A DNA stretch of 64,000 nt from an uncultured Clostridia bacterium (GTDB lineage: Bacteria > Bacillota > Clostridia > Oscillospirales > Acutalibacteraceae). The notes beneath the pieces were generated by a model that saw nothing but the letters and a program-made list of their open reading frames with translations, was not told the DNA's origin and ran no database searches. Made by a program: the position numbers and the translations under genes. The stretch covers positions 427-64,426 of the forward strand of contig CANQLX010000002.1 of the NCBI GenBank assembly GCA_947624835.1. The letters are read 5' to 3'. Each line of letters begins with the position of its first letter. Position 1 is the first letter of the stretch. Of the stretch, positions 1-64,000 are shown piece after piece.

Positions 1-106
1 TATTGTTAATACAACGAATGGGAATGTACACGAAGCAGCGGACAGCAATAGAAATAACAAGGATTAATAATGTGCTTGCCTGAATTTTTATGTTGGGGGT
101 GAAAGT

Positions 107-1033
107 GTGAAAAAAGATAAGAAAGAGAATGAACGAATTAAGCTCATGATGATAATAAACCCGCACTCAGGCAAGCACAAATTTAACTTTTCAACAGGAA
201 AAATTGCCGATATATTTGATAAAAAGAATATGGAGATAGCAGCATATTTTACTTCCCCCGATTATAATGCGGATTATCTTGTTAAGGAGCATATCGGGGA
301 ATATGATATCATAGGCTGCTGCGGCGGCGACGGAACCATAAGCGAAACAATATCCGGCATAATGCAGTCAAATATAAAAAAACCACTTGGATGTATTCCT
401 ATGGGAACAACCAATGATCTTGCCCGTAGCCTGAACCTATATACTAATCCTGTAAAAGCGGCAAAGACCGTTGCCTCCGGAGAAGCTTATCCGTTTGATA
501 TAGGAAGTTTTAATGATAAATATTTTGTCTATATAGCTTCATTCGGGGCTTTTACGGAGGTGTCATATGCAACCTCCCAAAAAGCGAAAAATATTTTCGG
601 CAGGCTTGCGTATATTTTCGGTGCTGCCAAATATTTGCATAAAATTAAGTCATATCATGTTAAAATAATAACCGACGACAGGAGCTGTGAGGGAGATTAT
701 ATATTCGGAGCTGTGACAAATTCTACGTCAGTTGCGGGGCTTTTTAAATTTGATAATGATGAAGTGGATTTTGCAGATGGAAAATTTGAGGTTATGCTTA
801 TAAAGCGGCCCAAAAATATTATGAATGCACTTGCAACATTGTTGTCTATGCTTAATAAATCATATAAGCATGATAACATAATAATTTTCCATGCATCGGA
901 AATAGATATAACCTCAGAGGAACCGCTTGACTGGGCGGTGGACGGAGAACATAAAAATGAGGGGACTGATATAAGAATTAAAAATAATCACTCTGCTATA
1001 AATATCATTATGAGGAAGCATGGAAGACATTAA
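107..1033 (+). CDS. Diacylglycerol/lipid kinase family protein (YegS/DagK-like)
   Basis: 308-aa ORF with a GTG start after the GGGGGTGAAAG RBS. It has the GCCGGDGTISE nucleotide-binding motif typical of DAGK catalytic domains. Confidence 0.85.
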   Translation: MKKDKKENERIKLMMIINPHSGKHKFNFSTGKIADIFDKKNMEIAAYFTSPDYNADYLVKEHIGEYDIIGCCGGDGTISETISGIMQSNIKKPLGCIPMGTTNDLARSLNLYTNPVKAAKTVASGEAYPFDIGSFNDKYFVYIASFGAFTEVSYATSQKAKNIFGRLAYIFGAAKYLHKIKSYHVKIITDDRSCEGDYIFGAVTNSTSVAGLFKFDNDEVDFADGKFEVMLIKRPKNIMNALATLLSMLNKSYKHDNIIIFHASEIDITSEEPLDWAVDGEHKNEGTDIRIKNNHSAINIIMRKHGRH

Positions 1034-1095
1034 AATACCGCATATGATTTTCTAAAAAACTTTGACAAGTTTAGAAGAAAAATTGACAAGAATAC

Positions 1096-1124
1096 TTGAC
1101 ATATTAAATTGGATGTGCTATTAT
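1096..1124 (+). promoter_or_regulatory. Putative sigma-A promoter (TTGACA-17 nt-TATTAT) for the small membrane protein/XRE operon
   Basis: TTGACA at 1096-1101, a 17-nt spacer, then TATTAT at 1119-1124. Two further TTGACAAG copies lie just upstream. Confidence 0.4.
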
Positions 1125-1157
1125 ATAAGCATAGGATATACAAACGGAGATACTGTT

Positions 1158-1469
1158 ATGGATAAAAAGGAAATTCTTGAGAAAAATAAAGAAAAAAACC
1201 GTAACGGTCTTGATGAAAGGGAACAGCGAGTTTATAATTTTTCGTTCGGTATAGGCGCCGTTATTGTTGGTATCCTTTGTTTGGTGTTCAGTGTTTATAA
1301 GGCTCTGAACCGTGAGCCGTTCTATGAGTATGTTGCGATTATAACAGCATATTTGTGCACGACCTTTGTCTATCAGTTTAAAAATCTGAAAAGGCTCCGG
1401 TATCTTATATCGGGATTGGTAACGGGAATTGCAGCAGTAATTTGTATAGTCCTGTTTTTTATGGTGTGA
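1158..1469 (+). CDS. Small membrane protein (3 predicted TM helices), unknown function
   Basis: The start is moved to the internal ATG at 1158 (MDKKEILEKNKEK...) downstream of the predicted promoter, with an ACGGAGA RBS. The C-terminal two-thirds is hydrophobic, and the XRE gene follows 4 nt later. Confidence 0.55.
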   Translation: MDKKEILEKNKEKNRNGLDEREQRVYNFSFGIGAVIVGILCLVFSVYKALNREPFYEYVAIITAYLCTTFVYQFKNLKRLRYLISGLVTGIAAVICIVLFFMV

Positions 1470-1473
1470 GAGT

Positions 1474-1686
1474 ATGAATGATATAATTTTTCAGAACAGA
1501 CTGCGTGTGGCCCGTGCGGAAAAACGAATATCTCAAGGTGAGCTTGCCGAAACAGTTGGAGTTTCCAGGCAGACTATCAGCTCAATAGAAAATAATCAGT
1601 TTTGTCCAAGTGCGAAATTAGCTTTGCTTTTATGCATTGCACTTGATAAAAAGTTTGAAGAGCTTTTCTTTTTTGAAGAAAGCTGA
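1474..1686 (+). CDS. XRE-family helix-turn-helix transcriptional regulator
   Basis: 70 aa. ISQGELAETVGVSRQTISSIENN is a classic Cro/C1-type HTH. Confidence 0.8.
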   Translation: MNDIIFQNRLRVARAEKRISQGELAETVGVSRQTISSIENNQFCPSAKLALLLCIALDKKFEELFFFEES

Positions 1687-1733
1687 AATTGTGTTTATAA
1701 GTTTTAATCTTCATATACATTCCTCCTAAAAAG

Positions 1734-1775
1734 CGGTTGATCCCTCGGTTGTTGCCGGGGGATCTGCCGTTTTTA
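1734..1775 (+). terminator. Rho-independent terminator
   Basis: GATCCC...GGGATC stem extended by a GCGG/CCG(T) pairing, followed by TTTTTA. Confidence 0.6.
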
Positions 1776-1920
1776 TTGGTATATGCACAACATATCATCG
1801 GGGAAGTCAAAAAGTGATTGTCATAATACAGCCCAAATTATATAATATAACTAAATGAGGGGGTTACACTGGTTGATGATGAATTAAAGGATTGTCCCAA
1901 ATTCTGTTGGTTCTGTTTTC

Positions 1921-2580
1921 TCAGAGATAACCTCTGAGAATATCAGTGCTGAGAATTTGAATTTTTCTATAGCCTGTTTTTATGGCACCGCTTTTTGAAA
2001 GTTCGTTTATAAGCTTGCTTACGGTTACCCTTGTTGATCCTATGACGCTGCCTATTTCCTCATGGGTTGAGTGTATTACATTACTCCCACTTTGTGCGAC
2101 ACATTCAAGCAGAAAACCGCAAAGACGACTTTTGGCACTGAGAAAGGCTATGGAATCAACCTGAGAGGAAAGCAGTCTTATTGTGTTCGATTGAAGCCTG
2201 AGAAGTTCAAGGGCAGTCTGAGGTCTGCGGCGGATGATGTCGGTAAGAATATTTTTGCTGATAAGAATAAGCTCCGAGCGTGTCACGGCTTTTGCAGAGG
2301 ACATTCTTTCCCGTCCGTCAAAAAATGCCGCCTCACCGAATACAGCTCCCTCCGTTATAACGGAAAGGGTTTTTTCCGAGCCGTTTTCGGAGGTTATGAA
2401 TATCTTTACACGTCCTTTTTTAAGATAGTAGAAATAATCGGGAGAGCCGCCCTGGGAATAGATTATTCTTCCCGTATCGTATATTCTTGACATAGGCATG
2501 GATTCCAATATATTGGTAAGCTCATTTGCCTGTGTTATTTTACCCTTTTGAAGATAAATTATCGGATTTTCCTTTGGCAT
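1921..2580 (-). CDS. Crp/Fnr-family transcriptional regulator
   Basis: 219 aa. N-terminal cNMP-binding beta-barrel pattern (YYLKKGRVKIF...GEAAFF) and a C-terminal HTH (GSTRVTVSKLINELSKSG). Confidence 0.85.
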   Translation of the reverse strand: MPKENPIIYLQKGKITQANELTNILESMPMSRIYDTGRIIYSQGGSPDYFYYLKKGRVKIFITSENGSEKTLSVITEGAVFGEAAFFDGRERMSSAKAVTRSELILISKNILTDIIRRRPQTALELLRLQSNTIRLLSSQVDSIAFLSAKSRLCGFLLECVAQSGSNVIHSTHEEIGSVIGSTRVTVSKLINELSKSGAIKTGYRKIQILSTDILRGYL

Positions 2581-2780
2581 AGATATGCTCCTTTACAGAG
2601 TTTTTATTCTTGACGGTTCTGTATTAATATGATATAACATTATTAATTGAACCATGGGGGGAATGGACTTGACTAGATATGTTATAAACGCATAAGCGGA
2701 GGCTATGCGTGTTGTGTAAATTGACTTGAATATGTTATAGCCCTGCTTTTCCGAAAAAAATCAGGTATACGGAGGGCATT

Positions 2781-3047
2781 ATGAGCTATAAGAGGGCAGA
2801 GCAGGTCTTACCTGCCGGACTTATCAAAATTATACAAAGGTATGCCGACGGAATATGTATATATATTCCAAGGAAGCAAGGCAGCCGCAGAAAATGGGGA
2901 GAAAACACCGATACATTGTCGGAAATATCAAAGAGAAACTCCTCAATTTGTGAAGACTGCCGCAGCGGTATGAATGTTGCACGGCTTTCGGAGAAATATT
3001 TTCTTTCACCGAAAAGTATACAGCGTATAATTAAAAACATAAAGTAA
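2781..3047 (+). CDS. Small Mor/CD3324-like HTH protein
   Basis: 88 aa. The pattern LP..LI..IQ.Y..G..IYIP ... ending in LS.KSIQRIIK matches the small clostridial CD3324-type family as I remember it. Confidence 0.55.
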   Translation: MSYKRAEQVLPAGLIKIIQRYADGICIYIPRKQGSRRKWGENTDTLSEISKRNSSICEDCRSGMNVARLSEKYFLSPKSIQRIIKNIK

Positions 3048-3171
3048 TTTCTATGAGCCGGGAGTATTCCTACGGCTCATGTTTTTTTAAAAAAATCTAT
3101 GAGGTTGAAACTTTTCAGGCATATATCCTATAATGATTTTGTAATAATAGTTTTTCAGGGGAGGATAATTT

Positions 3172-4038
3172 ATGAATTATCAGATTATAAAGAATTACAG
3201 AACGGATGATGTACTTAGAGAGTCATTTAATCGACTTGCAAAAATAACATTTGGTCTTGATTTTGAGCAGTGGTACAAAAACGGATATTGGAACGATAAA
3301 TATATACCTTATTCTGTTGTCGTTGACAGAAAGGTAATATCAAATGTATCTGTAAATATTATTGATTGCAGTATCACGGGAAAAAATAAGAGATATATTC
3401 AGTTGGGTACAGTTATGACAGACGTCGAATATCGTAACAGGGGTTATATAAGTTTGCTGATGAATAAAATTATGTGTGATTTTCTCAAATGTGATGGATT
3501 TTTCTTATATGCAAACGATAGTGTCAAAGAATTTTATCCAAAATTCGGCTTTAAAAAAGCGGAGGAATTTCGTTTCCGTATGTATATTAATGCGGAAAAT
3601 AATAAGATGACCGCTCGACAAATACCTATGGAGAGCAAAAAGGATTGGGATTTATTTTTGCAGGAGAAAAATAAAAGGAAAAGTGTAGGTTTTGTTAAAC
3701 TTGATACCGATGACCTTATGATGTTTTATCTTACACAGTATATGAAAAATAATGTATATTTTCTTGAGGATTCCGATTGTCTTGTTATTGCGGAAAAAAA
3801 AGGCAAATTACTTACTGTATATGATATTTTTTGCAGTACTGACGTTAATATTGTTTCTGTTTGCTCCGCCTTTGGTGGAGATATTGAAAAGGTCGAGTTT
3901 GCTTTTACTCCCGAAGATATTGAAAGGTTGAAAAAATATAAGTATTATGAGGAGGACTGTACATTATTTATTCTCGGTGAAATCGTTGAGCAGGATATTA
4001 AAAATATCTGTGCCTTTCCTGCAATCGCACACGCATAA
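3172..4038 (+). CDS. GNAT-family N-acetyltransferase with C-terminal extension
   Basis: 288 aa. Acetyl-CoA motif region QLGTVMTDVEYRNRGYISLLM ... FYPKFGF. Confidence 0.7.
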   Translation: MNYQIIKNYRTDDVLRESFNRLAKITFGLDFEQWYKNGYWNDKYIPYSVVVDRKVISNVSVNIIDCSITGKNKRYIQLGTVMTDVEYRNRGYISLLMNKIMCDFLKCDGFFLYANDSVKEFYPKFGFKKAEEFRFRMYINAENNKMTARQIPMESKKDWDLFLQEKNKRKSVGFVKLDTDDLMMFYLTQYMKNNVYFLEDSDCLVIAEKKGKLLTVYDIFCSTDVNIVSVCSAFGGDIEKVEFAFTPEDIERLKKYKYYEEDCTLFILGEIVEQDIKNICAFPAIAHA

Positions 4039-4144
4039 AAAATATTACAGATGTTTCCTGATTAGAATTGTATCGTATTTTACATTCTTTTTCAAGACCT
4101 TGTGTTAAAATAGTGGGGAAGAAATTTTTCAGGAGGTTGATTTT

Positions 4145-5419
4145 ATGGGTATGACAATGTCACAGAAGATCCTTGCGGCTCATGCGGGACTTGACAGTGT
4201 AAAGGCAGGTCAGCTTATCGAGGCTAAGCTGGATATGGTTCTCGGCAATGATATAACCTCGCCTGTCGCTATCAATGTATTCAATGACGGAGGGGCAGCT
4301 CAGGTATTTGATAATACCAAAATAGCTATGGTAATGGATCATTTTACACCTAACAAGGATATCAAGGCTGCCGAGCAGTGCGCACAGGTAAGACGCTTTG
4401 CAAACAAGTATGATATCAAGAATTATTTTGATGTAGGTCAAATGGGAATTGAACACGCACTCCTTCCCGAAAAGGGTCTTGTAGGTCCCGGAAGTCTTTG
4501 TATAGGTGCGGACAGCCATACATGTACATACGGAGCACTCGGTGCTTTCTCGACAGGTGTAGGCTCAACCGATATGGCGGCAGGAATGATAAGCGGAAAG
4601 GCATGGTTCAAGGTTCCGTCTGCCGTTAAATTCGTTCTTACCGGAAAGCCGGCGGAATATATAAGCGGAAAGGATGTTATACTTCATATAATCGGTATGA
4701 TCGGAGTTGACGGCGCACTTTATAAATCAATGGAATTTTCCGGTGATGGTCTGAAGTATCTAAATATTGACGACAGACTTTGCATAGCCAATATGGCTAT
4801 TGAGGCAGGTGCAAAGAACGGTATATTCCCGGTTGACGATATCACAAGAGAATATACAAACGGTCGATTCATGGGTGAGGCTAAGGAGTATTGTGCCGAT
4901 GATGACGCCGAATACGAGGCAGAGTATGTTATCGACCTAAGCAAGCTCCGTCCGACGGTTGCTTTTCCGCATCTTCCCGAAAATGCACGTACCGTTGATG
5001 AGATCGGTAAAACAGAGGTCAGAATAGATCAGGCTGTTATAGGTTCGTGTACAAACGGCAGAATTACAGATCTCCGTGCGGCGGCTGAAATAATGAAGGG
5101 CAGAAAGGTTGCAAACGGCGTCCGCTGCATAGTTATTCCTGCAACACAGAGCGTATATCTTCAGGCTATGCGTGAGGGATTGCTTGAAACATTCATAGAA
5201 GCAGGTGCTATTGTATCAACACCGACCTGCGGTCCGTGCCTCGGCGGATATATGGGAATATTGGCAAAGGGCGAAAAAGCTGTTACAACGACAAACAGGA
5301 ACTTTGTCGGCAGAATGGGTCATGTTGAATCAGAGGTATATCTTGCTTCCCCGGCAGTTGCTGCCGCAAGTGCTGTTACAGGATATATCACAGATCCGGC
5401 AGCAATTGAAAAAGATTGA
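4145..5419 (+). CDS. leuC: 3-isopropylmalate dehydratase large subunit
   Basis: 424 aa, aconitase family. Fe-S ligand motifs GADSHT, GSCTNGR and CGPCLG are present, and the small subunit is adjacent. Confidence 0.9.
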
Positions 5420-5449
5420 TTTGGGTTATAACCCGGAAAGGAGAGTATT

Positions 5450-5935
5450 ATGAAAGCACAGGGTACAGTACATAAATACGGAGATAATGTTGATACGGAT
5501 GTAATAATTCCTGCAAGATATCTTAATACAAGCTCACACAGCGAGCTCGCTTCCCACTGCATGGAGGATATTGACACAGATTTTACCGAAAAGGTAAAAG
5601 AGGGAGATATAATGGTTGCCGAGAAGAATTTCGGCTGCGGTTCTTCAAGGGAGCACGCACCGATAGCTATAAAGGCATCGGGTATAAGCTGCGTTATAGC
5701 TGCCACATTTGCAAGAATATTCTACCGAAATGCCATAAATATAGGCTTGCCGATACTTGAATGTGAGGCGGCAGCTAAAGAAATAAAGGCAGGCGACGAG
5801 GTAAGCGTGGATTTTGATACGGGTATTATAACCGATATAACTACAGGAAAAACCTATCAGGCAGAGCCGTTTCCGCCATTTATACAGAGTATAATAGCTG
5901 ACGGCGGACTTATCAATCATGTAACAAAGAAATAA
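5450..5935 (+). CDS. leuD: 3-isopropylmalate dehydratase small subunit
   Basis: 161 aa. [10 protein letters not shown] swivel-domain motif. Confidence 0.9.
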
Positions 5936-5949
5936 ACAAAAAATAAAAT

Positions 5950-6000
5950 GAGCTCTTGCAGTGTGTTTCCGAATATGCCTGCAAAAGCTCTCCTTTATTT
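5950..6000 (+). terminator. Rho-independent terminator after leuD
   Basis: GAGCTCTTGCAG / CTGCAAAAGCTC stem (one mismatch) followed by TCCTTTATTTT. Confidence 0.6.
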
Positions 6001-6125
6001 TATATTGAATTATAAGTTAATATCATCCATGCCATTTAACCTTACCAAAACAACCAACACACTCGATATAATATTAACCGTATTTTTGTATAATTTATCA
6101 CTCTCTACAAAATATGTTATTTTTG

Positions 6126-6812
6126 CTATACAGCCAATCTTTTTTTTACCTCCTTCAATATATTCGTGTCGTTTTCATGACGGCACATTTTCATTGCCTC
6201 ATCAATACTTACCCATAAATAGTAGTCTATCTCACTCTGCTGCATACTTACAACGCTTTTTTCTGCCTTTGCAAGAAAGAACACAGCAGTTTTGCGGATT
6301 TTTCCGAACGGACGGTAACTGCTTATCTGACGGAAGCCGGGAACTAATTCTACATTAAGTCCTGTTTCTTCCTTAATTTCACGCAAGGCTGTCTGCTGTT
6401 CGTTTTCTCCGCTCTCAATATGTCCTTTGGGAAAGGTCCAGCATTTTCCGTTATGGTTTTTTACAAGAAGAATTTTTACATCATTTTTTTCGTTTATCCT
6501 GTAAATAACGGCACCGCAGGATTTCTCATATATACAGTTTATTTTTTTGAACGGGACGGATGTATTATACAGCCGTTCTGCAATATCAGGCTCGTAAAAA
6601 ACCTCATCAAGCGGTGTTGCCACCAAACGTGTCTGATAACCGTTATCTCCCATGGCAGACGCTATAATTGTGCAGTCTATAGTGCCGTGAAGCTCGGAAT
6701 CTGTTATAACATAAACCTGCCTTCTGTCGATACTGTCCACTATATAGCCCGAATACAGCCTTTTTTCGGTAAGTGTACCGAATATTTCTATTGTTACATT
6801 TTTTCCGAGCAA
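6126..6812 (-). CDS. NUDIX hydrolase with ~95-aa N-terminal extra domain
   Basis: Nudix box GHIESGENEQQTALREIKEETGL. TTG start 7 nt after a GGAGGTG RBS. Confidence 0.8.
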   Translation of the reverse strand: MLGKNVTIEIFGTLTEKRLYSGYIVDSIDRRQVYVITDSELHGTIDCTIIASAMGDNGYQTRLVATPLDEVFYEPDIAERLYNTSVPFKKINCIYEKSCGAVIYRINEKNDVKILLVKNHNGKCWTFPKGHIESGENEQQTALREIKEETGLNVELVPGFRQISSYRPFGKIRKTAVFFLAKAEKSVVSMQQSEIDYYLWVSIDEAMKMCRHENDTNILKEVKKRLAV

Positions 6813-6868
6813 TCCGCTACACCTCCGTTATTTTACCGTTTCTCTTTATTTTAACAATTAATTTCCTG

Positions 6869-8095
6869 TTATTTTAATACGCTCTTGAGTTCGTCAAGAC
6901 GGACCTGAGTATTTGCCGTCATAATGCTGCTGAGTATAAGTACATCAGTATATTTGTTTTTCTTTATGAAATCCACAATGTTTCCGTCGTAGTATGTCGG
7001 GTCTATAACATAAACCTCATCAAAATCGTTGACGGTATACGGTGCAAATGCACAGCCGTAGGAATCCTTTATTATACAAAGCTTTCTGCCTGTTTTCTTA
7101 CCGGTCTTTATATCCATATACGGATTATTTCCCCAAATAAAAGCACTGTAGGCATTGGAGCCCTCGGCAAAAGTGGCAAGAAGTGGAACATCCTGAGGCG
7201 AGTTCTTACCGTTTTCGAGAAGTGTGCAGGTATAATCTCCGGGGATATTATAATATTTTACAGTGTCCGTATTTGAGGCAAGCACCTTGTTTCCGTCCGG
7301 ATTTTTGTCTGTTTTGGTTGAAATCAACAGGGAACCGGAGAAATTCTTTATTTCACCCGAGGAAAGGTCTTTTATATCCAGTCCGTCTATTCCTGCAGCC
7401 TCGCAAAATTTCTCATATACATAATACGCCCCGAGAGCTGTCCAGTTATGGTCGGTTTTGAAATATATATATTCATCCCTGTGACCTTCAAGGGTTTTTG
7501 CTGCATCTACGGTTATAACACCCTTGCCGAGAGAAGAATATATCATGTTAATGTTAGCCTTTTCATCGTTGCCGAGTTCTCTGTATTTATCGGGAAGTCC
7601 GTAAAGTCCGTGTGTCGGTGCGACTATATTGTAAACCCTGATATCATTGCCGAGAGATTTTTTTATTCCGGCAACAGTTGAGGCATATTTTTTGGCACTG
7701 TCATCCGTACCGTAAAATATTTCATAGCCCTGTTTATCATATACAAAAACATTCCCGTCAAAAGTTCCCTTCAGGTCCTTTGAAGGTGCCGATGAATTGA
7801 CAGAGGATTCTACAGAATTTTCCTCAGACTTTTCGGAGGCGGAACTCGAAGAAACTGAGGACGCTTTGGATTTTTCGGACACTTCTGTCTGCGGAGTTTG
7901 AACTGTATTTTTTTCAAAAACGCCGAAATACGCACATACTCCGACAGCAGCTGCCGCAAGAACTATACATACCGAAATAACTGTAATTATAACCTTTTTC
8001 CTTCCGCCGCCGCCACCGGTGCCGTGTCGATAACTGCCATATCCGTAGGAACGGGATCTGTAAGAACCGTATCCGTAAGAAGATCTTCTGCTCAT
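6869..8095 (-). CDS. DHHW-family (AlgX/AlgJ-like SGNH) membrane-anchored protein
   Basis: The start is moved to MSRRSS (ATG at 8095) behind a GGAAGGA RBS. There is an N-terminal TM anchor, and the signature KTDHNWT is a DHHW-motif variant. Confidence 0.7.
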   Translation of the reverse strand: MSRRSSYGYGSYRSRSYGYGSYRHGTGGGGGRKKVIITVISVCIVLAAAAVGVCAYFGVFEKNTVQTPQTEVSEKSKASSVSSSSASEKSEENSVESSVNSSAPSKDLKGTFDGNVFVYDKQGYEIFYGTDDSAKKYASTVAGIKKSLGNDIRVYNIVAPTHGLYGLPDKYRELGNDEKANINMIYSSLGKGVITVDAAKTLEGHRDEYIYFKTDHNWTALGAYYVYEKFCEAAGIDGLDIKDLSSGEIKNFSGSLLISTKTDKNPDGNKVLASNTDTVKYYNIPGDYTCTLLENGKNSPQDVPLLATFAEGSNAYSAFIWGNNPYMDIKTGKKTGRKLCIIKDSYGCAFAPYTVNDFDEVYVIDPTYYDGNIVDFIKKNKYTDVLILSSIMTANTQVRLDELKSVLK

Positions 8096-8277
8096 TTCTA
8101 TTCCTTCCGTATCCATACATATACTTGTCATAATTATAATCTATATCAGCAAAAAAAACAATCCGATAATACTACAAACTTAAGGAATAATTTACAAAAT
8201 ATTTATGATATTTATGCATGGATCTTTTTATGTTATTGGGATTTATAAATTAAAAATTTTATTATTTTATTGTGCTA

Positions 8278-8312
8278 TTGACAAATAATACTATGTGTAG
8301 TATAGTATTATT
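8278..8312 (+). promoter_or_regulatory. Putative sigma-A promoter with overlapping palindromic operator (PadR autoregulation candidate)
   Basis: TTGACA (8278-8283), 17 nt, TATAGT (8301-8306). A perfect 10-bp inverted repeat, AATAATACTA (8284-8293) / TAGTATTATT (8303-8312), spans the spacer and the -10 box. Confidence 0.45.
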
Positions 8313-8328
8313 TGAGGTGAGGCATGAG

Positions 8329-8649
8329 GTGGATATACAGCTGAAAAGAGGCTTGCTTGATATATGCGTATTGGCGGCAATAAAAAATGAGGATTCATAC
8401 GGGTATAAAATCATTAAGGATATAAAGCCGTATCTTACCATATCCGAGTCAACACTTTATCCTATACTCCGTCGTCTTGAAACGGCAGGTTTGCTGACAG
8501 AATATTCTGTTGAGCATAACAGCAGACTGCGTAAATATTATCATATAACTCCGGCAGGAATAGAAAGAATAGAGATTTTTGACGAGGAATGGCAGGAAAT
8601 ACTGGCTATACATGATTTCGTCACGAGGGAGGATAAAAAGAATGACTAA
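8329..8649 (+). CDS. PadR-family transcriptional regulator
   Basis: Winged-helix pattern LDICVLAAIKNEDSYGYKIIKDI...ESTLYPILRRLE. The GTG at 8329 lies 6 nt after the GAGGTGAGG RBS and gives a typical (M)DIQLKRG N-terminus. The start is uncertain because the ORF is open from 8272. Confidence 0.85.
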   Translation: MDIQLKRGLLDICVLAAIKNEDSYGYKIIKDIKPYLTISESTLYPILRRLETAGLLTEYSVEHNSRLRKYYHITPAGIERIEIFDEEWQEILAIHDFVTREDKKND

Positions 8650-9253
8650 AAATGAATTTACAGCTCAACTCAATAAGATGCTCGGAGGATTGCCGCAAGA
8701 TGATATTGACAGATCAATAATGTTTTATTCCGAAATAATAGATGATAGTATTGAGGACGGTATGAGCGAAGGGGAAGCTGTGGAAGCTCTGGGAGATATT
8801 GAGGATATCGTTATAAATATTAAATCGGAAAATACCGGTAAAACAGAGAAAACCACAGAAATAGGTTATGAGGCGGAAAGTACGTCTGTAAAGCCGAAAA
8901 AGGGCAGAATTTCAAAGGAAAGGCTTATTGCTGTTATAGCAACCTTTCCGTTCTGGATAGGTATAGTTGCCGGTCTTTTCGGTGTATATATCGGACTTTG
9001 GGGTGTTTTTGCGGGCTTGTGCGGTGCGGCAATAGGATTTGCGGTTAGTGCTGTCGGAGGATTGATTGTTTCACCGGTACTGTTTGTATCATCGGTATAT
9101 ACAGGATTAATGCTTGTGGGTTGCTGCCTAATGCTTGGAGGTTTGGTTTTGCCTCTTATTCTTGCATTGAAAATGATTGCCAAAGGTTTGGTTGAGCTTT
9201 TTAAATTGGCTATTAAGGGCGTAAAAGCATTACTTATCACTAAGGAGGCGTAA
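8642..9253 (+). CDS. DUF1700-type (PadR-associated) membrane protein
   Basis: The ATG overlaps the PadR stop (ATGA). N-terminal helical region MTKNEFTAQLNKMLGGLPQDDIDRSIMFYSEII, followed by 3-4 glycine-rich TM helices. Confidence 0.7.
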   Translation: MTKNEFTAQLNKMLGGLPQDDIDRSIMFYSEIIDDSIEDGMSEGEAVEALGDIEDIVINIKSENTGKTEKTTEIGYEAESTSVKPKKGRISKERLIAVIATFPFWIGIVAGLFGVYIGLWGVFAGLCGAAIGFAVSAVGGLIVSPVLFVSSVYTGLMLVGCCLMLGGLVLPLILALKMIAKGLVELFKLAIKGVKALLITKEA

Positions 9254-9255
9254 AG

Positions 9256-18598: not shown

Positions 18599-19772
18599 AC
18601 ATTCTTTTTTAATGATCAAAAAGACATTTAGTAATTATTTATTATTGTCTGTTACAGCCTTTTTATCATTTGCCATAATGTTTGGTTATTTGATTTATAC
18701 GGATTCCGAAAGCTATAATAAGTATAAAGATTTGTTCGCTGACAATCCAAATGTAATTTTTTCCTATAACGGTGCCGAAAGTAAAAATGAATTGAGAGCG
18801 GTAACAAAGCAGTTGGATAAGTTATCTGATACTCATTATTATTACATGAGACAGTGTGTTGCTCAGACATCATTCGGAAAGGAATGTGAGGTTAATTTTT
18901 TACCGGGTTATGTATGGGGATTATATTTGACTTCAAATGATAGCGAGGTCGTAACTTCAAGAGCCGCAAGAGCAATGATAAAGGGTAAATACGAAGTTTC
19001 AATTGGTGTTAATGAGGCTTTAGTTTCCCAAAGGGTTTATAACAGCTTAAAACCCGACAAAAACGGGAAAAAACAATTGAAATTGATTTTTACAAATGAT
19101 GAAGGAAAAAGAATATTGAAGAAATATGATGTTGCAGCTGCATATTCGGGTCCGAATGAGTATGATGATCTTGAAACAAATTCCTCTATTGATTCCGTGT
19201 ATTTGAATATCGGTTCCGTTGATGAAGATGAATGCAGTATATTAAATTTAGATCTTGTTATATATACCGAACAAAAGGACTTTGTCATACAACAACTAAA
19301 AAAATCAAACGTTACTTGTGAAGAGGTCTATACGGAACAAAATCAGGCCGTCCGGGATATTAAGAACGGTATCATGAATAAATACTTAATTGCAGCGGTA
19401 CTGTTTATTCTGCTTGGCATTAATCTGTATAGTTCCTTCACGAATGCTTTGAAGGACAGAAAGTTTGAAATTGGTGTTAAAAGAGCGATAGGGGCGAAAA
19501 AAAGCAGCATAATGTTGCAGTTTGTTATAGAGGGATTTACTGTAATGCTTGCAAATACCTTATTGTCCGTATGGACTGTGTTGAGCCTTATGAATGTATA
19601 TAAATTCGTTAAGGAAATCGTTTTTAACGAAAAATATATAGTGACAATAAATACAGAATCGTTAATTCTTTTTGTTGTTTTTACATTCTTTTTAATATTG
19701 ATATTCAGCTTATTATTTGCATATAAGAGTACTAAAGTAGAAATAGTAAAATATCTGAAAGAGGAATTGTAA
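18585..19772 (+). CDS. ABC transporter permease, FtsX/MacB-type
   Basis: TM1, a large extracytoplasmic domain, then 3 C-terminal TM helices with the EIGVKRAIGAKK motif. The start is uncertain (18573 or 18585). Confidence 0.8.
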   Translation: MRIIKHSFLMIKKTFSNYLLLSVTAFLSFAIMFGYLIYTDSESYNKYKDLFADNPNVIFSYNGAESKNELRAVTKQLDKLSDTHYYYMRQCVAQTSFGKECEVNFLPGYVWGLYLTSNDSEVVTSRAARAMIKGKYEVSIGVNEALVSQRVYNSLKPDKNGKKQLKLIFTNDEGKRILKKYDVAAAYSGPNEYDDLETNSSIDSVYLNIGSVDEDECSILNLDLVIYTEQKDFVIQQLKKSNVTCEEVYTEQNQAVRDIKNGIMNKYLIAAVLFILLGINLYSSFTNALKDRKFEIGVKRAIGAKKSSIMLQFVIEGFTVMLANTLLSVWTVLSLMNVYKFVKEIVFNEKYIVTINTESLILFVVFTFFLILIFSLLFAYKSTKVEIVKYLKEEL

Positions 19773-19819
19773 ATTCAGGCGGAAGTTTGTCACTCTGATA
19801 CCTGTTGTACATATTACCC

Positions 19820-19859
19820 GACCCTCGGGAGCCGGATCGGAATCCGGTTTCTGAGGGTC
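19820..19859 (+). terminator. Nested GC-rich hairpin, probable terminator of the ABC operon
   Basis: Outer stem GACCCTC/GAGGGTC and inner stem CCGGAT/ATCCGG, followed by TGTTCTTT. Confidence 0.5.
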
Positions 19860-20097
19860 TGTTCTTTCACGCCGAAATCCGGTCGGGAATTTCTGAGGAT
19901 TAATAAAAATTTTTCTGTTTTTATGTAAGATTTTCCGTGTGGGTTTTCGTCTGTTGAATTTGATATTACCAATCCTGAAACCGTAGTAGATGACGGTATG
20001 ATTTAAGCAATCGGTCATATATCGGGAATCCCTGTACGTAGTATTCACGCACATATATGGGGTAAAGTTATTGTTCGTTTTTGGAAATAAAAGAGTG

Positions 20098-20136
20098 TAC
20101 CGTATATAGTCCTGCGGCTATACGGTAAGTTTTTTG
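20098..20136 (+). terminator. Orphan Rho-independent terminator with no annotated gene upstream
   Basis: 9-bp stem TACCGTATA/TATACGGTA, a 12-nt loop, then AGTTTTTTG. Confidence 0.5.
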
Positions 20137-20278
20137 TTGATTTTTTATGTCGAATTTTGGATTATGCCGCAGAGTATAACAAACTATTGTAATTTGAGGA
20201 AATATGCGGTATAATTGGTATTGTAGAATAATGCGTGAGCATATATTTGTTAAGATTAGAAATACGGAGGAAATAAAA

Positions 20279-21259
20279 ATGCAGAAAAAAGGTGAACTGG
20301 TATCGTTCAGACCTGATATCAAGGTTGTAGACTGTACGTTGAGAGATGGGGGACTTGTAAATGATTTTGCGTTTACTGACGAATTTGTTCATGACCTGTA
20401 CAGGACAAACATTGAATCGGGAATAGACTATATGGAATTTGGATACAAGGCAGACAGGGATATGTTTGACGAAAACAAATTCGGCAAATGGAAGTTCTGT
20501 AATGATGATGACATACTCAAGGTTGTAGGCGATAATGATACAGACCTGAAAATATCCGTTATGGCTGATGTCGGAAGAACTAATTTCAAGAGGGATATCA
20601 TAAATAAGGCGGACAGTCCTATTGATTTAGTGCGTGTTGCAACTTATATCAATACCATTCCGGCTGCCATTGAGATTGTGGAATACTGCAAGAATAAGGG
20701 CTACGAAACAACCATCAATATAATGGCTATATCAAAGTCAAATGACAGTGATCTCGAGGACGGTCTTGAGATAATCGGAAAAAGCTGTGTTGACATGGTC
20801 TATATAGTTGATAGCTATGGCTCACTTTACCCCGAACAGATGCGCAGGCTTGCCGAAAAGTATCTTGAAATGGGAGATAAATATAACAAGAAGATAGGTA
20901 TTCATGCACATAACAATCAGCAGCTTGCTTTTGCCAATACAATAGAAGCACTCACGATGGGTGTGAGCTATCTTGATTCAACGGTAAGCAGCATGGGACG
21001 TGGTGCAGGAAACTGTCCTACGGAGCTTCTTCTCGGTTTCCTGAAAAATCCCAAGTATCACATTACGCCCGTACTTGAATTTATAGAGAAACACATAAAC
21101 AAGCTCAAGGCAGACGGCATTGTATGGGGTTATGACGTACCTTATCTCCTTACAGGCAGGCTCAATCAGCACCCGAGAGATGCAATTCAGTTTACAGCCG
21201 ACAAAAGAACAGATTATGCCGACTTTTTCCGCTACCTCTACGACAAAGACGTATTCTAA
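20279..21259 (+). CDS. DRE-TIM metallolyase (HMGL-like / pyruvate carboxyltransferase-type aldolase) family protein
   Basis: ATG at 20279 after an ACGGAGGAAA RBS. N-terminal DCTLRDGG motif and HAHNNQQLAFAN metal-site motif. Confidence 0.7.
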   Translation: MQKKGELVSFRPDIKVVDCTLRDGGLVNDFAFTDEFVHDLYRTNIESGIDYMEFGYKADRDMFDENKFGKWKFCNDDDILKVVGDNDTDLKISVMADVGRTNFKRDIINKADSPIDLVRVATYINTIPAAIEIVEYCKNKGYETTINIMAISKSNDSDLEDGLEIIGKSCVDMVYIVDSYGSLYPEQMRRLAEKYLEMGDKYNKKIGIHAHNNQQLAFANTIEALTMGVSYLDSTVSSMGRGAGNCPTELLLGFLKNPKYHITPVLEFIEKHINKLKADGIVWGYDVPYLLTGRLNQHPRDAIQFTADKRTDYADFFRYLYDKDVF

Positions 21260-21531
21260 GCGGCGTCGTGCCGACGATATATTCCCTCACTGCGTTTGCC
21301 CTGATTTGTGGCGACAAGTATGCTTATGCAGCGGTAGGCTGCCGGTTGTAAATATTGATAAAGTATGGTGAAAGCCCCTTGTGAGGCTTTCCACAATAAG
21401 AAATATATTCTTATAACCTGTTTGCTTGGGTAAGTATATGGTCGAGCCATAAACTGATTGATCTGAGTGAATTGGCTGCGTATTGACAGCGGGGGTACCC
21501 CGCTTGCCCTTTTCGATAAAGGAGAGTAATT

Positions 21532-22998
21532 ATGACACTTGAGAAACTTCTTGCAAAGCTTGATTATATCGTTGTTTCCGGTAGGACGGATGTGGAAATA
21601 TCGGATGTTATATATGATTCACGGAAAATTGTTAAGGACTGCGTTTTCGTCTGTCTTATCGGCTCTGCCTTTGACGGGCATAAGTTTGCACAGAATGCTT
21701 CAGATATGGGTGCTGCTGCTGTTGTTGTGAGTGAGGATATTGACGTAAACGGTGCGGCTGTCATTAAGGTTGAGGATACAAGAAAGGCTCTTGCCATGAT
21801 GTCCGTTGAGTACTTCGGCAATCCTGCCGGGGAGCTTACAACTGTGGGCATTACGGGAACCAAGGGAAAAACAACGACCGCATCAATGGTACATTCGATT
21901 CTTGAAAAGGGCGGCATCAAAACGGGAATTATCGGTACTCTCGGTATAATTATAGGCGATAAGCATATAAAGACAAATAATACAACACCGGAATCCTATG
22001 AAATACAAAAGGCAATGCGGCAGATGATTGACGAAGGCTGTAAATGCTGCGTTATGGAGGCTTCCTCGCTCGGAATAAAGTGGCACAGAACAGACGGATT
22101 TGTTTTTGATTACGGAATCTTCACAAATTTCTCACACGATCACATAGGCGGAGTGGAGCATCCTACAATGGAGGATTATCTGCACTGTAAATCACTGTTA
22201 TTCAGACAGTGTAGGGTTGGTATCATGAATATTGATGATCCGATGTATGAGAAAATGCTCGAGGGACATACCTGTACGGTTGAAACCTATGGCTGTAATG
22301 AGGGCGCAGAGCTTAGAGCATCAGGTGCAGGTCTTATTTCTCGTGCCGGGTATCTCGGTGTGCATTTTAAGCTTAGCGGCTGTCTTTCCATGGATATTGA
22401 TGTTGCAATACCCGGTATGTTTACCGTGCATAATGCACTTGCCGCAATAGCCGTTTGCAGACATTTTGATATTAAGGAAAAGAATATATATGACGGACTT
22501 AACGAGGTCAAGGTAAAGGGAAGAGTTGAGAGCGTCAGGGTGCCGGGGAACTATACATTACTTATAGATTATGCCCATAATGCCGTCAGCATGGAAAATA
22601 TTCTCACCACACTCCGAGAATATAACCCGAAAAGGCTTATAACCCTTTTCGGTGCCGGAGGAAACAGACCGAGGGACAGACGTTTTGAAATGGGTGAAAT
22701 ATCGGGAAAGCTGTCTGATCTGTCTGTTGTGACAGAGGATAATTCCCGTATGGAGGCTGTTGAGGATATAATTGCAGATATAAAGGTCGGACTTGATAAG
22801 ACTGACGGAAAATATATAACCATACCCGACAGGACAGATGCTATACGCTATTGTATGGAAAATGCACAAGACGGCGATATTATTGTCCTTGCCGGAAAAG
22901 GTCACGAGGATTATCAGGATAAAAACGGTGTTAAGACACATTATGACGAACGTGAGGTAATAGCCGGAATTTTGAAAGAAATGACGGAGAATGTATGA
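21532..22998 (+). CDS. murE: UDP-N-acetylmuramoyl-L-alanyl-D-glutamate--diamino acid ligase
   Basis: Mur ligase P-loop GITGTKGKTTT and IDYAHN. Adjacent to and overlapping murF. Confidence 0.9.
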   Translation: MTLEKLLAKLDYIVVSGRTDVEISDVIYDSRKIVKDCVFVCLIGSAFDGHKFAQNASDMGAAAVVVSEDIDVNGAAVIKVEDTRKALAMMSVEYFGNPAGELTTVGITGTKGKTTTASMVHSILEKGGIKTGIIGTLGIIIGDKHIKTNNTTPESYEIQKAMRQMIDEGCKCCVMEASSLGIKWHRTDGFVFDYGIFTNFSHDHIGGVEHPTMEDYLHCKSLLFRQCRVGIMNIDDPMYEKMLEGHTCTVETYGCNEGAELRASGAGLISRAGYLGVHFKLSGCLSMDIDVAIPGMFTVHNALAAIAVCRHFDIKEKNIYDGLNEVKVKGRVESVRVPGNYTLLIDYAHNAVSMENILTTLREYNPKRLITLFGAGGNRPRDRRFEMGEISGKLSDLSVVTEDNSRMEAVEDIIADIKVGLDKTDGKYITIPDRTDAIRYCMENAQDGDIIVLAGKGHEDYQDKNGVKTHYDEREVIAGILKEMTENV

Positions 22999-24398
22999 TG
23001 AATAATAAGGATATTTTTATAATTGACAGAAACCTTACAGCAAAAAAAATTGCTGAGGCTGTTGGTGGGGAAATTCTCTGCGGTGATCCTGCTGCAAAGA
23101 TAAGTAATGTACAGTTTGACAGCAGGGCAGTGGCTGAAGGTTCTCTTTTCGTTCCGATAAAGGGAGAAAAGGTTGATGCTCACAGGTTTATTGGAGATTG
23201 TTTGCGAAGGGGAGCAAGTGCAGCATTGACCGAATATGATATTCCTGAGAATACCTATGGCAAGGTATGTATAAAGGTTGATAATACCCTTGATGCATTG
23301 CAAAGGCTTGCTGCTTGGTACAGGAGTCAATTTTCCATGAGGCTCGTTGGAGTTACGGGAAGTGTCGGAAAAACAAGTACAAAGGAAATGATAGCCGCTG
23401 CACTTTCCGGAAGTCTTGATGTTATGAAAACTCAGGGCAATAAGAACAGCCAGATAGGTATGCCCTGTACAATGTTTGATATCAAGGAGGAAAATGAGGC
23501 GGCAGTTATAGAAATGGGTATGTCTGAGTTTGGCGAAATGGACAGGCTCTGCGATGTTGCAAGACCCGATATTGCTGTTATGACGAACATAGGTAAGGCA
23601 CATATTGAAAATTTGAAAACTCAAGAAAATATTATGTCTGAGAAATTCAAAATTACAAAGCACTTTAGTAAGGAAAGTATTTTATTTCTTAACGGTGACG
23701 ACAGGCTTTTGAGGACACTCCATAATAAACAGTTTTTTAGAACGGTTACATTCGGTTTTTCTGATGACTGCGATTATAGGGCGGAAAATATAAGGACAGA
23801 GGGTCTTAATACTGTATTCACATTATGTAGGGGTGGAAGAACCGAGGAAATAACAATACCTGCACTCGGTGAGCATAGCGTAAGAAATGCACTTGCGGCG
23901 ATAGGTGTAGGGGAGGCACTCGGTCTTGATACCAAAAAAATACAAAGCGGTCTGATGACGTATAAAAATGCTCCGATGCGTCAGCAGATATATAAGCTTA
24001 AGGGAATTACGCTTATAGACGACAGCTATAATGCGAGTCCGGAGGCTACTGTTGTATCGCTTGATGTTTTGAAGAGCATCTCCAAGGGTAAGTCAATAGC
24101 CGTTCTTGCGGATATGCTTGAATTGGGCGAACAGGCTGAAGGTGAACATTATTCTGTAGGAAAGGCTCTTGCGGAAAAGGGGATAGACGCTCTTGTTGCC
24201 GTAGGACCGCTTTCCGAAATTACTGCAAAAGGGGCGAGTGACAGCGGTTGTATTAATGTATTTACCGCTGAAACAAATGATGAGGCATATGAAAGGCTTA
24301 AGGGGCTTATCTCCGCTGACTGTACAGTGCTTGTAAAAGGCTCGAGAGGTATGCATACGGAGGAGGTTGTAAAAAAACTTCTTTCGGATTATAATTGA
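22995..24398 (+). CDS. murF: UDP-N-acetylmuramoyl-tripeptide--D-alanyl-D-alanine ligase
   Basis: GVTGSVGKTSTKEM P-loop and DDSYNASP motif. Confidence 0.9.
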   Translation: MMNNKDIFIIDRNLTAKKIAEAVGGEILCGDPAAKISNVQFDSRAVAEGSLFVPIKGEKVDAHRFIGDCLRRGASAALTEYDIPENTYGKVCIKVDNTLDALQRLAAWYRSQFSMRLVGVTGSVGKTSTKEMIAAALSGSLDVMKTQGNKNSQIGMPCTMFDIKEENEAAVIEMGMSEFGEMDRLCDVARPDIAVMTNIGKAHIENLKTQENIMSEKFKITKHFSKESILFLNGDDRLLRTLHNKQFFRTVTFGFSDDCDYRAENIRTEGLNTVFTLCRGGRTEEITIPALGEHSVRNALAAIGVGEALGLDTKKIQSGLMTYKNAPMRQQIYKLKGITLIDDSYNASPEATVVSLDVLKSISKGKSIAVLADMLELGEQAEGEHYSVGKALAEKGIDALVAVGPLSEITAKGASDSGCINVFTAETNDEAYERLKGLISADCTVLVKGSRGMHTEEVVKKLLSDYN

Positions 24399-24413
24399 AT
24401 AATGTCAAACAAA

Positions 24414-24456
24414 AATGAGTTGCCGACCGGCTTTATAAGCCTGTCAGCAACTCATT
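24414..24456. terminator. Bidirectional terminator between murF and dnaJ
   Basis: AATGAGTTGC ... GCAACTCATT long hairpin, flanked by A-rich sequence on the left and T-rich sequence on the right. Confidence 0.6.
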
Positions 24457-24486
24457 TTATTACATAAGTCTGCGATATTGCAAACA

Positions 24487-25638
24487 TTAATCCTTAAATA
24501 ATTTTTTTACCTTGTCAAAAAAGCTTGAGCGTTTTTGGTAATTCTTTCCCGTGCAGGTTTTATCGAATTGTTCAAGTATTCTTCTTTGTTCGTCTGTGAG
24601 ATTTCTCGGAACCTCTATCGTTACTTTGACATATTGATCGCCCCTGCCCCTTGAATTAAGGTGCTGGATACCCTTGCCTTTAAGCTTGAAAATATCTCCG
24701 GGCTGTGTTCCGGGATGTACGGTATAACTCGACTTTCCGTCAAGAGTAGGAACGGTCATTTCATGTCCGAGGGCAGCCTGTGCGAAGGTTATGGGGATTT
24801 CACACCATACATCGTCACCCTTACGCTCGAAAATATCATGCTTCCTGACATTGACATATACATGGAGATCTCCGGCCGGTCCGCCGTTATATCCGCTGTT
24901 GCCGTGACCTCCGATATTCAGTATTTGATCTTGGCTTATGCCTGCCGGTACGGTTACGGTCAGTGTCTTTGAGGAACGTATTCTTCCTACACCTGAGCAT
25001 TTCGGACATGGTGTTTCAATGATCTTTCCTTTGCCCTGACACTTCTCGCAGGTTTGTGTTGTCTGAATTGGACCGAAAGGAGTTCCCTTTCTCACAGTTA
25101 CCTGACCCGAACCGTTACATTGCGGGCAGGTTTTAAGATTGGTTCCAGCAGCTGCTCCCGAGCCTGCACATGATTTACAGGTTTCCACTTTTTTGTATGT
25201 AACCTCTTTTTTGCAGCCCTTTGCAGCTTCCTCAAAATCGATTGTGATTGATGCTTCTATATCTGAGCCTCTTCTCGGAGCATTTTGATTTCTCGGACTT
25301 CTCCCGCCGCCGAAGCCGCCGAAAAAGCTGTTGAAAATATCACCTAAATCTATATCCTGACCGAACGGGTTTCCTCCGCCGTATGCGGTTGAGCCTGCAC
25401 CATAATTCGGATCAACTCCCGCAAAGCCGTATCTGTCATATCTTGAACGCTTATCTCTGTCGGAAAGAACCTCATATGCCTCGTTTATCTCTTTAAATTT
25501 AGCTTCAGCTTCCTTATCACCCGGGTTAAGGTCGGGATGATATTTTTTCGCCTGTTTGCGGAATGCCTTTTTGATTTCATCCTCCGAGGAGCCCTTCTGT
25601 ACTCCAAGTACCTCGTAATAATCACGTTTATCTGCCAA
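24487..25638 (-). CDS. dnaJ: Molecular chaperone DnaJ
   Basis: J-domain with HPD (KYHPDLNP), a G/F-rich region, and four CxxCxGxG zinc-finger repeats. Confidence 0.95.
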
Positions 25639-25753
25639 TTATACCACCCCGAATAGTAAATAATACCTTTATTTCCTGTTGTTTCTTATATAACCGCCAA
25701 AAGGGAAAAGCTAATCCCGGCTTTCCCCCCATGGCTTGATTTCTCAGTTAAGC

Positions 25754-27583
25754 TTAGTTGTTGTTATTGTTGTCGTCAACATCTGTGTAATCTGCATTAT
25801 ACACGCCGTTATTCTCCTCCGGAGCCTGCTGTGCAGCGGCACCCTGAGCGGCAGCATCCTGATATAGCTTCTCTGATACTGCATACATTGATTTTTGGAG
25901 ATCGTCCTTTGCGGACTGAACAACCTCAAGATCCGTTCCTGCAAGTGCCGATTTTACTGCTGCAACCTTAGTATTGAGTGTTTCCTTGTCCTGATCGGAA
26001 ATATGCTCGCCGTTTTCGCTGAGAAGCTTTTCAACGGCATAAACAAGGTTTTCTGCCTCATTTCTCTTGTCAACCTCTTCCCTGCGTTTCTTATCCTCGG
26101 CTGCATACTGCTCCGCATCCTTGATAGCCTTTTCTATGTCATCCTTGTTCATGTTTGTGCTTGAGGTAATCGTTATATGCTGCTCTCTGCCTGTGCCGAG
26201 ATCTTTTGCGGATACATTAACTATACCGTTGGCATCTATATCAAATGTAACCTCAATCTGCGGAACGCCCCTCATAGCCGGAGCTATACCATCGAGCTTA
26301 AAAAGACCGAGCTGCTTGTTGTCTTTTGCAAATTCTCTCTCACCCTGAAGAACATTTACCTCAACCTGAGTCTGATTATCAACAGCTGTGGAGAATATCT
26401 GACTCTTCTTCGTAGGTATTGTTGTATTTCTCTCAATGATTTTTGTCATAATACCGCCCTGCGTTTCAACACCGAGTGAAAGCGGTGTTACATCAAGAAG
26501 GAGAAGTCCCTGTACATCACCTGCAAGCACACCTGCCTGAATAGCTGCACCTATTGCAACACATTCATCGGGGTTAATGCCCTTGAAGGGATCCTTGCCT
26601 ATAAGGGATTTAACAGCTTCCTGTACAGCAGGTATTCTTGAAGAACCGCCGACCATGAGAACTTTGTCAATCTCGTTAATTGATATTCCCGAATCTGAAA
26701 GTGCCTGACGGACAGGGCCCATTGTTTTTTCCACAAGGTCTGCCGTAAGCTCGTTAAATTTTGCTCTTGTGAGAGTATAGTCAAGGTGCTTTGAGCCGTT
26801 GGCATCTGCTGCTATAAAGGGAATATTAATTTGGGCTGTTGTTATTCCGGAAAGCTCAATTTTAGCCTTTTCTGCTTCGTCCTTAAGACGCTGCATAGCT
26901 GTTTTATCTCCGGAAAGGTCTATACCCTCGTCATTCTTAAAGCTCTGAACGAGCCAGTCAATAATCTTCTGGTCAAAATCGTCGCCGCCGAGGTGGTTAT
27001 TACCTGCCGTTGCAAGAACCTCCTGAACGCCATCGCCCATTTCTATAATAGATACATCGAATGTACCGCCGCCAAGGTCATATACCATTATCTTTTGGTC
27101 ATTTTCCTTATCTACACCATATGAGAGGGCAGCGGCTGTAGGTTCATTAATTATACGTTTAACTTCAAGACCTGCAATCTTACCGGCGTCCTTTGTTGCC
27201 TGACGCTGTGCATCGGTAAAGTAAGCCGGTACTGTGATAACCGCCTGTGTAACTGTCTCTCCGAGATAAGCTTCTGCGTCCTTTTTGAGCTTTGTGAGGA
27301 TCATTGCGGAAATTTCCTGCGGTGTATATTCCTTCCCACCGAGATTTACCTTGTATGAAGAACCCATATGTCTTTTTATTGATGCTATTGTTCTGTCAGG
27401 GTTTGACACTGCCTGACGCTTTGCAACCTGTCCCACAAGTCTTTCTCCGTTTTTGGAAAAAGCGACAACGGACGGTGTTGTTCTTGCACCCTCAGCATTA
27501 GGAATAACTACAGGCTCACCGCCTTCGATTACTGCAACGCAGGAGTTTGTTGTACCAAGGTCGATACCGATTGTCTTTGCCAT
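25754..27583 (-). CDS. dnaK: Molecular chaperone DnaK (Hsp70)
   Basis: [18 protein letters not shown] and VGGSSRIP signatures. Confidence 0.97.
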
Positions 27584-27661
27584 AATTGTTACCTCCGAAA
27601 ATTATTTTATATTGTTTATTGTCCGGCTTTAAGCCGACGTTGTGTAAGATTAGGTTTTCTC

Positions 27662-28195
27662 TCAATTTGAGATTATTACCATTGCATGACGGATTATTTT
27701 ATCGCCTACCTTGTATCCCTTCTGATAAACAGAGGCAATACAATCCTCTTCCAGCTCGTCATCATCAACCCTTGATACTGCATCGTGAAGCTGCGGGTCA
27801 AACTGTTCTCCTCTTTCGCCAAACTGCTCGACATTAAGCTTCTTGAAAGCGTTCTCAAGTTGTTTGTTTATCATATCAAGCCCCTTCATAAATTCGTCAC
27901 TTGCACCGTCTGTTGAGGTAAGGGCGAGGGTGAAGCTGTCTGCAACAGGAAGAAAGGCTTCGACAGTTGTTGCAAGTGCATTGTCGAATGTTGCAAGCTT
28001 TTCCTTTTCTGTTCTTTTGCGGAAATTATCATATTCTGCCGCCATTCTCAAAAACTGGTCCTTTTGCACGTCAAATTCAGCCTTAAGCTTATCATATTCT
28101 TCCTTACTGACCGTTTCGGGAGCCTGCTCTTCCGTTTCAACGGTTTCATTCTTTTCCTTATCTACTTCAGGCTTAGTATTTTTCTTTCTTGTCAA
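27662..28195 (-). CDS. grpE: Nucleotide exchange factor GrpE
   Basis: Acidic N-terminus, a coiled coil, and a C-terminal GrpE beta-domain (FDPQLHDAV...GYKVGDKIIRHAMV). Lies between hrcA and dnaK. Confidence 0.9.
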   Translation of the reverse strand: MTRKKNTKPEVDKEKNETVETEEQAPETVSKEEYDKLKAEFDVQKDQFLRMAAEYDNFRKRTEKEKLATFDNALATTVEAFLPVADSFTLALTSTDGASDEFMKGLDMINKQLENAFKKLNVEQFGERGEQFDPQLHDAVSRVDDDELEEDCIASVYQKGYKVGDKIIRHAMVIISN

Positions 28196-28230
28196 AATAC
28201 ATTCTCCTTTCTTATTATACCTTTTTATGC

Positions 28231-29262
28231 TTATCCGTATTCAATTAGTTCCGAAAGCATATTGCCCACAATATCCGAGGTGTATTCAAGAGCAGATACT
28301 ATTTTTGGATAATTCATTCTCACAGGACCTATAAGTGCAAGCACACCGCTACATTCGGGTGTGGATGTATAATGAGATGCTATCACACTCAGCCTTGATA
28401 GGGCAGGATGATTTATCTCACTTCCTATAAGTATGCTCGCTTTTGAATCAGCACCCATAAGAAGCTTTTCAAGTTCTCTTGAATGGCTCAGCAGCTCCAT
28501 AACTCTTTTGCCGTCGCCTGATGCGAGTTCGGTCATGGTAAAAAAGTTTGATTGTCCCTTGACAGCCGCATTTGCGGCGGATGCGTCCTTTGCGGCATCG
28601 TTCACTGCAAGCAGAACATTTGTCATGAGTATTGACATTTCACCGAGAGCTGCTGCGGAGCTTTGCATAAAGGCAGGTGTTACGTCGGTTACGGAAATAC
28701 CGGAAAATCGTTCGTTCATTGTCTTTTCAAACATCTCCGTGAGTTCGGGTGTTATGATAAAATCGCACCTGAAGAGTTTGGTTTTTACCGAGCCGGTTGA
28801 CGTTATCAAAATGACCATTGCGGTACATCTGCCGGTCTGGATAAATCTGATTTTTTTAATTGTTGCAGCTTCACCCGGGGGGGATGTAGCCACAGCAACG
28901 CAGCCCGTCATTTCTGACAAAAGTGCCGCCGCACCCTCAAGCAGATGATCGGGAGCATCCGAAGTGGGATACAACATATCATAAATATGAGATTGCTCAT
29001 ATTTTGTCAAAGGTATTCTTTTCATAAGCTTATCTACATATATTCTGTATCCAAGCTCAGTCGGAATACGTCCTGAAGAAGTGTGAGTCTGTTCAAGCAG
29101 ACCGAGGGAAGCAAGCTCAGCCATATCATTTCTGATTGTAGCGGAGGAAACATTGAAATCAAGATTTTCGCACAGGGCTTTTGAACCGACAGGCTCTCCT
29201 GTTTTTATGAATGCCTCCACGACCGCTTCGAGAATCTTAAGTTTTCTTTGGGCCGGTTCCAT
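28231..29262 (-). CDS. hrcA: Heat-inducible transcription repressor HrcA
   Basis: N-terminal winged helix (RKLKILEAVVEAFIKTGEPVGSKAL). First gene of the hrcA-grpE-dnaK-dnaJ order, with CIRCE upstream. Confidence 0.9.
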   Translation of the reverse strand: MEPAQRKLKILEAVVEAFIKTGEPVGSKALCENLDFNVSSATIRNDMAELASLGLLEQTHTSSGRIPTELGYRIYVDKLMKRIPLTKYEQSHIYDMLYPTSDAPDHLLEGAAALLSEMTGCVAVATSPPGEAATIKKIRFIQTGRCTAMVILITSTGSVKTKLFRCDFIITPELTEMFEKTMNERFSGISVTDVTPAFMQSSAAALGEMSILMTNVLLAVNDAAKDASAANAAVKGQSNFFTMTELASGDGKRVMELLSHSRELEKLLMGADSKASILIGSEINHPALSRLSVIASHYTSTPECSGVLALIGPVRMNYPKIVSALEYTSDIVGNMLSELIEYG

Positions 29263-29278
29263 TCAAGCCACCTCCATG

Positions 29279-29305
29279 TTAGCACTCTCGATATCCGAGT
29301 GCTAA
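29279..29305 (-). promoter_or_regulatory. CIRCE operator (HrcA binding site)
   Basis: Perfect TTAGCACTC-N9-GAGTGCTAA inverted repeat 17 nt upstream of the hrcA start. A candidate promoter TTGACA (29338-29343, minus strand)-17-TACATT lies just upstream. Confidence 0.9.
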
Positions 29306-29480
29306 TCTACCTATAATGTACCACTATTTTCCGTAATTGTCAATAATTAATTTTAATGAATATAAATTTATTTTCCAATTATAACTGTATTATTATGACC
29401 TGAGCGGAAGTGTTTATGTTTAGCAAAAAACTGTCGTCCGGGCTTTTTAACACTCAGTACGACAGTTTGAATATTTATTT

Positions 29481-29720
29481 TTACTCATTTTCGACGGAGC
29501 TTTCATTGCTGCTCTGTCCGGTTATATCATTATAAAAATCATTTACACCGCTTGCCTGTTCGTCAAGGGTACTTTTTAAATCATTTGCTTCACTCATCAT
29601 ACTTGTTATTCCGCCTTGAAATTCATCCTGTGCTTCCTTGTATTCGTTGCAGGCACAAAGAATTATACACATCATAATGCTGAGCAAAACTGTCAATATT
29701 ATTACTGTAAACTTTCTCAT
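29481..29720 (-). CDS. Small secreted or lipoprotein-like protein
   Basis: 79 aa. N-terminal hydrophobic signal with Cys (IILCAC), an acidic mature part, and a downstream hairpin terminator at 29425-29468. Confidence 0.4.
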   Translation of the reverse strand: MRKFTVIILTVLLSIMMCIILCACNEYKEAQDEFQGGITSMMSEANDLKSTLDEQASGVNDFYNDITGQSSNESSVENE

Positions 29721-29874
29721 TATGAACCCCCCATTTATGAATCCAAAAATTACCGTACACTAACTATAGCATATCATAAGTAAAAACACAAGGTTGAAAT
29801 ACGACATATTTATCGGTTATATTTTTGACCGAAAAAATCGGCACAGTCATATTGACCTGCCGATTTTAACATAT

Positions 29875-30633
29875 TCAGTATATTAATGTCGGATCCATAT
29901 TATTTCCGTCAAGTTTTACTTCAAGGTGAAGATGTGATTTATCTTTGGATTCGGACGGTATCTTTCCGACATAGCCTATTGTATCTCCTGCCTTGACATT
30001 ATCACCCTTGCGTGCAATGGAAGTATCCGTTACTCCGCAATAAAAGGATTCATAACCTCCGCTGTGTTCAACAGCTATAACATTACCGAGAAGTGGGTCG
30101 GTGTATAAATCCTTAACGATTCCGCCCATGATTGCACGGACGGGTGTGCCCTCACCGGCACTTATATCCACTCCGTTATGAGTACGCCAATCTCCCATGG
30201 TTTCTGATTTTATGGGATTTTTCAGGCTGAATGGCTTAAGGATTTCACCCTTGTCAATCGGCTCGGCAGTCAAAGCCTCGGATTCCTCGGCAACTGTTTG
30301 CTGTACAGAGGCTTCCTCCGTTTTATTGGAGCTTTGTTCGGAACCGGACGTTTTTGCACTGCTTTCAGTTCCTATTTCCGACGTCTCAGGCTTACTGCTT
30401 TCTTCAATCTCGGATTTTTCGTATTTCTGACCACTTACCTCTTCGTTGACCTTTTCGTTTTTTGATTCCTGAATACTGTTTTCATCTGAAGGCTGAGTAT
30501 ATTCCTGTATACTTCCGTAAGTAGTCCATGCCGCACCTGCAACAGCCGCAAGACATACTGCAAGAGAAATATAGAAACCAATATTTTTCTTCGGAGACTT
30601 TTTATAATTTCTTTCGTTCTTCATGTTTAGCAT
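29875..30633 (-). CDS. M23-family (LytM-type) peptidoglycan metalloendopeptidase
   Basis: N-terminal TM anchor, a Ser/Glu-rich linker, and a C-terminal HNGVDI ... SHLHLEV M23 signature. Confidence 0.85.
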   Translation of the reverse strand: MLNMKNERNYKKSPKKNIGFYISLAVCLAAVAGAAWTTYGSIQEYTQPSDENSIQESKNEKVNEEVSGQKYEKSEIEESSKPETSEIGTESSAKTSGSEQSSNKTEEASVQQTVAEESEALTAEPIDKGEILKPFSLKNPIKSETMGDWRTHNGVDISAGEGTPVRAIMGGIVKDLYTDPLLGNVIAVEHSGGYESFYCGVTDTSIARKGDNVKAGDTIGYVGKIPSESKDKSHLHLEVKLDGNNMDPTLIY

Positions 30634-30771
30634 TTATTGCACCCCCATATTTATTGTTGACGGAGGTAAAATAAACTATTCATTCAACTTTATTTTTAAA
30701 AAGCCAATAAAAGTAAATTTTACAGATTGTATATTATTAGGGAAATATACAATCTGTAAAACAATGGCATT

Positions 30772-32469
30772 TTAAATTATTTTTCCGTTTACCCGTACCT
30801 CACAGTCGGAACGGTTGATTGCACAGAGCAGACTTCTCGCCGATGCCTTGAATATACCGTGAGAAATGCCCACGCCGAATACCTTTTTGCCGTCAGGCTT
30901 TCTCATTTGCATATAGCATATAGCCTTTGAATCGGAGCCGCTTGAAATTGAATGTTCCTTGTATGATAACACCTCAAAGCCGTTTATGCCCACAGACTTA
31001 AGGGCATTTACAAATGCATCTATTGGGCCGTTGCCCTCGCCGTAAATTTCTATATCCTTATCAAACTTGACAAGATGTATTGTTCCTTTGAAAGTCGCCT
31101 CGTCAACTCCAACATTAGTTATAACATGATGGACAAGCCACAGCTTCTGCTTTATATCAATGTAATTTTTATTGAATATCTCAAGAAGATCCGCCGGAGA
31201 AAGTTCTTGCCCTTGACGGTCGCTTTCAGCCTTGACGAGTGCACCGAACTCGGGGTGCATTGCCTTGGGAAGTTCATAGCCGTATGCTGTTTCCATAATG
31301 AATGCGGCTCCTCCCTTTCCGGACTGAGAGTTATAGCGTACTATCGCCTCATATTTTCTTCCTACATCAGCGGGATCTATCGGAAGATAGGGAATCTCCC
31401 ACTTGTCACTGTTTGTAGCTTTTACATAATCAAAGCCTTTTTTGATAGCGTCCTGATGTGAGCCGGAGAAAGCGGTAAATACCAAATCGCCGACGTAAGG
31501 CTGTCTTTCGCCTATTTTCATGTTTGTGCAGCGTTCGTATATTTCTTTGTACTTTGGCAGATTGCTGAAATCGAGCTTGGGGTCAATTCCCTGAGTGTAC
31601 ATATTCAGTCCGACCGTTACAATGTCAAGATTGCCTGTTCTTTCTCCGTTGCCGAAGAGTGTGCCCTCTATTCTTTCGGCACCGGCAAGCAGTGCAAGCT
31701 CTGCTCCCGCAACCCCGGTACCTCTGTCGTTATGCGGGTGAACGCTGATTATAGCTGATTCTCTGTTTTTCAAATTCCTTATAAAATATTCTATCTGATC
31801 CGCATAGGTATTGGGCGTACACATTTCGACCGTATTCGGCAGATTTAGTATTATCGGGTTTTCCTTTGTAGGCTTCAAAACATCCATGACAGCCTCGCAT
31901 ATCCTGACGGAATTGTCCGCCTCCGTGCCGGAAAAGCTTTCGGGGGAATATTCCAGTCTAAAATTGGTATCTCCGTCGTATCCGTCAATCAGCTCCTTGA
32001 TAAGCTTAGCACCTTCAACGGCAATGTCGATAATGCCGTCCATATCCTTTTTGAATACGACCTTTCTCTGAAGGGTTGATGTGGAGTTATAGAAATGTAT
32101 TATTACATTTTTTGCCCCATGCACAGCCTCAAAGGTTTTGCGTATGAGGTGTTCCCTTGCCTGAACCAATACCTGTATGGATACGTCATCCGGAATGTGA
32201 CCGCCTTCGATAAGCTCACGGCAGATCTCATACTCCGTTTCACTTGCGGACGGAAAACCTATTTCTATCTCCTTGAAGCCCATGTCGACCAAAGCGTGGA
32301 AAAACTCAAGCTTCTGCTCCATATTCATAGGCGTTACAAGTGCCTGATTGCCGTCCCGCAGATCCACAGAACACCATATTGGAGCCTTTGTTATAGTATT
32401 GTCGGGCCATTTTCTGTCTTTGAGCTTTATCTGCTCAAACGGTGTATATTTTTTAAATCCTTCGTTCAT
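30772..32469 (-). CDS. leuA: 2-isopropylmalate synthase (long form)
   Basis: 565 aa. DLRDGNQ and HPHNDRGTG motifs, a C-terminal LeuA dimerisation/regulatory domain, and a Leu-type T-box leader. Confidence 0.9.
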   Translation of the reverse strand: MNEGFKKYTPFEQIKLKDRKWPDNTITKAPIWCSVDLRDGNQALVTPMNMEQKLEFFHALVDMGFKEIEIGFPSASETEYEICRELIEGGHIPDDVSIQVLVQAREHLIRKTFEAVHGAKNVIIHFYNSTSTLQRKVVFKKDMDGIIDIAVEGAKLIKELIDGYDGDTNFRLEYSPESFSGTEADNSVRICEAVMDVLKPTKENPIILNLPNTVEMCTPNTYADQIEYFIRNLKNRESAIISVHPHNDRGTGVAGAELALLAGAERIEGTLFGNGERTGNLDIVTVGLNMYTQGIDPKLDFSNLPKYKEIYERCTNMKIGERQPYVGDLVFTAFSGSHQDAIKKGFDYVKATNSDKWEIPYLPIDPADVGRKYEAIVRYNSQSGKGGAAFIMETAYGYELPKAMHPEFGALVKAESDRQGQELSPADLLEIFNKNYIDIKQKLWLVHHVITNVGVDEATFKGTIHLVKFDKDIEIYGEGNGPIDAFVNALKSVGINGFEVLSYKEHSISSGSDSKAICYMQMRKPDGKKVFGVGISHGIFKASARSLLCAINRSDCEVRVNGKII

Positions 32470-32477
32470 GAAAATTA

Positions 32478-32758
32478 CCTCCTTATAAATTTAAATCCCG
32501 CCCCCTGCCACATGGACAAGGGGCGGGCATAATGCACGCGGTACCACCCTTTTTCGGATATAATATATACATATCCCTCACCGATCTCAAGCAAGATCTC
32601 GACCTTTAACGCTGCCGTGCGTACTGCCCTACATTATCGAACAGTCAACTCGGGAATGAGCTATACATACGGACACTGACATTGTCTTACACCGACCGAC
32701 AATTCTCTTGGCACAATGTTCCGTATCTTATTTCCTTCAAAGTCTTTAATTATGAGTT
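32478..32758 (-). promoter_or_regulatory. T-box riboswitch leader (candidate Leu CUC specifier) with terminator
   Basis: On the minus strand: AGAGA GA-motif (32704-32708); candidate specifier CUC-A (32658-32660); conserved T-box AGGGTGGTACCGCG (32537-32550); and terminator CCCGCCCC...GGGGGCGGG (32497-32527) followed by ATTTAAATTT. The promoter TTGACA-18-TATAAT is at 32765-32794. Confidence 0.8.
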
Positions 32759-32853
32759 TTCTATATTATATATTGGATATACGGTTTTTGTCAAGCATTT
32801 TATAAATCACAAAACAAATTTTCGGTAAAGCGAAATATTCATAATGGTCTTTT

Positions 32854-33147
32854 CTAAAAGGCTCCCATGAAAAGGAGATAACATAAGCTTGTAATAATTC
32901 CGGATGAATTGATCACTATTTCCACAATTACAAATATTTTTAAAGCTATCATCGCATATTTTTCCCAACCCTCCGTAAATCGTCTGAAAAGATTTTTCTT
33001 AGAGAGAACTATGAGCAAAATTATATAGGCGACAAGGAAAATCGAGCATAATACAAGCATGATTTTCATAAAAACACTCAGAAGCATAACAGAAATTGCC
33101 AATGCAAAAATCAGCAGGAACAGCAGTATCATCCATAATTCCTCCAA
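32854..33147 (-). CDS. Small membrane protein (3 TM), unknown function
   Basis: 97 aa, strongly hydrophobic. No recognisable family. Confidence 0.4.
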   Translation of the reverse strand: MEELWMILLFLLIFALAISVMLLSVFMKIMLVLCSIFLVAYIILLIVLSKKNLFRRFTEGWEKYAMIALKIFVIVEIVINSSGIITSLCYLLFMGAF

Positions 33148-33180
33148 ACAGAGCCAATAATAGAAAAAAGAAATGTGAAA

Positions 33181-33402
33181 TTAATTTTTAACAGAAAAAT
33201 CCTCTTTGATCGGGTCAAGCGGCATAAAACCCCTTATTGCCTTTTTCTGCACTTCACTCAGCGCCGCAAACTCCGTATATCTTGGTTTTTCGTCATACTT
33301 AAGGGAAACATTATCCTCATTTTTGCCGATTATTCCACTTGTTGAATGTGAATATACTGTTGAAAACAAAATTTCCCCTATAAGCTTTTCTGTTTCTTTC
33401 AT
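33181..33402 (-). CDS. Hypothetical protein
   Basis: 73-aa ORF immediately upstream of, and co-directional with, the small membrane protein. No recognisable family. Confidence 0.35.
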   Translation of the reverse strand: MKETEKLIGEILFSTVYSHSTSGIIGKNEDNVSLKYDEKPRYTEFAALSEVQKKAIRGFMPLDPIKEDFSVKN

Positions 33403-33714
33403 ATTTCTGCCCCTTTCATTCTCCGTTTATTTTATCATACAATTTCCCGTTTGTCATCATTTAATGAAGAAAAAATAAAAAATGTTAAATGGATATATTG
33501 CACACGATATATAAATTGATTTAGTGTGCATATAAAAGCTTGATCTCCGATTTTGCGTACATATTGTTTAGGATAAATTTACGGCTCCAATACGCTTTGT
33601 ACAAGAGCCGCAGAATTGTGAATTTTTGCAACGACGACGGATCGTGTTAGTTTTTTACATTACAAAATTTTCCATCTGAAGAAGGGAACAGTAGATTATA
33701 CGAACCGCCTCTTT

Positions 33715-34332
33715 TTAATTTTCTCTTTTCGAGTACACACAGCCGCAAAAATTCTGTCGGTACAGGTTGTACTTTGCCGAAAGTTCTATGGAACGCTTAT
33801 AGCCCCCGCGCTTTTTAAAGTCCGAATATAAATACGGGATATTGTATTTTTCACTGACGTTTTTCCCTATATCATTCAGCACGGCGGAATCCTTTTGCGG
33901 TGATATGGAAAGAGTTGTGGTGAAATAGTCGTATCCCCGGGAAACAGCCTCTTTTGCCGTTTCTTCAAGGCGTAATCGGTAACATTTCAGACATCTTGCT
34001 CCTCGTTCCGGTTCATTTTCAAGTCCCTTTGATATTTCATAGAATCGTTCAGGTTCATATTTTCCTTCAATAAAGCTGACATCTTGACAAAATTCGCTTA
34101 TAAGACGTTTTTGTTCCTCCACTCTGTGGAGATACTCGCTTTCCGGAGAAATATTGGGATTATAGTAAAATACTGTGATTTTGAAGTATCTGTTAAGGTA
34201 TTCAAGAACATAGCTGCTGCATGGTGCACAGCAGCTGTGTAAAAGTAAAGAGGGACGTTTGCCTTCCTTGATGATTTGTTCAAGTGTTTTGTTAAGGACA
34301 AGCTGATAATTGATTTTCGGTTTTTGATGCAT
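33715..34332 (-). CDS. queH: Epoxyqueuosine reductase QueH (DUF208)
   Basis: LLHSCCAPCSSY motif plus downstream CLKC and CGC cysteines typical of QueH. Confidence 0.85.
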   Translation of the reverse strand: MHQKPKINYQLVLNKTLEQIIKEGKRPSLLLHSCCAPCSSYVLEYLNRYFKITVFYYNPNISPESEYLHRVEEQKRLISEFCQDVSFIEGKYEPERFYEISKGLENEPERGARCLKCYRLRLEETAKEAVSRGYDYFTTTLSISPQKDSAVLNDIGKNVSEKYNIPYLYSDFKKRGGYKRSIELSAKYNLYRQNFCGCVYSKREN

Positions 34333-34345
34333 ACTGTAACCTCGC

Positions 34346-34999
34346 TTATATGAATTTCAAAATATCCTCCGGTATCTCAGCTATATAATCGGCTCCCTCA
34401 TGCATAAGCTCCTCTTTTGTACGGAACCCCCAGCATACACCTATACTTCTGATGCCTGCATTTTTTGCGGTCTGTATATCGACATTGCTGTCGCCGATAT
34501 AGATGCTTTCTTCTTTAGTAACTCCAATGTTTTCCATTATGGAAAATGCTGCGGTCGGATCCGGTTTTGTATTTATTCCGTCACGCTTTCCTCGTATATC
34601 GGAAAAACAATTTTTTCCAAAAAGTGTTGTTACTATATCACAGGCGAAATTATCATTTTTGTTTGTATTGACCGCAAGTTTTATTCCAAGCTCCTTCAGC
34701 TTCCGAATAAGTTCCGACATACCGTCAAACGGACGTGTGTTGTCAAGCATATGAAGTTCATAGTATTCCCCGAAATCCTCAAGTATTTTTCTCTTTACAG
34801 CAGGATTGCTGTTTTCATTAAGTCCTGCGGCACGATCCGCAAGTACCGATATGCCATTTCCTACCATATAACGATATTTCTCGACAGGCTGAGGGGCAAA
34901 GCCATTCTTTTGTACTGCATAATTCATTGAAGCTGATATATCAGCGAGCGAATTTACAAGCGTACCGTCAAGATCAAATATACAAAGCTTTGTTTTCAT
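34346..34999 (-). CDS. HAD-superfamily hydrolase (phosphoglycolate-phosphatase-like)
   Basis: Motif I FDLDGTL and motif IV GDSNVDIQTA. The ATG at 34999 overlaps the upstream gene's stop (TGATG). Confidence 0.85.
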   Translation of the reverse strand: MKTKLCIFDLDGTLVNSLADISASMNYAVQKNGFAPQPVEKYRYMVGNGISVLADRAAGLNENSNPAVKRKILEDFGEYYELHMLDNTRPFDGMSELIRKLKELGIKLAVNTNKNDNFACDIVTTLFGKNCFSDIRGKRDGINTKPDPTAAFSIMENIGVTKEESIYIGDSNVDIQTAKNAGIRSIGVCWGFRTKEELMHEGADYIAEIPEDILKFI

Positions 35000-36867
35000 C
35001 AATCTTTATCCCTTCTCTTTTTTCGCTTTCTTTCCGAAGTTTTTATTTCGGCGTTCGGTTTCTTTGCAAGCTCGGCTGCATTTCCCTCGGGCAGCGTTGC
35101 ATGGGGTACCTCTCTGCTTTTGAGGAAAAGTACGGCGGCAATCGTCAGAAGTATTATTATGACGGAAATTGCACAGAAAACTATAATATCAGATACATTG
35201 GCAACGGAAACCTCCGAGTTTAGCACTGCCTTTGATCCGGCAAGTAAAACAGAATAAGAGCCGTTATCGTTTTTGTCGGCATATACGGTTTCATTTGAGT
35301 CCTTGTCAGAAGCTTTAATTGTTCGGATAAGTGATTTTGCAATTTCTCCGTTCCTTGAAGCAAGGGTATAATTGACGGGTGTATCAATGTTTTCTCCGAT
35401 AAGTATGGGGGACAGATCTATAGTATCCTCTATATGCTTTGCCGTTCTCAGGGTCATAAACGGAATATCGGATGAATAGGTCAACAGATTGCCTTCACCG
35501 AATATTTTCGTTATCTTGGAATTAATTTCAGCGGGGGTTCCTGTAAATTCAATAGTACACGTTGCGGTATTTTCTTTGGATGTCTGCGTTGTTGATATTC
35601 CGAGATCTTCAAAATACGTTGCCGTATAACCTGAGGCTTCAAATCCGTTTTCTTCTATGTTATAGGAGAAAGCATAGGATTTTTTAAAATTGTCATTATC
35701 AAGCGGTGTTAAGGTTATATCTATTATTTGCGGTTTATATTGCTTTCCGTCATTGATACGTACAGTAAGAGAAGGCTGCTTTGAAGATATTCCGACAATT
35801 CTGCCGGGGTCATTTTCTGCTGTGAAGTCGGAGGCATTTATCCATTCGAGGTTTGAATAAATTAGGCATGAATCCAGTTCGGAGTTATCAGCTGTTGTAT
35901 AGGTATATTCTATCGGTACATCAGTATTGTTGTCGCTGACATAGTTTGAAAAGTCGAGGGTTTCGATGAAGGAATTTTGATATGCAAGTGGTGTTGAGCC
36001 CTCGTTCCTGTCAACATATGAGGTATCACCGTACACCGAAGAAAACAGACGGTTCGTGTAGCCCTCAAGCTGTTTTAATGTGATATTTTTAAAGTCTGCC
36101 GTGTATGTATATTCACCGTTTTCAATCTGCCACGTTGTTGAGGCCGTACTGTCTGTCACGGAAGTAAAATATTTTGATATCTTATCGCCCAAAGAGTCAA
36201 ATGTATTCTGGGATATTTTGAAAGTGAATGTGCGGTCAAATGTGGATTTTTTATTAACCGTGGAAATTTTTATTGATTTTATGGGGTGTCCGCTGAGTTT
36301 ATTTACTGATACGGTGGGGGTAGTGCTTACGGTTTCTGAATTGAAGTTCACAGAGGTTGCACTTTCCTCCGAGGGAATATCGTAATCGTATATCTGTTCG
36401 GCATGGGCGGCATCTGTAAGCCAATGGAGAAGCTGCGAGCTTTGGAAGGATTCCTCAATACGCCAGCCCTGCGTCAGGGGGGTATCTGGATTTGCAAAGG
36501 TGACGGTCGGACGAGTGCCGAGTATATCGGTTAGCTTTGACATATAATCGGAGAAAGAGGAAAACGATAATGTAAAGGTATAGGAAAGACTGCCCGATGA
36601 TTTATCGAGTGAATGTGCAAGGGCTGAGGGGCAGGAGTCCTGTATGAGCTTATCAAGTTTTTCTGCCCTGTCCGATGACGGTGACACCGAGGATGTCGGA
36701 TAGGTTACGGTGAAAGTTCTTGTACCCGCAAAGTTAGGGGAAAATGTCAGGGTTGTTTTATAATTGACTTTGTCCGACTCCGACTGCGAGCAGGAAGAAA
36801 AAATTAGAAGTATCATGACAGTAAGTGAAGCTGTTATTATTTTCTTTATAATGCTTTGGTTTTTCAA
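34999..36867 (-). CDS. Large lipoprotein with C-terminal TM anchor and basic tail, unknown function
   Basis: A TTG start at 36867, 7 nt after an AAGGAG RBS, is preferred over the GTG at 36876. Lipobox LIFSSC, about 550 aa of beta-rich ectodomain, then a TM helix and the tail KRKKRRDKD. Confidence 0.6.
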   Translation of the reverse strand: MKNQSIIKKIITASLTVMILLIFSSCSQSESDKVNYKTTLTFSPNFAGTRTFTVTYPTSSVSPSSDRAEKLDKLIQDSCPSALAHSLDKSSGSLSYTFTLSFSSFSDYMSKLTDILGTRPTVTFANPDTPLTQGWRIEESFQSSQLLHWLTDAAHAEQIYDYDIPSEESATSVNFNSETVSTTPTVSVNKLSGHPIKSIKISTVNKKSTFDRTFTFKISQNTFDSLGDKISKYFTSVTDSTASTTWQIENGEYTYTADFKNITLKQLEGYTNRLFSSVYGDTSYVDRNEGSTPLAYQNSFIETLDFSNYVSDNNTDVPIEYTYTTADNSELDSCLIYSNLEWINASDFTAENDPGRIVGISSKQPSLTVRINDGKQYKPQIIDITLTPLDNDNFKKSYAFSYNIEENGFEASGYTATYFEDLGISTTQTSKENTATCTIEFTGTPAEINSKITKIFGEGNLLTYSSDIPFMTLRTAKHIEDTIDLSPILIGENIDTPVNYTLASRNGEIAKSLIRTIKASDKDSNETVYADKNDNGSYSVLLAGSKAVLNSEVSVANVSDIIVFCAISVIIILLTIAAVLFLKSREVPHATLPEGNAAELAKKPNAEIKTSERKRKKRRDKD

Positions 36868-37157
36868 TTTTGTCACTCCTTGAAGCGTTGACTTTTAACA
36901 ATATTTTACTCTCTTTATCCGTCAATGTAAAGAGTTTTTTGAATTATAAAGATATGGTTATGTATTTGTTTTTTACTAAAGAGGGGATTTTTCGGTCAAG
37001 CTATAAAAAATATACAATTACGGATTAAAAATTTATATAGCCTGATTATAATTTTATCTTGATTTTACAGGCGTTTTGGATTTATTATATATAGAGTAGG
37101 TTTTTTGTCATTTTGAAGGGAACTATAAAATATTAGGTAGGAGAAGATACGGATCTG

Positions 37158-38264
37158 ATGAAATATATACATATACCGAAGATACTTAAAATAGATTTTG
37201 ATAAGCCTGTACCGTTCAAACAGCAGGTTGCTATAATGTTTACGGTTCTTATTATCTCGTGTCTGCTGTTTACAGTTGTGTATTTCCAGCAGCTTTTTTC
37301 GGGGAATATAGCAACTGTAACCGAACCGGAGGTTTTACAGTCCGAGTCTCCGAAGGAAAAAGAGAAAAGTGTTGCCGATACATCACATGGCAATCCGACA
37401 GACAGAAATGATGAGAAAAGTTCTCCGAATGAAAACAGTAAGAATACGGATTTAAAAAATGCGAATGTCGAACTTTTGGGAAGCACAACAATTGTTTCAA
37501 AATCATATGACGATATATATAACGGTGAGCTTATACTTGTAAACAAGGATTATTCCTGTCATTCCGACGGTGAGAATGTCGAGTCTATATTTGAGAAAAA
37601 ATCCGACAGCTATGTCGTTACAGATAAGTATGTAAGCATGGATACTTCCATTGTTGAAAATGTCAATTCAATGCTGGACGATTTTTATGATATTTACGGT
37701 GAGTCGGATATAATGATTGCCTGCGGCTATCGGAGCTATGATACTCAGGTCGGGCTGTACAATAACGAAATCGGAAATGTCGGTACTGAAATGGCGGAGC
37801 AGTGGGTGGCTCCTCCTGGATACAGTGAGCATCAGACAGGATATGTTTTTGACCTTGATTTGGATGTTGTCGGCAATGACGGAATAAACTATGAGGGAGA
37901 TGGAAAATATGCATGGATAAATGAGAATTGCTCCGATTACGGTTTCATCATAAGGTATCCCGCCGGTAAAGAGGAGATAACGGGCTATTCGGAGGAGCCG
38001 TGGCATTTCAGATACGTTGGTGTTCCCCATTCCCAATATATCTCGGATAATGGTATTACACTTGAGGAATATCTGGATATTATTCATGAGCATAAATCGG
38101 ATTCCCCTGCACTTATTGAGGATGACGACGGCGGCAGATGGTGTGTATACTTTGTAGAGGCAGATGAGACGGGGGATACACATATTCCTGTCCCGGAAGA
38201 GCTTGAGTACAGCATATCAGGGGATAATTACAGCGGATTTATAGTTACTGTAAAGCTCGGGTAG
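37158..38264 (+). CDS. M15B/VanY-family D-alanyl-D-alanine carboxypeptidase
   Basis: N-terminal TM anchor. Zn-site motifs SEHQTGYVFDL and EPWHFRYVG. Confidence 0.8.
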   Translation: MKYIHIPKILKIDFDKPVPFKQQVAIMFTVLIISCLLFTVVYFQQLFSGNIATVTEPEVLQSESPKEKEKSVADTSHGNPTDRNDEKSSPNENSKNTDLKNANVELLGSTTIVSKSYDDIYNGELILVNKDYSCHSDGENVESIFEKKSDSYVVTDKYVSMDTSIVENVNSMLDDFYDIYGESDIMIACGYRSYDTQVGLYNNEIGNVGTEMAEQWVAPPGYSEHQTGYVFDLDLDVVGNDGINYEGDGKYAWINENCSDYGFIIRYPAGKEEITGYSEEPWHFRYVGVPHSQYISDNGITLEEYLDIIHEHKSDSPALIEDDDGGRWCVYFVEADETGDTHIPVPEELEYSISGDNYSGFIVTVKLG

Positions 38265-38397
38265 AATATTTCGACATAATTGCAGCAGAAAGCATGAAAA
38301 TATTTTTTTTTATTGCAAAAAAGTTGGAAACATAGTATAATACATATGTTGGGTTGTGCAATGAATTATGTTGAAGTGTTGTATGAGGTGGTGTTGA

Positions 38398-39207
38398 TTG
38401 GACGGTAATACAATAGGCTTGATTGTGGCCGGTGTGCTTTTTGCTGCACCTGTGGCGATTGTGGTGGGTGTTGTGCTTGTTATAAGAGGGAAAATAAGGA
38501 AATTTGAAAAGGAAAGTGGCCTTGACCTCAGTATGGATAACTTTATCAAGGATCTGGGAAAGGCGGATGCCTCGGATTCGAGTCCCTTATCGCTCAACGG
38601 TATGGATAAAATATATCTTCCGAAGATACATGAGGAATTTCCCGATTTTCAGATTGCTTCGGTTATGCCTCAGGTGGAAACCGTTTTGAAGGAGTATCTT
38701 AATTCCATTGAGATTAAGAGTACATCAGCTCTGAAAAAGCTTACGATTTCTCCGTCACTTGTTGACAGGGTGGAAAGCATAATTGAGGACCTCAATTCAA
38801 GAAATTTGAAGGTGAATTATGATAATGTGGTAATACACCGGACTGTTATAAGTGAATATGTTCATGAAAACGGAATGGTTATTATAAGATTTCAGTCTGC
38901 GGTTGGGTATCTGAATTTTTCGCAGGATGAAAATGGCAAACTCGTGAGCGGAAGCAAGGAAAAAACAAGAGAAACAGTATATGTTGTTTCATATGCGAGA
39001 GTTCTTGACAGCGATCTTGCAAGACAAGCCGGAGTTACTGATGTTATGGGACTTAACTGCCCTAACTGCGGAGCACCGCTGAGTTCGGCAAACGCTGAAA
39101 AATGCCTTTTCTGCGGAACACCATTCCAAAATATGACTAATGATGTTTTTGGATGGTCATTTACAGATATCAAGGAAAAGAACAGGATGACAAAAAAATT
39201 ATACTAA
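38398..39207 (+). CDS. Membrane-anchored Tim44-like/NTF2-fold protein with C-terminal zinc ribbon
   Basis: TTG start 6 nt after a GAGGTGG RBS, then an N-terminal TM helix. The central ~150 aa resemble bacterial Tim44-like domains, which is my inference. C-terminal CPNCGAPLSSANAEKCLFCG. Confidence 0.55.
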   Translation: MDGNTIGLIVAGVLFAAPVAIVVGVVLVIRGKIRKFEKESGLDLSMDNFIKDLGKADASDSSPLSLNGMDKIYLPKIHEEFPDFQIASVMPQVETVLKEYLNSIEIKSTSALKKLTISPSLVDRVESIIEDLNSRNLKVNYDNVVIHRTVISEYVHENGMVIIRFQSAVGYLNFSQDENGKLVSGSKEKTRETVYVVSYARVLDSDLARQAGVTDVMGLNCPNCGAPLSSANAEKCLFCGTPFQNMTNDVFGWSFTDIKEKNRMTKKLY

Positions 39208-39225
39208 CAAAGGAGATGCGCTAAG

Positions 39226-40644
39226 ATGGGAATTATTAAGGCGGCGATGAATGCGGTTGGCGGAACACTCGGTGATTCATGGCTGGAGGTTATTGAGCCT
39301 AGTGACATGGATGCAAGAACTGTAATGTGCCCGGGTGTGTCGAAATCAAGAAATGACAGCAGGAATACTAACTCTAAGGGTACACCCGATACTGTTTCAA
39401 ACGGATCGATTATACACGTTTATGATAATCAGATGATGCTCCTCATAGATGGAGGTGCTATTATTGATTATACTGCCGAACCGGGTTATTTTGAAGTAAA
39501 AAATTCATCCTTACCCTCACTTTTCAACGGTCAGTTTGGTGACTCGCTCAAGGATGCTTTTAACCGATTTAAGTTCTCAGGTGTTACACCTACCGCTCAA
39601 AGGGTTGTTTATATCAACCTCAAACCTATTGAGGGAATAAAATTCGGTACTCCCAATCCTGTGAGCTTCTATGATGCAACATACGATATTGATGTCAGCG
39701 TTCGTGCACACGGAAAATTTTCTATAGAAATTATTGATCCTCTCAGATTTTTCAGGACTGTTATAGCAACTTCCGATGTTACAAATATGAGACCTGTCGA
39801 TATGGAGAAGTTGGTTGCACAGAGATATGACCTTGAAGTTATTACGGCGCTTGAACCTGCACTTGCTGAACTTTCAATAAAAGGTGTAAAGATCTCCCAG
39901 GTTCCGGCACATCTTCCGGAACTTTGTGAAGCACTTAAAACCGCTCTCCGTGATACATGGGTTGAAGAACGTGGTATACAGCTAAAGCAAATAGGTATCA
40001 GTGTTAATCCGGATGAGGAAACAAAGGAACTTCTCAAAGAAAGAAGCAGAGTTGCTATGTTCAACAATGCCGGCATGAGAGAAACAATGATGCAGAAAAA
40101 TATATCCGAGGGTATCAGAGATGCAGGCTCAAATTCCAACGGTGCTATGGCAGGTTTCATGGGTGTTGGTATGGGTATGAACGCTTCCGGCGGTTTTATG
40201 CAGGCGGCATCTGCCACTAATATGCAGCAGATGCAGATGGAGCAGCAAATGCAGCAGCAGCGTATGATGCAGCAACAACAGATGCAGCAGCCTATGCAGC
40301 AACAGCCGGTTCAACAGCAACAGACGGTTGCTGCTCAGCCTCAACAGGCTGCGCCGGCTGCCGATGGATGGACGTGCAGCTGCGGCAGGACCGGAAATAC
40401 CGGAAAATTCTGTGCGGAATGTGGGCAGCCTAAGCCTGTACCCGCCGCATCCGGAGAGTGGACGTGTATTTGCGGTGCGGTTAATAAGGGTAAGTTTTGT
40501 GCCGAATGTGGTGCAAAACGTCCTGATGCAAAACCAAAAAAGCTGAAATGTGATAAGTGTGGTTATGAACCCGATATGAGTCAGCCTATTCCGAAGTTCT
40601 GCCCTGAATGCGGAGATCCGATAAATGAATCGGATTATGTATGA
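39226..40644 (+). CDS. SPFH-domain protein of the COG4260/YdjI (virion-core-protein-like) type with Q-rich linker and three C-terminal zinc ribbons
   Basis: The N-terminus MGIIKAAMNAVGGTLGDSWLE ... SNGSIIHVYDNQMMLLIDGG is characteristic of this family. It is followed by a poly-Q/M tract and then 3 CxCG...KFCxECG units. Confidence 0.8.
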   Translation: MGIIKAAMNAVGGTLGDSWLEVIEPSDMDARTVMCPGVSKSRNDSRNTNSKGTPDTVSNGSIIHVYDNQMMLLIDGGAIIDYTAEPGYFEVKNSSLPSLFNGQFGDSLKDAFNRFKFSGVTPTAQRVVYINLKPIEGIKFGTPNPVSFYDATYDIDVSVRAHGKFSIEIIDPLRFFRTVIATSDVTNMRPVDMEKLVAQRYDLEVITALEPALAELSIKGVKISQVPAHLPELCEALKTALRDTWVEERGIQLKQIGISVNPDEETKELLKERSRVAMFNNAGMRETMMQKNISEGIRDAGSNSNGAMAGFMGVGMGMNASGGFMQAASATNMQQMQMEQQMQQQRMMQQQQMQQPMQQQPVQQQQTVAAQPQQAAPAADGWTCSCGRTGNTGKFCAECGQPKPVPAASGEWTCICGAVNKGKFCAECGAKRPDAKPKKLKCDKCGYEPDMSQPIPKFCPECGDPINESDYV

Positions 40645-40839
40645 TATTTTTGAATATTCAGTTTTAACAGTATGTTTAACTGAATTGAAATTCAAAGGTT
40701 TAATCGGCTGATTTCTACTAAAATACCTTTAATAGGGGACGCTTGCTAAAGTAACGGCGTCCCCTGCTGAATATAGACAGTTGCCTTCTTGCAATTAGGC
40801 GATAGGATTTACATAATAAAAGGAGTGAACTCCCTATTT

Positions 40840-41904
40840 ATGGAAACATTAGTGTATAAATGTATAAACTGTGGAGGTCCGCTGCAATATGATGCCTCTA
40901 AGCTTAAATTCTATTGCGAATATTGTCGCAGCGAATTTACGGAAGAGGTTTTGCAGCAACATTTCGGAAAGCTTGAGGAAAAGCTTGACGGGGAAAGACA
41001 GTCCGAGGAGTTGAGCGAAGAGGATAAGCTTTACGGAACTGCACTTTTTACCTGCCAAAGCTGCGGTGCAGAGGTAATTGCAGAAACACAAAATACAGCG
41101 GCTACCTTCTGTGTATATTGCCATAGCCCCGTTGTCCTTACAAACAGACTCAAGGGTGAATTTAAGCCAAATAAGGTTATCCCGTTCAAAATTTCCGAGG
41201 AGGATGCAAAGCAGAAATTTCGTGATTTCTGCAAAAAGAAATGGTTTTTACCTAAGGACTTTGTATCATCTGCACAGCTTGAGATGATGAAAGGTGTTTA
41301 TTATCCATATTGGCTTGTCGATTCGCATAAGGACGGCGGAATAAGTGCTACGGCAAAAAAGGTCAAAAGATGGACCGAGGGCGGTTATGAATATAAAGAA
41401 ACAAAAATATATAAGGTTCGCCGTGCGGGTGTGATAAGCTTTACAGGATATCCGCAATCGGCATTGAGTGAAGATAATAGCAAGAATATATTGAAGTATG
41501 TTAATCCATATGATGACGAGGAATTGAAACCGTTTACAATGGCATATCTTTCCGGATTTCTTGCTGAAAAAAGAGATCTTGAAAGAAATCAAGTACAGTC
41601 CGAGGTAGATAAGGCTCTTGCCGAATATGCGAAGAAGATCTATCGTGATACGATTGATGGTTATGATTCGGTGACAATTGACAGCTTTGATATTAATACA
41701 ATTGACGAGCATTGGAACTATGCGCTTATGCCCGTGTGGATGATGACCTTCAAATATAGGGATAATATGTATATGTATGCCATGAACGGACAGACAGGCA
41801 AGAATTTCGGCGCTCTGCCTATTGCTAAGGGTAAGCTTGCACTGTTCGGAATCGGTTTGTTTATTGCACTTGTGATAATAGCTTATTTCCTGATGGGAGG
41901 TTAA
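40840..41904 (+). CDS. Double zinc-ribbon protein with C-terminal TM anchor (YdjG-like)
   Basis: ATG at 40840 after an AAAGGAG RBS. Zinc ribbons CINCGGPL...YCEYC and CQSCGAEV...FCVYCHSP, and a terminal TM helix LALFGIGLFIALVIIAYFLMGG. Confidence 0.55.
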   Translation: METLVYKCINCGGPLQYDASKLKFYCEYCRSEFTEEVLQQHFGKLEEKLDGERQSEELSEEDKLYGTALFTCQSCGAEVIAETQNTAATFCVYCHSPVVLTNRLKGEFKPNKVIPFKISEEDAKQKFRDFCKKKWFLPKDFVSSAQLEMMKGVYYPYWLVDSHKDGGISATAKKVKRWTEGGYEYKETKIYKVRRAGVISFTGYPQSALSEDNSKNILKYVNPYDDEELKPFTMAYLSGFLAEKRDLERNQVQSEVDKALAEYAKKIYRDTIDGYDSVTIDSFDINTIDEHWNYALMPVWMMTFKYRDNMYMYAMNGQTGKNFGALPIAKGKLALFGIGLFIALVIIAYFLMGG

Positions 41905-41912
41905 TCAATGTT

Positions 41913-42386
41913 ATGAAAAAAAACAGGTCGTTTATAAAGCTATTTATGCTTTTTACTGTTCTTATGCTGGCGGCGGTGTTTTCTTTGACAGTAGTTGCCG
42001 CTGAGCCGGATAACGCTGCCGACGGCATCGCTGTTAATGTCGAAGCAGTTACCGCCGGTGCTGACAATACCGTAAACGGTATTGCTGTAAATGCCGGAGC
42101 AGTTGACGCCGGAGCGGATAGTACTGCCGACGGTGCCGCTGCCAATGCCGAATATCAGGTGCTTTCTTCCTCAGGCGGCATTAAAAGAAGTCTTGTTGGA
42201 ATTGTACTTTTGTCAGCCGTAGTCAGTGTTGTCGTAACGGTTGTTTTATACTTCAAATATAAATTCAACGGCAAGACCGAGCCGTATCCGTATAATAAGA
42301 AGGCTCCGCTGGAGTTGAGTGTATGCGAGGATATTCATATTGACACAAAGGTTGAGAGAAAGAAGATAGAGAAAAACAATAATTAA
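41913..42386 (+). CDS. Signal-peptide protein with Ala/Asp/Gly repeats, one TM helix and a short cytoplasmic tail
   Basis: The signal peptide ends in VVAAEP. There are about 2.5 copies of an 18-19-aa repeat (ADGIAVNVEAVTAGADNTV / NGIAVNAGAVDAGADSTA), then a TM helix. The gene starts 9 nt after the previous gene. Confidence 0.5.
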   Translation: MKKNRSFIKLFMLFTVLMLAAVFSLTVVAAEPDNAADGIAVNVEAVTAGADNTVNGIAVNAGAVDAGADSTADGAAANAEYQVLSSSGGIKRSLVGIVLLSAVVSVVVTVVLYFKYKFNGKTEPYPYNKKAPLELSVCEDIHIDTKVERKKIEKNNN

Positions 42387-42431
42387 GTAGGTCAATCCGT
42401 TGATGAATAATATGGAAACAAGTGGTGGAAT

Positions 42432-42956
42432 ATGAGATTTGATGTTATGCCCGTTGCAACAGAAAAACAGATTATTGAGGTCGAACAGGCTGCAAATAAT
42501 GTTTGGCATAATTACTATAAGGAGATTTTTTCTCCTGAACAGATAAGCTATATGCTGAAAAAATATCAGTCCCGTGAGGCATTGAGAAAACAGCTTTCGG
42601 AGGGATATATATACTATATGCTTCTTTCAGACGAAAAGCTTGCAGGGTATATGTGTATGCTCAGAACGGACGATTACATATACCTTGCGAGACTTTATAT
42701 CAAAGCTGAATATCGTCGTCAGGGGCTTGCAAAAAAGGCAATAAGATACATTGATACCATTTTTTCCAATCCTGAATTCGGTCTTCTGCATATAAACAAG
42801 ATACGTCTTAAGGTTGAAAGAGAAAATAGCTTTGCAATTAATGTGTATGAGCATTTGGGATTCCGTAAGGTCAGGTCGGAGGATACGGATATAGGCGGAG
42901 GTTTTGTCTGTAAGGAATATATTATGGAAAGACCCATCAGAAGTGTTGATATCTGA
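42432..42956 (+). CDS. GNAT-family N-acetyltransferase
   Basis: Acetyl-CoA-binding motif YRRQGLAKKAI and the NSFAINVYEHLGF region. Confidence 0.8.
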   Translation: MRFDVMPVATEKQIIEVEQAANNVWHNYYKEIFSPEQISYMLKKYQSREALRKQLSEGYIYYMLLSDEKLAGYMCMLRTDDYIYLARLYIKAEYRRQGLAKKAIRYIDTIFSNPEFGLLHINKIRLKVERENSFAINVYEHLGFRKVRSEDTDIGGGFVCKEYIMERPIRSVDI

Positions 42957-42968
42957 GGTGAGTATGCC

Positions 42969-43379
42969 ATGGGAAATAAGCTTAATGCATATATAAACAG
43001 TCTTTATGAGATGATAGACAGCGGAGAAAAAATTGAGGATATAGAGCTGTTCAAGCAGGAACTTTTCAGAGAAATAGAGTTTTGGCAGCATGAAAGGCTT
43101 ATACATCTTCTTGTGACGTTCCTGTTTGCAATAGTTACTGTCGCCGTTTTGCTTGTGTTGGTGTTCTATGCAAGTATTCCGCTGCTTATTTTGTTCGTAT
43201 TGCTTTTGGTTCTTCTTATACCGTATATAAGACATTATTACATATTGGAAAACGGAGTTCAGACTCTGTATGTATTATATGAGGAGATAGAGAGAAGAAA
43301 TCAGCCTGTATGCAAGTCGTGGCTCCCGAAGGAATACGGAATAAAGATGAAGCCGTTTTCCGGTGAAAATAAAAAATAG
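42969..43379 (+). CDS. Two-TM membrane protein, unknown function
   Basis: 136 aa with two adjacent long hydrophobic helices. No recognisable family. Confidence 0.45.
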   Translation: MGNKLNAYINSLYEMIDSGEKIEDIELFKQELFREIEFWQHERLIHLLVTFLFAIVTVAVLLVLVFYASIPLLILFVLLLVLLIPYIRHYYILENGVQTLYVLYEEIERRNQPVCKSWLPKEYGIKMKPFSGENKK

Positions 43380-43384
43380 AAGAA

Positions 43385-43427
43385 ACAGGACAGTATTCAC
43401 GGAGTTTTTTCGTGGTTACTGTCCTGT
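43385..43427. terminator. Long hairpin, probable terminator
   Basis: ACAGGACAGTA..CACG / CGTG..TACTGTCCTGT stem around a T-rich loop. Confidence 0.5.
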
Positions 43428-43676
43428 GTTGTATTCTGCTGGGAGCCTAATGGTGATTGTATGGCAGGCTGTTCCGGGATAGTATTGTAATAATTACTAC
43501 GCTATATCATATAAACTGAGCAGAGGTGATTCTTAAATATAACCGCTGAGAGCTATCTGCCTCTGGTCTACTGATAAACTCGGCACGTTGGGAAATAATC
43601 ACCATAAAGCTGTATTTCATCTGCATTAAAGTGTACTTGCTTCCCTGTTCCCGGTTTAACAGCCGATATAACTTCG

Positions 43677-44321
43677 TTATTCATCTTCATCAGTGTATTC
43701 TGCATCTACAAATTCTTCATCAGAGTCCTTTCCTTTTTGACGTATTTTGCTGACGGACTTTTCAATGTTTTTGACAAATTTCGTTATATAAATCATGGTT
43801 ATAAGATCCCACAAACCGTCAAATATAAGTGATATGCCAATAAACATCATAAGTATATTATCCGGACCGAAGGGGTTGAAAAATGCGATTATACTTACAG
43901 CTGCTACTAAGACAGCACCGATTGCCTGTATTCTCCATCCTTTTGATTTAAGCCGGGCAAATTCAAGTGTATACTGAAGCTTGAGAACCGCACCGATAAA
44001 CAGAATCATAATAAGTACTATAGCAATTAACTTGCTGAGTAAATCAGGATTCAGCAATGTGTATATTCCGAAGCCAAGCAGGGCACACCCCTGTACAAGG
44101 GCAAATGATCCGAAAAATTCATTTTTTATTCTAAAATACTCGATAACCTTGAACAGACCCCATACAGACATTATAAGACCGAGTATAAAGAAGATGATCT
44201 TTGCTGAATCCGACGGAAAAATGACAAGGAATATGCCGAGAAGGACTATACCGACATTTAGCAGTATAAATTCTCTTGCTGCCTCCAGTGTTTTCTTTTT
44301 GGTATTCTTATTCAATTTCAT
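43677..44321 (-). CDS. HdeD/DUF308-family membrane protein
   Basis: Six TM helices with the repeated pattern typical of DUF308 (GILLIILGIL-like) and an acidic C-terminal tail. Confidence 0.7.
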   Translation of the reverse strand: MKLNKNTKKKTLEAAREFILLNVGIVLLGIFLVIFPSDSAKIIFFILGLIMSVWGLFKVIEYFRIKNEFFGSFALVQGCALLGFGIYTLLNPDLLSKLIAIVLIMILFIGAVLKLQYTLEFARLKSKGWRIQAIGAVLVAAVSIIAFFNPFGPDNILMMFIGISLIFDGLWDLITMIYITKFVKNIEKSVSKIRQKGKDSDEEFVDAEYTDEDE

Positions 44322-44507
44322 AATAATTCCTCCTTTAAATTACTAAGATAATTATAGCACAATAAGCTTAAGAATTAAATATAATTTCATTGTAATTTGT
44401 ATAAATTACTCAACAGTGAAAATTCGCAAATATCCTACCCGGGGCATAGTATGTAAAGAGTAGGACCTGTCTTACTTTATTTACATTAAGCTTGGGGCTG
44501 TGCAGTT

Positions 44508-45131
44508 TTGGAAATATATGAAATGCTTATTCTTGCCGCCGCACTTAGTATAGATGCATTCGCCATAGGGGCAAGCTGTGCCTTTAGGGGTATAAAGAAT
44601 CCGCCTGTATCTAAGCTTGTTATATGTACGGTATCGGTTGCCGTAACAGCGGCGGCAGCTTTTATCGGGGGAATTATCGGCAAGCTTATGCCGGAATTTG
44701 TAGGAAGGTTTATTGGCTCTGTTCTGCTTATCTCACTTGGTATATATATAGCTGTCGGTGCGATAAAAGAAGGAGGAAGCAAAAGAAAAGAGGAAATCAG
44801 TGAAAACTCTCCATTTGAAGCTGCAGCAAAAATACTGAGAAATCCCACTTCCTGCGATATGGACAGTTCCTCTACCGTTGATATCAGGGAAGCACTCTAT
44901 ATAGGTGCTGCATTATCAGCAGATTCCTTCTCCGCAGGGATAGGTGCGGGAATTGGCGGAGCGGTGCTTGCCGTGCCGATATTGTGCGGACTGTTTCAGC
45001 TTATATTGCTGTGTATGGGGGAATTGCTGGGAAAATATCTGAAAAATATTTGCAGTATAAGGCAAATGTGGTTTAGTTTGTTGTCGGCACTGATGCTTAC
45101 GGCTATAGGTGTTGTTAAATTATTTGTATAG
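44508..45131 (+). CDS. MntP/YtaF-family (DUF204 repeat) membrane protein
   Basis: Two DUF204-like halves (LSIDAFAIGAS ... and LSADSFSAGIGAG ...). The central loop insertion favours the sporulation protein YtaF type. The start is uncertain (TTG 44508 or ATG 44523). Confidence 0.7.
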   Translation: MEIYEMLILAAALSIDAFAIGASCAFRGIKNPPVSKLVICTVSVAVTAAAAFIGGIIGKLMPEFVGRFIGSVLLISLGIYIAVGAIKEGGSKRKEEISENSPFEAAAKILRNPTSCDMDSSSTVDIREALYIGAALSADSFSAGIGAGIGGAVLAVPILCGLFQLILLCMGELLGKYLKNICSIRQMWFSLLSALMLTAIGVVKLFV

Positions 45132-45681
45132 ATATTTAATATTAATGATGCTATTGTTTTTTTATTGAAGATAAAATGGAAAAATATATGTACAAATATG
45201 ATTTTAAGAGTTTTGCACAAAAGTGAATGTTAATTATTGTTTATTGAGTCAATAGTCCGTTTTTTGTGTATTTTGACGTATTCTGTTTGACAATTATTTT
45301 ATATTAATAAAAATATGTGCTGATTATATAAAAATATTTGTAAAATTCCTGATATTATGATTTTTATAAATATTTGTATAGTCATTTTACACAAAGACTA
45401 TTTGGACAAAATTAACAAAAAATATATCAATATGAGTGCATGATGTCAAATATAAAAGATTTCGCAGTTAAATTCACCAAAATAAAATAAACATATTTGT
45501 GTATATGGATAAAAATGACAATTAACCATTGAAATTGTATTCGCTCTATGATATCATTATTACAGTGGTTTACGAGTGCTTGATTTCTTGAAGGGAGAAT
45601 CAGCAGTTGGCATTCGTGACTGTAAAGGCGCTTTTGTGCGGAACTTAATAATATCTAATTTCAGAAAGAGGGATTATAACA

Positions 45682-47076
45682 ATGGTTAGCAAAACAAAAA
45701 GGGCTTTGGCACTTGTTCTTACGGCCATGATGGCTGCTTCGGCACTTGCAGGCTGCGGACCGAACAACGGTGGAGGAACTCAAAACTCAGCAGCCAGTGC
45801 AAATGAGGGGGGGACTGCTTCACAGGCAGCTGTTCAGGATATAAATGATCCTAAGGTCAAGGAAAAGATTATTAATGCCATGGCTAAAGAGGCAGAGGCA
45901 AACGGCGGAAAGATCGAATTGACTCTTTGGTGTTCCGGAGATGACAAGCCGTTTGAAAAGACACTTGTTGATGCATTCGAGAAGGAATATGCAAACAGCA
46001 ACTATGAGTTTAAGATCACAATCAGAAATGCATACGGCGAAGATAAGGCCGGCGGAAAGGTAATTGAAAACCCGAAAGAGGCAGCTGACGTGTTCAATAT
46101 GGCTGACGACCAGCTTTCACAGCTTGTTACGGCAAAGGCTATCGCTGAGGTAGGCTCACTTTTCCAGGGTAACGTTGTAGCAAATAACACAGACGATGCA
46201 GTTGAAGTATGCTCCGTGAACGGTACTGCTTATGCATTCCCGAAAACCTCAGATAACGGTTATTTCATGTATTATGACAAGAGAGTATTTAAGGATGATG
46301 AGGTTGGATGTCTTGATGATATGATTAAGAAAGCAAATGAGAATGGTAAGTCTGTATACTTCAATATTACAGGTCCTTGGTATATGACGGCATTCTTCTT
46401 CACAGCAGGCTGCGAAATCACATATGATGTTACAAAAGATAAACAGGTAGCAACCTTTAATACAGATCAGGGTCTTGCAGCAGGTAAGGCTATATGCCAC
46501 ATTGCAGAAAGTCAGGGCAAGGGCTTTGAAGGCTCACCCGGAACAGTCGGGGATAATGCGTTCGTACAGCAGGGCTTCAAAGAGGGAACACTTGCAGCAG
46601 CAGTTATCGGAACATGGGCAGGCCCCACAATTAAGGAAGCTATCGGCGTCGAAAATGTCGGTGCGGCAAAGCTACCAACGGTTCTTATGGACGGCGAGCA
46701 GAAACAGCTTGACTCATTTGGCGGATATAAGGTGGTAGGCGTAAATGCATTTACTAAGTTCCCTGTATCTTCACAGGCACTTGCTTATTATCTCACAAAC
46801 GAGGATTCACAGATTAAGCGTTATCAGGAGAGAGGCTATATCCCGACTAATAAGAAGGCACTTGAAGATGATACAATAAAGAACGACACGGCACTTAAGG
46901 CTATTGAAGCTCAGATGCCTTATGCTCATCCGCAGGGAACATCTGTTGGCGGTACCTATTGGGCAGTTAAACCTGAAACAATCGGAAGCGAGGCTTATGA
47001 CAAGAAGGGTAAGCTGACCGATGACAGAATCAAAGAGATACTTCAGAACGTTGTGACACAGCTTGAAGGTGAATAG
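45682..47076 (+). CDS. Sugar (maltodextrin-type) ABC transporter substrate-binding lipoprotein
   Basis: Lipobox LAGCG. MalE-like family 1 SBP layout, in an operon with MalF/G-like permeases and a GH13 enzyme. Confidence 0.85.
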   Translation: MVSKTKRALALVLTAMMAASALAGCGPNNGGGTQNSAASANEGGTASQAAVQDINDPKVKEKIINAMAKEAEANGGKIELTLWCSGDDKPFEKTLVDAFEKEYANSNYEFKITIRNAYGEDKAGGKVIENPKEAADVFNMADDQLSQLVTAKAIAEVGSLFQGNVVANNTDDAVEVCSVNGTAYAFPKTSDNGYFMYYDKRVFKDDEVGCLDDMIKKANENGKSVYFNITGPWYMTAFFFTAGCEITYDVTKDKQVATFNTDQGLAAGKAICHIAESQGKGFEGSPGTVGDNAFVQQGFKEGTLAAAVIGTWAGPTIKEAIGVENVGAAKLPTVLMDGEQKQLDSFGGYKVVGVNAFTKFPVSSQALAYYLTNEDSQIKRYQERGYIPTNKKALEDDTIKNDTALKAIEAQMPYAHPQGTSVGGTYWAVKPETIGSEAYDKKGKLTDDRIKEILQNVVTQLEGE

Positions 47077-47273
47077 GCAACATAAATGACTCAGTTTTTG
47101 GTTGCTTGAGTAATTAAGTATTCAATATGAGCAGCTTGTGTAATGAACCGGGCTGCTCATATTTAAACGGATTGGATACAAATGCCCCGGGCGGACTGAG
47201 TTGAAACAGCACGGTATTCCTTTATTGGGAATCCGTACAGTTTTTAATATTAAGGCAAAGGAGTTGCATGTGA

Positions 47274-48806
47274 ATGGATTATCTTGATTATGTCCAGATG
47301 ACGACCGGTCAACGTTTTGTTTACAAGCTGAAGTCATTCTTTATGGGAATACCCGGTGCAATAGTTAAGCTTGTAAGCATTGTCGGACATTTTATTGCAT
47401 CCTTTTTCAGTATGATCGCCAATGGTTTCAAGGGTTACGGAGAAAGATTTTCAAACGGCGATACAGGAACTAAGCTTTCCTATGTGATAATGGGTGCAGG
47501 AAATTTTGTACATAAGCAAATAGGAAAAGGTCTGCTTTTCCTTGCGGCGGAGGTAGCTTATATTGTATATATGGTTAGCTTCGGTTTTCAGTATATTACA
47601 CAGATTTACAGTACCGGTGTTAATATCGGAGGAAATATAGTTAACGGTGTTATAGGAAATGAAGGACCGATTTACGGTCAGGATCCCGATGGTCTTACCG
47701 GAGATGTTATTATAAACAGCGATACAGTAGACGATTCAAATAAGATTCTTCTTTTCTTCGTTATGACCGTTCTTATAACGATTGCATTTGTCGTTGTTTA
47801 TGTTGCCAATACCAAGAGTGCATATGCGGTACAGCAGATTGAACAGAGCGGAAAAAAACCTATGAGTGCAATGGAAGAACTTAGGTCATTCCTTGATGAG
47901 CGTTTCCATGTTACACTTATGGCAATTCCTGTAATTCTTCTTTTAATATTCACGGTTCTTCCTATAATATTTACGATTTTTGTGGCATTTACAAATTATG
48001 ATAAGAACCACCAACCTCCGGGAAATCTTTATTGGTGGGTAGGTTTTGAAAACTTTGCAGATGTTTTCTATACAAATAAGATGAAGTCCGAGACCTTCGG
48101 AAAGATTCTTCTTTGGACAATTGTATGGGCATTTTTTGCAACATTCTCAAACTATATTCTCGGTATAGTACTTGCTCTTATGATCAACAAGAAGGGTATA
48201 AAATTCAAGGGATTTTGGAGAACTATGTTCGTTATTACGGCAGCTGTTCCTCAATTTGTAACGCTTCTTGTAATGAGAATTCTTCTCGATGATAAGGGTG
48301 CCATCAATTCAATGTTAGGAACAAACATACCTTTCCTTACTGATATGAGTGGTGTATGGCCGAAAATTACGGTTATTCTGGTCAATATGTGGGTAGGTAT
48401 TCCTTATACAATGCTTATATCGTCCGGTCTTCTTATGAATATACCTGAGGACCTTTACGAAAGTGCACGTATTGACGGTGCGAACGCTTTCCAACAGTTT
48501 ACAAAGATTACCTTCCCATATATTTTCTTTGTAACAACCCCCTATCTTATCACCAGCTTCGTTGGAAATATTAATAACTTCAATGTTATCTACTTCCTTA
48601 CGGCCGGCGGACCGAACTCGGACAGCTACTATCAGGCAGGACAAACAGACTTGCTTGTAACATGGCTATATAAATTGACCGTAAACAGTTCGGACTACAA
48701 CCTTGCGGCAGTTATAGGCTTGCTTGTGTTTGTGATTTGTGCAGCAGGAGCACTTATTACCTTCAATATGTCCAAGGCATCAAAGAATGAGGAGGAATTC
48801 TCATGA
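47274..48806 (+). CDS. Sugar ABC transporter permease (MalF-like, extended N-terminus)
   Basis: EAA-loop ESARIDGANAFQQFTKITFP; 8 predicted TM helices. Confidence 0.85.
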   Translation: MDYLDYVQMTTGQRFVYKLKSFFMGIPGAIVKLVSIVGHFIASFFSMIANGFKGYGERFSNGDTGTKLSYVIMGAGNFVHKQIGKGLLFLAAEVAYIVYMVSFGFQYITQIYSTGVNIGGNIVNGVIGNEGPIYGQDPDGLTGDVIINSDTVDDSNKILLFFVMTVLITIAFVVVYVANTKSAYAVQQIEQSGKKPMSAMEELRSFLDERFHVTLMAIPVILLLIFTVLPIIFTIFVAFTNYDKNHQPPGNLYWWVGFENFADVFYTNKMKSETFGKILLWTIVWAFFATFSNYILGIVLALMINKKGIKFKGFWRTMFVITAAVPQFVTLLVMRILLDDKGAINSMLGTNIPFLTDMSGVWPKITVILVNMWVGIPYTMLISSGLLMNIPEDLYESARIDGANAFQQFTKITFPYIFFVTTPYLITSFVGNINNFNVIYFLTAGGPNSDSYYQAGQTDLLVTWLYKLTVNSSDYNLAAVIGLLVFVICAAGALITFNMSKASKNEEEFS

Positions 48807-49711
48807 CAAATACACAATCAGCTGCTATGAAATCAGGATATGCTGCAAGAAGAAAAGCAGCAAATATAATAATTTATGTTATACTTTCCATAATGGTTAT
48901 AATTTGGTTGTTCCCTATTGTATGGCTCGTTATGAGATCGTTCAGTGGTGATAACCTGATAGCTCCAAAGAACTTCTTCCCAACGGAGTGGACTTTTGAT
49001 AACTACATCAATTTGTTTGCAGTTTGGGACAGTGAGGCTAATGCTTGGGTTGATCCGGATCCGTTCCCCTACGGTAAATGGCTTCTCAATACATTTATTG
49101 TTGCTGTCTGCTCGGCTGTGATATCAACTCTTATCATTCTTATGATAAGCTACGCATTCTCAAGACTTCGTTTCAAGACCCGTAAAACTTTCCTTAATTT
49201 TGGTCTTATACTCGGTATGTTCCCCGGCTTTATGTCAATGGCCGCTACATACAATATTATGGAAATCTTCGGTTTGAAACAGTCACTTGTAGGTCTTGTC
49301 ATTGTTTATTCGGCAGGTGCCGGCTTGGGATATCAGGTATCTAAGGGCTTCTTTGATACCATTCCACGTTCACTTGACGAGGCAGCAAAGATTGACGGTG
49401 CAACGAGAAACCAAATATTTTGGGTTATCATTCTTCCGCTTTCAAAACCGATTATAGTTTATACAGCACTTACAACATTCCTCTCTCCATGGGCAGACTA
49501 CATCTTTGTAAGCTACTTTATGAAGGATAATCAAGAAAATTATACGGTTGCTGTAGGACTTTACAATATGCTTGAACCGAACTATATAGCTAACTACTTC
49601 ACAAGATTCTGTGCCGGTGCAGTTCTTATTGCCGTACCGATTACGATTCTTTTCGTAATAATGCAGAGATTCTATGTAGCCGGTGTAACTGGCGGTGCCG
49701 TTAAAGGCTGA
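48803..49711 (+). CDS. Sugar ABC transporter permease (MalG-like)
   Basis: EAA-loop EAAKIDGATRNQIFWVIILP. The start overlaps the upstream gene's stop (ATGA). Confidence 0.85.
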   Translation: MTNTQSAAMKSGYAARRKAANIIIYVILSIMVIIWLFPIVWLVMRSFSGDNLIAPKNFFPTEWTFDNYINLFAVWDSEANAWVDPDPFPYGKWLLNTFIVAVCSAVISTLIILMISYAFSRLRFKTRKTFLNFGLILGMFPGFMSMAATYNIMEIFGLKQSLVGLVIVYSAGAGLGYQVSKGFFDTIPRSLDEAAKIDGATRNQIFWVIILPLSKPIIVYTALTTFLSPWADYIFVSYFMKDNQENYTVAVGLYNMLEPNYIANYFTRFCAGAVLIAVPITILFVIMQRFYVAGVTGGAVKG

Positions 49712-49778
49712 TTTATTCATTCAATTAAGCAGGGATGCCTTTGCCTCCCTGCTTGATTTGTATAAAGGAGTAAGATTT

Positions 49779-51524
49779 ATGATTAAAAAGAAAATTATTT
49801 CGCTTCTGCTTGCCGGCGGTATGGTTTCAACCCTTATATTCGGCGGCTGTTCTGCCAATACCGATAATACACAGTCCGGTGCATCAGGTACAAACGACTC
49901 CATCACAGGAACAACTTCCCTGCCTGAGGACGGAGGTTTTAAAACCGTATCATACGAGGCATCAAAGGATAAATACAGAACATTTTATGAGATTTTCCCT
50001 TATGCCTACTATGATTCCAACGGTGACGGAATAGGCGATCTCAACGGTATCACATCCAAACTTGATTATCTTAATGATGGTGATACCTCTACAACGGATG
50101 ACCTCGGCATTGAGGGAATTTGGCTTATGCCGATTATGCCGTCGCCGTCATATCATAAGTATAATATTTCTGATTATAAGAATATAGATCCGGCTTACGG
50201 GACACTTGACGATTTTAAGAAACTTGTTGATGAATCCCATAAAAGAAATATAAACGTTATTATTGATTTGGTTCTCAACCATTCCTCAAGGGAGCATGAA
50301 TGGTACAAAAAAGCTATTGAGGAGCTTAAACAGGGAAAGACTGACGGCTATGCACAGTATTATCACTTCAAGGAAAATAATAATAAGGCAGGCTGGAAAA
50401 AGGCCGGTGTCGGTGACTGGTATTATGAGTGTCAGTTTGACATTGATATGCCCGACCTTAACCTCACAAACGAAAAGGTCAGAGAGGAAATTCAGAATAT
50501 TGTCAAATTCTGGCTTGATATGGGAGTGGACGGATTTAGACTGGATGCTGTGCTGTGGTATGAGAGCACCGGAAATGATGATTCCGTTGCAGATCTGAAA
50601 TGGCTGTATGATTATGCAAAAACTGTTAAAGAAGATGTATACATGGTAGGAGAGTGCTGGGACGGAGCAGGAGTGATTTCCGATTTCTATAAATCCGGGG
50701 TAGACAGCTTCTTTGATTTTGCGGCACAGGGACCGAGCGGTAGAGTATGCGATGCGGTTCGCTCGGAGGATGCACAGGGTTATGTAAAATCTCTTACCAC
50801 ATATGAGGATATGATAAAGAAAAATAACGAAAATGCTATTAATACACCGTTTATATCCAACCATGATACAAGCAGAAGTGCAAGCTTTCTTATGACGGAA
50901 ACATCGCAGAAAATGGCGGCTGCAATGTATATTCTTTCGCCCGGAAATGCATTTATCTATTATGGCGAGGAAATAGGCATGACAGGCGGATCCGAAAACG
51001 ACCCGGATAAGCGTACCGGTATGTATTGGTCGGAAACAGATACAAAAGGTTACGTTGAAAAAATACCCGGAGCCAACAACAAAAGTGTTCCGGATGCTGC
51101 TGTCGATGAGCAGCTTAAGGATGAAAATTCTCTTTTGAGCTTCTATAAGAGGGTTATAGCCCTGAAAAATCAGAATCCCGAAATTGCAAAAGGCAAACTG
51201 ACAGCCTTTAATTCCGACAATAAGGCAGTTGCGGGCTATGTGTGTGATAATGACGGCTCTAAGGTTCTTGTTATATTCAACGCAGGAGAAGAGGATGTAA
51301 CTGTAACGGTTCCTGAAAGTACATTTAAGGTCAATGAGGTTCGGGGTTATGTAATTGCGGCAACAGAGGGTGATGGCTCCGGCGGAGGGGCAGCAGATAT
51401 TGACGCACTTCTCGGAGGAGAAAGCTCTGAGGAAAATTCCGAAGAGCAAAGCAATGCCGGTGAATTTGTTGTATCAGGTCAAGAAATGACACTGCCGGCA
51501 TACAGTGCAATAGTACTTAAGTAA
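49779..51524 (+). CDS. GH13 alpha-amylase-family glycoside hydrolase, lipoprotein
   Basis: ATG at 49779 after an AAAGGAG RBS, lipobox IFGGCS. GH13 regions DLVLNH, GVDGFRLDAV, VGECWD and FISNHD. Confidence 0.85.
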   Translation: MIKKKIISLLLAGGMVSTLIFGGCSANTDNTQSGASGTNDSITGTTSLPEDGGFKTVSYEASKDKYRTFYEIFPYAYYDSNGDGIGDLNGITSKLDYLNDGDTSTTDDLGIEGIWLMPIMPSPSYHKYNISDYKNIDPAYGTLDDFKKLVDESHKRNINVIIDLVLNHSSREHEWYKKAIEELKQGKTDGYAQYYHFKENNNKAGWKKAGVGDWYYECQFDIDMPDLNLTNEKVREEIQNIVKFWLDMGVDGFRLDAVLWYESTGNDDSVADLKWLYDYAKTVKEDVYMVGECWDGAGVISDFYKSGVDSFFDFAAQGPSGRVCDAVRSEDAQGYVKSLTTYEDMIKKNNENAINTPFISNHDTSRSASFLMTETSQKMAAAMYILSPGNAFIYYGEEIGMTGGSENDPDKRTGMYWSETDTKGYVEKIPGANNKSVPDAAVDEQLKDENSLLSFYKRVIALKNQNPEIAKGKLTAFNSDNKAVAGYVCDNDGSKVLVIFNAGEEDVTVTVPESTFKVNEVRGYVIAATEGDGSGGGAADIDALLGGESSEENSEEQSNAGEFVVSGQEMTLPAYSAIVLK

Positions 51525-51696
51525 CGACAAATAGACAATATGTACTAATATCCTGTTTGAATTATGTTCCAAATGTGCAGGGGTTATCGAATAAGTGATT
51601 ATGGCTTAAACGATAATCCCTTATTTTTCTAAGCCATTGAAAAACGTAAAACAGCATGATATATTATGATTAATATATGTCAACGGAGTGATGATT

Positions 51697-52701
51697 GTGA
51701 ATAAGCAGAAAATCAGGCTCAGTGATGTTGCGGATGAATTGGGACTGAGTACGGCAACTGTTTCCTATGTTCTTCACGGTAAGACAAATATGGTATCGGA
51801 GCGTACCGCAAGTAGAGTACGTGAGGTGCTTGAGGAAAAGGGATACCTTCCAAGAGCGGCGGAGGTTTTGCTCGGGGAGAACCCTTCAAAAATAATAGGT
51901 GTCGTTGTTAATGACCACGAAAAATATGAAGCACACATTCTTGAGGATGCGTTCATTGCTTCTGCACTTAATTCCCTTTCTGCCGAAACATCAAAAAGGG
52001 GATTGCAGCTTATGGTTAAGCCTGTCAAATCACTTGATGAAATTGTAAGCTTTTCTACTATGTGGAATTTGGAGGGTCTTGTACTTATCGGATTTTGCGA
52101 CACAGATTACGGAAAGCTCCGCAGGCAAATGCGTATTCCGTTTGCCACATATGACAGCTGCGGAGTTACTGCGGAACATACCTGTTCAATAAATATTGAT
52201 GACAGGCAGGGCGGCTTTCAGGTGGGGGAATATTTCCGCCGGTGCGGACACCGCCGTGTTTTATGCATTGCCGATAATGATGTAGATATGGATAAGGAAA
52301 GACTTGATGGCTTTCGTGAGGGATTTGGATATGACAGAGCGGATTTTATGCTTATCCCAATGATAAAAAAGGATAGAATAAAGTTTTATAACGATAATTT
52401 AAAAAAGCTCAAAAATTATACCGCAGTCTTTGCTGTTTCTGATTTTTATGCGGTTGACCTTATGCATTTTCTTGACAGTCACAAAATTTCAGTGCCGGGT
52501 GAAATATCCGTTGCCGGTTTTGATGATACTCCACTTTGCGGTATGATATTTCCGTCACTTACTTCCGTACATCAGGATACGGCAAAAAGAGCGGAATATG
52601 CTCTGTATGCTCTGGAACAACTCCGTGACGGACAGGACATTGAGTCAACAATAACCCTCCCTACAAGGCTTATTATCCGTGAGAGTACACGTAGCTTATG
52701 A
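51697..52701 (+). CDS. LacI-family transcriptional regulator
   Basis: N-terminal HTH LSDVADELGLSTATVSYVLHG and a periplasmic-binding-fold core. The GTG at 51697, 8 nt after GGAG, is preferred; the ORF is open from 51688. Confidence 0.85.
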   Translation: MNKQKIRLSDVADELGLSTATVSYVLHGKTNMVSERTASRVREVLEEKGYLPRAAEVLLGENPSKIIGVVVNDHEKYEAHILEDAFIASALNSLSAETSKRGLQLMVKPVKSLDEIVSFSTMWNLEGLVLIGFCDTDYGKLRRQMRIPFATYDSCGVTAEHTCSINIDDRQGGFQVGEYFRRCGHRRVLCIADNDVDMDKERLDGFREGFGYDRADFMLIPMIKKDRIKFYNDNLKKLKNYTAVFAVSDFYAVDLMHFLDSHKISVPGEISVAGFDDTPLCGMIFPSLTSVHQDTAKRAEYALYALEQLRDGQDIESTITLPTRLIIRESTRSL

Positions 52702-52803
52702 GTTTCTACAAAAATGAGCATAAAATTTTGGTATAACTTATGTATTTAAGTTTTGCATTAACACCTCTGTCGGTCTATAATGGAACTGACAGGGGTGGTA
52801 TTA

Positions 52804-54141
52804 ATGAAAAAATCGTCGTTCTTATATTCAGTTTGTATTCTTGCGATTCCCGTTGCACTTCAATCTATGCTTCAAGCTTCATTCGGTGTTGTTGATCAGG
52901 TAATGATTGGTCAGCTCGGAAGTGTTGATGTTACGGCTGTCGGACTTGCGGGAAAGTTTACGGGAATATTTAACGTAATGGTTTCGGCAGTAAGTGCGGT
53001 TGCGGGAATAATGATTTCTCAATATATTGGACAGAAAAACCATGCGGAGGTCAGGAGAAGTTTATCTGTCAATCTTATGCTTGCTATCGGTGTTGCTGTG
53101 ATTTTTACCGTACTTTGTGCTGTTTTGCCAAGGCAGATTATGGGACTTTACATTGAGGACGAGGCGGCTGTGGAATCTGCCGGAGGATATCTTTTCATAA
53201 CTGCATGGGGGTTTATTATTACATCAGGGGCAACAATAATTTCAACAATGCTCCGTTGTATGGAAAAGGCTTCTTTGCCTCTATATGCCGGAATTGCGGC
53301 TGCGGTTGTAAATACCGGTCTGAATTATCTACTTATATTCGGTAAGCTCGGATTTCCCGAATTGGGGATAGCAGGTGCGGCGATTGCTACACTGATTTCT
53401 CAGGCGGTGAATTTTATACTGATACTTTTTATGTATATCAAATATAGGAACTTTTTGGGAAAGACGAATGAATCCGCGAACGTCGGAAAATTTAATTACA
53501 AACAATATTTAACTATGCTTATGCCGATTTTGTTCAGTGAGTTTATGTGGAGCTTCGGGGAAAATGTGTATGCAGGAATATACGGACATCTGGGTACTGA
53601 TGCCTGTGCCGCTATGACCCTTACAAATCCTGTTCAGTCCTTAACAATCGGTGCCTTATGCGGTCTAAGTCAGGCGGCAGGTATTATAATAGGGAAAAAA
53701 CTCGGTGACGGAGAATTTGACGGGGCATATAATGCCTCCAAAAAACTGATTTTGTATGGTGCGGTCGGCTCGCTTATATTCTCGGTTATTATCGTACTTA
53801 TAATGCCGTATTATGTTAGAATCTATAATGTGGAGGAAAATGTCCGTCAGATTACGGTTCAGATACTGACAGCCTATGCATTGGTTGTACCATTCAAGGT
53901 TCTTAACATGATTGTCGGCGGTGGTATTTTGCGAAGCGGCGGAAAAACCAAATATATTATGGTTATAGATATAATCGGAACATGGATTTTTGGTGTACCG
54001 CTTGGTTTTCTCTCAGCTTTTGTTTTTGGCTTATCTATCCCATATGTTTATTTTATACTTTCACTTGAGGAATGTGTACGTCTGGGTATTTCTCTTATAG
54101 TCTTGCATAGAAGAAACTGGATGAATACGCTTAAGACTTAA
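52804..54141 (+). CDS. MATE-family efflux transporter
   Basis: 12-TM MATE layout. ATG at 52804 after a GGGGTGG RBS. Confidence 0.85.
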   Translation: MKKSSFLYSVCILAIPVALQSMLQASFGVVDQVMIGQLGSVDVTAVGLAGKFTGIFNVMVSAVSAVAGIMISQYIGQKNHAEVRRSLSVNLMLAIGVAVIFTVLCAVLPRQIMGLYIEDEAAVESAGGYLFITAWGFIITSGATIISTMLRCMEKASLPLYAGIAAAVVNTGLNYLLIFGKLGFPELGIAGAAIATLISQAVNFILILFMYIKYRNFLGKTNESANVGKFNYKQYLTMLMPILFSEFMWSFGENVYAGIYGHLGTDACAAMTLTNPVQSLTIGALCGLSQAAGIIIGKKLGDGEFDGAYNASKKLILYGAVGSLIFSVIIVLIMPYYVRIYNVEENVRQITVQILTAYALVVPFKVLNMIVGGGILRSGGKTKYIMVIDIIGTWIFGVPLGFLSAFVFGLSIPYVYFILSLEECVRLGISLIVLHRRNWMNTLKT

Positions 54142-54151
54142 TTAAAAAAAT

Positions 54152-54196
54152 AGCCTTCTATTGTGCAAATTATTGCATAGAAGGCTGTTTTTTTTT
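54152..54196 (+). terminator. Rho-independent terminator
   Basis: AGCCTTCTA ... TAGAAGGCT stem followed by GTTTTTTTTT. Confidence 0.7.
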
Positions 54197-54255
54197 GTAA
54201 ATTTGTTGTATTTATAATATGTATATGTTATAATTGCACTATAAAAATATGGGGA

Positions 54256-54648
54256 GTGGTTCTTGTGAAATTTGAACATTTTTTAGGGATGGATATATGT
54301 AACAGTGCGGATGAGATTGAGGAAATTCTGCATAAGCAGAACGGGAACAATGTAAATGAATTTTGGATCAGCACTGAAACGCAATTTCCTTGTTTGGGTG
54401 TTCTTACCAATTCGTCATATGCCTATGTGCATTTTTTTGATGAAGATGGCAGTCCCGGATTCAGAGGATTGGCTGATGAGGATTTGGGTCTTGATGAAAA
54501 TGAATTGCCAACCTTTTACTCAAGTAACGGTGAAATTATGTCCGTTGAAATTGAATGTATTGTCAGTCTGAATAAGGCAGTTGAGGTTGTCAGGGAGTTT
54601 TTTGAAACCGGATCTATGCCCACGTGTATTGAGTGGGACGAGCTTTGA
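54256..54648 (+). CDS. Imm1-like polymorphic-toxin immunity protein (orphan)
   Basis: 130 aa. The pattern ...AYVHFFDEDGSPGF... and the C-terminal PTCIEWDEL, with its conserved terminal Trp, resemble the Imm1 family as I remember it. No toxin gene is adjacent. Confidence 0.6.
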   Translation: MVLVKFEHFLGMDICNSADEIEEILHKQNGNNVNEFWISTETQFPCLGVLTNSSYAYVHFFDEDGSPGFRGLADEDLGLDENELPTFYSSNGEIMSVEIECIVSLNKAVEVVREFFETGSMPTCIEWDEL

Positions 54649-54678
54649 ATAAGTGCATAGATTTTGAAGAGGGTAACT

Positions 54679-54906
54679 ATGGGTATAGATGGTTTTAGAT
54701 ATGGTTGGCGATTTAATTATGAAAAATATGCAAGGCTCAGTGAATCGGAATTATCTCATATCCAGGTTTTATCGCAGAAGGATTCACAAAATAAATGGGG
54801 TAGCATAGTAGAAACCGAAAGCTTTTATAAAAAGAGGATATATTCATATGATTGTAAACAGAATCGCTACTGTCTGCTTAAAGGATTGCTGTTGGGGGAA
54901 AGGTGA
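54679..54906 (+). CDS. Hypothetical protein (possibly the 5' part of a decayed gene)
   Basis: ATG 5 nt after a GAAGAGGG RBS. The ORF is followed by about 180 nt holding short ORF fragments in other frames. Confidence 0.3.
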   Translation: MGIDGFRYGWRFNYEKYARLSESELSHIQVLSQKDSQNKWGSIVETESFYKKRIYSYDCKQNRYCLLKGLLLGER

Positions 54907-55105
54907 AGGTACTACAAAAGTACTACTCCGCAAAATTTTTAAGAATGTAAGCGTTGATTCTTTGTTCTTTGAAAAAATTGTCAGACTTCTGCTATCCGAG
55001 TGATGCAAATTTGATGATATTATTTAATTCTGAATTTGCGATTTATTATGAAGATATTTTGTATGGCGTGTTTGGTATTGAAACGGTTTAATGGGTGATT
55101 ATGTT

Positions 55106-55765
55106 ATGGAAAGAACGATAGAGCTTATTAATGTCACGGGCGGCGGCGACTGTGAATTACTTAATTACGGAAGTATGAGGGATGTACTACCTTATTTCGA
55201 TTACATCTTCAAGTCCGGGGTATATATATTTGAGGGAGAATGTGCAGCGGGCGGCTGGGCATTGTCTGCTCTGCTGACAGGAAAAATTAAGACAGACGGC
55301 GGAAGTATTATTTATAATAACCGAAAACTTAGCCAAAGTGAGTTAAGACAAATTGCTTGCTATGTCGGAGAAGATAGCGGAATTAAGAAGCTTTTCGGGC
55401 TTGCAGATATGACGGTTTCGGAGCAGATTAAATACGGTATTGCCCATGGTTTGAGTTATAATGAAAGTGTATCGGATATAAAAAATCTGTTTGGTTTGTC
55501 TGACGGAAGGTTCAACAGAAAATTCCGATTTGTAAGCGGCGAAAGATGGAGAATTTCTATGGCAATCGGGTATGCGACGGGAAAATTTTTATATTGTTTT
55601 CCTTGGGTGAACAGCTATACCATTGAAAAACTCAAAGACATTTTTAAGCGGTGTTTTCCGGCTCTTATTGAGATAGGTGCAATTATATTAATACCGACAA
55701 CCGAATACGGCAGAGTATCTCATGTTATGGAGATTTATAACCCGACTGTAATACAAAATGGGTGA
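55106..55765 (+). CDS. ABC-ATPase-like protein with degenerate catalytic motifs
   Basis: The order and spacing of the motifs are retained but the motifs are degenerate: Walker A-like GECAAGGWALSALLTG (no GK[ST]), Q-loop-like YVGED, signature-like VSGERWRISMAIG, Walker B-like FLYCFPW (no DE). Confidence 0.5.
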   Translation: MERTIELINVTGGGDCELLNYGSMRDVLPYFDYIFKSGVYIFEGECAAGGWALSALLTGKIKTDGGSIIYNNRKLSQSELRQIACYVGEDSGIKKLFGLADMTVSEQIKYGIAHGLSYNESVSDIKNLFGLSDGRFNRKFRFVSGERWRISMAIGYATGKFLYCFPWVNSYTIEKLKDIFKRCFPALIEIGAIILIPTTEYGRVSHVMEIYNPTVIQNG

Positions 55766-56080
55766 TAACGGTGAAATTGGGCTTCATACATCTTGGAAGA
55801 AGTGACTTACAGACTTGCGTTGGATTGTGAGAGAATAGTATATAAGTTAATGGAAATGAATATTGAATTGGATGTATGCCGTATTCTTTATATTGTTTTT
55901 GCAGAAACAGAAGGTTTCAGACAGTCTGAGCTTATTGACTATGCACCCTTTATGGACGCATTTGCATCCGCATCCAGAGTAATGTAAATATTTATTTTTT
56001 CTCAGTAATTACATTCTTTTTATTTTATTAAGGAACTGTTTGGTATTAAAAAAATTTTATCGGTTTTTGTTACGGCGGTC

Positions 56081-56644
56081 ATGCTTATTACATTTTCGGT
56101 AAGCATATTTTCGGTTGATGCGGCTGATAATGTACCGAATTTAGAGTTTAATACAAAAATTCTTATTCTTGTGAATATGGATACTGATGAAGTGTATTAT
56201 TCGCAGAATACAGACAGGTCGCCGATGGCGTCTACGACAAAAATAATGACATATATTGTTGCGGCAGAGGCGACCGCTTTTGATATTCTAAATAAAATAT
56301 ATACCAAGGAAATTATTGGAGCATCTGATACTCAGGTAACGGTTCTTGAGCCTGTTGGAGAAAGCAGCGATGAATCCTCAGAATCATCTGAAATATCAGA
56401 AAGCTCTTCGGAATCGAGTGAATCGTCTGAAATATCAGAGGGATCTGTGGAAACAAGCGATACATCTGAAAACAGTCAGGGTGTGGTACCTGAACAGTCA
56501 AATGTTGAGAATGAATCGGATAGTATTACAGGCAGTAACGATACGGTTCAAACAGGAGTTCAATTCCCTGTTGTGACACTTGTATTATTGGTTGTTTCTT
56601 CGGGTATAATTTGTTTGTTCATTTCTAAGAAACACAGCAGATAA
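56081..56644 (+). CDS. Truncated S11/PBP5-like N-terminal fragment fused to Ser/Glu repeats and a sortase-like sorting signal
   Basis: ILVNMDTDEVYYSQNTDRSPMASTTKIMTYIVAAE matches the SxxK region of D-Ala-D-Ala carboxypeptidases, but the SxN and KTG motifs are absent. An SSE repeat follows, then VQTG plus a hydrophobic helix plus KKHSR. A signal-peptide-like sequence continues in frame upstream of the ATG. Confidence 0.5.
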   Translation: MLITFSVSIFSVDAADNVPNLEFNTKILILVNMDTDEVYYSQNTDRSPMASTTKIMTYIVAAEATAFDILNKIYTKEIIGASDTQVTVLEPVGESSDESSESSEISESSSESSESSEISEGSVETSDTSENSQGVVPEQSNVENESDSITGSNDTVQTGVQFPVVTLVLLVVSSGIICLFISKKHSR

Positions 56645-56651
56645 TTTATAA

Positions 56652-56721
56652 AAATAAAAAATCCGATTGATAATTTGGGGTGCATTTCATAGTGTGCACT
56701 TCAATATCAATCGGTTTTTTT
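56652..56721. terminator. Bidirectional terminator between the PBP-fragment gene and the MATE gene
   Basis: CCGATTGATA ... TATCAATCGG stem with an inner GTGCA/TGCAC stem, an A-run on the left and a T-run on the right. Confidence 0.6.
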
Positions 56722-56764
56722 AATATGAATGAATTTGCAAATATTGCAGTCGTATGTTGATTAA

Positions 56765-58096
56765 TTACGCATACCCGTATTTTTTTCTGTTTGCAGAAAA
56801 ACAGCATATTGTCAGAATAAGGGATAGACCCTCCGCAAATACTATGGAAAGCCATATTCCGTTGATACCCATAAGGAAGGGTAAGCACAGAACACATATA
56901 ATTTGCAGAACAAGAGTGCGTGCAAAGGAGATAAGTGCGGATATAAAGCCGTTATTGAGTGCGGTGAAAAAGGATGAGGCATATATATTAAAGCCTGCAA
57001 GGAGATAGGAAACAGAATATATCATAAAGCCTCTCTGCGTCATGTCGAAAAGTTCTGCATCATAGCCCACAAAGATTGCCGAGAGCGGATAGGCTAAAAG
57101 CTCAGCGGATAATGTTAGTAAAAATGCGGCTATTCCGATAAGTCGCAGACTTTTGCCGTAAACGTTCCTAAGCTCTGCTTTATTCCCTGCACCGTAGTGA
57201 TACCCCACTATCGGTGCACTGCCTATTGCATAGCCTAAAAATACCGATATGAAAACAAATGCTACATACATAATCACTCCGTATGCCGCAACTCCGTTCT
57301 GTCCTGCTATCTCCATAAGTCTGTTATTGTACAGCATATTTACGACTGATAAGGAAACGTTTGTCATAAATTCGGACGAGCCGTTTGTAAAGGTTTTTAC
57401 TATGGCTTTTATGTCAAAGGGTGCTTGCCCTAATCTCAGCTTTGTTTTATTTGGGAGTATGAAAAATATCAACGGAGTTATTCCGCCGATAAACTGACTT
57501 ATCCCTGTTGCAAGTGCCGCCCCACTTACACCCCATTCCAGTACGGCGACAAACAGGGCGTCAAGTACTATATTCGTTACCCCTGCGGCAATGGTTATGA
57601 TAAGACCGAGTGTCGGACGTTCGGCTGTCACAAGAAAGCTTTGGAACACACTTTGCAGCATAAACGGAACCAGTGCAAGCATGATTATCCTTCCGTATTC
57701 TACACACAAGGGGAGCATTTCCTCATCTGCACCAAGAGCAAGTGTCACATCCTTAAGAAATATTATGCCGAGGACGGTAAATAATAAACCAATACCTATC
57801 ATCAAATATACAATAAGCGAAAAGATATTTCTTGCCTTTTCATTATTTCCTTCTCCGAGAGTTTTTGCAACCAGTGCACTTCCTCCTGTACCTGCCATAA
57901 ATCCGACAGCACTGAATATCATAAGAAACGGCATTATAAAATTTACGGATGTAAATTCTGTGCGTCCTATAAAATTTGAAATAAATAATCCGTCTACAAC
58001 ACCATACACGGATGTGAATATCATCATTATAATTGAAGGTATTGTAAATCTTATAAGTTTTTTATATGTAAAGCTGTCCGAAAGCCGGATTTTCAT
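56765..58096 (-). CDS. MATE-family efflux transporter
   Basis: 443 aa, 12-TM MATE layout. Confidence 0.85.
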   Translation of the reverse strand: MKIRLSDSFTYKKLIRFTIPSIIMMIFTSVYGVVDGLFISNFIGRTEFTSVNFIMPFLMIFSAVGFMAGTGGSALVAKTLGEGNNEKARNIFSLIVYLMIGIGLLFTVLGIIFLKDVTLALGADEEMLPLCVEYGRIIMLALVPFMLQSVFQSFLVTAERPTLGLIITIAAGVTNIVLDALFVAVLEWGVSGAALATGISQFIGGITPLIFFILPNKTKLRLGQAPFDIKAIVKTFTNGSSEFMTNVSLSVVNMLYNNRLMEIAGQNGVAAYGVIMYVAFVFISVFLGYAIGSAPIVGYHYGAGNKAELRNVYGKSLRLIGIAAFLLTLSAELLAYPLSAIFVGYDAELFDMTQRGFMIYSVSYLLAGFNIYASSFFTALNNGFISALISFARTLVLQIICVLCLPFLMGINGIWLSIVFAEGLSLILTICCFSANRKKYGYA

Positions 58097-58164
58097 TTAT
58101 TTCTGTATCCTTTCCCTTTCTCCAATATGTTTACTGTACTATTCTAAACGTTTTTACGCAAAAA

Positions 58165-58196
58165 TGCAACCCACAGTCTGTTGACTGCGGGTTGCA
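58165..58196 (-). terminator. Rho-independent terminator of the SASP gene
   Basis: TGCAACCCACAGTC / GACTGCGGGTTGCA stem followed by TTTTT on the minus strand. Confidence 0.65.
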
Positions 58197-58249
58197 CGAT
58201 TTATTTACCTGCCCTCAGGCGGGTTTACAGTTCATATCCAGGAGGATAA

Positions 58250-58444
58250 TTACATACTTCTTTCGTATGCCTCAATCATTTTCTTAACCATCTGACCGCC
58301 TACAGAACCTGCTTCACGGGATGTGAGGTCACCGTTATAACCCTGCTTAAGGTTTACACCTACTTCGTTAGCACATTCCATCTTGAACTGTTCCATAGCC
58401 TGCTTAGCTTCAGGTACGTTGAGTGAATTAGAATTGTTAGCCAT
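58250..58444 (-). CDS. Alpha/beta-type small acid-soluble spore protein
   Basis: 64 aa. The two conserved SASP blocks are present (KMECANEVGV and TSREAGSVGGQMVKKMIE). Confidence 0.9.
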   Translation of the reverse strand: MANNSNSLNVPEAKQAMEQFKMECANEVGVNLKQGYNGDLTSREAGSVGGQMVKKMIEAYERSM

Positions 58445-58876
58445 AATAGTTTCTCCTTTTATTGTTACGTTTATTATTGAACAAGCGACAAATTTACCGT
58501 AAATAATTTGCGGTGCAGTATTAATATATTAATTAATTTCGCACCGCTTATTAAGTACAAAATCAATCCTAATATATAATACCTGCTAAATTTCCGGACA
58601 AATATGTCCTTTGCCGCCTGTGTTAATATTATTATCATATTTTGATTTAATATTACAAATTTCCTATGGTAAATAATACTATTGTACAAATATGTATCAA
58701 TATTTATGTTCGATGAAATTATAAAAATCAATGTTTTTATTTATAATACTGAAAAAACAGTATAAATTTTTTAAAAATTTAACGGAAATATACAAAAAGT
58801 CCCACAATAATTATTGACATTTTGGTAATTTAGTTGTTTAATTATATTAGGAGAAGTCAGAACGGAGGTGGAACTG

Positions 58877-60535
58877 ATGAAGGTTATAAATGGTACAGGT
58901 GTTTCAAACGGAATAGCAATAGGAAAGCTGCATTTTTATGAGGATACACTGGGAAATATTACAGAGTACAGAGTTGATGATATAAATGCTGAAATGCAGA
59001 GATATCACAAAAGTATGTTCACGGCAAGAGATTGTCTTGTAAGTCTGTATGAAAATGCCTGCCGGAAGGTTACGAGGGAGGAAGCGGTACTTTTTAAAAC
59101 CCACCTTCTGGTGCTTGAGGACTCCAAGCTTGTAAAGCGTGTTGAGGCTGAAATAAACAAGGGCAGAAACGCTGAAGCTGCTGTGTATGAGGCTTTTAAC
59201 AATCTTGCAAATGTTTTCAAAAAACTTGACGATGAATATTTTAGTGCACGGTATAATGATATCTTGGATGTGGCTCATATTCTTATAGGAATTTTACAGG
59301 AAAAGTATGGGTGCAAAATAGATATAGGTGAAGAGGGTCCTGTTATCATTGCCGCAAGGGATCTTTTTCCCAGTGATACGATTTCATTTGATAGGAATAA
59401 TCTCCTTGGATTTATAACCAACGAAAGCTCTTATAATTCACATACAGCAATTCTTGCAAGGACTATGGGGATACCCTCGGTTATAAGTATTGATGAACCG
59501 CTTGGGCAATATAACAATACAACTGCTGTTGTAGATGGGCAGTTGGGAAAAATTATAATCGAGCCTGATACAAATACTCTTGCATTATACAAAGCTAAAT
59601 TGGAACGCTACAAAAAACAGCAGCAAAGACTTAGAAATCAGATTGGACGTCCCTCACAGACAAAAAATAAGCAGAGTGTTCGTCTTTCAGCCGACATAAG
59701 CAGACTTGAGGATATACCAAAGGCAATACATAATGATGCTGACGGTATCGGTATTTTCAGGAGTGAGGCTCTTTTTACAAACAGAGGAAAGGCTCCTGAC
59801 GAGTCAGAGCAGATAGAAACCTATAAGACCCTTCTTAAGGCTTTCGGAGATAAGGGGGTCGTTATATGTACAGTAAACGGAAGTTCTGAAATGGGAATGG
59901 ATTACCTCGATATACCGCAGGAGAAAAATCCCGCTCTCGGGTTCAGTGGTATACGTATTTCTCTCGAAAATTCGGATTTTTTCCGTACCCAGCTGCGTGC
60001 ATTATACCGTGCCTCAATTTACGGAAAGCTTTCCGTTCTGCTGCCGATGGTAAGCAGTGTTGAGGAAATCGATTATGTTAAGAGGGAAATAAAAAAGATT
60101 AAAAATGAATTAAGACTTCAGGGAGAAGATTTCAGTAATGATATAAAGCTTGGACTTATGGTTGAAACTCCTGCGGCGGCTATCCTGTCCGACGAGTTAT
60201 CCAGTCAGGTTGATTTTGTCAATATTGGAACGGATAATCTTACACAGTATACTCTTGCCATGGACAAGGATAACAAAAAGCTTGTTGATTTTTACCGTCC
60301 GTATCATCCTGCTATAAAAAGGCTTATCAGGATAACAATAGACAATGCTCATAAAAACGGTAAGCCTGTTGCATTGAGTGGTCAATATGCGGCAGATACG
60401 GCAATAACCAAAGTATTACTTGCACTTAAGGCTGATGAATTGGTTGTGAAGCCGTCGGATATATTAAAGGTTAAGGCATCTGTGCGTGAAACTGATACGA
60501 GTGATCCGGAGAAAATATTGAAAAACAACTTTTGA
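58877..60535 (+). CDS. PTS Enzyme I (PtsI)-like PEP-utilising protein, divergent paralogue
   Basis: Collinear with Enzyme I over its full length. The phospho-His region NSHTAILAR and the VETPAA block are kept. The MCGE active-site block reads LSGQ and GTNDL reads GTDNL. Confidence 0.8.
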   Translation: MKVINGTGVSNGIAIGKLHFYEDTLGNITEYRVDDINAEMQRYHKSMFTARDCLVSLYENACRKVTREEAVLFKTHLLVLEDSKLVKRVEAEINKGRNAEAAVYEAFNNLANVFKKLDDEYFSARYNDILDVAHILIGILQEKYGCKIDIGEEGPVIIAARDLFPSDTISFDRNNLLGFITNESSYNSHTAILARTMGIPSVISIDEPLGQYNNTTAVVDGQLGKIIIEPDTNTLALYKAKLERYKKQQQRLRNQIGRPSQTKNKQSVRLSADISRLEDIPKAIHNDADGIGIFRSEALFTNRGKAPDESEQIETYKTLLKAFGDKGVVICTVNGSSEMGMDYLDIPQEKNPALGFSGIRISLENSDFFRTQLRALYRASIYGKLSVLLPMVSSVEEIDYVKREIKKIKNELRLQGEDFSNDIKLGLMVETPAAAILSDELSSQVDFVNIGTDNLTQYTLAMDKDNKKLVDFYRPYHPAIKRLIRITIDNAHKNGKPVALSGQYAADTAITKVLLALKADELVVKPSDILKVKASVRETDTSDPEKILKNNF

Positions 60536-60623
60536 CATATAACTGCTTCAAAGTGTGTGCTATTCTCATTTTGGCCTGATTGGGTATGAAGCCCCCGCAC
60601 CTGAGGCGGGGGTAAGTTTACGA

Positions 60624-61634
60624 TTATGATGACGTGATATTTAAAAGATGCGCTATTCCGGGAATGCTTTCACCCTGTTGGCTTGAGGTGGGTGACATAA
60701 GGGCCCCTGTGGCAATGAAGAGTATATTGTTAAGCTTTTTCTCGTCGAGCTGTTTTGCTATATATGAACAAAATACCGAACCGCAGCAGCCGCATCCCGA
60801 ACCGCCCCCGTGTACATCCTGACCGTTTCTGTCAAATATCAGCTTTCCACAGTCGTTATGGTTTTTTGAAATATCAATTCCCTCACGATTCAAAAGCTCA
60901 ATGAGCAGTTCGGAACCTATATATCCGAGGTCGCCTGTCAGAATAAGGTCATAGTCAGATGCCTTGGTATTTGTGTCTTTTAGATAATTCATTACGGTAT
61001 CGGCGGCGGCAGGTGCCATTGCCGCTCCCATGTTGTTTGCGTCCTTGATTTTATAATCAACTATTTTTCCGATAGTTACTGCCTTTACCGGTTTACCGTT
61101 CCCGCTGTCATCAATAATGGCAGCCCCTGCACCTGTCACTGTCCACTGTGCGGTGGGTGTACGCTGTCCTCCGTATTCGATTGGAAAGCGGAATTGCCGT
61201 TCGGCTGAACAGAAATGCGATGATGTGACAGCCATTACCCTGTCGCAGGCTCCACTGTCACATAAAAGTGAGGCAAGCATCATTGTTTGTGCCATTGTTG
61301 AACAAGCTCCGTATTGACCAATATACGGTATTCCCAAAGAACGCAGACCGAATACTGATGAAATGCACTGATTAAGCAGATCGCCTGCAAGAATTATATC
61401 AATATCGTTTGCACTCAGCTTCGCTTTATCGAGTGCAAGCTGTGCGGCATTTTTCTGAAGTTGGCTTTCTGCCTTTTCCCATGAGCTTTGACCTAACATA
61501 TCATCGGCATATGTTGTGTCGAAATATTCGCCGAGCGGTCCTTCGCTCTCCTTGTGTCCTGCAATTCCTGCTGAGCTGATTATACCTATTCCGTCTGAAA
61601 TTTTTACTGTTCTGTTACCTATTCTTTCCGACAT
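60624..61634 (-). CDS. spoVAD: Stage V sporulation protein AD
   Basis: 336 aa, thiolase-like. Long blocks match B. subtilis SpoVAD as remembered (AERQFRFP.EYGGQ, MAPAAADT, DYDLILTGDL, GGSGCGC, ATGALMSPT..QQGESIP). Confidence 0.9.
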   Translation of the reverse strand: MSERIGNRTVKISDGIGIISSAGIAGHKESEGPLGEYFDTTYADDMLGQSSWEKAESQLQKNAAQLALDKAKLSANDIDIILAGDLLNQCISSVFGLRSLGIPYIGQYGACSTMAQTMMLASLLCDSGACDRVMAVTSSHFCSAERQFRFPIEYGGQRTPTAQWTVTGAGAAIIDDSGNGKPVKAVTIGKIVDYKIKDANNMGAAMAPAAADTVMNYLKDTNTKASDYDLILTGDLGYIGSELLIELLNREGIDISKNHNDCGKLIFDRNGQDVHGGGSGCGCCGSVFCSYIAKQLDEKKLNNILFIATGALMSPTSSQQGESIPGIAHLLNITSS

Positions 61635-61873
61635 AACTTTACCTCCATAATTACTTCTGATTTATTATCTGCAATATTTTGGAGATAATACCTATGAATC
61701 AAAAATAAATAATTAAAACTTTTGAAAGCTGCAAATTAATCCTATAAATTATTTAGTCACTTAATTTTATGAATATTTTATATTGCAATTTATAAAATGA
61801 TAATATTAATCTTTTTTCACTTGACAAAAGAATATATATATAATATAATTGTTAAGGCTTGCGAATATAGTAT

Positions 61874-61946
61874 CGGGGTGTAGCCCAGTTGGTAGGGCGC
61901 CACATTTGGGATGTGGAAGCCGGGAGTTCGAGTCTCCCCACTCCGA
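61874..61946 (+). tRNA. tRNA-Pro (anticodon UGG), CCA not encoded
   Basis: Hand-folded cloverleaf: acceptor CGGGGTG/CACTCCG, D-stem GCCC/GGGC, anticodon stem CCACA/TGTGG with loop TTTGGGA (UGG, G37), T-arm GGGAG-TTCGAGT-CTCCC, discriminator A. Confidence 0.9.
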
Positions 61947-61970
61947 TGCGGCGTGTCGCCGCTCACGATT

Positions 61971-62004
61971 AGCACTTGAAAGTTTTTCAGGTGCTTTTAG
62001 TTTT
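61971..62004 (+). terminator. Rho-independent terminator after tRNA-Pro
   Basis: AGCACTTGAAA / TTTCAGGTGCT stem followed by TTTTAGTTTT. Confidence 0.7.
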
Positions 62005-62181
62005 ATATAGTCGATTACTCTACACCCTTTTATTTACATAATTATTGCGGCGTGACGGCGCCCCCTGTTATCAATTCGTAATTATTTTACATAGAGCAAT
62101 TAATACATAACCCGACCGTTAATTTACTTGATGAACAAGAAATGAGTTTGGCGGGGTGCCGTTGTTCGATTAGCACCTGAT

Positions 62182-62210
62182 AATTTTTCGGGTGCTTTTA
62201 ATTCATTTGA
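62182..62210 (+). repeat. Second, diverged copy of the CGATTAGCAC...GGTGCTTTTA terminator module
   Basis: AGCACCTGA / TCGGGTGCT stem followed by TTTTAATT, preceded by CGATT as in the first copy 211 nt upstream. No gene is evident in front of it. Confidence 0.5.
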
Positions 62211-62342
62211 CGGATTAACAATATTTTTTGCATAAGTGTATATCCAATATAGTCCCGAGTCCTCCTCAAAAGTGATATCTATTTTATGGACTTTTTGCTA
62301 TAATTGTTGTATTATATAGTTATATAAAAAACGAAAGGGGAA

Positions 62343-62777
62343 ATGCAGATGAATCTGTTTTACCTTCTTAAGCCAAAAACAACAGTGGCTTACCTTAATA
62401 AAACGGGAAGTATAAGACAGGGTCTTGAAAAAATGCGTGTACACGGCTATACAGCAATACCCGTAATAGACGATAACGGGGAATACATAGGTACAGTAAG
62501 CGAGGGAGATTTCCTCCGACATATCCTCGAACATGGAAACGAGGGACTTGATGCGATTAATAATTATAACATTATAGATATAGTAAATGAGGAAAGGAAC
62601 AGACCGGCAAAATCGACCGTTACAATGGACGAACTCCTCCTTATGGTTATGGATCAGAATTTCGTGCCCATAACAGATGACAGAAATGTGTTTATAGGTA
62701 TAGTGACAAGACGTGATGTTATAAAGTATTTCTACGATAAGGATAAAAGGGAGAATGAGTTGAATGATGAATCTTAA
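62343..62777 (+). CDS. CBS-domain pair protein
   Basis: 144 aa with two CBS motifs (GYTAIPVIDDNGEYIGTVSEGDFL and NFVPITDDRNVFIGIVTRRDV). Confidence 0.8.
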   Translation: MQMNLFYLLKPKTTVAYLNKTGSIRQGLEKMRVHGYTAIPVIDDNGEYIGTVSEGDFLRHILEHGNEGLDAINNYNIIDIVNEERNRPAKSTVTMDELLLMVMDQNFVPITDDRNVFIGIVTRRDVIKYFYDKDKRENELNDES

Positions 62778-63038
62778 AATCGACAAAACTAAACTCCCAC
62801 AGGTAATGGATATTTATGCTTAATCTCAGCGAGGCAGAAATGGATTGGATTATAGAATATCTTGAAATTAATACAGGATTAGATATTTCTGATTATATTT
62901 TCTGTCCAGATACGGTAGGTCTTGATGAAGATGCTTTCTTATAAAGAGATTGCAGATAAAATAATTGCTGACAAAAACAATAATCATGCAATTTTATTAT
63001 AGGGAATAAAAACAAACTAAAAGGGAAATATATACATT

Positions 63039-63809
63039 ATGAATTTGATTTTTGATACCCATTCGCACTATGACGACAAGGCATTTCACGATGACAGGGA
63101 TATACTCCTCCCACATATTTTTGAAAACGGAGTTTATGCCGTTGTAAATCAGGGAACGGATATTGCCTCCTCACGCTTTGGTATTGAGCTTGCGGAAAAA
63201 TATGAACGGGTTTTTGCGGCGGCAGGTCTGCACCCGGAATGTTTGAATGAGAAAAGTATAAATGATTTAGAGGAAATAAAAAGACTTGCCACACACCCGA
63301 AAGTCGTTGCAATCGGAGAAATAGGACTTGATTACTACTATGATGTACCCAGGGAACTGCAAAAGCAGATATTTACCGCTCAGCTTGATATGGCAAGGGA
63401 GCTTGATATGCCCGTAAATATACATGATAGAGAAGCACACGGTGATATGCTCCAAATCCTAAAAGAATACACTCCTAAAGGAATACTGCATTGTTTTTCG
63501 GGAAGTATTGAGATGGCAAGGGATATAGTCGGACTAGGAATGTATATAGGCATCGGCGGTGTTGTAACGTTCAAAAATGCCGTGAAAATAGTTGAGGTTG
63601 TACGAAATACCCCACTTGAAAGGATAGTGCTTGAAACCGATTGTCCGTATCTTGCACCCGTACCATTTAGAGGTAAGAGAAACAACTCCACCTATATTGA
63701 GTATACGGCTCAGCGTATAGCGGAGATAAAGGGTATAGCTGTCGAAAGAGTATTGGAAACGACAAAATATAATGCCGAATGTGTATATAATATAAATGTA
63801 AAGCAGTAA
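63039..63809 (+). CDS. TatD-family metal-dependent hydrolase (YabD-like)
   Basis: DTHSHYDD, GEIGLDYYY and ETDCPYLAP motifs. Confidence 0.9.
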   Translation: MNLIFDTHSHYDDKAFHDDRDILLPHIFENGVYAVVNQGTDIASSRFGIELAEKYERVFAAAGLHPECLNEKSINDLEEIKRLATHPKVVAIGEIGLDYYYDVPRELQKQIFTAQLDMARELDMPVNIHDREAHGDMLQILKEYTPKGILHCFSGSIEMARDIVGLGMYIGIGGVVTFKNAVKIVEVVRNTPLERIVLETDCPYLAPVPFRGKRNNSTYIEYTAQRIAEIKGIAVERVLETTKYNAECVYNINVKQ

Positions 63810-63871
63810 CCAATATACTATTTGTATTATAATAATTAAATATACAACGAGTGAAAGAAGAGGTGGAATTT

Positions 63872-64000
63872 ATGAAAGCACTTATAACAGGAGCAAGCTC
63901 CGGTATAGGCAGGGATATAGCCCGTGCACTTGTATGCAGGGGTTGGGAGGTAATACTCGTTGCCAGAAGGGCAGATAGGCTTATGGAGTTGAAAAAGGAG
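63872..64000 (+). CDS. SDR-family oxidoreductase (3' end outside the window)
   Basis: [17 protein letters not shown] Rossmann TGxxxGxG motif. The ORF runs off the window end. Confidence 0.75.

Follow-up and report, generated by a model that had tools for sequence, protein, structure and literature searches.

A probable PspA-independent SamGHI-type SPFH module with a TPM-less SamH and a Tim44-like zinc-ribbon neighbor in an uncultured Clostridia bacterium

The SamGHI (YdjGHI) proteins of Bacillus subtilis have been characterized recently, and their relation to PspA is debated. Membrane recruitment of YdjI, the SPFH protein of this system, requires both YdjG and YdjH, and the proteins are linked in two-hybrid assays (PMC8581546); SamI restrains SamGH signaling, a phenotype for which PspA is not needed (bioRxiv 10.64898/2026.02.06.704340). 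A B. subtilis-type operon among our loci (L095) encodes PspA, YdjG, YdjH, and YdjI, as confirmed by Pfam. Other SPFH systems, including SPFH-NfeD, flotillin (FloA/FloT, YqiK), and HflK/C, likewise place an SPFH scaffold beside small membrane partner genes. Here we describe four genes of an uncultured Clostridia bacterium, three of which (I, G, and h) encode homologs of the pspA-ydjGHI (pspA-samGHI) components SamI, SamG, and SamH. Sequence and comparative analyses make it quite likely that the cluster is a PspA-independent SamGHI-type SPFH module in I-G-H order, with a TPM-less H, plus a further protein, T, that is tied genomically to SPFH-SamG in a subset of Clostridia.

All four genes lie on the plus strand of the window, the whole 64-kb stretch of DNA analyzed, between positions 38398 and 42386. 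The ORFs confirmed the co-directional arrangement described in a sequence-only reading of this DNA (intergenic distances 18, 195, and 8 nt). Direct reading of the sequence gave the same zinc ribbon counts of one, three, and two in genes 1-3. The features of the region are as follows.

37158..38264, plus strand: VanY-type D-Ala-D-Ala carboxypeptidase gene (PF02557, 105.9 bits), a syntenic upstream neighbor and at most a candidate member of the module
38313..38341, plus strand: sigma-70-like promoter candidate upstream of gene 1, TTGCAA-17-TATAAT (10/12 matches in a consensus scan; a pattern match only)
38398..39207, plus strand: gene 1, T, a Tim44-like zinc-ribbon protein of 269 aa with a TTG start and a ribosome-binding site, GAGGTGG, 5 nt upstream
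39226..40644, plus strand: gene 2, I, a soluble SPFH protein of SamI/YdjI type, 472 aa
40645..40839, plus strand: I-G spacer of 195 nt, with two hairpins, a promoter-like site, and a ribosome-binding site, AAAGGAG
40840..41904, plus strand: gene 3, G, a YdjG/SamG homolog of 354 aa counted from ATG (the mechanical ORF begins at TTG 40789)
41913..42386, plus strand: gene 4, h, a TPM-less YdjH/SamH homolog of 157 aa, beginning 8 nt after G
42432-42956, plus strand: GNAT acetyltransferase gene (Pfam GNAT matches), 45 nt after the cluster
42969-43379, plus strand: hydrophobic ORF of 136 aa, probably with two TM segments by eye, 12 nt after the GNAT gene

For the sigma-W-dependent promoter that a B. 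subtilis-type module would have, a scan for the TGAAAC-N15-17-CGTA motif found none near the cluster, though the host's ECF sigma consensus may differ. A VanY gene is likewise directly upstream of T in one related locus (L008). L008 and L097 carry orthologs of the GNAT gene and the 136-aa ORF at the corresponding place (71% and 59% identity in L008, 64% and 55% in L097); these two genes are conserved neighbors within the clade, with a putative functional link.

In the SPFH protein I, a Band_7_1 domain (residues 57-274) is followed by a low-complexity linker rich in Q, M, and G (~300-380) and then by three zinc ribbons at the C-terminus (CSC..CAEC, CIC..CAEC, and CDKC..CPEC); no hydrophobic segment was seen by eye. 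This layout is shared with YdjI, which has one ribbon rather than three. Membership in the YdjI family, as first read, held up, with both I (58.3 bits, cutoff 24) and the B. subtilis-type YdjI (146.9 bits) matching PF13421. An HMM built from the I family, for which we found >8000 homologs, scored 52 bits across the full length of YdjI, but direct BLASTP between the two proteins gave just 18% identity (E 0.015), so their kinship is distant and any functional transfer crosses subfamilies. Unlike the scaffolds of the SPFH-NfeD, flotillin, and HflK/C systems, I lacks flotillin repeats and any TM or hairpin anchor. Pfam detected neither an NfeD nor a flotillin domain in the four gene products, and the partners of I are instead of zinc-ribbon, TPM, and Tim44 type.

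We found that G is a true homolog of YdjG, to which it had been likened: BLASTP aligned it with the B. subtilis-type YdjG at 32% identity over the full length (355 columns, E 1e-64), and the G family HMM scored YdjG at 359 bits. The two share a pair of zinc ribbons (N-terminal CINC..CEYC and CQSC..CVYC in G), a central domain that is beta-rich in G, and a C-terminal TM, which in G forms a tail anchor. The homologs of G comprise 6284 representatives, and its AF2 model has a pLDDT of 90.7. An NTF2-like relationship of the central domain has been stated previously (PMC11237479); our fold search found no match for this domain in the PDB and did not reproduce that relationship. Neither G nor gene 4 matched any Pfam family above cutoff.

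Gene 4 had been read as an Ala/Asp/Gly-repeat surface protein in a cluster lacking any ydjH equivalent, and neither description survived. The protein begins with a signal peptide or first TM, followed by an A/D/G-rich ectodomain stub of ~60 aa, a TM at ~92-115, and a cytoplasmic tail with the conserved motif YK..G.TEPYPY...APLEL...D..VDT.V. The repeat proved to be a species-specific 54-nt tandem duplication (2.5 copies at 42016-42152, detected by TRF) in the stub, which is unconserved. A profile HMM of 50 full-length YdjH-type proteins matched h at 44.8 bits, only over HMM positions ~166-248 of 274, and the B. subtilis-type YdjH at 135 bits. Additionally, when the mini-h family was compared by hhalign with the family of full-length H proteins, the probability was 98.6% (E 9e-16), and h residues 92-157 paired with H residues 184-249. 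No Pfam match to the TPM domain (PF04536) was obtained in h. By its sequence, h is thus a truncated YdjH/SamH homolog: a signal peptide, a TM, and the conserved cytoplasmic tail are present as in B. subtilis H, but the TPM domain is missing, and functions that require TPM cannot be conserved.

PspA is absent from the locus, which is not a classical PspA-centered PSP system. The sequence-only reading had noted this absence, and jackhmmer searches of the whole 64-kb window translated in six frames, seeded with the PspA of E. coli and a B. subtilis-type PspA, agreed, detecting no PspA while recovering the controls L094 and L095; the source genome may nevertheless encode PspA outside the window. 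The 80 species loci surveyed below and the other fetched loci, two B. subtilis-type controls excepted, also have no pspA within 8 kb, so its absence is normal for this subfamily. The missing gene had also been read as hinting at a possibly distinct module; with none of the 80 subfamily loci carrying pspA within 8 kb, that view gives way to one of a variant of YdjGHI/SamGHI with one accessory component that we did not find described in the literature. Beyond lacking pspA and the TPM domain and showing no sigma-W-type motif in the scan, the cluster differs from the B. subtilis operon in its order (I-G-H here, G-H-I there) and in its additional Tim44-like/zinc-ribbon membrane protein, whereas the cytoplasmic parts of both systems are all predicted to be membrane-proximal.

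Co-conservation of the gene families was examined in related loci and in a survey of 80 species genomes anchored on G. The commonest gene order was I-G-H (42 genomes), followed by G-H (25), T-I-G-H (6), and I-G-h (2), with T-I-G-h, G-H-H, and G-H..I found once each and G alone, at contig ends, twice. G-H is a near-invariant pair that forms the core across the 80 genomes, and in one locus (L084) G and H are apparently fused in a single 649-aa ORF. Clostridia, enterococci, and lactococci commonly have the I-G-H order. Triads in Enterococcus, Lactococcus, Lachnospiraceae, Oscillospiraceae, and Proteiniborus have the same order as the cluster described here and identical subfamilies of I and G, with HMM scores in the hundreds of bits, likewise without pspA, and their G and H genes are tightly coupled, often by a 4-nt overlap; we did not find these triads named in the literature. 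Unlike the present cluster, most of them have a full-length, TPM-bearing H and no T. The same four families recur together amid unrelated flanking genes in other loci, which shows that their association is not accidental.

The survey also bears on whether T-I and G-h are two independent neighboring units, an SPFH/Tim44 pair and a separate SamGH sensor with their own promoters and no joint complex. The 195-nt spacer between I and G contains two hairpins, one of which (AGGGGACGC..GCGTCCCCT at 40735-40766) has no T-run, and a promoter-like TTGCAA-17-CATAAT at 40789-40817; it folds with an MFE of -50.8 kcal/mol (z = -3.3) and may act as an attenuator, RNA stabilizer, or internal promoter, which makes a transcript shared by T-I and G-h only putative. 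Among the relatives examined the spacer sequence is unconserved and 23-133 nt long. Separate units would suit this spacer with its hairpins and promoter-like site, the I-G gap, which is still the widest within the cluster in those relatives, and the 25 of the 80 genomes in which no I adjoins G-H. Against this, I lies directly upstream of G in 51/80 genomes, spanning Bacilli and Clostridia, YdjI localization in B. subtilis depends on YdjG and YdjH, with supporting two-hybrid links (PMC8581546), and T follows G rather than flanking I in I-G-T loci. We therefore consider two separate units unlikely and favor a single SamGHI-type module.

The first gene, T, sets the cluster apart from most triads. 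It encodes an N-terminal TM (~5-28), a Tim44-like domain (77-206), and a single C-terminal zinc ribbon (CPNC...CLFC, residues 221-243), with the motif P.S..GM..IYLP.I..DFP.F conserved in the family alignment, and is predicted by the positive-inside rule to be a single-pass membrane protein with N-out/C-in topology. The Tim44/NTF2-like assignment proposed for it earlier was upheld by a marginal match to Pfam Tim44 PF04280 (29.7 bits, cutoff 29.6) and by Foldseek against the PDB, where the best matches of its AF2 model (pLDDT 80; ~87-96 over residues 70-200) were mL45 and the Tim44 C-terminal domain (2cw9, 3qk9, and 2fxt; E ~4e-5 to 5e-3, probability 1.00). A T homolog in L011 scored 30.4 bits against PF04280, and many T family members have precomputed matches to it. 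In mitochondria, the Tim44 C-terminal domain and mL45 serve as inner-membrane tethers for mtHsp70 or the mitoribosome. T has their NTF2-like alpha+beta fold in common, a likeness known from sequence and predicted fold at an identity of only ~10-15%, but adds its own N-terminal TM helix and C-terminal zinc ribbon and has no import or ribosome context.

T might be a syntenic passenger with an unrelated function, such as a Tim44-like adaptor for another membrane process. In the survey only 7/80 I-G-H-type loci carry T, which marks it as accessory, and our literature search on T found nothing, including no description of it as a partner of SPFH/SamGHI. In every context with enough flank, however, T is adjacent to I and G, despite unrelated flanking genes and a switch in position between two orders, T-I-G-H and I-G-T, the latter lacking H altogether. 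T-I gaps are also short (18 nt here), and T carries a zinc ribbon of the type found in G (hhalign 96.5%) and I (hhalign 77%). A passenger role is thus improbable, more so than the division into two units.

An anti-phage or abortive-infection membrane system was also considered, as phage stress has been associated with SPFH proteins and PspA, the family was formerly labeled 'virion core protein-like', a few 'phage' database records contain I-G homologs, and the literature connects PspA to CBASS regulation (PMC11153139). These records are short and unannotated, and the one inspected is an UNVERIFIED_ORG entry that looks like host DNA. PADLOC gave no significant family match, with none for genes 1, 2, and 4 and only weak, partial, zinc-ribbon-type matches for G (best E 1.5e-4, 19 bits), and we detected no relatives in a scan of viral_contigs. 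The flanking genes are housekeeping (secA-prfB, ftsEX, VanY, and the dnaK operon) rather than defense islands, and we regard an anti-phage role as very improbable, the least credible of the readings weighed here.

In the SamGHI-type module that we favor, and by inference from B. subtilis, tail-anchored G and bitopic h would form a membrane receptor that brings soluble, oligomerizing I to the membrane's cytoplasmic side, where I would restrain or organize G/H stress signaling and membrane organization. Judging from the anatomy of T, with its Tim44-like domain and a zinc ribbon like those of G and I, this protein could be a second membrane anchor or adaptor, and it may partly replace H, which is reduced to a stub here and missing in I-G-T loci. 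Because no folded extracytoplasmic domain is present, any sensing or action by the module would have to take place inside the membrane or at its inner face. We suggest only tentatively, at somewhat less than even likelihood, that T is a genuine, previously unrecognized subunit of clostridial SamGHI-type SPFH complexes, able to take over from SamH.

What is new in this locus possibly lies in the T partner and the TPM-less YdjH, the cluster otherwise being a variant of the known SamGHI system and no new kind. Many Firmicutes carry the I-G-H triad with pspA absent within 8 kb, in agreement with a recent proposal that SamGHI senses stress autonomously and does not serve as an accessory of PspA. 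One gut or rumen lineage dispenses with the TPM ectodomain of SamH yet retains the cytoplasmic tail motif, pointing to the tail as the functional interface. Together with these findings, a recurrent Tim44-fold membrane partner offers testable predictions for the field of SPFH scaffolds and envelope stress. If T is indeed a subunit, a bacterial Tim44-fold domain would tether an SPFH scaffold to the membrane, and the SPFH-SamG core would need neither PspA nor any extracytoplasmic sensor domain to work.

The ORF coordinates place four co-directional genes in one cluster, with intergenic gaps of 18, 195, and 8 nt, and CxxC/CxC pairs in their products give one zinc ribbon in the first, three in the second, and two in the third, all as described in the sequence-only reading. 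We refer to the genes and their families as T (Tim44-like with a zinc ribbon), I (SPFH, of the YdjI/SamI type), G (YdjG/SamG), and h, or mini-h, a version of YdjH/SamH without the extracytoplasmic TPM domain; the full-length, TPM-containing type is H.

38398-39207, + strand: T, 269 aa, TTG start with GAGGTGG in front
39226-40644, + strand: I, 472 aa
40840-41904, + strand: G, 354 aa counted from the ATG that agrees with homologue N-termini
41913-42386, + strand: h, 157 aa

Pfam assigned I to Band_7_1/PF13421 (58.3 bits, cutoff 24), confirming the earlier SPFH call, and T to Tim44 at 29.7 bits against a cutoff of 29.6, a Tim44-like call that Foldseek also upheld. No above-threshold Pfam family was found for G or h, and an NCBIfam search of the cluster proteins gained nothing decisive.

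Profile and pairwise comparisons identify the cluster as homologous to SamI, SamG, and SamH. In Bacillus subtilis, where the pspA-ydjGHI operon has now been renamed pspA-samGHI, YdjG and YdjH are membrane proteins needed for YdjI recruitment, and PspA is dependent on YdjI (PMC8581546; bioRxiv 10.64898/2026.02.06.704340). A B. subtilis-type operon for comparison was found in metagenome contigs by the published ydjG primer sequence, and all four of its products were confirmed by Pfam. G matched YdjG over its full length (32% identity, E 1e-64 by BLASTP; 359 bits with the G-family HMM), bearing out the suggested resemblance, and B. subtilis YdjG was absent from the best 150 representative G homologues. 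I shares only 18% identity with YdjI by BLASTP, but the I-family HMM covers the whole of YdjI (52 bits), both proteins belong to PF13421, and both are ordered as SPFH domain, Q/M/G-rich linker, and zinc ribbon(s). The AF2 model of G (pLDDT 90.7, pTM 0.83) has very long beta-hairpins and no fold match in the PDB by Foldseek (best E 0.14); G-type proteins have been assigned as NTF2-like (PMC11237479), an assignment not reproduced from this model.

The homology of h to YdjH is visible by profile methods only, direct BLASTP against B. subtilis-type YdjH giving no meaningful match. An HMM of 50 full-length YdjH-type proteins (240-320 aa, short proteins left out) scored 44.8 bits against h and 47-58 bits against its 125-146-aa orthologues, with the match confined to HMM positions about 166-248, which comprise the second TM helix and a conserved cytoplasmic juxtamembrane motif, YK...PY.Y....L.L...D..V.t.V..r.I. 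The same HMM scored 135 bits on B. subtilis-type YdjH, matching it from end to end and through the tail motif. Profile-profile comparison of the mini-h and H families gave a probability of 98.6% and E 9e-16, aligning residues 92-157 of h with 184-249 of H. Mini-h ectodomains are short, of low complexity, and unconserved among orthologues; in the window, the ectodomain holds a 54-nt tandem repeat present 2.5 times. On this evidence h is the protein of the YdjH position, with a predicted signal peptide, TM, and cytoplasmic tail kept and the TPM domain lost, so the earlier statements that the cluster had no ydjH equivalent and ended in a repeat surface protein were wrong: the repeat lies in the unconserved ectodomain. 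Since the mini-h state was seen only in the closest relatives of the window (loci L014-16, with 62-73% G identity, L003-5, L008, and L097), a derived loss is the simplest explanation for it.

Homologue-carrying contigs, read with their precomputed Pfam labels, gave the following gene orders.

T-I-G-h: L003-5 and L008, with differing flanks
T-I-G-h: L097
T-I-G-H(TPM): L011 and L096
I-G-H(TPM): Proteiniborus
I-G-T without H: L009-13 of a separate contig set, T relatives labelled Lachnospiraceae

In the last of these sets (L009-L013), I-G-T is divergent with no YdjH homologue and T takes the usual position of H; L009 has two GNAT genes between I and G, and L012 and L013 have a 179-aa ORF there. 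We also used a 17-sequence G alignment to scan a single genome from each species and annotated the best 80 loci by six-frame HMM searches. Their orders were I-G-H (42 loci), G-H (25), T-I-G-H (6), I-G-h (2), T-I-G-h (1), G-H-H (1), G-H..I (1), and G alone (2, both at contig ends), which makes G-H a near-invariant pair, and I lies ahead of G in 51/80 genomes. Taxa represented include Ruminococcus, Oscillospiraceae, Lachnospiraceae, Enterococcus, Lactococcus, Tetragenococcus, several Bacillaceae, Alkaliphilus, and Tissierellia; the cultured Alkaliphilus peptidifermentans DSM 18978 (L057) carries T-I-G-H, and I-G-H occurs in Enterococcus and Lactococcus species. Co-occurrence of the families, which the sequence-only reading had left to be checked, was found in varied flanks and, with T included, in 7 of the 80 survey loci.

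The module is elaborated locally in several loci: L059 (Bittarella massiliensis) has two further ORFs (328 and 318 aa) with weak YdjG similarity behind H, the H of L070 carries its TPM domain in duplicate, and L074 encodes a second TPM-rich protein of 907 aa behind H. In L084, an Oscillospiraceae MAG, a 649-aa ORF starting near 1390, called by a greedy ORF caller, matches both YdjG-like and YdjH-like HMMs, apparently as a G-H fusion; if true, this would be independent support for a G-H complex. In many Lachnospiraceae and related loci (L040, L041, L045, L058, L067, L071), I-G-H comes immediately after a pair of conserved ORFs, about 851-889 and 334-336 aa in length, which in L040 look like secA and prfB, and in L096 the module lies behind ftsE-ftsX, an M23 peptidase, an S41 protease, vanZ, and prfB; in these loci the module is located among core envelope and translation genes.

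Seeded with PspA of E. coli and of the B. subtilis type, a jackhmmer search of six-frame ORFs found both B. subtilis-type control loci (L094 and L095); neither the 64-kb window nor any of the remaining fetched loci (±8 kb) yielded a PspA. The reported absence of pspA therefore stands for the window, though not as a peculiarity of its cluster, as it is the rule for this subfamily. The cluster is arranged like the widespread I-G-H triad without pspA nearby, with a truncated H and an added Tim44-fold zinc-ribbon membrane protein.

The T family is small (120 matches at E ≤ 1e-3), and its named members are all Clostridia except one MAG labelled Bacteroidales. Aligned, its members have an N-terminal TM, then the conserved motif P.S..GM..IYLP.I..DFP.F, the Tim44-like domain, and at the C-terminus an invariant zinc ribbon (CPNCGAP...C.YCG) with a conserved Trp after it. 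Among PDB structures, the AF2 model of T (mean pLDDT 80, about 87-96 within the domain) best matched mitoribosomal mL45 and the C-terminal domain of Tim44 (2cw9, 3qk9, 2fxt; E 4e-5 to 5e-3, probability 1.00), ahead of the NTF2-like domains of ARC6/PARC6. A shared T-G domain beyond the zinc ribbon, such as a common NTF2-like one, was rejected on hhalign, which aligned the zinc ribbon only, and no relationship was found between T and H. Each T homologue examined with sufficient flank adjoins I and G, lying ahead of I in some contexts and behind G in others, and the neighbouring genes show no relation from one context to the next. This recurrence beside I-G argues for a functional link, and the readings of T as a passenger gene, or of the cluster as two independent units that are merely neighbours, are less well supported. 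A Tim44-like partner is mentioned neither in the PSP/SPFH comparative papers nor elsewhere in the library searched, which also gave no work on Tim44-like proteins with SPFH in bacteria.

A sigma-70-like promoter candidate lies upstream of T, and no sigma-W-type motif was found near the cluster, though the ECF sigma consensus of the host may differ. The I-G spacer (40645-40839) is unusually long at 195 nt, compared with 23-133 nt in relatives; it contains two stable hairpins without a T-run (MFE -50.8 kcal/mol, z = -3.3) and a promoter-like site, and its sequence is unconserved in related loci. An Rfam scan of the cluster and spacers gave no match.

Pfam identifies the neighbours of the cluster as a VanY-type carboxypeptidase on the upstream side and, downstream, a GNAT acetyltransferase. 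The GNAT gene and a 136-aa hydrophobic ORF (42432-43379) follow h with gaps of 45 and 12 nt, and both recur in that place in L008 (71% and 59% identity) and L097 (64% and 55%). T is less alike, at 38% identity when the window is compared with L097; the transcription unit may reach six genes. No specific relationship was found between this GNAT and those of the Lachnospiraceae loci, which were rejected as its kin. The wider flanks carry housekeeping genes (hrcA, dnaK, dnaJ, leuA, queH, and a sugar ABC transporter); features with positions are listed below.

24487-29262, - strand: hrcA, dnaK, and dnaJ heat-shock genes
29875-30633, - strand: M23 peptidase after the heat-shock genes
30772-32469, - strand: leuA-type 2-isopropylmalate synthase gene
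32516-32749, - strand: T-box leader upstream of the leuA-type gene (Rfam RF00230, 110.7 bits)

The nearby hrcA/dnaK/dnaJ genes and M23 peptidase indicate ordinary chromosome, not a mobile element. A 625-aa ORF (34999-36876, - strand) without a match in Pfam or NCBIfam has an N-terminal hydrophobic segment then a Cys, lipoprotein-like by eye, and a C-terminal TM with a K/R-rich tail. The reading of the cluster as a defence system is less well supported, with no meaningful PADLOC match and no relatives in a viral-contig scan, and we also reject a phage origin. The few GenBank 'phage' records with I-G homologues (matches H1-H9; for example OR846934.1, our L099) are all unannotated and most are short, and the record opened is marked UNVERIFIED_ORG and resembles host chromosomal DNA.

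Candidate novelties are possibly T as a partner, the TPM-less H, and the I-G-H triad without nearby pspA over the species surveyed, a result of use to specialists, though of little surprise. By analogy with B. subtilis, G and h would serve as the inner-face membrane anchor of the SPFH protein I, an oligomer that may there modulate stress signalling by G/H as well as membrane organisation. That h retains no more of H than its TM and tail suggests the tail as an interaction surface. From its anatomy and distribution, T may act as a further membrane tether or adaptor, or as an alternative one, and on the same grounds the lineage of the window would have a module without a folded extracellular sensor.
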